A stretch of DNA of 64,000 nt from Fimicolochytrium jonesii (taxonomy: Eukaryota). The notes under the pieces were generated by a model. It was given only the letters and a program-made list of their open reading frames with translations, did no database searches and was not told the origin of the DNA. Of this stretch, positions 1 to 64,000 are shown piece by piece. The stretch's first letter is position 1. Each line of letters begins with the position of its first letter. Where the stretch lies: NCBI RefSeq assembly GCF_025526975.1, contig NW_026515669.1, positions 806,001 to 870,000 on the forward strand, given 5' to 3'. The position numbers and the translations under genes were made by a program.

Positions 1-289
1 TGCTGCTCGCGGCACTGCTGCCCGTGCCATTTCTGTGTTGCGCGTTGCCGTGACTGAGATAGCTGTTACTGCCTTGTGGGGTAGTGAGTTTCCCGGTCGT
101 TGCGAAGGTGTTTTCTGCCTGGTGACTTGATCGGCGTGATTTGCTTTGTTCGTCGGTGAGAACCTTAGAACCGCGGTGGCGAGTCGACGCAGCGGTGAGG
201 TACTGGGACGAGTCCTCAGGTAGAAGATCAGGGAGGGATTCTGCATTGCCGGTTTGATGCCCAGCCGCCTTCTTCTTCGTTTTGCCCAT
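1..289 (-). CDS. 5' end of a hypothetical protein running off the window (MGKTKKKAAGHQTGNAESLPDLLPED...)
   Basis: ATG at 289 and an open frame to the window edge; no recognisable domain. Confidence 0.4.
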   Translation of the reverse strand, partial: MGKTKKKAAGHQTGNAESLPDLLPEDSSQYLTAASTRHRGSKVLTDEQSKSRRSSHQAENTFATTGKLTTPQGSNSYLSHGNAQHRNGTGSSAASS

Positions 290-1587
290 TTTCGCAGGTG
301 ATTCGTTGAATGTGAAGTGAAAGCGTGTATGATCTAGCGAAGGAGCTCTCGCAGCAGTGAAATGCCTTGCTATGTGTTAGTAAGGTTTGCGGTCCCACGC
401 CTGATGGTACGGCGAGCGCAGACGAAAGTGAACTCGGTGGTTGTGGAGAAGGAGGTTCTCTGGGAGGAAACGGAGTGGTCGGTCAGCACTCAATCCTCCT
501 GGGTCGAACACCATTTCGGGGGGAACTTCCGAGACTGCACTATGTACTTACTTATTTTGGTGGCGAACAATGAGACGGTGAGTCTACCAAAGTCGGCAAG
601 TGGGTGGATGAACAATGGTGGCGGATGTGGTTGTGGTGATGAAAGTAAGCCACTGGGTGCACATTAGGATGACCCTGAGCCTTGAGGGGAGCTGAAATGC
701 ATTACGCGGCAGCAGACGCTGGCAGACGGAACCTCGTCATTTTCAGATTAGGGACTTTTCTGCATCCCCTCGGGCCTCCACCTTCGCATGTGAGATGCCC
801 GGCGCCTGCCACCCGGCCCTGGGGCCGTCCACAAGTGCTCATTCTAGGCGCCGTCCTCAGGTGTTCATGCGTATGTCATAGTCCTATCCTATTAAGTGGG
901 GTAGTATCCGTACGGCTTTGTGGCCAAATGCTGGCATTTGGGCATTGTGACAGGGCAGAATCCAACATTGCCCGACATAAAAGCATTAGCAGCGGGTGTT
1001 GTTGACGGTTATGAGCATGGTGCATCGCAACCATATCTCGTGGTACATATGTAGCTGCTCGATTCTGGAATATAAGGTCATACTGTTTTCCACTTTGAAA
1101 AGTCGTTTGGAAGGGCTGATGTGCCGCCTACAGCAATTTGGCATATATGCACGAAGGCATCCCGAAGCGCTCGGCGGGCCTCCTGAATGCACAGAAGTGA
1201 TTTGCATGCCGGATGGATGAAAGGTGCATCAAATGGCAGCGTAACATTCAGTAGGCAGAAATGTGGGATCGGATAGTTATCCCTTACCGCCCGCGCATGA
1301 AGCTGCAACAGACTGAGGATGGAAATGAAGAAGTCGACTCAAAGTCAACATATGATTTCAAAGAAGTGTTACAAAGACAAAGAGTATTCACGGACGATAC
1401 AAATGCTCCCAAAGTTACAACTACAGACTGCAATCGAACTAGTATAACAACAAGTATGCAATGGGGAATCCCAACAACGAAACGGAAGATACAAAATGCA
1501 AGAATGTTATCATGAAATATCTGCTGAAGGAACATTTGATGCACCCGAACCAAAGGTTCAAAAAAGTGCGACCTTCCGACTACGGGC

Positions 1588-2058
1588 TCAAGCGATCGGC
1601 GGGACACCAACCGGCGCGGTGTGCGCAGCAGTGCGCTTGCCAATGGGGCGCCAAGCGTAGAAAAGCTCAACGTTGAGTTGGGCCAGGTTGCGTCGCTCGC
1701 GAGCCGACGGCATTGCTGCTCGCCGGCGGGGCTTGGGGGCGGAAGGCGCGGTTTTTTGCTGCTTGGCAGGGCGATCGGGTGATGGTTGGGCCTCAATGTT
1801 GGTGAGGGACCCACGCTTGAGAACGGTGTCGCAGACCGGAGGCTTGGCAGCGAAGACAAAGGATCCGGCATGAGCTCGGGGATCGCAGGCGGCGAAGCCG
1901 AAGACGGGCAGGGCGGGAGGGGCTTTGTTGGCGCCGTCCATGCTGATGGCGCTGTCTCGGCGCATGGTCGCGGCAAGCATCTTCTCAGCGGGAACCGAGT
2001 TGGTCCAAGTCGAGGCTTGGAATAAGGAAGAGAAGTTCTGCTGAATGGTTGCAGTCAT
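1588..2058 (-). CDS. Hypothetical 156-aa protein with a basic C-terminal segment
   Basis: Single-exon ORF with an ATG start; TATATAAAG on the minus strand near 2197-2205. Confidence 0.5.
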   Translation of the reverse strand: MTATIQQNFSSLFQASTWTNSVPAEKMLAATMRRDSAISMDGANKAPPALPVFGFAACDPRAHAGSFVFAAKPPVCDTVLKRGSLTNIEAQPSPDRPAKQQKTAPSAPKPRRRAAMPSARERRNLAQLNVELFYAWRPIGKRTAAHTAPVGVPPIA

Positions 2059-3101
2059 TGTTGGAACTTCTGTGATTTATGTTTTGATCAAATTGGTTGT
2101 GTTATGACAGAGAATTCCTATTACGGTGAGGAATGCTGTGTGATGGGATTTGATCAATGCTTTGAGGTTTGACGGAGGGGATGGAAGCCTCTGTCCGCTT
2201 TATATAGACGGCGAAGGAATCCGAATGATCGAGGGAAATCCACATAGTCCTCTTGAATCGTGCGGAATTTGTCAATACGAGAGACGTACACGCAAGGATC
2301 CACCAGGGCAGGAGCGATTAGGGCCAGGGTAATGTGGCGGCTCATTGGCGGGAAACCAGTGGGTGCAGACTATGACTCGGTTGCGTCAGATGCCCACGCT
2401 CCGAAATGAGGAAAAGCCCTGCTCACATGCTGAAAGTCACTGAAAAACTGCGAGCCGCGCTTTCAATGGACGAACAATCTGAGGTCGGGATAGTCTTACT
2501 GACCAGGGCTGGATAAATATATTGGTCCGTGAAGTGTGTAGAAAGTAAGCTTTGTTTTCAGTGACTGTGAAACGACCCTGAGATTGCAGCAACAAACAAA
2601 TGGTTGACTAAGGTCTTATCACGGACGGGGTGCTGTGCACGTTCTAGCTTGAGATAAGCTTGGGAAAGAGTTGCGTTCGTCTAATGCCTACATGCGGGTC
2701 GTGGAAGTTTAAACTGCTGTCGGTTCGACGTCGGACTTGGTTACGTAACGGCCCAAACTCGCTGAGTCGGGCAGGTGAACTCACTCCCCGCCGTGGTTCT
2801 AGGGAGGGCGGATCCTTTCATTTCACTATGGAAATGGTAGCCTACTCAGCCGCATCATCACTAACGTCCCAGTAAACATTCCTGCTCCTCGAGTGTCTCG
2901 GTGTCTTACTGGGCCGTACTGTCAAAAAAAATGACAGGAAGTTTCAGGCCATCCAAGTGTTCGGTTCCCGGTCAAGGATGTTGCACTTTCGATTTCGGTT
3001 CTGCCAGCTATACGGGACTTTTGACCAAGTCGCCTAGTTGAACTCGGATAAAGTGAGATGCAACGGGAGGGCAGAATGTATGCGATGTAGGCAAGAACTT
3101 G

Positions 3102-6100
3102 CTACATCATTGATAGTGTTTTGAGACGGATGCTTGAGCAGGCTGCGACGTCACAATATCGCATTCGGTCCTCGCCGGGCCCCCAGAAGAATAACATCAG
3201 CGGGGCAAACGTGAATGTACGAAGTTCAGAGGCATATCGGTATATTCGAATCAAATTTACTCTACCATACACAAGAAGGTGCTGACACGGAAAGGGGTGC
3301 CAGAATCTGTATTTAGAGCGCATCCGTTGACTGCATGTAACCGGGGTATGATCTTACGCGAATTTTCCTTCTTCATTTGAATTTGAAGTTCTATCTGCGA
3401 CGGGCCGATTGTGCTGCCGGGAAACCCTGGATAAGAGGAGGAGTGAAATAAGCAAGGCGGAAAAAGCTATCAAAACCGATAGGTACGACTTACCGCACGG
3501 TCCCGTGCAGGATTGTCAAATTGAGGGGGGTAACCACCACTGCGATCTTGACGTCCCAAAGAGGAAGGTCCTCTGTCATCGAGAAATTCTGCATCTCGAG
3601 GGGTTCGAGGGGCCTGGGTGAAGGTAAAAGAAGATGATCAGCCCGAATCCCAGCCCCAGACCGACGGCGCGACGATTGCGCGAACGACTCCTGGAAACTC
3701 ACAGGTCGAGGATACGGCTCCATGCGAGCTTCACTGCGCCTCGCTGCAATATGCGATTCGTGCACCGGCCGGCCACTGTCAATAAAATCGCAATTAGTGT
3801 GAGCTGTGGGGATTCAGGACCGGCATATAACAGAAGCCGCGTCGGTCAACTGACCTTTCATTAGGCCATGGGCGGCCGTCTCTTTCCTTCGGTCGAGCAG
3901 TTTTATGATAACCCGCTTGGGCAGCCTCCCCAGCCGCTGGGAAAGTTCGAGGAGGAGTTCGCGGTCGCGCCGGCCCCGGAGGGGCGTGGGCATGGCCTCG
4001 ATCCGCCCTTGAATCTGGTGTATAAGCAGGAGTCTGCGCACTCCGGGAGTGGTCGCGATATTCAGCAGGGTCTGGACGGGAGAGGCCCGGTCCACCTGAC
4101 GGCTTGCGAGGACTCACTGTCGACTGCGCCGGAGGGTGGTAGGAATCCGACCGGCGTAAAGTTTCTTCTGCCGGGTGACGACGTTGAGATCGCATGTCTT
4201 CGACCGGCACAGGTAAAGGTCGCGGCGGACGGGTTTCGGACGCACTCAAGGGTCGCCCTCGTCTGTCATCGTCCCATTGCTGCTCTCGGTGACCTTGTTG
4301 AGAAGACTCACGCGGTCGCAGGTCTTGCGATGATGACTGACCGAGGTGCCGGCGCTCAGATTCTTTGGTGTGCGGTGGAATTTCTACGTTTCTTTGTGGA
4401 TATGGTTGGGACCGACGGTTCTCCTCGAAGCGTGCGTTGCCGGAATACGACGGTACCCCGTCCCCACGATCGACGAACGGGATATCTGCGCGGCGATTGG
4501 GATCAGCGGGGTGGCTTGGAGCTGGTCGTGCGTGAGAAGGCGGAAGGCGCTCTTGTGGTGACATCGCTGCAGGTGGTATGTGCCGATTTGATTCGCGGTT
4601 AATCGGGTCGCTGGATCGTGGGTACTCGGCTTCTCGCACGTCCGGTCTTCCAGGTGGGTATGAAGTGCGGCGTGTGCTTTCAGGCGGATGCGCTGTCATC
4701 TTACCACGTTCCCAATTCGAGTCTCGCCGAGAGGGCGGGTGGTCGTCGCGAAAGCTCTCCCTACGCAAAGGCGGCTGCATTGGTCGAGACGGAGCTGGAG
4801 CACTGCCCGTATCCCGGGGAGGTACAGGTGCTCGCCCGGGCTCGCGTCTGTTTGCATCATCCCGAATAGCCCCGGTTGTCCCAGCCTCATCTCTTCCCCT
4901 TGCCGGATGTGCCCCCAGGGGGGTCTCGGTGGTAAGTGGAGACGGTTCGCTATGCAACGGCCTTGGCCGGCGTTCGGGAACTTCCGTAGCATTTGCCCCG
5001 GAGGAAGTGGCTCGCCTCCCACCGTCTCCACGTCTAGAACCTCGCGGGGGCCTCTCCCTCACTCGAGATTCTTGCGGCAGCGAGGTGCGCTGAGGATTGA
5101 TCGCATTCTCAACGTAGCTGAGGCGCGATGGATGTACGGCAGGACCGACGGAAGGGGCGACATGGTGGTTGCTAGGCTCTCTTTCAGCCGCAAGGTTCAC
5201 TCGGCGTGATGCTTCAGGGGTTGGGCGGGTATCAATTGGGTGCGGACGCCTACGAGACGTTTGAGATAAGTATAGGGCAAATAGCATCTCAATATGCTAG
5301 AAGCCATGCCACAATAACATACATGTCTTGAGCGACAGCGTGAGCATCGCTCACTTGAATACCCTCCATTGGCACATCAGCTTCGAGTTTGCGCACTGCT
5401 GGTCGCGAAGGGGCAAGGGCACAGTCGGCATCCAGGACCTTGCAAAGAATAACGCCCACATCTTTGGAGAGCTCCTGAAATCGAGATGTCAGAATAGCAA
5501 GCTCAGAGCTAAACAACTGCTCTGCCCGCGCAACTCACCTCCTTCATAGTGAGTTTGATGTTACTTCCTCCCTCGATTTGGCGCAATGCTTCGCGCACTT
5601 TTCCTTGGTGAACGTCCCCCCTGCATCAAAAACTCAATCAGCAACATGACTCGAGTGCAAGTTCGAAATCGCTAGACCCACGTTCGTATCCATTGCACGC
5701 CAAAGGATTTCGCTCCATCAGCGACGTCTCCACGTTTATCCGCTTTCGCCTCTGCTGTCATCAGACCATATCCTACGATAAGGGCATCAATATCTGATAC
5801 GCGCCCGAATGGAAGGTCACATGAATATGTCCAACCTTGAAATCGTCTACTATTTTCCACCGTAAAGACGACGAGGATTTCATGACCGGACTGGATGCAA
5901 ATCATTTCAGTATGCTGGGAGCACTCTGGCATTTTTTTCAAAACAATACCTGGAAAGCGCTGTTCAGTAACGAAGACTTCGCATCGCTAGCGGAGAAAGT
6001 GCCCTGAGACATTCAAAGTGAGACAGTGAGCATATCGGAAGCACGGGCGGGGAACGGGCGGGTAATGTATGTACCTCTTCCTGAGATTTCTTGACCGACT

Positions 6101-8556
6101 CGTAGTCCGGAGCCGATAACAAAAAGTATCTGCTGGTCTTCGCTCGAGCTCCCCCAGGTTCCTCTATGATTTCAAGCCTGATTTTGAGCGTGTGATCTCT
6201 CCTCGGAAGCAGCGACTTGACACCACGCACCCTGCATCCTTGATGTAACCGCTCCTCGCCCTTCCTTTGCACCGGGCGAGCCTCGAATTGCGTCGTCGTC
6301 CGCTTCGAGTCCGCGTTTCCGTTTGTCCCCGGCGTGCTGGTGTCCATGGGTATTGGCTGAACTGTCTTCAAATCTCGGACCTAATCGCTGGGTGATAGCA
6401 GAGGGCCGAGTGCCTCCACTCAATCCCTCTGCGCCTTCGGGCCCTCGTCTGCTTCGACGCACTTCTGTTCGAGCCTGACCACCGGAGCTGTTTTGATTGT
6501 CGACTACGGGCCGTGCAGCTAGCGGTATGGCTTCTGCATCAGCGAGTTCAATGCCCAATGCTCTCAATCGGTCGGGATGCACCATCGGGGCAGGAGGCCC
6601 AGTTGTTTGCGATGTAGACTTGCTGGTGAGCGCTGCCGAGTTCACCTGCTGTTGATGGGTGGGGTGATTATGGTGAGATCGTGCACCCTGCATCCCAAGT
6701 TTTGCCTCCTTCAAAAGGAAGCCGACTAGCCGCTGCCTCATCCGGTCCCCGGCCAAAGTGCTCCACCGCAAACATCAGCTCCAGGCTAGATTTGCACTCG
6801 CAACCCTTTGTCCAACGGTGAGCCCGCCCTTAACGGTTTTGAACTGTGCGCGCGCGCCGTATGACGTCCTCATTCCAATTAGGGATGCCGTCAGGTGTGC
6901 GAGAGGTGCGCTTCCGCCTAACCAATCCGACGCCGGTCGCTCCTTCCACATCCTAGCTTTCCAAGTAACATACGAGTCACGTTTGGCTCAGGGGAGGGGG
7001 GGAGCGACAGCATGGATGGTCCCACGGTAAGGTACACATCGTGTGCTAACCCGCCGGATCAGAGGCTCGCCCATCTCAAACGCGCACAAAGTCTCGATAA
7101 CGAGACAATCGAGCTCTTCTTCCAAACAAGTGCGTTAACGAAGTATGTACCTTTTTTGCCAGGGTATCGTCAACGCCACGAGGATTAGGCTCGTCCTTTG
7201 ATCGGGTGTCTCTCGGGTCGGATCGATTCGACAGCTCTCGCTCCGCGTCTCTGCTCACCGGTAGGTCGTTTCCGTATGCTGATCGTGCTCTCCTTAAATC
7301 ATCTCGGGGATCTCGGATCCTCTCCGCTCGGTCAAAGGAGCGATGAGCACCCTCGTGACCTCGAGTGTTAGCAGGTGCCCGGATTTCGGGGCTGGAAGGC
7401 CCATCGCGTTTCAGATCGCTAGCTGACTGGTCCCTAGACGTACGCAAACGGGAATGGTCTTCACTCAGCGAATCACGGCGGCGCAGATCTGCTCCAGAGT
7501 TCCGACGTCGACTCGATCCCTCCGAAATTCGCCTGCTCTCCGGAAGATCGCCATGCCTACGCCGGTCTTCAACGAGTTTCTCCCGATCATATGATGCATG
7601 ATCCCTTGCCAAGGCTGACGCCGGATCTGTGATGAGATTTTCTAGCTTCAGCGGACAGCTCACGCTTCCAAGATCTGACTACCCACGCTAACCTTGCGCA
7701 TCTCCGGAAAGACGACGTGCCGACAATTGTGAATCTCTGATTTGCGTGGGTAGGTTCTCCGTAACCTCGCCTTCCCGATGTTTTCCATTCTGCAGCGCTC
7801 TCGAATCTCTTGCACTGAAGTTTTCATATATGCGTGACCTATCGCGAGTAACATCCTCTTGTCTGTTCGATGAACGGCGGTCACTGTACCGCTCCCGCAT
7901 TTGCTCCCGCTCCTTGTTCTCGCTATCCCGGGGCCAGATCCTATCATCACGCTCGCGCTCGCGCGGGCGTTCCCGTTCTCTTTCTTGAGGTCTCCACGAA
8001 TCAGGTTCATTCCGTCGCCTAGACTCACTTCCCGGTCCTTTCCTGTCGTCATCCTGAGGGCGCCACAAGTCGGGTTCTCTGGTGATTCTAACTTGCCGCG
8101 GAGCAGATGGCTCCTTTTCGAGCTCTGCGCGCCTTACGCCAGCCCGAGGATCACTCTGATCTGTCGACGGACGGGCTTCTCTCGAATCCAATTGCCGTTC
8201 AGGCTTGAAGGCTCGATCACGTTCTTTATTGAGATTGTCATTCGCGGACCCATCGGTGATTCGCTGATGATTGTCGTCGGACGATGGGGGAATTGATGAT
8301 TCTTGTGGCTTAGAGACTGGCTCCTCTGCTGACTCGGATTGAACGGACGTTTTCTGATTTGGAGGATCCGTTGGCTCAAGTCTATTGCTGGAAGCGTCAG
8401 CGGCGGTTCTCCCTACCATAGTAGCTTCATACAGTTCACATACCTTTCACGGGGACTAGCAACCTCCGAATGTGCTTGCTTTGCATCGTTGTCCTCAAAG
8501 TCAAGCTCGTCATCCTCATTTCCCAAGATATCGTCCAAGATGTTGAACGAATCCAT
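3102..8556 (-). CDS. Large multi-exon Arg/Asp/Ser/Pro-rich, mostly disordered protein, probably nuclear or RNA-related; 3' end uncertain
   Basis: Chain of same-strand ORFs (7688-8419, 7076-7663, 6172-6771, 5964-6371, 5672-5941, 5289-5516, 3794-5287, 3490-3765, 3102-3323) separated by GT..AG introns. First exon is MDSFNILDDILGNEDDELDFED, and RE/RD dipeptide tracts are present. Not every junction was verified. Confidence 0.55.
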
Positions 8557-9346
8557 TGCCCGGAGATCACGTTCCTCCACCTGAACAAAGAAAGGCTTCG
8601 TTGAGCAAGGAAGCCAGTTTCCAAGAAGCAAGTGAAAACCAATGAGAGAGCGTGGCTTCTAGTATACAGGGAGAAAGAGGCCTCGAGGCTCGCAGGCAGG
8701 CTCGCAGGCAGTCAAAGCGCACTCACACGTTTGCAACGGAGGCTAGTGAACTCTTCTTTCCACAAACTTCCACGCCGGCGTCAGTCAGCCCACTGGTGTG
8801 GCGTACAACTTGGCTATGAGGAGTAAAATAGAGAGCGATCCACCTCAGCGTGTGGAGTATATATGTGGCGAGGACGAGCTGATGAGCGTGCGATGTCGCT
8901 CTTTTTCGCACTGAGGCAGAAACAGAGAAACCTGGCTGTCGTCCTTCTCACCGCGGAACCCATGAGCGCAGTCGGCCCAGCCGTGTTCCACAGTACATTA
9001 AGATCCATCCCGGATTCTGATCATTCGCGGCAGCAAAGGGCCCATCATCCTAAACATCGTTTTAGCACGCGTTTCCTAAATACTGCAGTCTACATGCGAT
9101 AAATACAGGACAGTAATTGGCATATGAAACAGCTCCGGACGCTGCAATTTCCCGGATTGCCTTCAATATCAGCACAGCCCGTAGAGCTCTTGATTCCTCT
9201 ATACCAGAAGGCTCTCTGCCACACCGCTTAGTTGGTCACTCGATATAGTCGCTGCAGCTAGATTCGGTCGCTCTGTTTTCGGGGCACATCTCTTGTTTTT
9301 CCAAGTTCAGAACCAGTGTCCTTCCTTGGCCGGGCCGACGGACACG

Positions 9347-12300
9347 ATGGCAACACAATCAGTTTTACAGCCGCCTCCGGGTTCCGTCTTTGAGGACATT
9401 ATCAAGCCAGACCAGGACGACCGCTCGTACAGATTGCTGACTTTGGACAACAAGCTCCAAGCTCTTCTGATCTCTGACCCGAACACCGACAAGTCTTCCG
9501 CCGCTTTAGATGTCCATGTTGGGCATCTTTGCGATCCTGACGACGTCGCGGGACTCGCTCACTTTTGCGAGCATTTGCGTGAGTTCTCAGTTCCGTTTGA
9601 ATGGATGTCGGGATGGTGCATTAACAACTGTCCCCGAATATGAACGCGTTCGTCCAGTTTTCATGGTTTGTATACTTTTCCTGGGCCAAGAACTTTCCAA
9701 GACCTTGTCTAATTCTGCTTCAACTCTGTTTCACAGGGAACTGAGAAGGTACGCTAAGATCTTCCTCTTGTATTCTCGCCTTGCTATGCAACTTACGCTC
9801 TCCGATCACGCGCTACAGTACCCGGTAGAGAACGATTACAACCAGGTATCTTGGAGGTGGATCTTCATCTTAGTCCTTCCATTACGAGCCATCTTGACGC
9901 TCTTTGATGTATCAGTACCTGTCAGAGCATGGTGGACATTCGAACGCATTCACATCCGGTAGGTAGAACCACACTTGCACACGTCAAGCACTGCTGACGC
10001 GACATGGTGCACACGCTAATTTCTCATTTCTTTAGTGGAGAACACAAGTGAGTGGACGATTGCAGATACCCTTTAGAGCATTCAGCGGCTGAGGACCATG
10101 TTGCGCAGACTACTACTTTGAGGTCACCTCCGAACACTTCGAAGGAGCGCTGGATCGTTTCGCTCAATTTTTCATAACTCCTCTGTTTGCGGAGTCATGT
10201 ACGGAGCGTGAGATGAACGCAGTGGACTCTGAGCATAAAAAGAATCTACAGTCCGACAACTGGCGCCTTTATCAGCTCGAAAAGGACCTCTCTTCTCCGG
10301 GGCACCCGTTTCGCAAATTTGGCACAGGTTTGTATGGCATTCTCGGGGATGACTGATCGATACGGGATCTGACCTACCATATTTGCAGGAAATCTGGAGA
10401 CTCTGCGAGACATTCCACTGCAGAAGGGTCTAGATATTCGCAAAATCTTGTTAGATTTCCATAGCAAGTACTACAGCGCCAATATCATGAAGCTTGTCAT
10501 TTTGGGAAAAGGTACTTAACGGATTCGGATCTTTGATGAGCAAATGACGTGACGCTCAACAATTTTATAGAGCCCCTGGATACATTGGCTGCTTGGACAA
10601 CAAGCCGGTTTGCCGAAGTGAAGAACAAAGATATTGCCGTTCCATCGTTTACGGGTCATCCTCTGACACCTGTGGAACTGGGGGTGGGTACAGCATCCGC
10701 ATGGATTCTTAACTTCGCTTACGCTGACGCCCCCTGCAGAAAGAAATTTTGATTAAACCAGTGAAAGAACTCCGGCATCTGGAACTCACATTCCCTTTCC
10801 CGGATACCCGAACGTATTATCGATCTCAGGTTCGTGTTCATGGTTATGATTTCCGAGTCAGCCGAATCATGACGAACAAGGTCTTCATGCCAGCCCAGCA
10901 AATACCTTGCGCATTTGATCGGACACGAAGGAGACGGGTCGATACTCTCCTTGTTGAAAAGCAAAGGTAGCCCTCCTGTTGCACACTCGCTTTGAGCTGC
11001 GGTCACTACTCATGCGACGGTTATCAGGGTGGGCAATTGCTCTTTCCGCTGGGGTATCCCACGGAGGAATCAATTTCGATTTCTTCAAGGTCTCTGTCGA
11101 CTTGACATTAGCCGGCGTTGAGCACTACGAGGAGATCGTTCCCATCATCTTTCAATACATCGATATGGTGAAAAAGGACGGTGTTCAAGATTGGATTTTT
11201 CAAGAAGTGTGTATGGTGGAGAGCACCTGGAGACCTCTGTCTCGAATGTCATAGTCTGACCTTGACATTTCTCATAGTGCAAGCAACTTGCGACAATGTC
11301 CTTCCGTTTCAAGGAAAAGTCGCCTCCTTCTTCATACACATCGAGATTAGCGGGGCACATGCATGAATACCTGCCTGCTGACGTCCTTGCTGGTCCATAC
11401 TTGCTCTACGACTACGATCCGGATAAGATCAAGATGTGCCTGGACTATCTGCGGAGGGACAACTTCAGGTGATATATAAGCATCATTGTTAGTATCAATG
11501 ACGCGCTGGAAGGCTGACCTCTCGCGCACAGGCTCACACTCGTGTCCCCAGCACAAGACACAAAGGAGCCATTGACCTTTGAGAAAGCTCAGTGGTACGG
11601 CACTGAGTATGCCGTGAGAGATTTACCGGAAAATCTGCAAAAGGTGAGAGGCCGATATGCGATCTACACTTTTTTCATCGCTCTGATCACTTGACTCGGT
11701 TGTAGGCGCTTGCGAACAGCGGGGTAAATAATCCAGAGCTCCGCTTGCCGGCGCGAAATGAGTTTATCCCAGAGAAGTTCGACGTCCGGAAAAGCGAGAG
11801 AGAGGTAACGTATCCCTTAAGGCTTTCACCGTCAAGACGAATGTCTCATGAAGAAATGGACACGGGCAGCCATTACCACATGCGGAGATCATCAAGGACA
11901 CCAGCCTCACGCGTATGTGGCATAAGAAGGATGACGTATTCTTGGTGCCGAAGGCCAACGTGTGGTTCCAGTTGAAGAGGTATACAGTTCACGGACAAGC
12001 CCACATTTGGAGGAGAGTCCGCTCATGCAGTTCTCTTCCTACTCTGACAGCCCTATGTCATATGTGACTCCTTTGGCATGCACCTTGACGAGAGTTTACA
12101 CTGACCTGCTGAAAGACGCATTGAACGAGTTCTCCTACTACGCCGAAGTCGCAGGCCTTTCGTATGCTTTGGAGAACAACACGGACGGCATGGTGGTATG
12201 TAGGCTGCGACCAACGAAGTACTGTTCCAAGGATACCGCTAATCATTCACACATTCATATTTTCAGTTAATTCTTGGCGGCTACAACGACAAGCTTCCCA

Positions 12301-13943
12301 TCTTACTGACGAAGATTGTGGAGAAGATGAAGAGTCTCAAAGTGGATCCATTACGCTTCAAGTTTATCTGCGAACAGGTGCGCTTGAGTGCTTAAGTGAC
12401 ATTGCCTTACCCGAGTTGTTGGCTGATTCCCATCTTTACATTTAGGTCTGTCGATCATACAAGAACTGGGCGATGGAGTCCCCCCATCAGCATGCCATGT
12501 ATTACATCAGCCACCTCACGCAAGAGAAACTGTGGACCCATGAGGAAAAGTTGACAGAGCTCTATGGTCCGTGGCAAATGCTCAAGGAGTCAATTACACT
12601 TGCTTATGTTGACGCCCTATTTTATTCCAGGTATCAAGGCAGAGCACATTGAGGAGTTCTATCCACATCTCCTGAAGCACATGTATGTAGAAGGCCTTGC
12701 ACATGGAAACATTGAGGCTGAGGTGCGTAGGAATTTTTGGTTGGATTTCTGATCACGTCGGACAATTCGCTAATCGCTTAACCATTGGATATGTTGCAGA
12801 CGGCACTCAAGTTGGTGTCCATATTGGAGGATGCTTTCCAACCAAAGCCACTGCCTCACTTCCAGCGGTCTCAGACGCTTCGAACCCAATTGCTACCAAC
12901 AGGTGGGAATACTCCGATGAGGCTGAGAATCTGAGCCCTGCGACTTACCCTATCATCGTCAGGGATATCATATGTGCACACTCGGGAAGTCCCCAACGCG
13001 GACAATCTCAATTCTGCTATTGAATACTACATTCAAGTCGGAGATTTCACGGACACCACGCTTCGTGCTCACTTGAGCCTGTTCAGCCAGATTGCCCATG
13101 AACCAGCTTTCGATCAGCTAAGGACGAAGGAGCAGCTTGGTGGGTTTAGCAACGATCTGTAACCATCGCAAGTACTGAGCTAGGCCGTATTAACTATGTT
13201 CTGAATCACAGGATACATGGTCTTCAGCGGCCTGCGTAAAAGCACCGGCGCTATGGGATTCCGCGTCATAATCCAAAGTGAAAAGGACCCCGCGTTCCTG
13301 GAGACGAGAATCAATGCATGGTTGGACAGCATGCGGGTAGGATGCGGACTGTGTGTGCTTATCGGTTCCGGCGCAGTTCTAACGGTTGTCGCAACAGCAA
13401 ACTCTCTTGGACATGACTCCTGAAGAGTTCAAGAAACACCAGAACGCGTTGGCGGCGCGGTTGCTGGAAAAAGATAAGAACTTGGCGCAGGAGTCGCACC
13501 GGCTGTGGACACATGTATCCTCAAGATATTACAACTTTGAACAGCATGTTGAGGACGCTGCGCGGGTATGTGTGACTGTACCTGATCAATGACAGGCGCC
13601 GATTAGGAGTAATGACCGTTGTCCGGTTGTCTTACAGATTCACGAAGTTCAGCAAGCTGAGCTCGTCAACTTCTACGAGGAACACATCGCAGTCGGGTCT
13701 GCCTTCCGTCGTAAACTTAGTGTCCACGTCCGCAGCCAAAAGGCGGCGACCACCGAAGACCTGGACGAAGCGGTACAGAACGCAATCAAGGATGTCACGG
13801 GTGCGCCCAACACCGTCGTTATCAACGGTGAGGAGATGGCAGCGGACATCAAGGCCACTTGGGAGCTCAGCAAGGGCGCGTTCCCGAACAAGCCGGTCGA
13901 GGAATACAAGGTGAAGGAGTTGCAAGCAAAGACAAAGTTGTGA
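9347..13943 (+). CDS. STE23: Insulysin / insulin-degrading enzyme (peptidase M16A, Ste23-like), many exons
   Basis: Motifs [44 protein letters not shown] (HXXEH), [20 protein letters not shown] and [11 protein letters not shown]; ends ...QAKTKL-TGA. Confidence 0.95.
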
Positions 13944-14951
13944 GATGTGCTCATGTCGTTGCTGGAATGAGATGAAACGCGGTCGATGAGCCTGCAGTAC
14001 CCTACGAGGACATTTGGCGTAGGTAGCCTCTTTAGCAGAGGCCGGACTGGGTGGAGCTTCCATCCTTCTCCCTTCATGTCTATATATACTGGTTCGTTCG
14101 ATCACACCCCAAAACATTCGGCTGTGAAGAAAATGCCGTTCTTTCGAAAAGCCACCAGGCATTCGAACTTGCCCAGAGCCACACAACCTTTTCATTTCAA
14201 CTTATGATCAGGAACGTCTTTTCAAACAAAATGAGGAACTTCCGAGCCGAAACTATAGTTCTTTTTTTATCGAGAAAGGAAGTCTGGAAAGTGGATGATA
14301 GGCTTATCCTGTCCTACATTATTGGTTCCCAAGAGCCCAAGACTAACTTATAATAAGATTCGCAGCCAGATGCTGTGTTCATTACGACGTCATGGCATTC
14401 TGCTTGATTCTCAGACCACAGAGATATATCGGATCGCTGGAACAAACAACGTCGATTCCTTGCAGTAGACTTTCGACAGGTTGGGCAATTGTTGGTTACC
14501 AAATAAAGGTTCTTTCCTTTCCGGCAGTCTGGCAGTCGGAAGCTCAAGCTGGACATCCAATGGTCTACCAAGCTCCGTAGCCCGAAGATCTTCCGCCGAT
14601 CCTTCCGATTTTCGACGGGGGCTCGGCGGGGCGAGAAAATGGGGAGGTTCAACGACCTGTAATAGGGATGCCGCGTTTTTTGGAAGGTCCTTCTAGCAGG
14701 ATATTCCCGCAAAACCGTACTGTACTCAGAACTAACCCCTCTCGCTCTGCATGCCATTGTGGACTTTATGCGGCTCCCTCACCGCTGCCCCTCACTGCTG
14801 CTGCCTATTACACACTGATTTACTGGTCCCACCCTGATAGGTTTATCTTGTCCGCCGCCCCTGTTTCCTGTTATTATACCTGTGTATTTGTCAATCCGCC
14901 AGACTCGGCTCGTGTCCGGCGCGCTTCCTTACCAACTCATAACACCTCAGC

Positions 14952-17808
14952 ATGTCGTTTCGCAAGAGGGACCTGCAGGCGGGAAGTGGATCCAACGGAT
15001 GCGACAGCGACTCCAATTCGTCTCGAGATAGTGGAGGGGGTGGGCGTTCGTCCAATGATGGCTTCATGGGACAAGGGCGGAGCAGCAAAGCCCGCCAACG
15101 AAGCCCGCTGCCTTTCACTACAAAAGACAAAGAGGCGGAAGTCGAAGCGAAAGAAGCCACCGACCAAATGGGGTCTGTTTGCCCGGCTTTTGCGTTAGCC
15201 GCGGCAGACCCCTCGATGAGCTCTGACGAAGAGACCGGCGACCTTCCAATGGCCATGCCAGCGAACTTTAGCGTAGCGTCACAAAAGCGCGGAGGCCTCG
15301 CTGGGAGAAGCTTCTCTGAAGCCGATCCAAAAACAAGCAACATGGGACTGCCATCAGCCTCCTACAGCGTAGCATCGCAGAAGCGTGGGGGATTTGCGGG
15401 GAGGACCTTCTCCATGATAGGCGGGTCGTCATATTCCATCGGCACTAATCGGAGTAGCAATACGAGAAAGCCGCCAAAACGGAAGCCTTCACCTTTTATG
15501 GTCATTCCCGATGCCCCCCATGTCATTGCTGCGAGAGAGGCGTTGAAACCTAATGCGTCGAATAGCGTTGGCGAACTGGGTCCGAGACCCAGAGAGGGAA
15601 GCGTGTTCGATTTAGGAATCGCAACTAGCTTGGCTAGTATCGAAAGTGAAGCTCGTCCGGCGCGTGGAACTGTCGTTGACGAGATCAAGGTCGAAAACGG
15701 CGAAGTGTCGGACATGCCAGTCGCAACAATATCGCCAACGGAAGAGGGGTCATGGACGCTGAAACGAATATGCATCGAAGCGGCGACAATGCCGCTCTTG
15801 ATGATGATTTCGCTGTTCACATATTGTCCGTTTTGCATAGCTGTGGTGGTGCAATCAACTGTGCAGGGACACGCTGTCAACACCGATAATTGGAAAGAGG
15901 AAGTTCATGGATGGTCATGGCTGATCGGGCTGACGGTCTTCGGCGGCTTACTCATATACCCTATCCGAGTCGCCGGTTGGCTCGGGAGCATCGAAAATGC
16001 CAGCGGCGACGGCATGTCTTTGAAAGTTGGAGGAGTCCTTGCCGCATTTTTATGCATACTCGTAGCGGTGCAGATTCTCACAGCTCAATACGCCTTTTTG
16101 AAACCGGGATTAGGCATCGTCACGTTTCCCGCAAACAAGAGCCTTGACCTGCTGCATTGGCGGAACATCCTTCCGCTCGTCTCTCCGTTGTTCGATTTCG
16201 TGCAATTCACATCCCTCGCATGGCGGACGAGACCTTCGGACTCATGGGTGTGCGCCTCTCCGCAACTTGGGAGGCTTATGCACATCCTTATTCGTGTATT
16301 CACGTTTCGTTTCGCTGCCATAACGTGCGCCTCTATCATGGCGGACGAATCTTCCGCCGCCGCTATGAAAGAAACATTAGGTGGCTTGAATGCAACCGTG
16401 GGGATCGACGAAATGCTCTTGTCAACAAATCCGGCGGAAGTGAATTTCGCTGGTGCTGGTGTTGCCTTCGGTTTCTGTACGATATATGCGCTTCTCCTAG
16501 GATACGCGATCGCAAAATTGCTGCAACCCGGACATTGGCTCTGCGGAATCGTGTTTGAGATCTTTGCGGGACTTGGTTACATGCCTATTGTCAGCAGACT
16601 TCTAGCGTTGCTTTCTTGCCGACCTTATGTAAGTTCATTCCCCGTACGCAACTTGCTCGTAGTCGAATGACTCATGATATCTCTCAGACCCTCTCCGACG
16701 GCAAGAAAATCCTGTATCTCGCTGATTCCGACAATAGCCTAGTTCGAACACAATGCTTCACCGGCGGCCACAAGAAATGGGGAGGAATGGCCCTCGCGGG
16801 CTTGCTGTTGTTTGGGCTGTCTGCGATTTTCGTGGGTTCATACAAAGGTTGGTGCACCCATACAAAGGTTGGTGCACGTAGTTTGTTGGTATAACCATGG
16901 ATGCTAATCGAGTGTGGCGCTCCTAGCCGATAAGCATGTACGTCGATCGGCGGTAACGTTTATACCTCGTATCGTCGTCGTTCGACGTTTTATGACGTCC
17001 TTTCTATTGTGTGAGTTGTGGAGGAACTCGCCCATTGTTCACTGCGTACTTGGATTCCATTGGTTTCTCCCATCTAAACTGGTTCATTCCTCTGTACATA
17101 GTCATCAATCTCGTCCTACGCTACATTATCGAGGACGATGTGTACCTCTCCTACGCTACACAAGCCACCGGCATCATCATCTTGTCCGGCCTCATCTTTA
17201 TCGACGTCTATTACAACTCTTGCACCTTCGATGAAATCCGCATTCTAGCGCTGGGATCCCATCTTGCGGGGCTATGGTCGTACATCGCCGTTCTGCTCGT
17301 GACCACGAAACGAGTGAGGGACGATACAGGCGCCTTGATGATGTTCGTCGGGTGGTTGGCTGTCCTCTGCAGTATCGGCATCAAAATGTACTTTGTTCGC
17401 CGGAAAAGCAAGGCAGACTTCGAAGCTCTCAAGAGTTATCCCCACGGCAACGGCGCCGAAGAAGGGAAAAGCGTAGGCTTCTCCAGCCAGACCATGGTGT
17501 TCAAGGTCGTCACTCTCCGTCGTCGGATCCAAGTCGCCATTGGCGCGGGATACGAGGACGAAGATATCGCCATCGCCGCCGCCCTGCATCGGGAGCGTCA
17601 TCCCGAGGACTTCCAAGGGCAGGATGAAATAGAGGAGAAATTCTCGAGCGCCTTCGGTGAGGGGCCACCCGACGAGGTCAATAACATCCTTGTTTCTGCA
17701 CCTGTGGACGAGACCGAGGCCAGCCCATCGTGGGAAGATGATGTGCTTACGCCCGCAGAGACGAAGAGAGTGTTTAGTTCAACAAATCTAGAGAATCTGG
17801 ACCCTTGA
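14952..17808 (+). CDS. Multi-pass membrane protein with a long disordered N-terminus; family uncertain
   Basis: ORFs 14952-16670, 16616-16894 and 17011-17808 joined by introns; about 10-12 hydrophobic segments; LLSC...YLAD...CFTGGH loop. Confidence 0.65.
16839..16878 (+). repeat. 20-bp tandem duplication CATACAAAGGTTGGTGCAC(C/G) x2 spanning a splice donor
   Basis: Read directly from the sequence. Confidence 0.9.
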
Positions 17809-17972
17809 AATATTCGTAACACCAGACATTTTTCCAGCCTCCTCATGTGCTTATCTTTTTGGACAATTTTTTAGACAGCGCACGTTTAATACATATATAC
17901 ATAGCTAGTGCTATCATACATCTATGCTAGCAATCGCGAGTCTACCTACGTACTTGGGATGCAGCTCATCGA

Positions 17973-19031
17973 TCATCGAAAGCCCGCACTGACATCGGGA
18001 TACACGTCAAACCGCCTCTGGGTAGTCACCGGAATCGCCTGCCGTGTGGAAGCGATCTTCCCCAAATCTACATCAGCATAGACAATATCCTCCTTCCCAT
18101 CCGTCGTTCCAATCACCGCTCCCATGGGATCTACAACGGACGAGTGCCCGTATGCAATGTAGCCTGCACCGGCATCTCGTGCTGGTGAACATGCTGCGGT
18201 GTAGATCTGGTTATCGACCGCTCGAGCACGCAATAAGAGCTCCCAGTGCAAGGGGCCGGTCGTCATGTTGAATGCCCCTGGGTATATCATTGCCACGCAA
18301 CCTTGGCGGGCAGCTATCATGGCGAGTTCTGGGAAACGGATGTCATAGCCTGGTGGTTTGAACGGTCAATTTGTCATCATCTTGCCATGACATGTAGCCG
18401 CAGAATCCAGTGCATGTGGCATCACAACTTACATATTCCAACACCAATCTTTCCAAATATGGTATCCACTACAGTCACTTTGTTGCCTGCACTCAACACC
18501 TCAGACTCCTTGAAAGTGATCCCTCCCGGTACCGAGATATCAAACAAATGCACTTTTCGATGCACTCCGATCCGTGCCCCTGTAGGATCCCACACCGTAC
18601 AGGTGTTGAAAAAGCTGCCTTTCGACGGGCTTGATGTCGAACTAGGGGCCTGTTCTGGGAACGATCCTCCAATCAAATATACACCTGCATCTTTAGCCAT
18701 GCTTTGCAAGGCTTGTGAGGACTCGCCGTCTAGGAGCTCGGCGTATTTGGGGAAATGGGACGTGCCGTATGGTGAGTTGAAGCACTCTGTATATATATCC
18801 ATGAAACAGTTAGGAACGGTCGGTCGTACTGCCGAACCATGGTAAAGAGAGTAAACAGTAGGCAGAAACGTGATGCAGACCTGGCAAAACAACTACTTCA
18901 GCCCCATTCTTCTTGGCTTCCAACACCCTCGTCCTGGCGAGTGACAGGTTTGCTTGCTTGTTCGCGGTGACCAAGAGTTGCACTAAAGCGATCTTGAACG
19001 ACCTCGCGGTGCTGGAGGCGGTGGCTGCCAT
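17973..19031 (-). CDS. NIT3: Omega-amidase (nitrilase superfamily; animal Nit2 / yeast Nit3), 3 exons
   Basis: Motifs [72 protein letters not shown] and QRRFDVY; E-K-C triad present. Confidence 0.95.
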
Positions 19032-19422
19032 TGCCGGTTCGATTCTCTGAAGAAAGGAAAGGTATCTTTATAGGGCTTGACAGTGGGTGTGAGGTACGAG
19101 GCCGTCACTGAGCGGTGCGTTTAGGAGATGAGACCGTAAAGAATTTTGGTAAGGAGCGAGAATGTCGGAGGACTTCCCCGCCTTCAAAGCGAGCATTCCC
19201 CTCATGCCCCCATGCCGATTGAGACCACGGCCTCGAACAAGCTTCGAACGAAACATAATTTATTCACATAAGAGCATAGGATATTAGGAAAGTAACAAAA
19301 AGCCAGCGGTCTCTAAGTGCCCATCGTCTTCCAGTCGCCCACTAGCAGCCCATTAGGTTCCCATCCCGGCTCCAGTCGATAGTGCCACATTTCCTACCCC
19401 ATACCCCAACACCGAGACCACA

Positions 19423-22392
19423 ATGGGTCGCCGCAAAAACTACATCTCAGACGACGGCGACAGCTCCGGAGACGACGAGCGTAGCAACGGACGCTACCCC
19501 AACGAAGAGCCTGGCGTCGCCAACGCTGATCTAGCAGAAGAAGCCGCGCTGTTCGCGAACCCGTATGGGCACGGTCGAAAAAGGCGGCGGGGGAAGGAGG
19601 ATGCCATTTACGGCGTTTTCGGAGAGAGTGACGAGGAAGGGGATAAAGCGAGGTCTGGAGGGAGAAGTGGAGGTCGGGGCGGGAGGGGTGGGAGGTACGT
19701 GACGGGTGTGAACTTCGTTTCAGCGAAAGCTCCGCCATCACGCCGCCAGGACGACGAGGACGAGGATGAGGATAAGGACGAGGACGAGGATAACGAGGAG
19801 GGGAGGCGGCAAGAAGATGACGATGATCCGATGGACGTGGATGAAAAGCCATCGTTTGGTGCAGGCCTGGGATTCGCATCACATGGAGACGAGATGGAGG
19901 ACGCGCGGCCAGGATTTGGGGCCGCCAACGGCTTTGGACTCGGTTTTGGTAGAGCGGGCCTGGGGGCATCGACGTCGAATGAACAGAATGCAGACACCGA
20001 TGGATCGAGTACGGACTTTAGGCCAACTATGGGAAGCTTTCCAACTGCGTTCGGCAATCAGAAGAAGTCAAAAGCACGGACAGAAACTGCATCGCCAAGG
20101 TCATCGCCCACGCCTGCGTACAGGGCGCCTCGCCAACCGGTTGACAGAGACTTTGGAAGATTCGATACTTCTGGCATCGCTGCCAAGATGATGGCGAAGA
20201 TGGGGTATAAGAGGGGAGAGGGTCTCGGAAAGTATGGAGAAGGAATAGCAGCCCCAATCGACGTGAAGCTGCGGCCGACACGAGCCGGACTGGGTCTGGT
20301 AGACGAACGAACCGATGCGATCAAGAAGGAACAGCGAGAGAAAGCCCTTCAGGAAGACGACAGCGATGAAGCAGACCGGACACCTGCTCCGAAGAAAGAG
20401 GTTCGCACGGGACAGTGGAAACAGAACGCGAGGAAGCCCAAAGTCGCTTACAAGAGCGCTCAAGAGCTGATAGCGGATCAGGAAGCGGTGCCAATCACCA
20501 CGACGGGCGCCACGCAGGCGACCAAAATCCTGGATATGACGGGTCGGGAGGTGCGCGAGCTTGCCAACGTCTCGGAAGTAGCGTCAAGTAGCGCTGCATT
20601 TGACGTAACGGCCGCGAGATTGCCTGAGCTCCGCCACAATGTACGTCTGCTTGCGGATATGGCACAGCAAGACTTGCTGCAGATAGGTCGCCAACTACGG
20701 ATAGAACAGACGAAGAGGAAGCAGTTGGAGAACCAACAGGAGAAGATCGCCCTGCATGTCGAAGCTGAGCGCAAACAAACCGTTCAGCTAAAAGCCGTGA
20801 TGGAGATCGCCAATGAATGCCAAACGTATTCGAAGCAGTTTACGGTCAACTTCGAGACGGCAAACCTCGAGTCCCTGGTGGCGGCATTTTCGGGACCATT
20901 CCAAAAACTGCAGACGACGTATTTCGAGGAGTACAAGACGTATCGGCTGGATGAGCTGGTGGTTGCATCTTTGACGCCGATTGTAAAACGCCTGCTGGCG
21001 GATTGGCAGCCACTGTCCGATCCACGATACGGTTCCGATGCGTTCCGGGAATGGAAGCGGCTGCTCATTCTGCCATCCCCATCACACTATGTAAACGGCG
21101 GCCGAGGCGAGCCAGATATAGGCAGTGGGTGGATGAGTCCATATGAGAGCATGATGTACAACCTATGGCTCCCCAAAGTCCGGCAAGCCATCAACAACGA
21201 GTGGGATCCCAAACACCCGGACGCAGCCATTGCGTTAGTAGAAGCATGGCATCTTCCTCCAACGAGAAACAACGCGCCCGTCGACCTCGATGCGGATAAC
21301 GACCCCTCTGTTCTTATACCTTCTTGGCTGTATCACAACATTCTCGAGCAGCTGATACTCCCAAAACTGGTGCGAGCGATCGATCAGTGGAATCCTGCTC
21401 AGGACCCGCTTCCGGTGTATACCTGGATTCATCCATGGTTACCGCACTTGGCGGATCATATGGAAGGCATTTTCACTACTATTCGGCACAAGTTTAATGT
21501 TTCGTGGAGGGATAGGAAGTGGACGCCGGCTGACCCGAGCGCGTTTGAAACGTTGCTTCCATGGCGAGAGGTAGGACATTCGGTTTTGCATGAAAGTCCC
21601 TATCCTAACATGTATACTCATGCCATGCACTTCCAGATCTTCCGGCCATCCGACATGGAGTCGCTGGTCATGAAAGCGATCCTTCCCAAACTGGTCGAGA
21701 CGCTGCAAAAAGACTTCTCCGTCAACCCCGCCAACCAAGACCTAACACCGCTGCAGAACGTGCTAACATGGCGGCCATTCGTCCCCAACCACCTCTTCGT
21801 CCACCTCCTCGAAACCGAGTTCTTCCCCAAATGGCACTCGGTCCTCTGGACATGGCTCTGCAGCCCCGGCGTAAGCGGCGAGGAAATCACCATGTGGTAC
21901 CGCAGCTGGAAAACACAGGTGTTCCCTCCCGATCTCGTGAAGGAGACCGGTATCGCTATTCAGTTCAAGGCTGGGTTGGACATGATGAACCGCAGCATTG
22001 AGATGGGTGGGGCGCGTGGACCCATGCCTGCGATGCCACCGCCGATCGCGTTCTTGTCCGAGACGGCCGCTGCGGGAGGGAGGGTCAGCGGCGGCGCAGG
22101 CGGGCGATCGCGGATGGGAGCACCCGGCATGTCTGCCATGGACTCCTTCAAGGATTACGTGGAGCGGGTTGCCAGCGAGCATGACTTGCTCTTTGCGCCA
22201 ATCAACCGCGTGCATCCGACAACAGGGAAGGCGCTGTTCAGGTTGGCTCCTGCCTCGAAAGCGATCGCTGGGACCGGCGGGATCATTGGGTATATGGATG
22301 AAGGTGTGCTCTTCATCGAAGACGAGAATGGTGGATGGAAGCCGATTGGGGTGGAGGAAGCTATGAGTTTAGCGGCCAAGAAGAAGCGATAG
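19423..22392 (+). CDS. TFIP11: G-patch spliceosome disassembly factor TFIP11/Ntr1(Spp382), with one in-frame intron at 21571-21636
   Basis: TIP_N-like KEDAIYGVFGE; G-patch GIAAKMMAKMGYKRGEGLGKYGEGIAAPI; GCFC region PELRHNVRLL, ILPKL, EFFPKW. Confidence 0.92.
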   Translation: MGRRKNYISDDGDSSGDDERSNGRYPNEEPGVANADLAEEAALFANPYGHGRKRRRGKEDAIYGVFGESDEEGDKARSGGRSGGRGGRGGRYVTGVNFVSAKAPPSRRQDDEDEDEDKDEDEDNEEGRRQEDDDDPMDVDEKPSFGAGLGFASHGDEMEDARPGFGAANGFGLGFGRAGLGASTSNEQNADTDGSSTDFRPTMGSFPTAFGNQKKSKARTETASPRSSPTPAYRAPRQPVDRDFGRFDTSGIAAKMMAKMGYKRGEGLGKYGEGIAAPIDVKLRPTRAGLGLVDERTDAIKKEQREKALQEDDSDEADRTPAPKKEVRTGQWKQNARKPKVAYKSAQELIADQEAVPITTTGATQATKILDMTGREVRELANVSEVASSSAAFDVTAARLPELRHNVRLLADMAQQDLLQIGRQLRIEQTKRKQLENQQEKIALHVEAERKQTVQLKAVMEIANECQTYSKQFTVNFETANLESLVAAFSGPFQKLQTTYFEEYKTYRLDELVVASLTPIVKRLLADWQPLSDPRYGSDAFREWKRLLILPSPSHYVNGGRGEPDIGSGWMSPYESMMYNLWLPKVRQAINNEWDPKHPDAAIALVEAWHLPPTRNNAPVDLDADNDPSVLIPSWLYHNILEQLILPKLVRAIDQWNPAQDPLPVYTWIHPWLPHLADHMEGIFTTIRHKFNVSWRDRKWTPADPSAFETLLPWREVGHSVLHESPYPNMYTHAMHFQIFRPSDMESLVMKAILPKLVETLQKDFSVNPANQDLTPLQNVLTWRPFVPNHLFVHLLETEFFPKWHSVLWTWLCSPGVSGEEITMWYRSWKTQVFPPDLVKETGIAIQFKAGLDMMNRSIEMGGARGPMPAMPPPIAFLSETAAAGGRVSGGAGGRSRMGAPGMSAMDSFKDYVERVASEHDLLFAPINRVHPTTGKALFRLAPASKAIAGTGGIIGYMDEGVLFIEDENGGWKPIGVEEAMSLAAKKKR

Positions 22393-22787
22393 ACATCCCG
22401 GCGGCCTTACGTGTATCTATGTGTAAATAGTAATCGCAGCGGTGAGAGAGAGCATCCAGTAGCTCAACGTTGCCTCATGCGCAAATTCGTCTGCTTCATG
22501 TTAAGGGTCTCTGCGCAAATCTGGTTTCCTTAAGTCCAGACTGATAGACATCGCCCGTACCCAAAATGACAGGATGAACAGTATGACACCGGCGACGCTG
22601 GACATCTCCTCGAAACTCGAAATCGGCCATCCACCAGTTCGCCGCACGGAAGCGATATGCAAAATCAGATTTGGCACTCAACGCACAACACGTTGCTTAT
22701 TTGTTTATTCCTCAAGAAAAGAATATATGGACAGGTAGAGGGGGTGAGAGGCGGGTGTGAGCGAGAGTAAATAATGGAGTAAACCAT

Positions 22788-23736
22788 TTACGCCTCAGTG
22801 AGTTCGCGAACTGCATAGAGTCTGAAGTCAGCGATCGGTCGCATTTGATGAGAAGATGTGAGCAAGGGAAACTTACGACGACGAACAGTGCTGCGAACGG
22901 TGGCGGCGGCGGTGGTACCAACAGTCCATGCTCCACCGGCAAGAGTCTTCCTGCAGCCCTTGCACTTCCAGATACCGACAGCTTGCCTCTTGACAGCGTC
23001 CTAGCGTTTCAAAAGAGTCCGATGGTCAGTCCCAGTTCCGAACAACCGTTCCTCAGCGCCGCTATCATGCTTCTCGGTATTTCTCGTGAGCAGCCTCCTC
23101 CCGAGTACTAGACTCCTCCTAGGTCGATCTCGGAAACAGGACCGTGTCCGCTTTCCTGCTTCAACAAGGGACTGACAAACCGCGTGCGCTGCGTATTCGT
23201 AGTCGCCCGTTTCCTCCTAGTCGTCGCCTCTCTCAGGCTGATCCCTCTAATCCCCCCTCCGGCCGAGAGTCAAATGCAGGGATGCTAACCTTTCCGCAGA
23301 AAGTGCACGTGTACTTGGCGTGCTGGGTAATTTCCATCTTCTTCACCTGCTTACGCAGGGAGGCACCGTAACGGGTACCGTACTTTCCGGTCACTCCAAC
23401 CTTCTTGGTGCGTTTCTGTTATGAGGGAATATCAAATGGATGCCGCATGTTAGTCGATGCATTCCCATGACCGTTGAATCGTGCCTTCTCCATGCGTCTG
23501 TCGTCCTCAATGATCACTCTGCCACAGTTGTCCCCTTCCTATCTACGGCGCTCGCCCCATATCCGGAATGGCATTCCCGTCGGCATGCTGCCACTCCGAC
23601 ATTACATGAGTCCATTCGGCATTCCCATGTCCCCTTCGTCGACCTAATCCAACATCGGCAAAAATCCATCCATCTCCCTGTTATCCTGCAATCGTCCTCC
23701 GCTGCTGCTGCTGCTGCTGTCGACACTTACGGCCAT
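22788..23736 (-). CDS. RPL43: 60S ribosomal protein eL43 (L37a), 92 aa; exons 23731-23736, 23290-23415, 22877-23000, 22788-22810
   Basis: Manual splicing gives [92 protein letters not shown]; all introns are GT-AG. Confidence 0.97.
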
Positions 23737-24116
23737 TTCTGCGACTCTTCCAGCGGATGGATGGAATGGATGGATGGATCGAGCAACCTCAAAGAAGGGG
23801 TTATTTGCTCCGTGTGGGTGAGGTCGGCCGGGTCCCTCGCCCAGCGCGATTCTGCATTCCAGGAACGCCACTGCAGAACACGCCAGTTGCAATGAGGAAA
23901 AATCCGTCGTTTAAAACGGTCACATGCTTTCTCCAGGATTTATATATTCTATTCTCGAGCAATCAGGCAAGGCTTGCTTCATTTGAAGCGGCATTTTCCG
24001 AACGACATTCCTGTGACGAAACGAAGCCCCACGACGGCGTAGCCTCTTTGCATAACCCACCGCAAGAACGACGCATAACGACCAGTTCATAGAAGGGGAA
24101 CGCAGCATCAGCAACA

Positions 24117-25202
24117 ATGACGTCCGCGGCGATAGCAAGCGATGCCTCGCACCACCACACAGCAACGTTGTCGAACACTCCGGCGACGCAACCACGGACC
24201 CATTTTGTCATAGGGACAAGACAGTCTCAGCTGGCCATGGTGCAAGCGGAAGCAGTGCTCGCAGCCCTGCAAAAGCAGCACCCAACCTACACATTCACAA
24301 TCCACGGCATGACGACGAAAGGAGACAAAGTCCTCGACACAGCTCTGTCGAAAATCGGCAGCAAATCGCTGTTTACGAAAGAATTAGAAGTCGCACTGGC
24401 GAACGGGACGGTGGACTTGGTCGTGCACTCTTTGAAGGACCTGCAAACTGTTCTGCCTGAAGGGATGACTGTAGGAGCCATGACGGAGCGCGAGGACCCC
24501 CGAGACGCACTGGTCGTGTCGATAGCAGGCACCGCAAAGGGTTACATAACCATCGAGGACCTCCCAGACGGCAGCATCGTGGGATCCAGCTCCGTCCGTC
24601 GCATCGCACAGCTGAAGAGACGGTTCCCGAACTTGATCTTCCAAGACGTTCGTGGGAACTTGAACACGCGGTTGAGCAAGCTTGATGCGCCGCAGGGACC
24701 GTACACGGCTCTCCTGCTAGCGTATGCGGGCTTGCATCGGTTGGGATGGAACGATCGCATCTCGTATGTGCTGCCACCGGATACAATGCTACATGCGGTC
24801 GGACAAGGCGCGCTTGGGATCGAATGTAGGGAGGACGATGTGGATACCGTGCGGCTACTTGCACCGTTGGATCACTGGCAAACGAGGGTGCGGTGTACGG
24901 CTGAGCGGTCATTCATGCGATACCTAGAAGGCGGATGTAGTGTTCCTTTGGGAGTGTGGACAGAATTGGAACTCGATGAGGAAGGCGTACCGAAGCTGAT
25001 ACGTCTGAAGGGATCAGTCTCGAAGGTTGATGGGTCTATCGAGATCAGGGAAGAAGCTGAGGCGGGATTGACGGGTGAGAGGGTGGCGGATCTGGAGGCC
25101 GCAGAGGAACTCGGCAAGCGTGTAGGGGACATGGTCGTCGCGAAGGGCGCCCGCGACATTTTGGAAGACATCAAGCGCCGGAGAGTTGCCCCTCTCGATT
25201 AG
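24117..25202 (+). CDS. HEM3: Porphobilinogen deaminase (hydroxymethylbilane synthase), intronless
   Basis: Motifs IGTRQSQLAMVQ, LFTKELE, VHSLKD, REDPRDA, RGNLNTRLSKLD, AVGQGALG and LEGGCSVP. Confidence 0.97.
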   Translation: MTSAAIASDASHHHTATLSNTPATQPRTHFVIGTRQSQLAMVQAEAVLAALQKQHPTYTFTIHGMTTKGDKVLDTALSKIGSKSLFTKELEVALANGTVDLVVHSLKDLQTVLPEGMTVGAMTEREDPRDALVVSIAGTAKGYITIEDLPDGSIVGSSSVRRIAQLKRRFPNLIFQDVRGNLNTRLSKLDAPQGPYTALLLAYAGLHRLGWNDRISYVLPPDTMLHAVGQGALGIECREDDVDTVRLLAPLDHWQTRVRCTAERSFMRYLEGGCSVPLGVWTELELDEEGVPKLIRLKGSVSKVDGSIEIREEAEAGLTGERVADLEAAEELGKRVGDMVVAKGARDILEDIKRRRVAPLD

Positions 25203-25618
25203 CATCATCACATTAGTCGCAGAACGCGTATATATAGAGATCGCATCTGATTCACAACTCCTTTTAGATTATGTATCGCAATATCATACGGAGCCCATCT
25301 GACCCCACATACGACTGGCGATAATCTTGCTGACTCTGAGGAATCGCGGAATGGCGCGACAAAATACGCTCAATGCGAAGCGCATGCTCTGACTTGGTGG
25401 TGGCCTTCATGCAGCAGACGCCTGTGCGTCAGGCGGGGTCGGGAGACTGTGCGGCGTAATCAACGGCACAGTTACGCCGACAGATGTTCCATCCAGAGCC
25501 CACTTCCACGCGCGCCACCGAGGGTTACTGCGATCGGATACAAAATTCCAAACCGGCCTCTAAAACCCACTCTCCAACTCCTTCTGGTTTCTCCTCCTCA
25601 CGTCGACGTCTCTATAAT

Positions 25619-26280
25619 CTACTTCCCCTTCGGCGGCTCAGCATGATGCACCGCCGAGGGCGTCCACTTCCGCCCATGCGCGACCCTCGTCCACTTCGGC
25701 ACCCAGTGAATGGGCTTGATGCCGTGCCTAAACCGTTTCGATTCAACCCAGTACTTTTGTAACGGTGTCAATTCGTGCTCGCGTGGGGCGCGGCGGGCTA
25801 GTTCCTGTTGCAGGGTTGGTCAATTCAGGGCGCTGTCTCAGGATTGGGCGGTTCCCTCCACGTCAAAGCGAAGAGACATACCATCGCTCGTAACTTCACT
25901 CCGCTCTCCACTAATGTCTCTACAACGGTATCCACTGCGCGCAATCGTAGTCTGTGTCGGTACTTCTGAGTATCTGTCAGCCGGAATCTCCGCTTCCTGG
26001 AAAGTTTCCAGAACTGTAAGAGAACAGCGGTCGGAAGCCGGTATTTACATGGAGCTGACGACCGCCAGCTAGAACCCCAGCACGGCATACCCGGTGCCCC
26101 CCACTCCGTTTCTCCAGCGGTCTCACACCTCGCTAAGCGCCTGAGGCTCTCCAAAGCGAATGATTCCCGACATCCCCGTTCTGCCCGCCCTCCTTCCGAG
26201 CCTTTTCACAGACAATAGTAGAATACATACCAGACAAGACCCCCCAGCGCCACTACTGTCGACCTGAAAGCACCGAACAT
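25619..26280 (-). CDS. MRPL31: Mitochondrial ribosomal protein mL60 (MRPL31), 116 aa; exons 26231-26280, 25882-25996, 25619-25804
   Basis: Spliced product MFGAFRSTVVALGGLVW|KRRFRLTDTQKYRHRLRLRAVDTVVETL...AM|ELARRAPREHELTPLQKYWVESKRFRHGIKPIHWVPKWTRV matches fungal Mrpl31 (MFG..., GGLLWK, RLRxVD, KYW, IHKVPKWT). Confidence 0.9.
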
Positions 26281-26491
26281 CGTTCGTATATCTTATGTGG
26301 AGATGACAACTCGTTGGTTGTCGAGTTGTGCTGCAACTTGCTGTTGGTCTGGGTTCTACTCTGCGATCTACCGACCATTCGGAGCTGCGCCACACCCGCG
26401 CCACACCCAGTACGCGTTTGTCGGGTGTTCTCGCAGGCTGTTCTCAGACAGCTTGCCCTTCGTGCATGGCCCTGCTCCACTTGCCCACAAC

Positions 26492-26517
26492 ACTTCAACT
26501 TCAACTTCAACTTCAAC
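26492..26517. repeat. (ACTTCA)4 microsatellite in the divergent MRPL31/TSTD2 intergenic region
   Basis: Read directly from the sequence. Confidence 0.85.
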
Positions 26518-26736
26518 CGAGTGTGCCTGTGAGAGTTAGCCTGTTCTATCGGGAAGGCTAGAAAGCTTTTTTGGTGCCTTTCGATTTACCATATATAGAG
26601 GGTCTTGTTTGACTGAAGCCGGGAGTTTCGGCGCGACGGGCCAATACGTACAGTACCTAAACACGGCTCATATTCGGTCAACTGTTCGATATAGTCTGAT
26701 ACGCGGTTCTCTCTCCGGACCCACCATTTCGCTGTC

Positions 26737-28428
26737 ATGACCTTACCAGAAGGCAAAGTTCGCCGTGCAGCGAAACGCAAAGCCCTCTCCGCATGTGTGG
26801 CAGCTCGGCAAGTCGATAAATTCGAGGAAAGAACTCCCAACAACGACACAGTATCAGACCACCGGTCCTGGGAGTGTTGCGGGGCGGTCTTCCCCAGCGC
26901 AGCGGAGATCAATCGGCACGTACAGGCGCATCATCAGGACGAGTTGGAGAAGTTAGAGCTCGGGTTCCTCCGGGAGGACGAAGGTGCTGTTAGCGGCTGG
27001 AACGGGGAAGATGGGTCCCGAAAGCACGCAAAGACGAAAGATCAACGATTACCATATACCTCGCGACGAGCACCCAAAGGCCAGTCAGACTCCATAACCC
27101 TCCGATGCACCTGTCCGCCCTCAAGCGGCCTTGTTCTGCTCTTTTATCGATATACCCACATCAGGTCCCCGACGCGACTTGCCGAGGAATTCGAGCACCT
27201 TTGCGGGGCCCTGGACATGACCGGGAAGATCCGTGTATCTGCAGAGGGTATCAACATCACTGTTGCTGGGAAGACGAATGATGTGGAACGGTTCATTGGA
27301 ACCGTGAGCGAGTGGGATGTCCTTGCTCGATGCGGGGTGGACAAAGGAGAAGATGGTGAGACGGAGGAGGTGGAGAGCAGAAGACGCATGTTCTTCAAAC
27401 CCTCCGAGGGCTGTGAGCATGTGTTTGATGGACTAAGCGTCAAAGTGGTGGACGAAGTATGTCCATTTGGCGTCAAAGGGTGGTCTCCCAAAGGATTGAT
27501 TGTAGAGGACACCAAGCACGGTGCGCACGAAGACGCGGATGGACCAACACCACCTGCCACATCTTCAGGTGCCGAATCTCTCCGTCCATCCGCCTTCCAC
27601 TCCCTCCTCCAACACGCCCTGGCCAACCCAGAAACTCATCTCATTCTAGACACCCGCAACCACTACGAAACCGCGCTAGGCCACTTTCCCACCGCGCACC
27701 TACCCCCGATCCGAAAGTTCTCCTCGCTACCTGAATATATCACCACCAACTCAGAAACGCTGTTTCCCCGCGGGCGGGAGAAGCAGACTGTGCTTACGTA
27801 TTGCACGGGAGGCGTGAGGTGCGAGAAGGCGGCAAGGTGGATTTGGGAGAATGTGGAGGGGGTGGACAAGGTGGTTATGTTGGAGGGTGGCATTCACAAT
27901 TACCTGGAGTGGATTAAAGAGGCCGAGCGGAGTGGGACACAAACGAATGCTTCGGCAGACTCATCTTTGCCGCTGAACTCGAAGGACGAGAGTAAGACGG
28001 CCTCTACAGTATCGACGGACAGCAAACCCACAAGCCTATTCCTGGGCCATAACTATGTCTTTGACGCCCGCCAATCTCTCGGCTTGGATGCCGCTACGCC
28101 GATCACTCACTGCAAATACTGCGACACGGCCACGGCATCTCTTGGCAAGTGCGTTCGCCCCGGATGCCATTTGCTCGTCACTGTCTGTGAACATTGTCAG
28201 CAGAAGAGACTTCCTGCTGCGAGTGAATTCTCGCAAGACAGCTGCACTGAGGTGACCGCCGCCGACGGTGAAAAGTCCCAACGGCCGGTCATTTTTTGCT
28301 GTGATCTATGTGAAAGCATCGCTTCAGGGAGTCCGAAAGTACAATATGTGGACCCTGGGGCAACAGGCGTAGGTCCCATCCTCTGTCGATGTGAGCAGGT
28401 GCGAAGAAGCAAATGGAGGGCACCATAG
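26737..28428 (+). CDS. TSTD2: UPF0176/TrhO-family rhodanese protein (TSTD2-like; bacterial homologue is a tRNA U34 hydroxylase)
   Basis: N-terminal zinc-finger-like WECCGAVF..INRHVQAHH; LLFYRY; GKIRVSAEGINIT; LDTRNHYE..GHF; active site YCTGGVRCEK; LEGGIHNY; NYVFDAR; Cys-rich C-terminus. Confidence 0.9.
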   Translation: MTLPEGKVRRAAKRKALSACVAARQVDKFEERTPNNDTVSDHRSWECCGAVFPSAAEINRHVQAHHQDELEKLELGFLREDEGAVSGWNGEDGSRKHAKTKDQRLPYTSRRAPKGQSDSITLRCTCPPSSGLVLLFYRYTHIRSPTRLAEEFEHLCGALDMTGKIRVSAEGINITVAGKTNDVERFIGTVSEWDVLARCGVDKGEDGETEEVESRRRMFFKPSEGCEHVFDGLSVKVVDEVCPFGVKGWSPKGLIVEDTKHGAHEDADGPTPPATSSGAESLRPSAFHSLLQHALANPETHLILDTRNHYETALGHFPTAHLPPIRKFSSLPEYITTNSETLFPRGREKQTVLTYCTGGVRCEKAARWIWENVEGVDKVVMLEGGIHNYLEWIKEAERSGTQTNASADSSLPLNSKDESKTASTVSTDSKPTSLFLGHNYVFDARQSLGLDAATPITHCKYCDTATASLGKCVRPGCHLLVTVCEHCQQKRLPAASEFSQDSCTEVTAADGEKSQRPVIFCCDLCESIASGSPKVQYVDPGATGVGPILCRCEQVRRSKWRAP

Positions 28429-28665
28429 CAGTACCCAGGGACGCACCTGACAAGGTTCAAGGTTACGGCACCAACTGGCTAGGAAGCTTGCGGTTTACAG
28501 TTTATTTTGGATCGGAATGCTATGCCTTCTAGAGTAAATAGTATGTAGAGGAGAGGATGCAACTTTCCAATGGGAATTGTCCCCATCGTTGCGGCGTTTT
28601 TTGGATATACAAGGGGGTGGTCGTGATTTGTAGCGCAGATGGAGATACAGACTCATAGCTACTCT

Positions 28666-29613
28666 CTACAACCTTCTCTTCTTCCTCGGCCTGCATCCAC
28701 CATGCGCGAAAGGCGTCACATCCGTGATCATATTGATCTTCCACCCAGCGGCCACAATCGCTCTGAAAGCCTGATCCCTCCCTGGCCCAAAGCCAGAAAA
28801 CTTCATGTGAATCCCTTCCTCCGTCGCCCGTTTCAAATCCACTCCGTGGTATTTCTTGTTCTTGTCCGAGTTCGATTTGGCATGCATTGGGAGCGCCAGA
28901 ACTTTCTCAGCCAGGTGGGCTACAGTTTGGTACCCGGCATCGCTCGTGCCTCGGGCAGCCTTTCGCAATCCCAGATTGCCCGCGGTGGCAGTTGCCAGGA
29001 TCAATCCCTTCGGATTCGTAAATGTTGCGTGGGTGTTGTTGCGATTCGCTAGGATATGCAATATGTAAGGCCCCGACTTCTCCTCCTCCTCCTTCCCCCC
29101 GGTTCGATCCGAACCATGAGGAATATCGCCCTTGGCTTTATCTTCCTCTTCAGCGTAAATGCCCAACAGCGCACTCGCTGCCTGCGCCCTCGGCCTAGCT
29201 GCAGCCGGCCCTCCTTTTTCCAAGATGTTTGACAGCGACTGGCCCGGGGCTTTAGCGCCGCTGGGGTTTGCGTCTCGCGCCCCCGCACCAGGTAGAGAGG
29301 CGCCTGCGGGCCACAGCCGGCTGCTTCTGTTTCCGCCGAGTACGCTGTTCAAGACTGAGTTTCGTTTGGGTGGCGGTGCGGCGCCAGTCGACGAGGGTGG
29401 CTTCGGACCGTTCGAAAGTGCGGAAGGTGGTTTTTGCGCGTTGGATGGATCCTTTGGCGTTGATCCGCCCAAAGGGAAGGAGGAGGAATCGCTTGCGAAT
29501 CGACGGGGGATGGCGGGTGGGGAGAGGGACAGCTGTGGTTGGCACTTGAGGGAGGCGCATGGTCTACGAGAGTGTCCTGCGATTTGTCGCAGAAGTCGTG
29601 GTTGCGTTGACAT
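28666..29613 (-). CDS. Mitochondrial ribosomal protein uS11m
   Basis: Arg-rich presequence; HILANRNNTHATFT, GLRKAARGT, GFGPGR, ITDVTPFAHGGCRPRKKRRL. Confidence 0.93.
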   Translation of the reverse strand: MSTQPRLLRQIAGHSRRPCASLKCQPQLSLSPPAIPRRFASDSSSFPLGGSTPKDPSNAQKPPSALSNGPKPPSSTGAAPPPKRNSVLNSVLGGNRSSRLWPAGASLPGAGARDANPSGAKAPGQSLSNILEKGGPAAARPRAQAASALLGIYAEEEDKAKGDIPHGSDRTGGKEEEEKSGPYILHILANRNNTHATFTNPKGLILATATAGNLGLRKAARGTSDAGYQTVAHLAEKVLALPMHAKSNSDKNKKYHGVDLKRATEEGIHMKFSGFGPGRDQAFRAIVAAGWKINMITDVTPFAHGGCRPRKKRRL

Positions 29614-29935
29614 TATGCCGACTTCTCCGAAACGACGTCCTGATATAGCGGCACTTTCAACGGCAAAGCAACAACCGTCTATTCACCACGTTCTCCAGAG
29701 CAGCCAAAGGGCGGATATCGTTTGTTCGTGCGGTCGTTGTCTGCGGCAGTCGACGACAGGCTTGGGCGATTGGGCACTTCGTCGGCAAGGGTTGCTGCTG
29801 GGTTGCTGGGAAGCTGCTTTCGCGCAAACCACGTGACTGCCAGACGTGCGCTCAGCAACGACTTCGACCCCAAAGGACGATCAACCGAACCTCCACCGAG
29901 CAAGGCCACCGAGTCCCTATATAAGCCTTACAGCC

Positions 29936-30525
29936 ATGCCCATCGCAAGCATTGTCCGAGACAAGCTCACCAGGCTCCTGGTGTCAGAAACTGAAGTGTC
30001 GCGTCAAGCCCTCCGCCTTATCGCCAACGACCGTACCGGCAAGTACCCGAAAAACACTCAGCTGAGAGCCAGGATAGAGCTGCATAAGATGCCGAGATAC
30101 TCACGACCGACGGCTGTGCATAACCGGTGTATAGAATCTGGAAGGACGAGGGTATGTGTCGGAGGAAATCTGTTGATGGCGGGACGTCGCAATTGCACGG
30201 GGTTAATTTCAGGGCCAGCAAAGACTTGAGACGTGCAGCTGTACTGGCTCCAGGAGGGACAAAAAAGGAAAGATGGGGAGGAGGAGGGGCGGAACAAGGC
30301 GATTGGGAACCGGGAGAGGAAAGGGGGATAAAGAGGACGGTTCTTGGTTGTGAGGCGGAGTTCCGCAATGAGACACTTGTATCGAAAGCCTAACGTTCTC
30401 CGTTTCGCTCTTTTGTCGTTCATGAATAACAGGGGCACGTAACGGATTTCAAAGTGAGTCGGATAGTATTTAGGGAAAAGGCTCTAGCGGGAGAGATACC
30501 GGGCGTGCGGAAATCGACGTGGTAG
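29936..30525 (+). CDS. MRP2: Mitochondrial ribosomal protein uS14m; exons 29936-30151 and 30433-30525
   Basis: Spliced product MPIASIVRDKLTR...MPRYSRPTAVHNRCIESGRTR|GHVTDFKVSRIVFREKALAGEIPGVRKSTW; intron GTATGT..CCTAAC..AACAG. Confidence 0.93.
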
Positions 30526-31910
30526 ATATATACACCCGCTGTTTTGCCTGAAGGCGGAACCAGCACAAGCAAGGCAATAGGATACGATAGCGCCGGCGAA
30601 CAGCTCCACCCGTAAGCGGTCTTTCAAAAATGAGAGAACGTCTAGTGTCAAACGAGGCACAAGCGAACGACGAAACTGCATACGATATGACAGCGCCAGC
30701 GAACAACCCCGCCCCGTAACCAGTCAACCCGTTTTCTTCGAGGAGGAAAGGATGAATGACATCCCCTGCGTTTAGCAGATTCTGTAGATAGACTTGTCAC
30801 CAATATCATGACTGAACAAGGCGCTTCAAAAGCGCAACTGCTCAACGGCTATCCGAAATGCACGAGAGTGGCTTCTCGGTTGAAGGTCATCGATTGAACA
30901 CTATCCGGTCCGAATTGCGAAAGTGACTTGCGAAAGTGAATGGCATTGTTCCACTGTTTTGATTCCCTGTGGACATCGGCGGGTCTTGAGCGAGCCCTGC
31001 ACACAACTTAGTACCTTATCATTATCATGGAGGTAGTGCGGTCTTTCATGTGGGCCTCGCGGCAACCGCGGTACGTCTGACTAAAGGAGCCTGGGCGTAC
31101 GGAAGACCGTAATAAAAAGCGTCGGCGCCATGACACCCTCCAGACAGAACACTCACTCACAATGGACCCTCCGACATGTCGCCAAATTGGTCGTCTTAGC
31201 CCCAATACGTTACATGCTAGGCTTTCTTGATGAAGCCCGCTTCACCGAGTACGTTCACGGCATCTGTACCTTCGCAATTCAGCGTCTGTATGGAAACCCA
31301 CCCTACGGAGATTAAGAATCATACACAAGCCCTATATCTTGCTGCTCGGCCCCGTCCTTCATCACCATGACGAATCACAAATTTGCAAGGCCAATGACAT
31401 CAACACACCGTCGCCAACATCGCCAGCACAGCTATGCGGTCAAGAACTCATTCCTGTAACCCGGAATGATGGACGCTGTCCTCAATCGGCACATGAATCC
31501 GCAACGCATCTTCCATCCCCAGTGGTATATCTAAACAGCTGCCTCTCACGTTGTGCTCATGGCGGCAGTTTGCTGGTGCGTCAAAAACTGTCGGTCGAGC
31601 GAGGCGCTGTCGCTTTTAAACGCGTGAGTCATGCATGATAACGCGTCAAACAGCACAGCACTTGGGCCCCCGCAATTTGTGAGATGCCCACTCTCTTTTT
31701 CCCCGTGAGATCTGCGCATTTTCCCATGCGCTTTGTGCTCAAAACGTCACGAAAGAGCTGAGGAAACGTTGTTTCGTGGGGTCCCGAAGCGTCAAAGTCA
31801 TTCGCTGCTTTCTTGTCTGGTCCATGCGATTGGAGGAACTCGGTACGGCACCTTTTGGCAAACACTCTCCTCAAACCCACGCTTGGAAACGTCACCGGCG
31901 GTATAAAACC

Positions 31911-34179
31911 ATGAACACTGCGCTGGAAGCATCCTCGCCGGAGCTTGAGCATTCTTTTGAAAGGTAGCTCCGACGTTTCTGCTGCGACCTCTCAATATCG
32001 AACTCACACTCGCTTCTAGCTACAGGGATACACCTCAGACTTCACCCAAGTCCGTTTATCCTGGTCTCGCCAACCTCTTTGATAGCGACGACTTTGCGCT
32101 TGAGCTTGCAAACTTTCAAATCGAATCTTATTCCTTAGAGCCCGCTTCGAAGCGCCGGTTGAAGGTCTTCAGCAACCTGGATCCCATCGAAGAGGACGAA
32201 CAGGAGGCTGAACTAAGCCCATATCTGGACCCGACCAGTATCGATCTAAGCGCAGACAGCCTTGCCGAGACCGCCGAGGTTCCGTACTTGGATATCATGG
32301 ACAGCATGAATGGTGTGGGACACGTAAAGGACATGGCTGCACCGACTGACTTATGCTCCAATCTTGAACGCGAGAAGATGATACATGAGTTCGCGACAAC
32401 TGCAAGCATGGCCGTCATTACCCCTACCAAAACGGCCAAGGGCATCAATGGATTCAAAGGAAGCAATGGAGTTCGAGACGGCGGCCTTCAAACGAGGTTG
32501 CCAAACGCCACTCCTACGACGACGGCCAACGTTCTGGACATCGCACCTCCAGCCGACGGGGAACACTCAAGCGCGGATAACGGAATTTGCCCGCTTCCAA
32601 TCCGCGCACCTCGCCTGCCTTCCAAGCCAGCCTCAAAACATACATTCCGCCCGCGCGTCTACTCCTCGCACTTCCCTCATCCCAAAGCTCCCACAACAGA
32701 GCAGGCCATCAAATCCATCCCCAATCTCCATTCCGCGCAGGATCTCATCGAATTTTGGAAGTATCCCGGTGAAGCCCACTCCGTCGAAACCAAAGACGGC
32801 TATATTCTCGGCCTATACCGAATCCCTAACCCACAACATGGATTCACGGCGTACACCGCACCCACGCCTTACAAACGACCACCAGTCATCATCTGGCACG
32901 GTTTGTGCATCAGCAGCAACGCGTTCTTATGTTCGCCCGGAGGCACTGATACCAATCTCGCGCTCTATCTTGCCAGCGAAGGCTTTGACGTGTGGCTCGC
33001 CAACAGCCGTGGGTCTCGCGCATCCCGCCGTCATGCAAAGATGCCCAGTCCAGACGAGATCATGTTTCATTCCAAATACTGGAAGTACGTAGGGATGGAC
33101 GAAATGGCCAAATTCGATGTGCCCGCGGTGGTGGACTATGTAATTGCGGCTACCGGCTGGAAGAAAGTAGGCTACGTGGGATTCTCGCAAGGAACGGCGC
33201 AGATGTTCATGAGCTTGAGCATGAGTGAAGAAATGAACTCGAAGATAGCATTTTTCGCAGCGCTGGCACCTGCTATGAAGCCGAAAGGTATGCGTCGTCC
33301 CAGTTCCCCTTGCTTTTCCCTTATCAGATCTTTGCCAATCGCTAATGCCCATCGGTCAACGCAGAGATTGCTAACAGGGTCCTGACCCGTCTGACGAGCT
33401 ACTCCCCATCCCTTCTTTTCGTTATGGGCTGCTGGTCAGCGCTCCCCACTGCAGAATGGCTTCGCGGTCGCCTCTTCAACAAGGGATATGCGCAAGTGAT
33501 CCACAGCTCCCTGGAGGTGTTGATGGGGTGGAAGAACAATAAGTTCCCAAAGGAGTGGTGGCCTGCTCTGTATATGCACCTCTTTGCGGGAGGCAGTGTC
33601 CGTAACATCGTGGTATGTACAGCATTTCACAGGCGTCAAAATCACAGGCGCACGCAATTTCTCGTTAGGCCATCACTTATTCGGCATCTTCACCCAGCAC
33701 TGGTTCCAGATCATAACCGAACAGAATTTCGCTCCATACGACCACGAGATCGCTCCGCACCACCTCCTTCCCTCCCACTCTTCCAGCCGCAGCAAACCCC
33801 CATCCCTGGCGGGCGCAACCCTGACCCACTCTATCCCAACTTTCGCCCCCACGCGCACCGGACCTTGCCCATACCCGACCCAGCATATCACGGTGCCTAT
33901 GCGTCTGTTCTGTGGGACCGAGGATAACATTTCTGCTGAACCTGCAGTATTCAAACAATCACTTCCCGAGGCGCGGATTGAGACTGTGGAAGGATATGAA
34001 CATATGGTAAGCAAACCTTTTCTCCGTACGGACACACACATTCGTTGATGGCATGCTGACTTCCCACTCGTGCATAGGACTTCATATGGGACGTCAACGC
34101 ACGTACTCGAGTGTGGGAAACTGTTTTGGATGATTTGATCGGTTCGATGAAGGCGGTGGCGGACGATATGGGTTTATGA
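31911..34179 (+). CDS. Acid lipase / sterol esterase (abhydro_lipase family, Tgl1/Yeh-like)
   Basis: Motifs HSVETKDGYILGLYRI, IWHGL, GFDVWLANSRG, nucleophile GFSQG, ALAPA and catalytic YEHM|DFIW. A first exon MNTALE... (31911-31963) splices in frame after 32019. Confidence 0.9.
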
Positions 34180-34441
34180 TACGTTGCACATATGCCCGAG
34201 CAGGGACATCAGGAATGGGCATGACGTGACGTGACTATGGTAGCTCAGCGTAGCCGCGGACCAGCGGACTGTACGTAATAGCCTGAGCTTGATGCCTGGA
34301 TCAAACTGTACGCATATGTACCAAGACAAAAGCTATGGCAAAGGATGTTGATATCGCTGGAATGTGAATGTTCACCGCAATGGTGCTGGAGGACAGGTCC
34401 ATGTGCTAGCTTGCTATGTGGCACTATACGCGAAGCCTTTC

Positions 34442-36430
34442 TCAATCTATGTTTACTAGCATTCTATCATTTGGGCCCGTCTGATCACCAGATGGGCGTG
34501 ATGGCGGCGCTGCATTGAGAAGCATTGGCGGTGACGTCGGTGTCGCTGTGGATATCCTAGATGTTGGAACTATGGCTGCAGCGGCTGCAGCGGCAGCGGC
34601 TTGTAGAGCTGCCTCCTTGGCTCTGTGAGCGCTTATTTCCTGAAGTTTGGTCTGCACGAGACTACCAGTACGGCGGGAAGGGGACGCGTGTCGCGCCGAT
34701 GGATTCTGTTTTCACACGGATATGTCGATTAGCGACATCAGTATGCCAGCGCGAACGAATTGCCATGGGATCTTACATATTTGTCGGCGTCAGCCTTCTG
34801 TTTCTCCCGCAACGCGTTCCACATTTCTGGCCGAACAAACCACGACCCATACACGAGCTTCCCGCTCTCTGCGTCGGGTTGCCCTCCATCATTCTCCTTT
34901 ATTTGCTTTCCCCATGATGCGCCGCCAAAACCTCGAAGACGTTCACGGCGGAAACGCCGCCCTCCTGGCCCGTTGGCAGGATCTGAGCTTGTGAACCCGG
35001 CGTTGGCTAAGGATTTGCACAGATTCTCCGGCGGATACGCGTCTCGTAGGATTCGGATTTTCTGGAGCCGCCCATCCGACCCAGATGCACCATTTCCATT
35101 CGCGTTTGCGGTAGCCTCAAGAAAATTAAGTGATTTGGGCTTACACGCTTCCAAAAGTGCGTCAAATTCACTGTACGCTCCATCACTCCCTGCTTCTCGG
35201 ACTGCTTTCGACGGGTTGGTGATAATCGATCCTGTCTCAACATCGAAAATCGTCGGTGTGTCCAATGCCGCCTGCGCCCAATGCTTCAGATCATAAATCA
35301 CCATCTGCATTTCCTCGAGGGTTTCCCGTGCATGAGGATGTGCATGCTGTGATGACTGTGGCTGTTGAGGAAGGGGATCCTCGTGGTCCATTTCGGTGTG
35401 CTGTTGACCACTAGGCGGGTCATTCGGAATCGTCAGCGCTGTCGACTGTCTCCGCGCGAGGTTATTCCTCCCACGAAAATCCAAAAAATGGGCATATTTT
35501 GCAGCTGGTGAGAGTTCGGGCACCTCCTTGCTCTTGGCTGCGGCGCGAGCAGCCTCCTCTGTGAATTGGGGGTGCTGCTTCAGTATTTTGCGCCCGTTGT
35601 GGCTGCCCATGCACTGCATACCTCGGTCCGCAATCTGATTCAGCCTCTCCCCATCCCCTACTATCTCGTGTTCAGAAATTGGGAAGTCTTCATATCGTGG
35701 TTTTGGCTCCTCGACGTTCGAGCTATGTGTGAAGATGGATAGCAGCCCTTCGCTCCCGAGCTCCTCCTTTGCTAGAAGTAGTGGTGAAACCTTCTCCTGC
35801 TCCACCACCCTCAGCAATGCAGCTCTCTGTTGTGGCGTAAGTCCGGGAAACTCGAGGCCGACTTTCTGTTCGAGTTGACCTGATATCGTGGCTACACGCT
35901 GACGTTTCTTCACCACGCGCGGGAATGCGAGATTGGGCCGCGCTGACAACGTCGGCGAGCTGCAATTCGACGAAGACGCTGACGAGGATGCCCGCGGCCT
36001 AGCTCCGTGCCGGTGGGAATGCCCGGCATGGTGGGGGTCGTGCGTTGCATAGGGAGGTTGGAACAGTGGTGGTTCGAAGGGATTTCGGGGATCTCGCACT
36101 GTGTACAGCTCTGAGAGTGGGAGGCTGGCACATCGGAAAGTGAGAAAGCGAAACCATCCATTAATAGATGGAAAATTGTGACATACGTTGGGGTATGGAC
36201 GTTTCTCAAGGGCCATTCTCGAACGACGAACATGCTGCTGACTGCTCTTTGCGAGGTCTCTCTCCGTCTAGTTGTTTTACTCGTTTACTGACCTGGGCTT
36301 TACTTGCATTCCGACAATGTTGTAGCTTACGAAATGCTGAGTCACAGACATATCGCGCTGTCGAGATGACAATGGGAAGTGTCACTCCGGTTGACCTGCC
36401 TCGTTCTTCCTGATATGTAGTAAAAGACAT
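34442..36430 (-). CDS. Hypothetical multi-exon protein with a FAM47-like YGSWFVRPEMW motif; ends approximate
   Basis: 492-aa core ORF 34738-36216 plus flanking same-strand ORFs and splice signals. Confidence 0.55.
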
Positions 36431-36788
36431 TACGACATCGACCCTTGTCTCGAACGGAGCGTTAGTTAGCCGCGCAAACCGAGGAATATGAGAAGCTTAA
36501 CCTTATTCCACAATCCCCTGCATTATGTCCTTTTCATTGCTTGTAATTTACGAAAAGGTGTATCATGGAACGAATAAAGCACAATACCCGTGCATGCCCC
36601 GTCGTCCAACACCTTCTCAGCAAAAGCGTTCATCCTTCCGAAGTGCATCGTCTCTTTCCGCATATTTCTTCTCTTCTGGAGTCATCCGGCGTTGGAATCA
36701 AACAATTTTCACCCTCTGGCTTGCACGCTCGTAGCGGGATTGGCGACGGTCGCCTTCCTAGAGCTTGCGTCGTTACGGACGGATCAAA

Positions 36789-39700
36789 ATGTTGAGAAGC
36801 GCATTTCTGGCCTTTGCTTTCTGCATTTTGTCCTCGCCCAACGCGCTGTCTAGAAATGCCACACCTCGAATAGTCCGTAGTAGTGGAAATTCACCATTTG
36901 CACCGTCGACTACCGATGAAGCCCTCAGCGAATCAGATCAGCGAAACGAACTTCTGCGAACCCCAGAGCCATCCGTCCCACTGAACACGCTTCATCAAAG
37001 ACAATCGTCTTTACCGACTCTTGTCTTTTCTTTCGTCGTGCCGAGTCTGGATCAAACCTTCGCCCCTCTCAAAGACCTTTTTCGCGTGGTCGTGGACGAT
37101 CTGCAGGCGCAGGGAGTTCTGTCTGGGGCGAATATTCTTGTACAGCCGAACACTACGGGACAATCACGGACAGCTGTTGTGGGATCCATCGTGAATGTTG
37201 CTACAGTGGACCCGTCATTAGGGGTAATAGGTGCGAATCAAGACAGGGCCGTGCCCACTTTGGCAATGGATCAATGTTCGAGTCGCTCACTTTGACATAT
37301 TGGCTATGCACTTGGCTATGCAATCGCAGATTTGTCACCATATCCGCTTGATGCGGCTTCATTAGCAAGTCTTTTCGCATTTCCCTTATGCGAACCGCGA
37401 GGTGAGATTGGACTTACCACTCAGCGTTCATGAACAGTGACCTAAGAGAATCGGATTCAGCGGACTTTCAAGAACTTTCTGATGCGGATACCTACACGAC
37501 ACTGTTCCGCACGACAACAGACGACTCTCTGCGCGATGCTCCGGTGTTGGACTTCGTAGCTGACCAAGGGTGGCCGCAAATCACAAATCTATACACAAGT
37601 AGTTCGAGAACAGTGAATGGGCATAAACACGTAACAAATCGTCTAACAGCTGCGTCCGATATCAGGTTTTGTGAACAGACGAATGAATGTTTCCGAGTCT
37701 GCTTCAAGCATCCCCGGTTCGACAGTCATCCTTAAGCGTACGACGAACGCCTCAGCACCGCCAGATTACAGTGATGCTCTAAAAAGGATTCGGAATCTGA
37801 ACACAGGAATCCTCGATTGCGATGTCGACGGTTCAACGCTGCTGGCCTTTCTACAGCAAGCTAGGTACGCACTTAGCTTTCCGTAGTTTATCGCACAGTG
37901 CACCATAACCGCTTACTCACCGCCGGGACACAGATCTCAAAAGATGTTGGGCCCCAACTTCCTCTACATTATTCAGAGGGAAAGTTATTCGTTCATGCGT
38001 CGGCAAATCGCGGCTACAGACCTTGACTTAATCGAAGGGGCTATCATTGTCTCGGAGCCTGTTGGAAAAGGACCCGCGTACAGCTCCCTTATGGCACGTT
38101 GGAATACCAGCATCTTCCGGACCAAGTGAGCTGTGTACCTACTTGATGTTTTCACGGGTTTATTTTGCTCAATGTTCTCTCATATGTCTTTTAAGGTATC
38201 CTCTGCTACGAAATATCGCAACGCCGTCTGCTACATACCTGTACTCTGCTTCATGCCTCGATTTGATGTTAAGAGGTTATGATAGGGTACGTGCAATGTG
38301 GATCAAACCTTTGTTTCTTTCGTTGACATTGACCCGTGAAACACCTGCCCTGTAGGTGTTGCGGTCGAACTCATCATGGAGTTTGTCGACTCTAAGCGCC
38401 GGAGCTCGCGGGCTCCCATCTGGATCCTTGACCTATCCCGACTCCTTCTCGTTTCCAACGGTAGATACGGTGACCGGTAAAATTCTCTTCCACGGGAACA
38501 GTAGAATTGGGTATGAAGTGTGTCCACCGTTTGTGCTAGATTCCTGGTTCATGGAACGACTATTCTGATGATTGAACCCCTACTTTACAGGTTCTATGTA
38601 TTTAGCTACGTGCTTGCGGGAAATCTCGTAGACTTCGCGACTTTGGAAAGTGGCAAGTCACTGAATTACACAGCTCCAATTATGTGGCGCGATGGGGCTG
38701 CAAAACCTTCAGGCTACATCACGACGTTCGAAGGTACGGGATCAATGAGATTCTTTGCTCCGGCAGTTTCATAACGACCCCTTTTCTTTCCGAAATCAGC
38801 CACCGACAGTTTTTGGATCAAAAGCATCCTGATACCAATATTGGTGGCGATTTGCGTTTTTATTCTGCTTGCGGGGCTATGGGTTGTGAGGCATCGGCAT
38901 TTGAAAAAAAAGCGAGAGGCCCAGCCCTCAAAATTGGGTCAAAATGTAAGTGAGAGAACGGTGATTTACCGGTATCGGCGGGTCTAGCTAATCCTGTTTC
39001 TGCAGTTCCAAACGGTGGACATCAAAAGTCCGGCGCAGAAAGCGATTGAAATTTTGCAAGAGTTTCAGACGGACGGCAGAAAACGGAAACTGTCTGGCGC
39101 CGAGGTTGATTTCATCATAGAAGTATTGGGTTCGGGTGCAGCCTTCAACCCCAACATTGACCAGCTGGAGGATGTGGAAGGCGCGAGAGTGGACCATGAA
39201 ACTCGGGCATGGGTGCTGGATTTGCTGGCAGCAACGCCTGGCCAACAACCGCCGCAACCGACACTGGCGGGAGGGCCAGGTTCCAATCGCGGTGGATCCT
39301 CAACGGCATCCGACACTCACGTCGCTGGTGTACTCGACACTCGGCGAAACAGTCAGAAAAATAAGAAAGTTAGCATAGCCTACACCTCGCGAAGAAGTGT
39401 TAACGATCCCAACAAGCAGCCCAATTCCATTGTGAGCACCCGAGAGGATATGCAGCAGGGCTCGGGATCTCTATCGATACACTCTAGGCACCATAGAAGT
39501 GGATCTCCGACCGCTGCGGATGGGTCAAGAAGCTTTCCTCGAGCCGGCACACCCGGTGCACCTGAAGATGAAGGATTCCACACATCATCAAAAACATCTC
39601 ACAACGGGGTGATCCCCATGCTTCCAACCATCTCGTCAATGGAGGTTGTGAAGATCGAAGAGTACTTGAATCTCTGGTACAGATCATGGAACTTCGACAT

Positions 39701-41305
39701 GGTGAGCAATCCGTCAGCTGCCTAATCGTTCCTCGCAGTTTCTTACTCATTGCCAACCACAGTTCAACTTCGCAGAGCTCACAAACGGGCACCCATTACT
39801 ATACTCCGGTGTGCATCTTTTGGAAAACAATGAGGCTTTGCAGTGCCTCCAGCTGAATCCACAGACGTTCAGACACTGGCTGCTGGTAAACTCTTATTCT
39901 GCCCTATGGCTGTAAGCATCAAGATGGATTTACTGAGATCCCTTGTCTCGCCCCAGCTGATGGAGTCACAATATCATTCACATCCATATCACAACGCGGC
40001 ACATGCAGCGGACGTCCTGCATGCTATCAATCAACTGCTGCTAGATGATCAACTGAAGACCCAATATACCCCGATTGAAGCTTTTGCCCTAATGTTGGGG
40101 GCCATTGGACACGACATAGATCACCCGGGATACAATAATGCTTTTCTCGTCAAAAGTCGACATCCTTGGGCTATACTATACTGGTATGGAATGGTGGTTC
40201 ATTTGGAACGCCTCAGTTGCGTCTCTGACCGATGTTTCCTTTTGCAGCGATACAAGTGTTCTAGAGCTACATCATTGCGCGCACCTTTTCACCATGACTC
40301 TCGGCTCCCAGTGTGACATTTTCGCCGAGTTCTGTGCGGAAGAATACGATGAGATTCGAAAACTTGTCATCAAACTGATCTTGGCAACTGACATGGGAAA
40401 GGTATCATACTCGTCCCCAAAACCGTCGAGATGTAGGATTCCTAACCCGCATGTCCACCAACCAGCATTTTGAGTATATCAACAAGTTCAAGTCGAGGAT
40501 ATCAACCGGAACACTGACGTTCGGCATGGAACTCAATCCGGATAACAAGGTTGCGGTGGCAGAAATCGCCATGAAATGCTCGGACTTATGCAACCCTACG
40601 AAAATATTCCCACTCTCTAAAAAGTGGACCGACGCTGTCATGGAAGAGTTTTATCTCCAGGGTGACCGCGAACGGGAGCTGGGGTTGCCGGTCTCGCAGT
40701 TCATGGACCGCAACAATACCAACGTTCCCAAATGCCAGGTGCGGAACATCAGTCGCGAGTTCTGTCATCTTTCGATAGCCACTAACGAGTCTGTCTCCTG
40801 TTCGTAGATTGGTTTCATAGATTTCCTGGTTGCACCGCTGTTCGACAGCTGGAACACTTTCCGCAATCACGACGATAAGACGACAAGGCTTATCGTGGAG
40901 CTCGGGAAGAACCGTGGATCATGGGCAGCATTGGCAGCCCATCATACACCTCAGAGCTCTGTATTTGGGCAGTCGCAGTCGCGATTCACGGCAAGTCGTC
41001 AGCAGCTTCCTAGCACTCCGAGCATACCAAATCCTCCTAGTATGCAGGGGAGCGGAAGCATCAATCAGGCAGACCTGCCGCCACAGAGGTCGAACATCTT
41101 GGGATTAGGATCGAAACGCAACAGTGTGGTGGTTGATATCCCAACTGGCATACCGTCCATGTCGCGAGCCGGATCGCAATTTGCATCTTTGGCTCGGCGG
41201 ATGTCGTCGTTCGAACTCTTGACCTCACGGTCGGAAGGCATAAAGGACAACGGACCCTTGCTGATAGAGCCCACTGACGTGAAAGTTGGCGGCGATGCCG
41301 TTTGA
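36789..41305 (+). CDS. Single-pass receptor-type 3',5'-cyclic nucleotide phosphodiesterase: signal peptide, ANF-receptor/Venus-flytrap ectodomain, TM helix, PDE8-like linker, class I PDE domain
   Basis: Signal MLRSAFLAFAFCILSSPNALS; VFT hallmark ELSDADTYTTLFRT...VLDFVADQGWPQITNLY; TM ILIPILVAICVFILLAGLWVV followed by RHRHLKKKR; linker DIKSPAQKAIEIL; PDE motifs YHNAAHAADV, HDIDHPG, VLELHH, ILATDM, KCSDL, EEFYLQGDRE and Q|IGFIDFLV. Confidence 0.85.
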
Positions 41306-41974
41306 TTGGCATCTCCCAAGTCCATTTTTGGAGGTTACCTTGCATTTACACTCGCCTTTCAGATGCTCTTGTAAATATGTGGCTATCATAAATATGTATA
41401 TTGCGCTCAGACGAGGAAAAAACGAAACGAGAAGCAAGCAATTCTGGAGGGTGTCTGAGAAATGGCGTTCGGCTATCCCGGCGGTCACTCGTCGCGACAT
41501 ATCGCCCTGGGAACGTAATTTCCCGCAACACCCTTAATTCTAAGGGCGAATAAGCTTTGCCAACGGTGCGAAGGGAGTACTGTGTCCAGGTCTTTTGTAG
41601 GCTATTGTGGCCTTCTAGAAAACGCAAACCTGTCAAAATCGAGGTGGAGCTATGATCCATGAGCATGCGCGCTTAGGTAAACCGTCTGTATAAACTCCGC
41701 CAGCTAAGGTTTGTGATAAGACCCTCTATTTACTCGCATGGCGTCAAAATCAGAACAATAACAACTGTGCTTCACGCCGAAGGCAGAAAAGTCAGACCAA
41801 CGACGGTCTGCTTTCCTATATATAGTTAGCCCTCAGAAAAAGCCGGCCAGCAGAACCTTTGATCTGAGCCGTCCGGAAGCGCAGTTTGAAGTGGGTGTTG
41901 CAGCGGCATCGGGAAAACCATATCGTTAGCAATTCGAAAAGATTTGAAGAGCTTCATAAGGGATTCGAAGCGAG

Positions 41975-44330
41975 ATGGACAGCATCAGTAAATCCTTCAG
42001 TCGCCGATTCGGGACCAAGTCGATGGCGGAGACCGAGGGTCTCGGAAAGGTCAAGAAGCCATCGCTTCTGCCCCCACGCAACGGCGACACCTTATGGGAG
42101 AGGGCCACCAAATTCTACCTCATCCCAGAGGGAGATTTTATGCGTGTCTGGGAAGAGGTCATGGTGTTCGTTGCCATTGTCAATGCCATTCTGGTGTCCT
42201 TTATGGCCGCCTTTCAGTACCATTCGACTGCGGCTTGGGTCGTCAGCTATATCATCGACATCTTATTTGTTGCGGACATGTACATCAAGTTTCACATAGC
42301 TTACTTGGTGGGAGGTTTTTGGGTCGTCTTCCCGGCGGAAATGGCCTTGCACTACCTTCGGTCTTGGGAGTTCATCTTTGACGTGCTTATCAATTTCCCG
42401 GTCGATATCGTCGCATTTGCATACGTTGGCAAAAGCTACGGACAGACGAAGCTATCCTTGGTTCGTCTTTGGAAGTATCTGCGTACGGGTCGTATCATCA
42501 TTTACTTCAGACGACAAGAGAGCAAGTTGCACGCAAGTTTCAGAACGCAAGTCGTGAAGTTCATCAGCTATCTCGTCGTCCTGACACACACCGTCGCCTG
42601 CATTTGGTTCACAATCGCGTGTTCGGGAGAAATTGATTGGCCGATGGATTTGACAACTTCCTGCAGTGTCGAGTCTTGGATGTTGAAATCTCGCGATATT
42701 GATTTTGTGGACTTGGGTTTGGGCGAGGTGTATATCGCATGTATATACTGGGCTGGTAAGTCCGGTTTGGCTTCCAAAACTCCGAAGAAATTGCCGCACT
42801 CTTACGCTCCTTGTTGAACAGTCATCACCATGACTACGGTCGGATTCGGGGATGTTCGCGCGAACAATGCCTCCGAACGAGTATTTGCAATGTTCACCGC
42901 CTTCTGCGGCATCATGTTCTACGGATACATCAACGGCACAATCACTTCCACTCTGTCCAACATGGATTCACGTAGGGTGGCCTACCAGCAGCGCCTCGAT
43001 GCCGTCAAGCAGTACATGACGGACCGCGATATGGACCCGGACATGAAGGAGCGTGTGTTGATCTACTACGACTATGTTTGGGAGAGGAACAGGGGTATCG
43101 ATGTTCGAGGACTATTTGTGGACATGCCCTCAACGTTCAAGCAGGAAGTAGCCTTGAGCTTGAATAACCAGATCATTGATAATGTATGTGTCTGATTCGT
43201 TTTTTTCGTCCGTCACTGTCGGTACTGATGAGAATCCCCCCAGGCCATCATTTTCAAAGAATGTTCCATCGGATTCCGTCGCATGATTGCAATTGACATG
43301 AAGCTCTTCCTCTTCACCGCAAACGAATACGTGGTTCATCGCGGAGATCTCGGATTGGAAATGTTCTTCATCACTCAGGGACGTATTGACATCTATGCGA
43401 CCGAGGACCTGCGAAGGCCGACTGCGTCCTTAATTGAGGGTGCCTACTTTGGTAAGCTGAGGACGCATCTCATGAGGAAACTCAAACTCTGTGTTCTGAT
43501 ATCCTTGGACCCATTGTCAACAGGTGAATTCTGTGTTGTCTTGGGAAGTCGCCATGAGTACTCCGCTCGAGCGGTTTGCAACACGGATATTTACGTCTTC
43601 AGCAAAGATGATCTTGAGCACGCCTTCCAGGCATATCCCGAAGACCGTGAAGTTGTCGTTGCAGCAACCAAGAAACGCTACCAGGCGCATCTACAGGCCA
43701 AGCGGTCGCGAGGAGGTGCTGGCGCTACTAATCGCGGTATGATTTTGGACGAGCTGGAGGATCTCGAACAAGAATTTGGAGTGAAAGGGAGCGTCATGAA
43801 GACCGATACGCCCGTTCGTCTTGCTGGCGACAAGGCTCCCAGTTTGCGGGACCTCAGCCAAGCGCCTATAGGTTCGCGACCTCTTGATGAGGCGGACTTG
43901 GAGGGCGCGGTGATTCCGCTGGAAGATGATAACAAAAGAAAGGAGACCAAAATAAAGCCTGCCAATTCGGGAGCTGGATATGCGCTTATGGACAAAACTA
44001 TGGCGAAAGCTTTGAGCCAGAGCAGCTTGAGTCCTGCGCGTAAGGCTATGGCCCGTAGCACGGTATGGAAATCGAGCTTGCGGCACATTTGTGGAGTTCA
44101 ACGGTCTCTCACCTGTTTGTTGCCAACACATTTAGGCGAGTATCGTCGATATCGGCAAGAGCCGGCAAGAGCGAAAAGAAAGCACCGATTCCCGATCGGA
44201 GTCTTCTGCAGCTGGGGTGCGCTCCGGTTCGAGCAGGAATCAGTTAAGCGGCGCACCTCAGCGTGAGAGCGAGTCTCCTGCGCCGGACCACAATCCAACG
44301 GGGGCGCCCGATGGACCTGGAAATATGTGA
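41975..44330 (+). CDS. 6TM cyclic-nucleotide-binding-domain K+ channel (CNG/HCN/EAG superfamily)
   Basis: S1-S6 segments; S4 LVRLWKYLRTGRI; pore YWA|VITMTTVGFGD; C-linker KQYM..RV..YYDYVW; CNBD VVHRGDLGLEMFFITQGRI..EGAYF|GEFC. Confidence 0.92.
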
Positions 44331-44842
44331 GCGGGTGTTTGGGATGGGTGTTTGTGGTACGTCAATCATACAAACAACTTGGTTCTCTCCGGTATTCTAA
44401 ACAAAGAATTAGCTTTTAGTTTTTCCTCGACTTTGGGTAAATCTTGGACATGTCTTGTGGACCTCAATATGATGGAGTAGCTCGTTCAATCCCATCTCGT
44501 GCTGAAGATCTTTATATACCCTCCAACAATAACCCTTTGGGATGGAGGATCCGCCACGCTTGAACCTGTCGATGGGACCATGTGTGAAAAGGACGGTGTT
44601 GACTATTGAGAAGCGAATATGTTGACCATGTTTTGAAAAGAAATAGTCAAAGAAAATTCAACTGTATACGTTTTCATTCATGAAGGAAACAAGCTTTACG
44701 TACTAAACGACTGAACATCACAATGTGGTATTGACAAAAGGTCTGACGTTTACGCCAACATTATCCTGCGCGGCTCCAGTCTACGCCAGTAGCAATAATG
44801 CGCGAGGAAGCAAGCCAGCAGAATCGGTCTTCGTCTCCCTTC

Positions 44843-45356
44843 TTAACCGAGTCCGACGCAAGTGAGGCAGCGTGCGGTCTCCCGTTCCTTCCGCTGGCGC
44901 TGACTGAATTTGTTGTAGGGTAGAACTTCGTCGCATTCCGTGCACTGTAACACTCTCATGCTTGTGTCGTTTCCGGCATAATAGTTTGTCTGTGGGATGA
45001 TACATTAAGTCAGTCGGTGCTGTCCAACCCAACGAGGAGAAAATACTGACTCAGCTTACCTGGCCGACGGTGCAGCCTTTGCTGGTGACTGGAAATCAAT
45101 TCGACACCGTTAGTTGCTGTCTCTTCCTCATAAATCTCGCTGCACATATCAAGAACTATACTTTTGTAGGTTTTGTCCTTGCCATAAAGACGGACCTCCA
45201 AATCCTGAAACGCGCTCCGAGGTTGCTCGCTGAAAAGGGACGATCGGAGAGATATCAGCGACTGTTTCGCTAACTGCTACGTGAACAAGAGAATAATGAA
45301 GGAACTTACCTGTGGCACGTCGTGCACCTGATGTGATCGAGATGGTGGGTACTCAT
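44843..45356 (-). CDS. Stc1-domain tandem zinc-finger protein, 96 aa; exons 45310-45356, 45162-45229, 45060-45088, 44843-44989
   Basis: Three GT-AG introns (80, 73 and 70 nt) with branch points give MSTHHLDHIRCTTCHSEQPRSAF...ITSKGC...LQCTECDEVLPYNKFSQRQRKERETARCLTCVGLG. Confidence 0.7.
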
Positions 45357-45855
45357 GGTGTGCGACTGGTCGTTGCAACGTGGGGTTGAAGTATCAATTT
45401 CTGTTGTGAGCTGTCGAACGAAGATGCCGAGACAGATTCGTAAGTTGATTCGGCCTCGCTCGACTCTAAAACGTCGGTCTCCCTGCCCACTTTGAACCAG
45501 CTTGATGCTTACTGCGTTGTGGGGTGGTGCTCACCTTTTTTGAATAAACGATAGGGCAAGAACCAGCAACGAGGCATGTGGTCCCGAGGCAACGGGGGAG
45601 GATTCAAAGCTGTCAGTTGGACTGCAATTCGACAGCCTGGAAAGGGACGCGTTCAAATTTAGGTAATCCTGGAACAATCGCTTGAAATGCAGACAGAAAC
45701 CCCAGTCATCGCCACAGGCACTTCGAAAATACAGGAATTATGATTGTTTTTCAGACAGATGAGGCAAATAATGTCGACAGCGACGTGGTCTATGATAGTA
45801 ATCGGGGATGCAGGTCTTTGCTTGTTCCGCCGCGGAGCTGTCTTTCACTTCGTGC

Positions 45856-45909
45856 GAAGTGAAACTGTCCGTACTGTCCATGAAGTGAAACTGTCCGTAC
45901 TGTCCATGA
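45856..45909. repeat. 26-bp tandem duplication GAAGTGAAACTGTCCGTACTGTCCAT x2, overlapping an inverted repeat at 45843-45864, in the GFA1 3' flank
   Basis: Read directly from the sequence. Confidence 0.9.
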
Positions 45910-45960
45910 GCTTCAGAAACTAAATGAGCCCATACTTCCTAAACAGTTCAATGGCAAAAC

Positions 45961-48403
<2,443 letters not shown>

Positions 48404-49955
48404 GATGACAGAAGGGTCTTCAGATGCGAGGTTGGGAGTGAACCGGTGTGGCGGAGGCTACTGAAATGAGGAAGACTGCTGACGCGGGAAAATGGAGCTG
48501 ATGGGATGTGAGCGGCTAGGATTCCGTTGTTTGCAGAAAGCTGCTCAGCAGCCAGCGAGCGCATCGACCCGCAGCAGGCAAGATAGGGATGTGGCGCATC
48601 CGCACTCCTATTGAGCGCGTTTCCCCTGTGCGCGCTTACGGCATCGTCAGAAGCGCGCGGCTTTGCCCAAATGCCCCGTGTCTCAGTTTGGCCAGACTTA
48701 CCGTGCGCAAGAGAATCTGATTCAATGCACGGGTGGAACTGATAGTTGGCTGGTAGGATGGACTGCGGAAAGAACTGGCGCCGTTCAGATTGCGCTTTTG
48801 ATTGGAAGGGAAGAACGACGTGATGCTGGAGATGAAGGAGAGCAGACCCATCCTCGTCCTGGCTTTTATGTTCCATAGGTGGGCAACTTCTCAGTATGTT
48901 TACACTCAGCGTCAGGCCAGAGGCAAGCAGGGCAGCTCTCCTGTGGGCCATCACTGCAAGGACGCCCGTGCATCTTTGCGACAGCGCCCCACCTTGCCAC
49001 CGTGGAGTCCTACTGTACAACTGCTGGTGCAGGCGTTGTGGGGTAGCCGCACCGTGGAACACTTCTCACAAGAAGATAAGGTGGGATGGCCGTTCGCCGA
49101 AAACAATAAACCGAGAAAATTTCTGGCCTCCTGCGAGGGGAGCCTCCGTCGATCATCAAGTAGGGCTGTGCCCTGCTGCGCGGCCGCAATTCCGCCATCG
49201 CCCCCTCGTTGTTTAAGTCTGATGAGGCATGCCAGGAATTTGATGAAGGTCTTCCATGCTCCAGATTCAAACTCTGAGACTCGGCACAGCCTTTGCGCTC
49301 CGATCCACGGCGACATGGGGAGGGAGAACTGGTTGTGGACGGTATGCGGCGCGTTGTGGCCGTAAGATTACAAACTCCGTTCAGAAAAAAGTCAAAGTTT
49401 CTGGGCCTCATCGTTGACAGCACCGTCATCAGAAAGCCATCTGCCAGTTGGGAGGTACGGAACGCCGCCCGGGGTGTTCTGAGGGCTTGAATCTGCACAT
49501 GGCCGGACGGAGGACTTCTCACCGCAGGATGCTCTCTAGATCTATAGTACATATGAAGTAGAATCTAGCCCGTCCGAAGCGACCTACGAAAGGCGACTCC
49601 CATTCCACTGTTCTTCATCGCAATGGGCATGCGCATGCACTCATTGTCTGCTTCAGATGCAGTTGGCCTGAATTTCGTTGGGCATTGGCCGCCGGGTTCC
49701 CCCAATGCGGGTGGTGGTTACGCGTCAAGCGCAACAGCGCGTCGGTTGTGAAGACCAATAATAAAGTAACGGATATCCCCCAATAACGGAGTAACGGAGA
49801 GTCTTTCACAACAGGCCGAAAAGCAGCAATCTTCCCCCGTACTTACATACACTCCACCGTGTCCCGGGAAGGCACTGACTTCCCTCGCGAGTCACATCGA
49901 ACGTTGGCGCTCCCCACCATCACAGCCACTGAGAAGCGGACATAAAGAATGCTTC

Positions 49956-52900
49956 ATGTCCTTGAGCGTCTCTATTGATATAGCGATCAACAGGCGCATA
50001 CCACATCATTTCGCTTTCGCTTTCGCAGCTGTCCGTTCACTCCAGCCTAGTTCGAGCTTCCTGCGTCCGCTCCGTCATAATCACTCGCTGCGCTTCTGGC
50101 GTTATCCTCCGACTCCACTTCTCACCTCGCACCGACCCTTCGCGTCGCGTTCTGGTCATTCAGGACGCACTTTCGACACCGAGGCACCCTCAGCTCCGAC
50201 GTCCCGTCAACCGCGAATGGCTAGTAATACTTCGCGTGGGGGGAACCCTAGCGCGGGTTCTGCGTCAGTCTCTGAAGTTCCCGTGGGGATAGACGGAAAG
50301 ACATCTGCTATCAGCACCAGCATTGGTGCGCGCCAGGGAAGCATCAAAGAGAACATTGATGATGAGAGTTTCAGATGGAAGGAGACTCTGGAGAGGGTCA
50401 TTGACTCGGTATCGCCGGTGCTGTACGTTTGCAGATTGTTAGACCCGTATTGAGCTTTCTGGCATGCTGCAGGTCGTTTCAATCAGATTCGTTGTAACCC
50501 GAAACTTCGACACATGGCAAGTCGGATCGTACACGGCGGTGAGCATCTACGCTCCAATTTGACCCATGAGGTTGAATCAACTTTGCTCAATTTGTGCATG
50601 TCGCTCTCAGACAGGCTTCATCGTCGACGTTGAAAAGGGACTTATTTTGACGAACAAGCATGTCGTGACAGGTAGGAGGTGAAGAAGGTCGTACAAGCCT
50701 TTCCTCGCACTTGTTTGAAACGCGTGGTGTTCGCAGATGCTCCATTTGTGGGCAAAGTCAGTTTCAAGAATTCGGAGGAAGTTGCTGCTTGGCCTGCATG
50801 GAGAGATCCCGTTCATGATTTCGGTAAGGCAAATGGAGCTAAGGGATCGTAAAAAATCCTGTTTTGGCTAACGCCACATTCTCCCGGACTCAGGATTCCT
50901 GCGTTTTGACAAATCTAAAGTCAAGTTCATGAAGCTGAGTGCCATTGCTCTGGAGCCCGATCAAGCAAGAGTGGGTCTCTCGGTCCGAGTTCCTGGGTCT
51001 GATGCCGGGGAGAAGTTGGCTGTGCTGTCCGGAATCATCGCTCGAATCGACCGACCCGCTGCAAATTACGGCACCGGCACATATTGCGATTTCAATACGT
51101 TCTATATCCAGGCGTCCGCCAACACTTCAGGAGGATCCAGTGGCTCGCCAGTCGTAGATATCGATGGGCGGGCAATTGCTTTGAACGCTGGAGGCTCTAC
51201 ACACGCGGCGTCCAGCTTTTTCTTACCCTTGCAAAGGGTTCATCGGGCTTTGGAGTTGCTGAGGCAGGACAAACCAATTCCTCGGGGAACACTCCAGGTT
51301 GAGTTCGTGCAAAAGCAATACGACGAGGTTCGCCGTCTTGGACTGCCAGTCGACTATGAAACGCGCTTCCGAACGCTTTCTCCTGAGCTGGGCGGTCTTC
51401 TGGCCGTCAAGAACACTATCCCGGGTGGGCCAGCTGATGGCCTTCTTTTTACTGGTGACCTGCTCATCAAGATCGGTGACAAATATGTGAACCACTTTGT
51501 GGACCTCGCCGAAGCCTTGGATGACGCCTCAGCTGTGTGGGATGAAAACAACTACATTCTCAGCGACGATAAGAAGCCAAAGCTTCGTCTTACGGTTTTC
51601 CGGAACAAAGCTTTTGTGCAAGTCGAAGTGAACGTTGACTCCTTGCACCGTATCACTCCAGACAGATATGTGGAGATTGGGGGATCCATCGTCCACCCCC
51701 TGAGCTTCCAGCTCGCGCGATCGTACCACCATGCGGTTGGCGGGGTTTTTGTTGCTGATGCAGGCCATATGCTGGGTGTGGCAGGCGTCCCTGCATACAG
51801 CATCGTCACCTCAGTAGCGCACAAGAAGACGCCCAACATCGACGCGTTCATCGAAGTGATGAAGAACTTGCCGTCGGGAAAACGCGTTCCTGTTAGGTAC
51901 TACTCTTTGGCGAAGAAGAACGTGGACATCGTGAAAATCGCGGTAGTGGAGAACAAATGGGGAAGGTTCCGGATGGCGGTGAGGGATGGTAGGTTTCGGG
52001 TCTCTGTCTGGTGAAGCGAGTTAAAGTCTTTGGTCTTCATACCGTTGTCCTCGCAGATCCCGCTGGAATTTGGAGCTACACAGATCTACCATCAACAGGC
52101 ACGCCGCTGAAACCAGTCCCACGGACGGCTTCATACGTGCACATCAATCCATCAAAGAACAAACACAGTAGAATTGCCAATACCGTGATGCCGTCCCTTT
52201 GTGTGGTTGAAACGCACTCTCCGTTCGGTATTGACGGTCACAACTCAAAATGGTCTGATGGAGTCGGGCTGGTGGTAGATCACAACATCGGTCTCGTCCT
52301 CGTCGACAGATCAACCGTGCCTACCTCCTTAGGCCGCCTATTTGTCACATTTGCGAACAACCTTGTTGCGCCTGCCAAAATCGCTTGGATGCACCCTATG
52401 CACAACATTGTGTTTGTGCGATACGACAAATCCTTCTTGTCTGCACAAGCCGCCGGCGAGCGTAGAGCTAGTCTGCCTCAACCACCTCTTCCCGTGAAGA
52501 CCATCGAGTTCTCCCCGCTACCGGCAATGACTTCGGGCGACGAAATCCACCTGGTCACCATCAATGTTATAACACACATCCCGCGTGTGCAAACCACCCA
52601 TGTCAAAGCTAAAGGCTACTTCATGTTCGGCGACACGTCTCCGCCCAAGCCACGCACCATGAACTGGGACGATGCCATCACTCTCCAAAAACCCATGTGC
52701 GAGGAAGCCGGCGTTCTGGTCGATGAAAATGGACGGGCAAGGGGATCCTGGCTTGTGTGCCCAGAGAGTAACAGTTATCTGGGTGTCGGCTTGGAACACA
52801 ATGGCGAGATTCGCCAGATTTTGGACGCCTTGAGAGTGAGGGAGTCGCAAAGGACGTTTGATGACCCTGCTGGCGAAGGGTTGCCATTGCCTTTGCTGCG

Positions 52901-54164
52901 ATGTGTGGATGTGGAGTTGACTGAGACTTACTTCTGGAAGGTAATTAGATCCTCTGATGTGTTACGCTAATGCAGTCTGTCTCACGTCTGTGTCCTTCAT
53001 CTCGCAGGCACGTGAGCTTGGCTTATCCGAGCGATGGATCCACCGCATAACCATGGCGAGAGCTGAAGAACTGGGAAGCGATCTGGAAGACACGCCCGCC
53101 GAACTCCGGCCACTCGCAGAGACTGAAATTGGTGGAGTCGTTGGCGGCGACAAGTATACAGTGAGTTTAGCTTGTGTCTGCCAACTCGGCTAGCACAAAC
53201 TTATTCTTACCTTTTCAGGTCATAACCGTTCGCCGCATTCCTGCCATTGCTGGCCGAGAGGATGACGAGACGAAACTCAAGGAGGGTGACCTCATCCTCG
53301 CTGTCGATGGCAAACCCATCACGTCCATGCGTGGGCCATTGATGGACATTGTCATACCCGGAAAGGAAGGGCCTGAGACACCTACGCCCGTGGATTTGAC
53401 GATCCTGCGCGAGGGAGAAGAGAAAGTGCTGACGCTCCCGAGAATCTTGTTGTCTGGAACTCCAAGAGTCGATGTTGTCCAGGTGCGTTGCAGCACAAAT
53501 TACAGCACAAGGCGATACTTGTCGCCACAACGGCTTCTAACGATATCGATGCTGCTGTAGTGGGGAGGAGCTATCTTCCAGATGCCTCATCGCAGCTTGT
53601 TCTTCCACGTCAAGCACATTCCTCGTGGCATCTATATTGCATTGCTATACTCGGGTAGTCCCGCTCAGCGGGATCACCTATCAGCGTGTTGGTTTGTTGT
53701 TGAAGTAGTGAGTACAGCGGGCCTCTCTTGTATCACCTCTTTCTTTCTGAAAGAACCGTCTGCACAACTCTGGAATGTTCATGCACTGTCTAATGATTAC
53801 TTTCGCCTTGTTTTAGGACGGCCGCAAAATCGACACATTGGACGATTTCCTGGAAGTAGTCGAAGGCGCCGAGTGGCCGTCGCATGTCCCTCTCGTCAAC
53901 CCGGTCACAGACGGGTGGAGAGAGGAAGACATTAAGACCATCGAAAATCAAACTGCGGCCGACAACGCGACCAGTATCCGAGCTTCGGAAAATGCGCTAT
54001 ATCCCACCAATCCTGCTACTGGCAGCATCATCAAATCCACAGTCTCGAGAAGCTTCAGGTTCAGACTGGTGAGCTTGGAGCAGGTACATAAGGTCGTGAC
54101 CATCGACATGGATCTGGCGAGCAAGAACTATTGGCCGACTTGGCGGTGTGTGGTCAACGAATGA
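49956..54164 (+). CDS. NMA111: Nma111/Ynm3 HtrA-like serine protease with PDZ domains; alternative start at 50217
   Basis: Triad motifs ILTNKHVV, DPVHDF|G and GGSSGSPV; second degenerate protease domain (GLVLVDRSTVP); PDZ segments. Confidence 0.92.
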
Positions 54165-54678
54165 TTAGGAGATGGAAGGAGCTTCTCAGCCTATCTATGT
54201 ACACCTTTAAGATCCGATTTCGCGCGAGGGTTCTGGATATAATGGTCCAGTCCTAGGCTGGCGATGGACCGCAAGGGTATGCTTCGACTACAACCTCTTT
54301 TCTTCTCCATCCCTGCCCAGAGGGCTATTGTTTCGAATACATTTTTGGTCACCTCGACTGGACAACCGGAAGTTTCGAAATCAAGATATGCTTTGAAGCT
54401 TTGGCCCCATTCGCTAGCGCTGTGTATAAAGCGATGAACTTGGCGTTCTTACTCATGGGATGGCCTGCTAGGCAGACATGGGTCAGGAGCAGTACCACTC
54501 CACAGCGCATTCGACGGTAGATGTCAGCTGCTTGGTTCTGATGAAACGACTAGATGGGCCTAACAGAGGAAGCTACTGTGGTTCCACCTTCCCATGTCGT
54601 ACGTGGTTCGAAGTGATAGTATATGATTTCAAGGCGCCGCGGAAGTCCCGCCGCATGAATTAGATTAGATTAGCTAGG

Positions 54679-57294
54679 TCACGGCAGAATATGCACCCAC
54701 TTCTCCCATTCGCCACCAGCTTCGAAGCGACCCCCCCCGCCGCCGGTGTATCCCGTAGCCCCCACGTCCCCTTCAAACAGCGCACTGCTGCCGATCCTGC
54801 ATATCGCCATCCGCCGCCGAAGCCATAGCGCCTGACGAAACATCCCCAATAACGTCGCGCCTTGTTTGACGCCCTCGCGGATGTGAGCGAGGAACGCAAA
54901 GAACTCAAGGGCGGCGAGCACGCGGTCCCGGCAGAAGCGGCAAATGGGGTTCCATGCTGCGTCTGTTGGTGGTATAAGGGTCCCGGATGATGGTGAGGAT
55001 GAGAGATTATTGATTGATCCTCTGACGGACACCGGTTGGGGAGGAACAAAGCGAATCTTGAATTCGCAGTCACGTGTCAGGGTGCATGTGAGGCATTTGG
55101 CTTTTGGTGGAGGCTTGTTCTGATGTGACGACGTCCCGGACGCCGCATTGCGCGGTATGCCGACCTGGGCCTGATTGCCTGGGGAGTGTGGCGAAAGCGT
55201 CGAATTTGATGACCAATGGCGAGCGATATCACACCATCCTCGAATAACATTCTCCAAGAGTTTCCGTTTCCCGGAAGTACTCAGTCCTGCTGAGTGCTTG
55301 AAAAGTCCTCCAGACTCTTGCGAGTAGCTATAGAACAGGCATGGCTCAACATCTTCAGCCATGCACCGTTTAATGAAGTTGGTTGCGCCTGCGGCATTGC
55401 TGTTGACCGCAGAAGAGGACACGGCTTCCTTGACGTGATCTTGGAATTCTGAAAAAATGATGCCGTCGACGATGAGACTGGGATTCATCTGTTGCATCGC
55501 TAACGTAGGGTTCGACCCATACGGCGAACCGATGACGGAGCCTCGACGCGCGCTCGCTCGTCTCAACGAGCCCGTGTTTCCATATGCTCCACCACCCGTA
55601 AGGTTCGACAAAGACCCTAGAGGTGAGGTGGGGCTGAGCCCACTGAGTCCGGTGATGTTCGATACTGAATTAGATCTCAACTTTGCGTTCTCTAGAGCCC
55701 GCAAAGCAGTACGCATGGCGCGAAGTTCATCGTCACGCCGTTGGAAATTCTGTACAACCTCGCCAAGCTCTCCTCGAAGCTGCCGGTTGGATTGCTCCAA
55801 CTCGTCCCTCATTTTCGCCTCGTCAACGACCATTCGATTTGCTTGATCGAATAATTGAGCCGTGAGTTCCTCGAGCTCTTGATCTAATATGTCTTTGCTC
55901 AATTGAATCCTCTCCCGCACGGTCCGCTCCTCCTCTAGCTGGTCAGCGAGATCATTGATGTCGCCTTTCAAAGCTTCAATCGTATTCTGGTGCTGATGCA
56001 TCTTTAGCTGCATTTCTCTGCAATTACTACATCTACCACTCAAGGTTGGCGTGCTCGGCGCACTGGGTGCGCGTTGCGGATTGGTGGCTAAATCGCTTTC
56101 ATCGTCTTCTGGTAATGAAGTCGCGGCATGGAAGAGAGCGGCGGCGGCCTTTTGAGCTGAGACGTGCCTTTCGTGGGCGGCCGACCTGCCCACTTTGGAC
56201 GCCAGAGTAGGCGTTTGCGTTCCACTCACGAGCAGTTCTCCGGACGCACTCCGCCGATAAATCCCAACGTCTGAGGCGGATTGTCTTCTCGTTGACGTTC
56301 CTGGAGGACCCAGCATTTTCGCTTCATTTATTTCCGCAGTTGAATCGACGGATCCGCGTCCATGGCCTCCAGCCGGTGTTGTCGAGTCTGTGCTGGTCTC
56401 ATCTCCCTCGACGTTCAGCCTAGGCAATTCTTCGTTCGATTTTGCCTTGCCTGGTATCATAGCCAAAACCGACGATTGAGCGTTCTTCAAGTAGTTCAGC
56501 GCCAATCTCATGCATTCCATCATCTGCACTTCGAAATTCGGGGGCATGCCGGCCGCTGTGGCCACCCTTTTGGCGGAAAAAGTGAAGCTGTCGAAATTCG
56601 ATGCTGCCTGCAGCTGCTGCTTCTCAGCCATCTGGGCTGGAGTAGGCTGAATTTTGGACGGACTGCTGCTACTAATGTCGCTCATATTGTCCACAAACGA
56701 CCGACCTCTGCCCTCAATCCCCAGTTGTGCCCCTTTAAAGTTCCCTCCGGGAGTCCCCGGTGGCATCGGGGTTTGAGATTGCGAGGAAGTCTCGCTCAGC
56801 GTGCCCCGATTCAGCCATTCTTCGTAACTCAGCATAGGTTTGCCCAGGAAGAGGATTGCTTCCTTGACGGCAAATTCGTAACGGTTGATTTTGATCCTCA
56901 TCACATCAATCTGCTCATTCTTTTTCGTGATCGATTCACTGGCAATCTCCGTATCACGTCCATGTCGCTCGGTCATTCTCTGTGCGCGTACATTGGCATG
57001 TTAGCCGCGCCAGAAGCCACTTCAATTCTCGGATACCATTGCAACAGCATTCTGAGGCCACGTCAATACCTTGATATGGGCTTCCAAATCAGCGACTCTC
57101 TTTTCAAGTCCAAAGATTTTCTTGTCCTTCGTTGCGTCTTCTTCGACACTTGGTTTCCTCGCTACCTCTTCGGACCCATCATCGATTCCAGCGATTCGAT
57201 CTTCCGAACGCATAGAGCTCGGTTCGGCATTTTCAGGTCCTGGCCTCGTGTCCGTTTCGCTAGTGTGTTTGTGAGGTTGCTCCATCGTGGCCAT
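54679..57294 (-). CDS. SEC2: Sec2/Rabin8-family Rab guanine nucleotide exchange factor
   Basis: Coiled coil DQELEELTAQLFDQANRMV; EDVEPCL; CLTC...ICRFCRDRV..FFAFL..IREG..LRRRMAICRIG. First exon ORF 57022-57339 is joined by an intron near 56980-57037. Confidence 0.85.
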
Positions 57295-58274
57295 CCGATG
57301 GTCCCAAAGTGGTAGCTGTTTTACGCCCCTGACTCTCAAAAGCCAGAAGGGAGAGACGAAATTTCGATGTGACGGCAGTCAAAGGGTTATTTCACCAATC
57401 AAAACGCTCGGGTGATTTCAGGTTCTTCTCTATGATGAGGATGCTGAGCGCGATTGGTTTCGCGCGGGAACGACGTTGACGTGAAGTTGACGGTGAAGTC
57501 GATAATGGCGAATGGTGACGCCCTGGAACTGAGACTTTGCAACAGTGCTTCCTTCTCGAGATCGGCCGGGTGGTGAAATGACGCAGACCTTTAATCCCTT
57601 ATCAGTAGGGAATTGCACCTCCCAAGGGGCTGCCCATTGGTTTGCGGTTCACCACTGACGAGCGTCCTTTTATGTCACTGCGGCGACGCGCTGTCGTATC
57701 CCTCGCGCACTGACCGTGCTTTCCGTCCGATTTCACGCACACGCCAACGAGCGATTGAACGACAGAACTTCATGTAATAGTTTCCGCAGGCGTCAGAACT
57801 TGACCGCCGGAAAGGCCGATATCCGTAGGTTCTCATCCGCCCGAAGCTCGAGTCTTTAGACAAACACAAAGGGCCCTTCCACATTCGAACGCATATGAGG
57901 AGAAATCTGTTATACCAATTGAGGATAGACAACAGGCTCTTGCGAAAGTGTAGGATCGTACTTCGTGGCTGGCGCTATCAAAAGCCGGTCACATTGAAGC
58001 ACTTCACAGTATGCAGCTCTGTAAATGCAGCTGCTCTTTCTTATTGTCACAGATGCACCAACGCCGTGCTCATATGTGAGGGTTTTGAAGATGCGTCCTG
58101 CTAGGTTGTATACTGAAGTTCTTTTTCATAGGAAATATGTACACTTATGATATGAGATCGGCCAGGGTCTAGAAATGGCCATACGCCGGTGAAAAACGGC
58201 TCCATCTTTCCGTGGAGTTTGTATATAGTAGCAAGGAAGTGTTTTCCTCTTATTGTTCGTCGATTGGCTTATCA

Positions 58275-59162
58275 TCATGTGGCCCTGAGCCTTCCATATA
58301 CATCCTCAAACGCTTCGTTGAAGCACGGTAAATCACATTCAAACCACTCCGAGGGCCATTCTGAAGCCTCGATCAAACGAAACCTCCCGACTTTCCCAAT
58401 TGCCGATCGAGCTCCTTTCCTTAGTTGGTGGACATCAACCTCCATCCCGTGCTCTTCAGCCATGAGCCACAGCACAGGAAGCGACATGGTCACTCGGCAG
58501 ATCTCGTCGCCACCAGCTTCCTGCTTGTCTATGATCTTCTTGAAAATATGGAGCATGTTGTCGACAGGTAGTTCGGCACGCTGGAACGCGCGGAACAGCA
58601 TCGGATAGCAGCATGGCTCAGTTTGGTGGAGTAGGCAATCGACAACGGAGGTCATAATGTCGCGTGGGTCGGATAAATCGAGAAAATCGCTCAATTTGGC
58701 ATAGCAGAACACTGTTTTGACTGTGATGGCGAGGTCCGATGGGCGGTGGGTGTACAGGTAGAGTATAATGCGGCGCAGAACTTCAGGTTGATCGGTGATG
58801 TCAGCCGCGGCCACTTGGTAGAACAAAGTTTCGCTGCCATCCGCATTCTGCCTTTTCACAAACTCGGACAAACTGGCAAAGTACCCCGATTTTGCCCTAA
58901 GAATAGGCATGTGGAGATACATGTCACATCCACCCTCGAACATAAGCCTGGTGTCAGTTGTTTTGCGGTCGAGGAGTTTTGCAAGCCCTGACATCCGACT
59001 AGGAGGCTACAGAGAGATCGCAAAGTTAGGATTAGTGAGCTTTTATTCCATCCATAGACGCCATTCCCTCTATCAAGCTTGTGCCACTGTTACCTTGCTG
59101 TTACTACCCATGGTTCCAACAACGTCGCTGCCGCTCATAGGGGCCGCCCGATAATCGTCCAT
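58275..59162 (-). CDS. BTB/POZ-domain protein, copy 1; exons 59094-59162 and 58275-59006
   Basis: TTDTRLMFEGG..MYLHMPILRAKSGYFASL...ILYLYT; an in-frame short first exon has a GTAACA donor and CCTAAC..TAG acceptor. Confidence 0.75.
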
Positions 59163-60213
59163 GCTGGCGTTCAGGTGCTGGCTGAAGTTCGGGCGGGTGG
59201 GCGGGTAGCGACACTCGCACTGGCCGTTTTCTCGTTGCATACCGGCTTTACCTACGGAAAACCAAACCCATAAGTATGGCTGAAGAATGAGCGAAGCGAC
59301 AGGAGGTTGGTTGATGGGGTGATGCACGAGCGAAGTGATGAGGGGTTGGACGATGGGGATGGTTGAACAACATCCTGCTCGCTTTGCTTGCGGCGAGGAT
59401 ATTGGCCGATGTCTATTAAGAACGACCGGTCGCTGGCGCTTACAGTGAAGAGGGGCCTCGCTTCGGTCGCCGTTCGCTGTCGCTAACATGTACTACTCGC
59501 TTCGCTCGCTAGAGTTGTGCCTGAGCAGCGGGACTCACTCGCGAAGGCGTTCGCTCTGGTGGAACTCGCTACGCTGGGGCTCCCAGGGCAAACTAACCGT
59601 GCACTACGTTCTGCTCACCGCAGGCGATGCCAGGGGAGGGATATGTTGTTTGATCTCTGTCCTTACCCTTACGAGTTGCTTCCGGTGGCCTGTGAGGATT
59701 GAATCTCTGACGAAACAGGGTTCGATCTGCTTTCAAATGGTGGTTCGCTGTTTGCTGTTGGGTTGGGAGACGGATTCAAAAATGCGGGGCCAGACGGAAA
59801 GGACTGTGGTTTTCGGGGACGCCTGAAAATTCGTACACTGGCACTGGCATGTGCTCATTGACAGGTCCCGCGCTGTCGAATTCCCATCAAGTGCGCAGTG
59901 CATTCTCAACTCACAGACGTCGCAAGTTCTGGGTTCTCATGCAACTTAAGTATGCCTTTGACAACCATATATACAGAGAGCTCCGGCAGTTGAAATTCAC
60001 CAGAAACTCTTTTCTCATAAATACACATGATAAAAATAAGAGTCCTCGAATTGGGACACAACGATGCCACAACCATTGCAAACAAATCCCCGCCGAACCT
60101 ATCCTACTACTAGGGCAAGACAGAAAAGGATCTACTTTCACTCCCCCCTCATCGACTCAGGTATTCCTCCGACAGAAACAGCTAGCCCTCCCCTTCCTCC
60201 TCGTGGCCGCTAT

Positions 60214-61130
60214 CTAAATGATTATGTCTCCACCTACTTCCACCGAGCCGTATAAAAGGTCAAACGCCTCGTTGAATCCCTCGGATGGGTACCCAAACCA
60301 CTTCGAAGCCGGCTCCGTCAGGTAAAGCTTGACATTCTCCCCGATCGCGTTTCGAATCTCCATACGAATCTGCAGCGCATCATACTTCAAGCCGTGCTTG
60401 TTGGCCATGAGAACCCACAAGACCGGGAGACAGAGGGTGGGGACTTCGAACACGTCCAGGCATCGAGGTTCGAGACTTTCAGGGTAGGCGTCGAATTCCT
60501 TTGATTCCAGGAAGATCAGGGGCTTGGAGATGGCGAGCATAAGGTCAGCTTGGACCTCCGAGCGCTCGAAAGAGTCGACTAGTTTGGAGGCAAATTCCTT
60601 CCTGGAGGCTTTTGCGTGGTCAGAAAGACATTTGGTGATGAAGAATTTAAGGTCCAGTCCTTCGTTGAGGGCTAGAAAGTCGTCCAGTTTGACGAAGCAG
60701 AATGCGTTCTCCACTGTGAGATCCAAGTCCGCGAGTCGATGAGTGTATGAATAGAGGAAAAGGCGGCGGAGAAGGTCCGGCTCGTCCGTGATGTCTTCCG
60801 CCTTGACCTCGTAAGTGATGGAGGTGTTACGCGAACGACGAGTGGCTGTGCTGCCGTGCTTCCTGATCTCCTCAGCATGTTGCCATTCCTTGAAATCTGC
60901 TAAGCTAGCAAAATATCCAGAAGCAGCGCGAAGGACGCCCATGTGCAGGTGCATGTGGCGTCCGCCGGTGAATACGACCTTGGTGTCGGTAGTTCGTCGA
61001 TCGAAGAATCTCTCCAAAGCCGATGCGGCATGTTGGTGTCGCTGCTTCCACAGAACCAAAGAACAGGCTCCAGTATCATGCATGCGTAAGTTCCAAAAGT
61101 GGTATCGGTTACCTCTTCAAAGGTCTCCAT
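60214..61130 (-). CDS. BTB/POZ-domain protein, copy 2 (paralogue of 58275-59162)
   Basis: TTDTKVVFTGG..MHLHMGVLRAASGYFASL...FLYSYT; probable first exon METFEE with a GTAACC donor. Confidence 0.75.
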
Positions 61131-61676
61131 TGTAGCAGAGCTCTGTTGAGGGAAAATGCACAATGTTAGGAAAGCGTCCTGTGAAGCTACGACGATAAGG
61201 ACGGCTAGCAGCAGTCCATCCTACAATGTCAGGAATCTAGATAAGTGGACGGGTGCTAATAAACAGAGCAGCTCGACTGCCTTTGACTGCACGGAAAGAT
61301 GACTTTCAGATTGAAGGCGTTTGCTCGCTGAGGTCATTGACAGCAGCTGTCACATTGCAGGCTCTCTCCACATTCCTCCTTTTTTTTGCGCTTGTTTACC
61401 GTTAAGCCTTAATGACGTTTTTGGAGAAATGCCCTGTTATCCATCGGATTCGAAGGTATGTGCAACAGGAAGACTGCCAAGTAGGCTTTTTCGTCGGATT
61501 CGATGGTTTTCGCACGCCCATCAAGAAAGATATAGATAATAAATATGAGCATTCAGAGGTTGTCACAAGGTATCTACATTATCTACACCAGCGATCCCAT
61601 TCTGCCCTTCCCGTACACGCCAATCCTCCCGTAGAGTAGAGCGAGGGGCCACCGGGACCATCCAATTTGAACATTA

Positions 61677-62574
61677 TCAGCTGGTATCCATCGAGTTCGC
61701 GAAATTTCGGAGCTCCTGCGCGACCTTCCTCTCGATATCCGACGCAGCCGCCCCGTCCGCCGCTTGTATCACCCGGCTAGCTGCTATTATTTGTGCAGGC
61801 TTCCCGGCGTTTATCCACACGCGACCATTCAATCCTACTGCTGTCTCAAAAGAGAATGCCCCTGCTAGTGACGCAAAGATCGGGTTCTTCGAATCGAGCA
61901 GCCTGCATATGGAGAAGGAGCGTCAGAATATTCAAACGAAGGAACTTCCAATATTGGCGGTCACCGTGTCCTAACTTACATCCTAGCCGTCCTCAGCGAA
62001 CAGCGCACGACATAACCCTTCTTGATCTCCCCATATCCGCCCGCCCGTCCAGTCTTGAGATCTATACATTCCAGTTCCGGGTCCATGTCCTTATTCGCAA
62101 CGTTGACTCGTGCGTAGATCAATGTGCCCACTTCCAAATTTGGCCTATTCCTTTTTGTAGCTCCTTCAAAGGCGAGAATGGGAAGAATGGCTCGGTGCGC
62201 CGATCCAATGTCTACTGAGAAGGACTCGCCGTGTCGAGCTGCAATTGTTCCTAGGACTGAATCACCTACTGCTGGGACATACTACACGAAGAAAAAACGG
62301 TAATGAGCGAGAGTACCCTCCCAAACGACGTGTGAAAAGTCCCAAACACACATACCCGCTTCTGAGTGTTGTCCACCCACCACCTGTTCCCAGCCCCGTG
62401 ATGCAGAAGCCCAGCCTTCACCGCCACGAGCTCTCCACCCTCCTGATGCAGACCAGGCCCCACTCGGACTTTCGTGGGTGTAACCCCGCTCGTTGCCTCG
62501 ATATTGAGTGGTATCCTGTCGCCGGGAACGACAGGCCTGGGAACTTTCGAGTACGTTTCGGAACCGAGAGCCAT
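61677..62574 (-). CDS. RRP40: Exosome complex component Rrp40 (EXOSC3), 3 exons
   Basis: Motifs VVPGD, VGPGL, DNTQKR|YVPAVGDSVLG, LAFEGATKRNRPNL, DMDPELEC and FETAVGLNGRVWI. Confidence 0.95.
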
Positions 62575-63043
62575 GGCTGTTTGAGACTGGAGCAAATTGT
62601 TCGAAAAGTCGAGGCTCGCACTACAAGCACAGAGGTGATTCCAGAGTGTTTCGAGGCCAGGTTAGAAATCTGCCAACGTCAGGGTTGCGTTGCGCGGTTC
62701 AGTGTAGTCGATCTATCTAGGTTTACAGAGGATTCTGGGGTTTCTCTGCCAACTCGAAACGTCTTCGAAGCGCGCTGATGGCGCTGACCAGACCACTGGG
62801 ATGAAATGACTTACGTTGTGCCAAGCTGCCAAGTTCGCCAGTCGCCAAGGAACATCCAGCCTCATCCAAGCCACAGCAGCCAAGCGATCTGATATCAATA
62901 TCAACATCTACTTCAAACGTCAGGACGTACAGAGAATCAGCCGCACATATTTACGGTCGTTTAGGCGGTGGGAGCCCCTGGAACATCACATTCGTCGACC
63001 TCGCACGCCATCACACTTTTGACATCCTTCTTTTCGCTGAACG

Positions 63044-63891
63044 ATGAACGATTCACGACCTCTTCCACCAGGGTAGGTGCAGCATCCATCGCCGACATCA
63101 GAGCTACCTTGGTCTCATTCTTCCCTTCCTAAATGTATACTTAGTTGGATAACCCAATGGGATGCCAACTACCAAAGATATTTCTTCGTCGGTAAGTTGT
63201 CGCGCGTTCTTGCTTAGACTATGCCTCAGAGTTCCGGTTTTAACATACATAACACATCATATCAGATACTAGCACCGGACAATCCTCGTGGAATGATCCC
63301 AGAGGTCCTCTTCCCAACGCTCCAAGCTCGCAATTGCCGCCTGCATACGGCGTTGGAGCCGCAGCTGGAGGACCACCAAACTACTCGCAGCAGGCACCTG
63401 CACAGAACTTTGCCCCTACGCCGGAGCAATACCAATCGTATCAGCAGCAACAGCAGCCCCCGCAGTATCAGCAGAATGTCCCGCCTGGCGGCTCTGACGA
63501 TCGAGGCCTCGGAAAACTGGCTATGGGCGCAGCCGGGATCTACGCGTTATCAAGCGTTTTGAAGCCTCAACACGGTCATTCCGGAGGCGGCCTGGGTGGC
63601 CTGGGCGCCTTGCTGGGCGGGGGAGGCGGTCATGGAGGGGGTGGATATGGTGGCCACGGGTACGGCCATGGACCATCGCATGGTTCTAGCGGGTTCGGCG
63701 GCGGCGGTATGCTTCCCGGCATGGCGCTGGGTATGGGCGGAATGGCTCTCATGGGCGGGATGGGCGGCAGAAAGCACAAACGCTACGGAAGGAAGCACAA
63801 AGGATGGGGCAAGAGCAAGGGTTGGGGAAAGCACAAGGGATGGGGAATGGGAAAATGGAAAGGTGGGAAAGGATTTGGGAAATGGAAGTAG
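63044..63891 (+). CDS. WW-domain protein with a Pro/Gln-rich middle, a Gly-rich region and a basic KHKGWG-repeat C-terminus
   Basis: Spliced N-terminus MNDSRPLPPG|WITQWDANYQRYFFV|DTSTGQSSWNDPRG is a canonical WW domain and continues into ORF 63334-63891. Confidence 0.85.
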
Positions 63892-64000
63892 ACGGACATG
63901 GTTCATTTGGTATTACGTCACCACCGAAAACTGGTCCATGCCTGATAAGGCAACGTGGGGTTTGGCAGCTTTGCCCCAAATTATTCTACGTGCAAACGAC

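What the first reader, a model, noticed from the sequence alone, without database searches (positions are those of the whole stretch)
36789..41305. Putative receptor phosphodiesterase: Venus-flytrap ectodomain fused through one TM helix to a class I PDE
Seen: the exons splice in frame across the key junctions (ITTFE|ATDSFW via intron 38734-38799; KLGQN|FQTVDIKSP via intron 38946-39005). They link a signal peptide, an ANF-receptor-like ectodomain (LSDADTYTTLFRT..QGW..LY), a roughly 21-aa TM helix with a basic stop-transfer, a PDE8-like helical linker and a PDE domain with intact metal-binding motifs. Established: this ectodomain normally drives receptor guanylyl cyclases, class C GPCRs and iGluRs, while class I PDEs are usually soluble and controlled by GAF, PAS or UCR domains or by G proteins. 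Inference: an extracellular ligand such as an amino acid or other small molecule could directly regulate cAMP/cGMP hydrolysis, the mirror image of a receptor cyclase, possibly in zoospore chemosensing. I know of no characterised protein with this architecture.
Basis: partly seen in the sequence, partly recalled or inferred. Interest (0 to 1): 0.92.

Follow-up and report, generated by a model that had tools for sequence, protein, structure and literature searches.

The report
Chytrid receptor-type cyclic-AMP phosphodiesterase
This fungal gene is predicted to make one protein that joins an outside "Venus flytrap" sensor domain, through one membrane helix, to an enzyme domain that likely destroys cyclic AMP; database relatives across swimming-spore (chytrid) fungi share the layout, which would let an outside signal directly tune the messenger's breakdown.

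Summary
Fifteen exons (36789-41305, +) splice through 14 short GT-AG introns into a 1182-aa frame without stops: signal-like N-terminus, ectodomain, one TM helix, helical linker, class I PDE. The model is collinear with Spizellomyces SPPG_02406 (43% identity, 45% across the TM junction). 19 of 66 PDE relatives carry both PF01094 and PF00233. They span four chytrid orders and one blastoclad and form one PDE clade. An orthologue's ectodomain folds as a Venus flytrap (GABA-B2, Z 30). All checked catalytic residues are intact; PDE4/7/8 are the closest solved enzymes.

Against: the database model of this very locus is PDE-only (452 aa), and splicing was not tested on transcripts. The class C amino-acid-binding signature is 1 of 4 here and 4 of 4 only in the blastoclad member. 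About 130 disordered residues separate linker and PDE.

Best reading: a conserved, undescribed single-pass receptor-PDE family, likely ligand-regulated, ligand unknown. Fusion real about 0.9; ligand control about 0.55. Ten paper searches found no description. Closest known: rhodopsin-PDE and Venus-flytrap receptor cyclases.

The parts
36789..41305 (+). Whole gene, 15 exons: 36789-37230, 37330-37401, 37461-37598, 37666-37864, 37934-38125, 38196-38286, 38356-38510, 38591-38733, 38800-38945, 39006-39701, 39763-39885, 39957-40183, 40248-40401, 40466-40738, 40808-41305; 1182 aa
   Evidence: model; collinear with orthologues exon by exon
36789..36848 (+). Predicted signal peptide (aa 1-20), followed by a low-complexity pro-like stretch to about aa 70
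   Evidence: hydropathy only; P0005, P0007 and P0002 have similar N-termini
37008..38733 (+). Venus-flytrap (ANF_receptor, periplasmic-binding-protein type I) ectodomain, aa about 74-477, exons 1-8; 6 N-glycosylation sequons in aa 69-488; conserved C168 and C368
   Evidence: weak PF01094; 38% to P0005; orthologues above cut-off; fold of orthologue
38734..38799 (+). Intron 8 (66 nt, GT-AG, phase 1) joining ectodomain to the TM exon
38832..38918 (+). Single TM helix (aa 489-507) and basic stop-transfer stretch (aa 508-517)
   Evidence: KD19 2.95; positive-inside in 19 of 21 family members; one helix 480-516 in P0005
38946..39005 (+). Intron 9 (60 nt, GT-AG, phase 0) joining the TM exon to the linker exon
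39006..39233 (+). Three-helix juxtamembrane linker (aa 527-602), PDE8-like, common upstream of many class I PDEs
   Evidence: searches (108 of 177 other fetched proteins match; P0050 iE 4.5e-8), (weak Rh-PDE match)
39234..39647 (+). Ser/Gly-rich spacer predicted disordered (aa about 603-740) with an RRxS site at aa 639; Met731 (39618) is where the PDE-only database model starts
   Evidence: pLDDT<50 for P0005 603-725
39648..40900 (+). Class I PDE catalytic domain (aa 741-1048, exons 10-15) with Y810, H811, H815, H851, D852, H855, E881, H884, T922, D966, N969, Q1017, F1020
40901..41305 (+). Low-complexity C-terminal tail, predicted disordered
   Evidence: on P0005

Best explanation
The gene is predicted to encode a single-pass membrane protein with a Venus-flytrap ectodomain outside and a class I phosphodiesterase inside, and an as yet unknown extracellular ligand likely changes its rate of cyclic-nucleotide (likely cAMP) hydrolysis. 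Shown here: the in-frame exon chain, the conserved domain order across chytrid orders, the fold of an orthologue's ectodomain and the intact catalytic residues. Inferred: the protein dimerises like other Venus-flytrap receptors; ligand binding repacks the TM and the three-helix juxtamembrane linker; the linker's last helix, tethered by a long flexible spacer, caps or releases the active site, as PDE4's UCR2 helix does; phosphorylation of the spacer adds feedback. The ancestral ligand was probably an amino acid (signature intact in the blastoclad member); the chytrid members have rebuilt the pocket.
For: In-frame 15-exon model with no intergenic gap, collinear with orthologues. 19 of 66 PDE relatives carry PF01094+PF00233; 20 of 25 aligned family members hit PF01094 at E<=0.1. 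All 26 ectodomain-bearing PDE domains among 196 fall in one 35-tip clade; UFBoot 94 on a 55-sequence subset. Taxa checked span Spizellomycetales, Rhizophlyctidales, Cladochytriales, Chytridiales and Blastocladiomycota. Ectodomain of P0011: Z 30.0, rmsd 2.9 over 339 residues to GABA-B2; GC-A Z 26.5. Topology: C-flank more basic in 19 of 21; sequons 1.8 vs 0.8 per 100 aa outside vs inside; C168/C368 kept in 19 of 20 and 20 of 21, both lost together in P0015. Catalytic positions kept in 32-35 of 35 clade members. Best solved relatives are cAMP-specific PDE4/8/7 (E 1e-63 to 1e-66) ahead of PDE3/9 (1e-51). P0034 keeps the mGlu3-aligned Ser/Thr/Asp/Tyr. Precedents: a helical linker relays signal in Rh-PDE (PMC7644710, passages); PDE4's capping helix is joined to the catalytic domain by a disordered stretch (PMC13095499, passages).
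Against: No activity, ligand or localisation data. Pocket loops are not conserved: the four signature positions are kept in only 6 of 20, 3 of 22, 2 of 20 and 2 of 20 members, 1 of 4 in this protein. The linker-to-PDE spacer is long (median 132 aa in 28 family members vs 35.5 in 92 other PDEs) and low-confidence in the model, which argues against rigid coupling. The database model of this locus is PDE-only (P0006 = aa 731-1182); one Geranomyces annotation has separate ectodomain and PDE proteins (P0011, P0012). 9 of 35 clade tips show no ectodomain; P0025 is long and has neither ectodomain nor TM; P0026 has ectodomain and PDE but no TM between. Many database members lack a clear signal peptide. 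The linker also sits in soluble GAF-PDEs, so it is not receptor-specific. cAMP preference is inferred from similarity only.
Confidence: 0.52

Rival explanations
1. The fusion is real, but the ectodomain is a ligand-free dimerisation, trafficking or partner-binding module (as recalled for GABA-B2 and iGluR N-terminal domains) that anchors a PDE beside other Venus-flytrap receptors; activity is set from inside, by phosphorylation of the spacer.
For: Pocket loops vary freely across the family; long disordered spacer; RRxS-type sites between linker and PDE in most members inspected; best fold match is GABA-B2 (the top rows are tied within 1-2 Z units, so this is weak). Chytrids encode class C GPCRs with the same domain (PMC3251606, passages).
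Against: A whole 400-residue two-lobed domain was kept from a blastoclad to four chytrid orders; the earliest-branching member keeps a full amino-acid site; variable pockets also fit changing ligands.
Confidence: 0.3
2. It is a classical amino-acid receptor, binding in the cleft as mGlu and T1R receptors do.
For: P0034 aligns to T1R3 and mGlu3 (E 1e-12 to 1e-11) with all four signature residues.
Against: This protein keeps 1 of 4; no Chytridiomycota member keeps more than 1 of 4.
Confidence: 0.1
3. The ectodomain and the PDE are separate products (a secreted or anchored binding protein and a soluble PDE starting at Met731), and the fused models are prediction artefacts.
For: P0006 is identical to aa 731-1182; P0011 and P0012 are split models with adjacent accessions.
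Against: Only 66- and 60-nt introns flank the TM exon and exon 10 is one open frame from linker through Met731. The junction is conserved at 35-52% in all 9 relatives that aligned. P0011 stops where intron 7 lies here; P0012 starts and ends at the positions of introns 10 and 14; P0010 starts at exon 11: signs of fragmentary models. No ectodomain-only protein from this locus appeared among the best 150.
Confidence: 0.07

Closest known systems
Rhodopsin phosphodiesterase (Rh-PDE, Salpingoeca rosetta; PMC7644710, passages read)
   Same: Membrane sensor domain fused through a helical linker to a class I PDE; the third linker helix matches the Rh-PDE linker weakly (7d7q E 0.12, 7d7p E 0.59).
   Different: Light-sensing 8-TM rhodopsin and a 76-residue linker there; here one TM, a 400-residue ectodomain and about 230 residues from TM to PDE.
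Receptor guanylyl cyclases (GC-A/NPR1) and trypanosome receptor adenylyl cyclases (PMC6027212, passages read)
   Same: Venus-flytrap ectodomain, one TM helix, cyclic-nucleotide enzyme inside; GC-A ectodomain Z 26.5.
   Different: They make the messenger; this would destroy it. No kinase-homology or cyclase domain in 25 members scanned.
Class C GPCRs (GABA-B, mGlu, T1R), also present in chytrids (PMC3251606, passages read)
   Same: Same ectodomain fold (Z 26-30); the blastoclad member keeps the amino-acid-binding residues.
   Different: No 7-TM domain or G-protein step; signature lost in the chytrid members.
PDE4/7/8 cAMP phosphodiesterases
   Same: Closest catalytic domains; PDE8-like helical linker.
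   Different: They are soluble, controlled by UCR or REC/PAS regions; none of these Pfam domains found in the family.
Membrane-anchored PDEs: PDE3 and apicomplexan PDEs (PMC10865986, passages read)
   Same: TM helices precede a class I PDE domain.
   Different: Multi-pass anchors with no recognised ligand-binding ectodomain.

Membership tests
Class I cyclic-nucleotide PDE | PF00233 above the curated cut-off | tested here: met
   three exons 52-93 bits; P0006, identical to aa 731-1182, 282 bits vs 24.8
Class I cyclic-nucleotide PDE | Two-metal His/Asp site, catalytic His, invariant Gln and Phe clamp | tested here: met
   identical positions in the PDE4C alignment (role labels recalled)
Class I cyclic-nucleotide PDE | Hydrolyses cAMP or cGMP | not testable with these tools
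   no assay
ANF_receptor / PBP type I Venus flytrap | PF01094 above cut-off | tested here: inconclusive
   window exon alone 17.9 bits (<25.4); orthologues P0002-P0005 42-66 bits
ANF_receptor / PBP type I Venus flytrap | Two-lobed type I fold | tested here: met
   on orthologue P0011 (32% identical to the model): pTM 0.70, Z 30.0, rmsd 2.9 over 339, Foldseek E 1.6e-14
Class C GPCR amino-acid receptors | Ser/Thr/Asp/Tyr amino-acid-binding signature | tested here: not met
   1 of 4 in this protein, 4 of 4 in P0034
Class C GPCR amino-acid receptors | Seven-TM domain | tested here: not met
   one hydropathy peak; no 7tm_3
Receptor guanylyl/adenylyl cyclases | Venus-flytrap ectodomain plus single TM | tested here: met
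Receptor guanylyl/adenylyl cyclases | Class III cyclase domain (with kinase-homology domain in GCs) | tested here: not met
   none in 25 members; PDE instead
Rhodopsin-PDE | 8-TM microbial rhodopsin | tested here: not met
   single TM
Rhodopsin-PDE | Homologous helical linker | tested here: inconclusive
   E 0.12 and 0.59; an unrelated chain scored better, E 0.0055
PDE8 | Helical linker before the catalytic domain | tested here: met
   P0050 iE 4.5e-8, 23.4 bits; best of 210 shuffles 4.9 bits
PDE8 | REC and PAS domains | tested here: not met
   none
PDE4 | UCR1/UCR2 homology | tested here: inconclusive
   no PDE4_UCR hit and no PDE4 long-form chain among the 10 hits; remote homology not excluded
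Ligand-regulated receptor enzyme | Dimer whose activity changes on ligand binding | not testable with these tools
   no assay; not modelled

The most novel reading that the evidence does not exclude
Zoosporic fungi have a receptor class not described before: single-pass 'receptor phosphodiesterases' in which an extracellular chemical switches cAMP destruction directly, with no G protein, the mirror image of receptor cyclases. It arose once from an amino-acid-sensing Venus flytrap, is at least as old as the chytrid-blastoclad split, and may be one of several ectodomain types (cysteine-rich, nucleotidase-like) on the same linker-PDE chassis.
Probability: 0.5. Interest if true: 0.92.

Novelty: new variant of a known kind. 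Interest (0 to 1): 0.78.

Why it matters
Class I PDEs are normally controlled from inside the cell; the one membrane-sensor fusion I found in print is light-gated Rh-PDE. A conserved Venus-flytrap-TM-PDE family would add a chemically gated counterpart and a G-protein-free way to lower cAMP. It offers a concrete candidate for how zoospores or germlings sense their surroundings. It is directly testable: one named orthologue (SPPG_02406), a catalytic readout, and a blastoclad member whose pocket predicts an amino-acid ligand. It could also serve as a chassis for chemogenetic control of cAMP. The parts are known and the architecture already lies unremarked in public protein records; the receptor behaviour is what would be new.

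Tried and rejected
RNA: no RNA holder was listed for 36700-41400, so no reads were laid; no evidence either way. No whole genome is held, so paralogues, partner cyclases and synteny were not checked. The spliced window protein itself was not folded; folds are of orthologues P0005 and P0011. Full-length Foldseek returned only PDE chains. The window's linker alone found nothing in the PDB at E<=10; the linker profile's top hit, a cGAS-like chain, is taken as chance. ESM Atlas: top hits ANF_receptor/NPR3 at 0.87-0.88, a lead only. None of the 130 new proteins matched the ectodomain profile; only the best 150 of 17,679 hits were shown, so members elsewhere are not excluded. No Rhizophydiales or Allomyces member appeared; that search is word-limited. 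Alternative intron 1 and intron 3 boundaries were considered by eye; none fitted the orthologues better. Earlier findings: nothing. The primary PDE4 long-form paper is not held; a review was used. The script stopped on an error after printing the residue table; the rest was rerun.
Full report
OBSERVATION. The region is a compact fungal gene on the + strand. A 15-exon model from ATG 36789 to TGA 41305 has 14 GT-AG introns of 59-99 nt and reads 1182 aa without a stop; retaining any one intron gives a premature stop. The protein has a hydrophobic N-terminus, one strong hydrophobic segment (aa 489-507, KD19 2.95; next best 1.57) and a basic stretch behind it. Single exons hit PF00233 well above cut-off and PF01094 weakly. 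The intron 1 boundary leaves Asp where 17 of 20 family members have Gly, and the exon 3/4 boundary has near-equivalent alternatives, so those two joints are uncertain by a residue or so.

IS THE FUSION REAL? A search with exon 10 returned 6 proteins, all from Spizellomycetales chytrids; four carry PF01094+PF00233. The model aligns to P0005 (S. punctatus SPPG_02406) in one piece over aa 60-1179 at 43%, 38% in the ectodomain, 45% across the ectodomain-TM-linker junction and 68% in the PDE; all 15 exons match their counterparts. Against this, P0006, a 452-aa database protein, is identical to aa 731-1182, so the public model of this locus lacks the ectodomain, and one Geranomyces annotation has separate ectodomain (P0011) and PDE (P0012) entries. 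Those split models end or begin at positions where this gene has introns, and exon 10 is one open frame from the linker through Met731, with no room for an intergenic gap. I put the fusion at about 0.9. It has not been seen on a transcript.

A FAMILY. A PDE-domain search gave 66 proteins at E<=1e-40; 19 carry both Pfam domains, all from zoosporic fungi. Names checked fall in Spizellomycetales, Rhizophlyctidales, Cladochytriales, Chytridiales and Blastocladiomycota (Sorochytrium). In a tree of 196 PDE domains (P0006, P0009, P0013 and domains under 230 aa left out), all 26 with an ectodomain match fall in one clade of 35 tips (FastTree 0.82). IQ-TREE on 55 of them gives UFBoot 94 for this clade and 97 for its Chytridiomycota core, with Sorochytrium branching first (rooted arbitrarily on an animal PDE). 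Of the 9 tips without an ectodomain, 8 are short, marked partial or start at the TM or linker; P0025 is a real or mis-modelled exception. P0026 lacks a TM between ectodomain and linker. None of 130 further proteins from the profile search matched the ectodomain profile.

ECTODOMAIN. The model of orthologue P0011 (pTM 0.70) matches GABA-B2 (Z 30.0, rmsd 2.9, 339 residues), plant GLR3.4, T1R, GC-A, NPR-C and mGlu receptors (Z 26-29). This half looks extracellular: the TM C-flank is more basic in 19 of 21 members, sequons are 1.8 vs 0.8 per 100 aa (6 vs 1 in this protein), and two cysteines (C168, C368) are kept almost throughout and lost together in P0015, suggesting a disulfide. Clear signal peptides are seen only in this protein and three Spizellomycetales models; most other database N-termini are unclear. 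The Sorochytrium ectodomain aligns to T1R3 and mGlu3 and keeps the four residues that, from recalled knowledge, hold an amino acid in mGlu3. This protein keeps 1 of 4 and no Chytridiomycota member more than 1 (two of the 22 rows are N-terminally truncated). An amino-acid ligand is plausible for the ancestor, not for this protein.

CYTOPLASMIC PART. Behind the TM lie three helices. A profile of them matches 108 of 177 other fetched proteins and one of 21 named animal PDEs, a PDE8-type protein (iE 4.5e-8; best of 210 shuffles 4.9 bits vs 23.4). The third helix weakly matches the Rh-PDE linker, a lead only. A spacer of median 132 aa (35.5 in other PDEs), low-confidence in the model, follows; it carries RRxS-type sites. 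The PDE domain keeps every metal-binding and substrate-clamp position checked, in 32-35 of 35 clade members, and is closest to cAMP-specific PDE4/8/7. cAMP preference is therefore likely, not shown.

MECHANISM. Most likely (0.52): a single-pass, probably dimeric receptor-PDE in which an unknown ligand alters hydrolysis through the TM and linker helices. The long spacer rules against a rigid rod, but PDE4's capping helix is also joined by a disordered stretch (PMC13095499, passages), and Rh-PDE is proposed to signal through a helical linker without direct domain contact (PMC7644710, passages). Main rival (0.3): an unliganded ectodomain that anchors or pairs the PDE, with control by phosphorylation. 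Classical amino-acid receptor 0.1; split genes 0.07. A role in zoospore behaviour is untested; cyclic-nucleotide control of zoospore swimming is known in Blastocladiella (PMC4046227, passages), and a CNG-type channel gene starts about 0.7 kb downstream, with synteny unchecked.

NOVELTY. Ten full-text searches of the open library found no description of this architecture; I saw listings and abstract openings, and passages of six papers. Two papers hold both an ANF and a PDE family term; by title they are ligand-discovery studies and were not read. Subscription papers and supplements of chytrid genome papers were not seen and might list the architecture. The proteins are already in NCBI/UniRef under automatic PDE names. 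It fails membership of receptor cyclases, class C GPCRs and Rh-PDE, but would work like their mirror image. Verdict: real, conserved and apparently undescribed; a new variant of the sensor-fused PDE kind that would rank as a new receptor class if ligand control is shown. Interest 0.78.

Noticed in passing
window 41960-44266 (+): Cyclic-nucleotide-gated-type channel gene (Ion_trans, GFGD pore motif at 42836, cNMP_binding) starts about 670 bp after the PDE stop on the same strand; a possible effector, synteny unchecked.
   Followed up: partly
P0092, P0111, P0172 (unnamed records): A nearby PDE clade has cysteine-rich Ephrin_rec_like repeats (P0111 also a weak 5'-nucleotidase C-terminal hit), one TM helix, the same linker and a PDE: a possible second single-pass receptor-PDE type.
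   Followed up: partly
P0076 (unnamed record): Sister to the family (UFBoot 91), with a 340-aa N-terminal region, one TM, linker and PDE, but no ectodomain-profile or Pfam hit; may be a highly diverged ectodomain.
   Followed up: no
P0044, P0045, P0052, P0077: Other unusual PDE fusions: P-type ATPase+PDE, Ion_trans+PDE, kinase+AAA+GAF+PDE; may be real or gene-model fusions.
   Followed up: no
window 36990-37010 and orthologues: A dibasic KR/RR site precedes the first ectodomain strand in 8 of 14 relatives inspected, like a fungal pro-peptide cleavage site; this protein has a single Arg there.
   Followed up: partly
window 37300-37322: An 11-nt tandem duplication inside intron 1, the longest intron (99 nt).
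   Followed up: no
   Followed up: no
window 34738-36267 (-): Divergently oriented 509-codon frame 522 bp upstream, no Pfam hit above cut-off; other neighbours are housekeeping-type genes.
   Followed up: no
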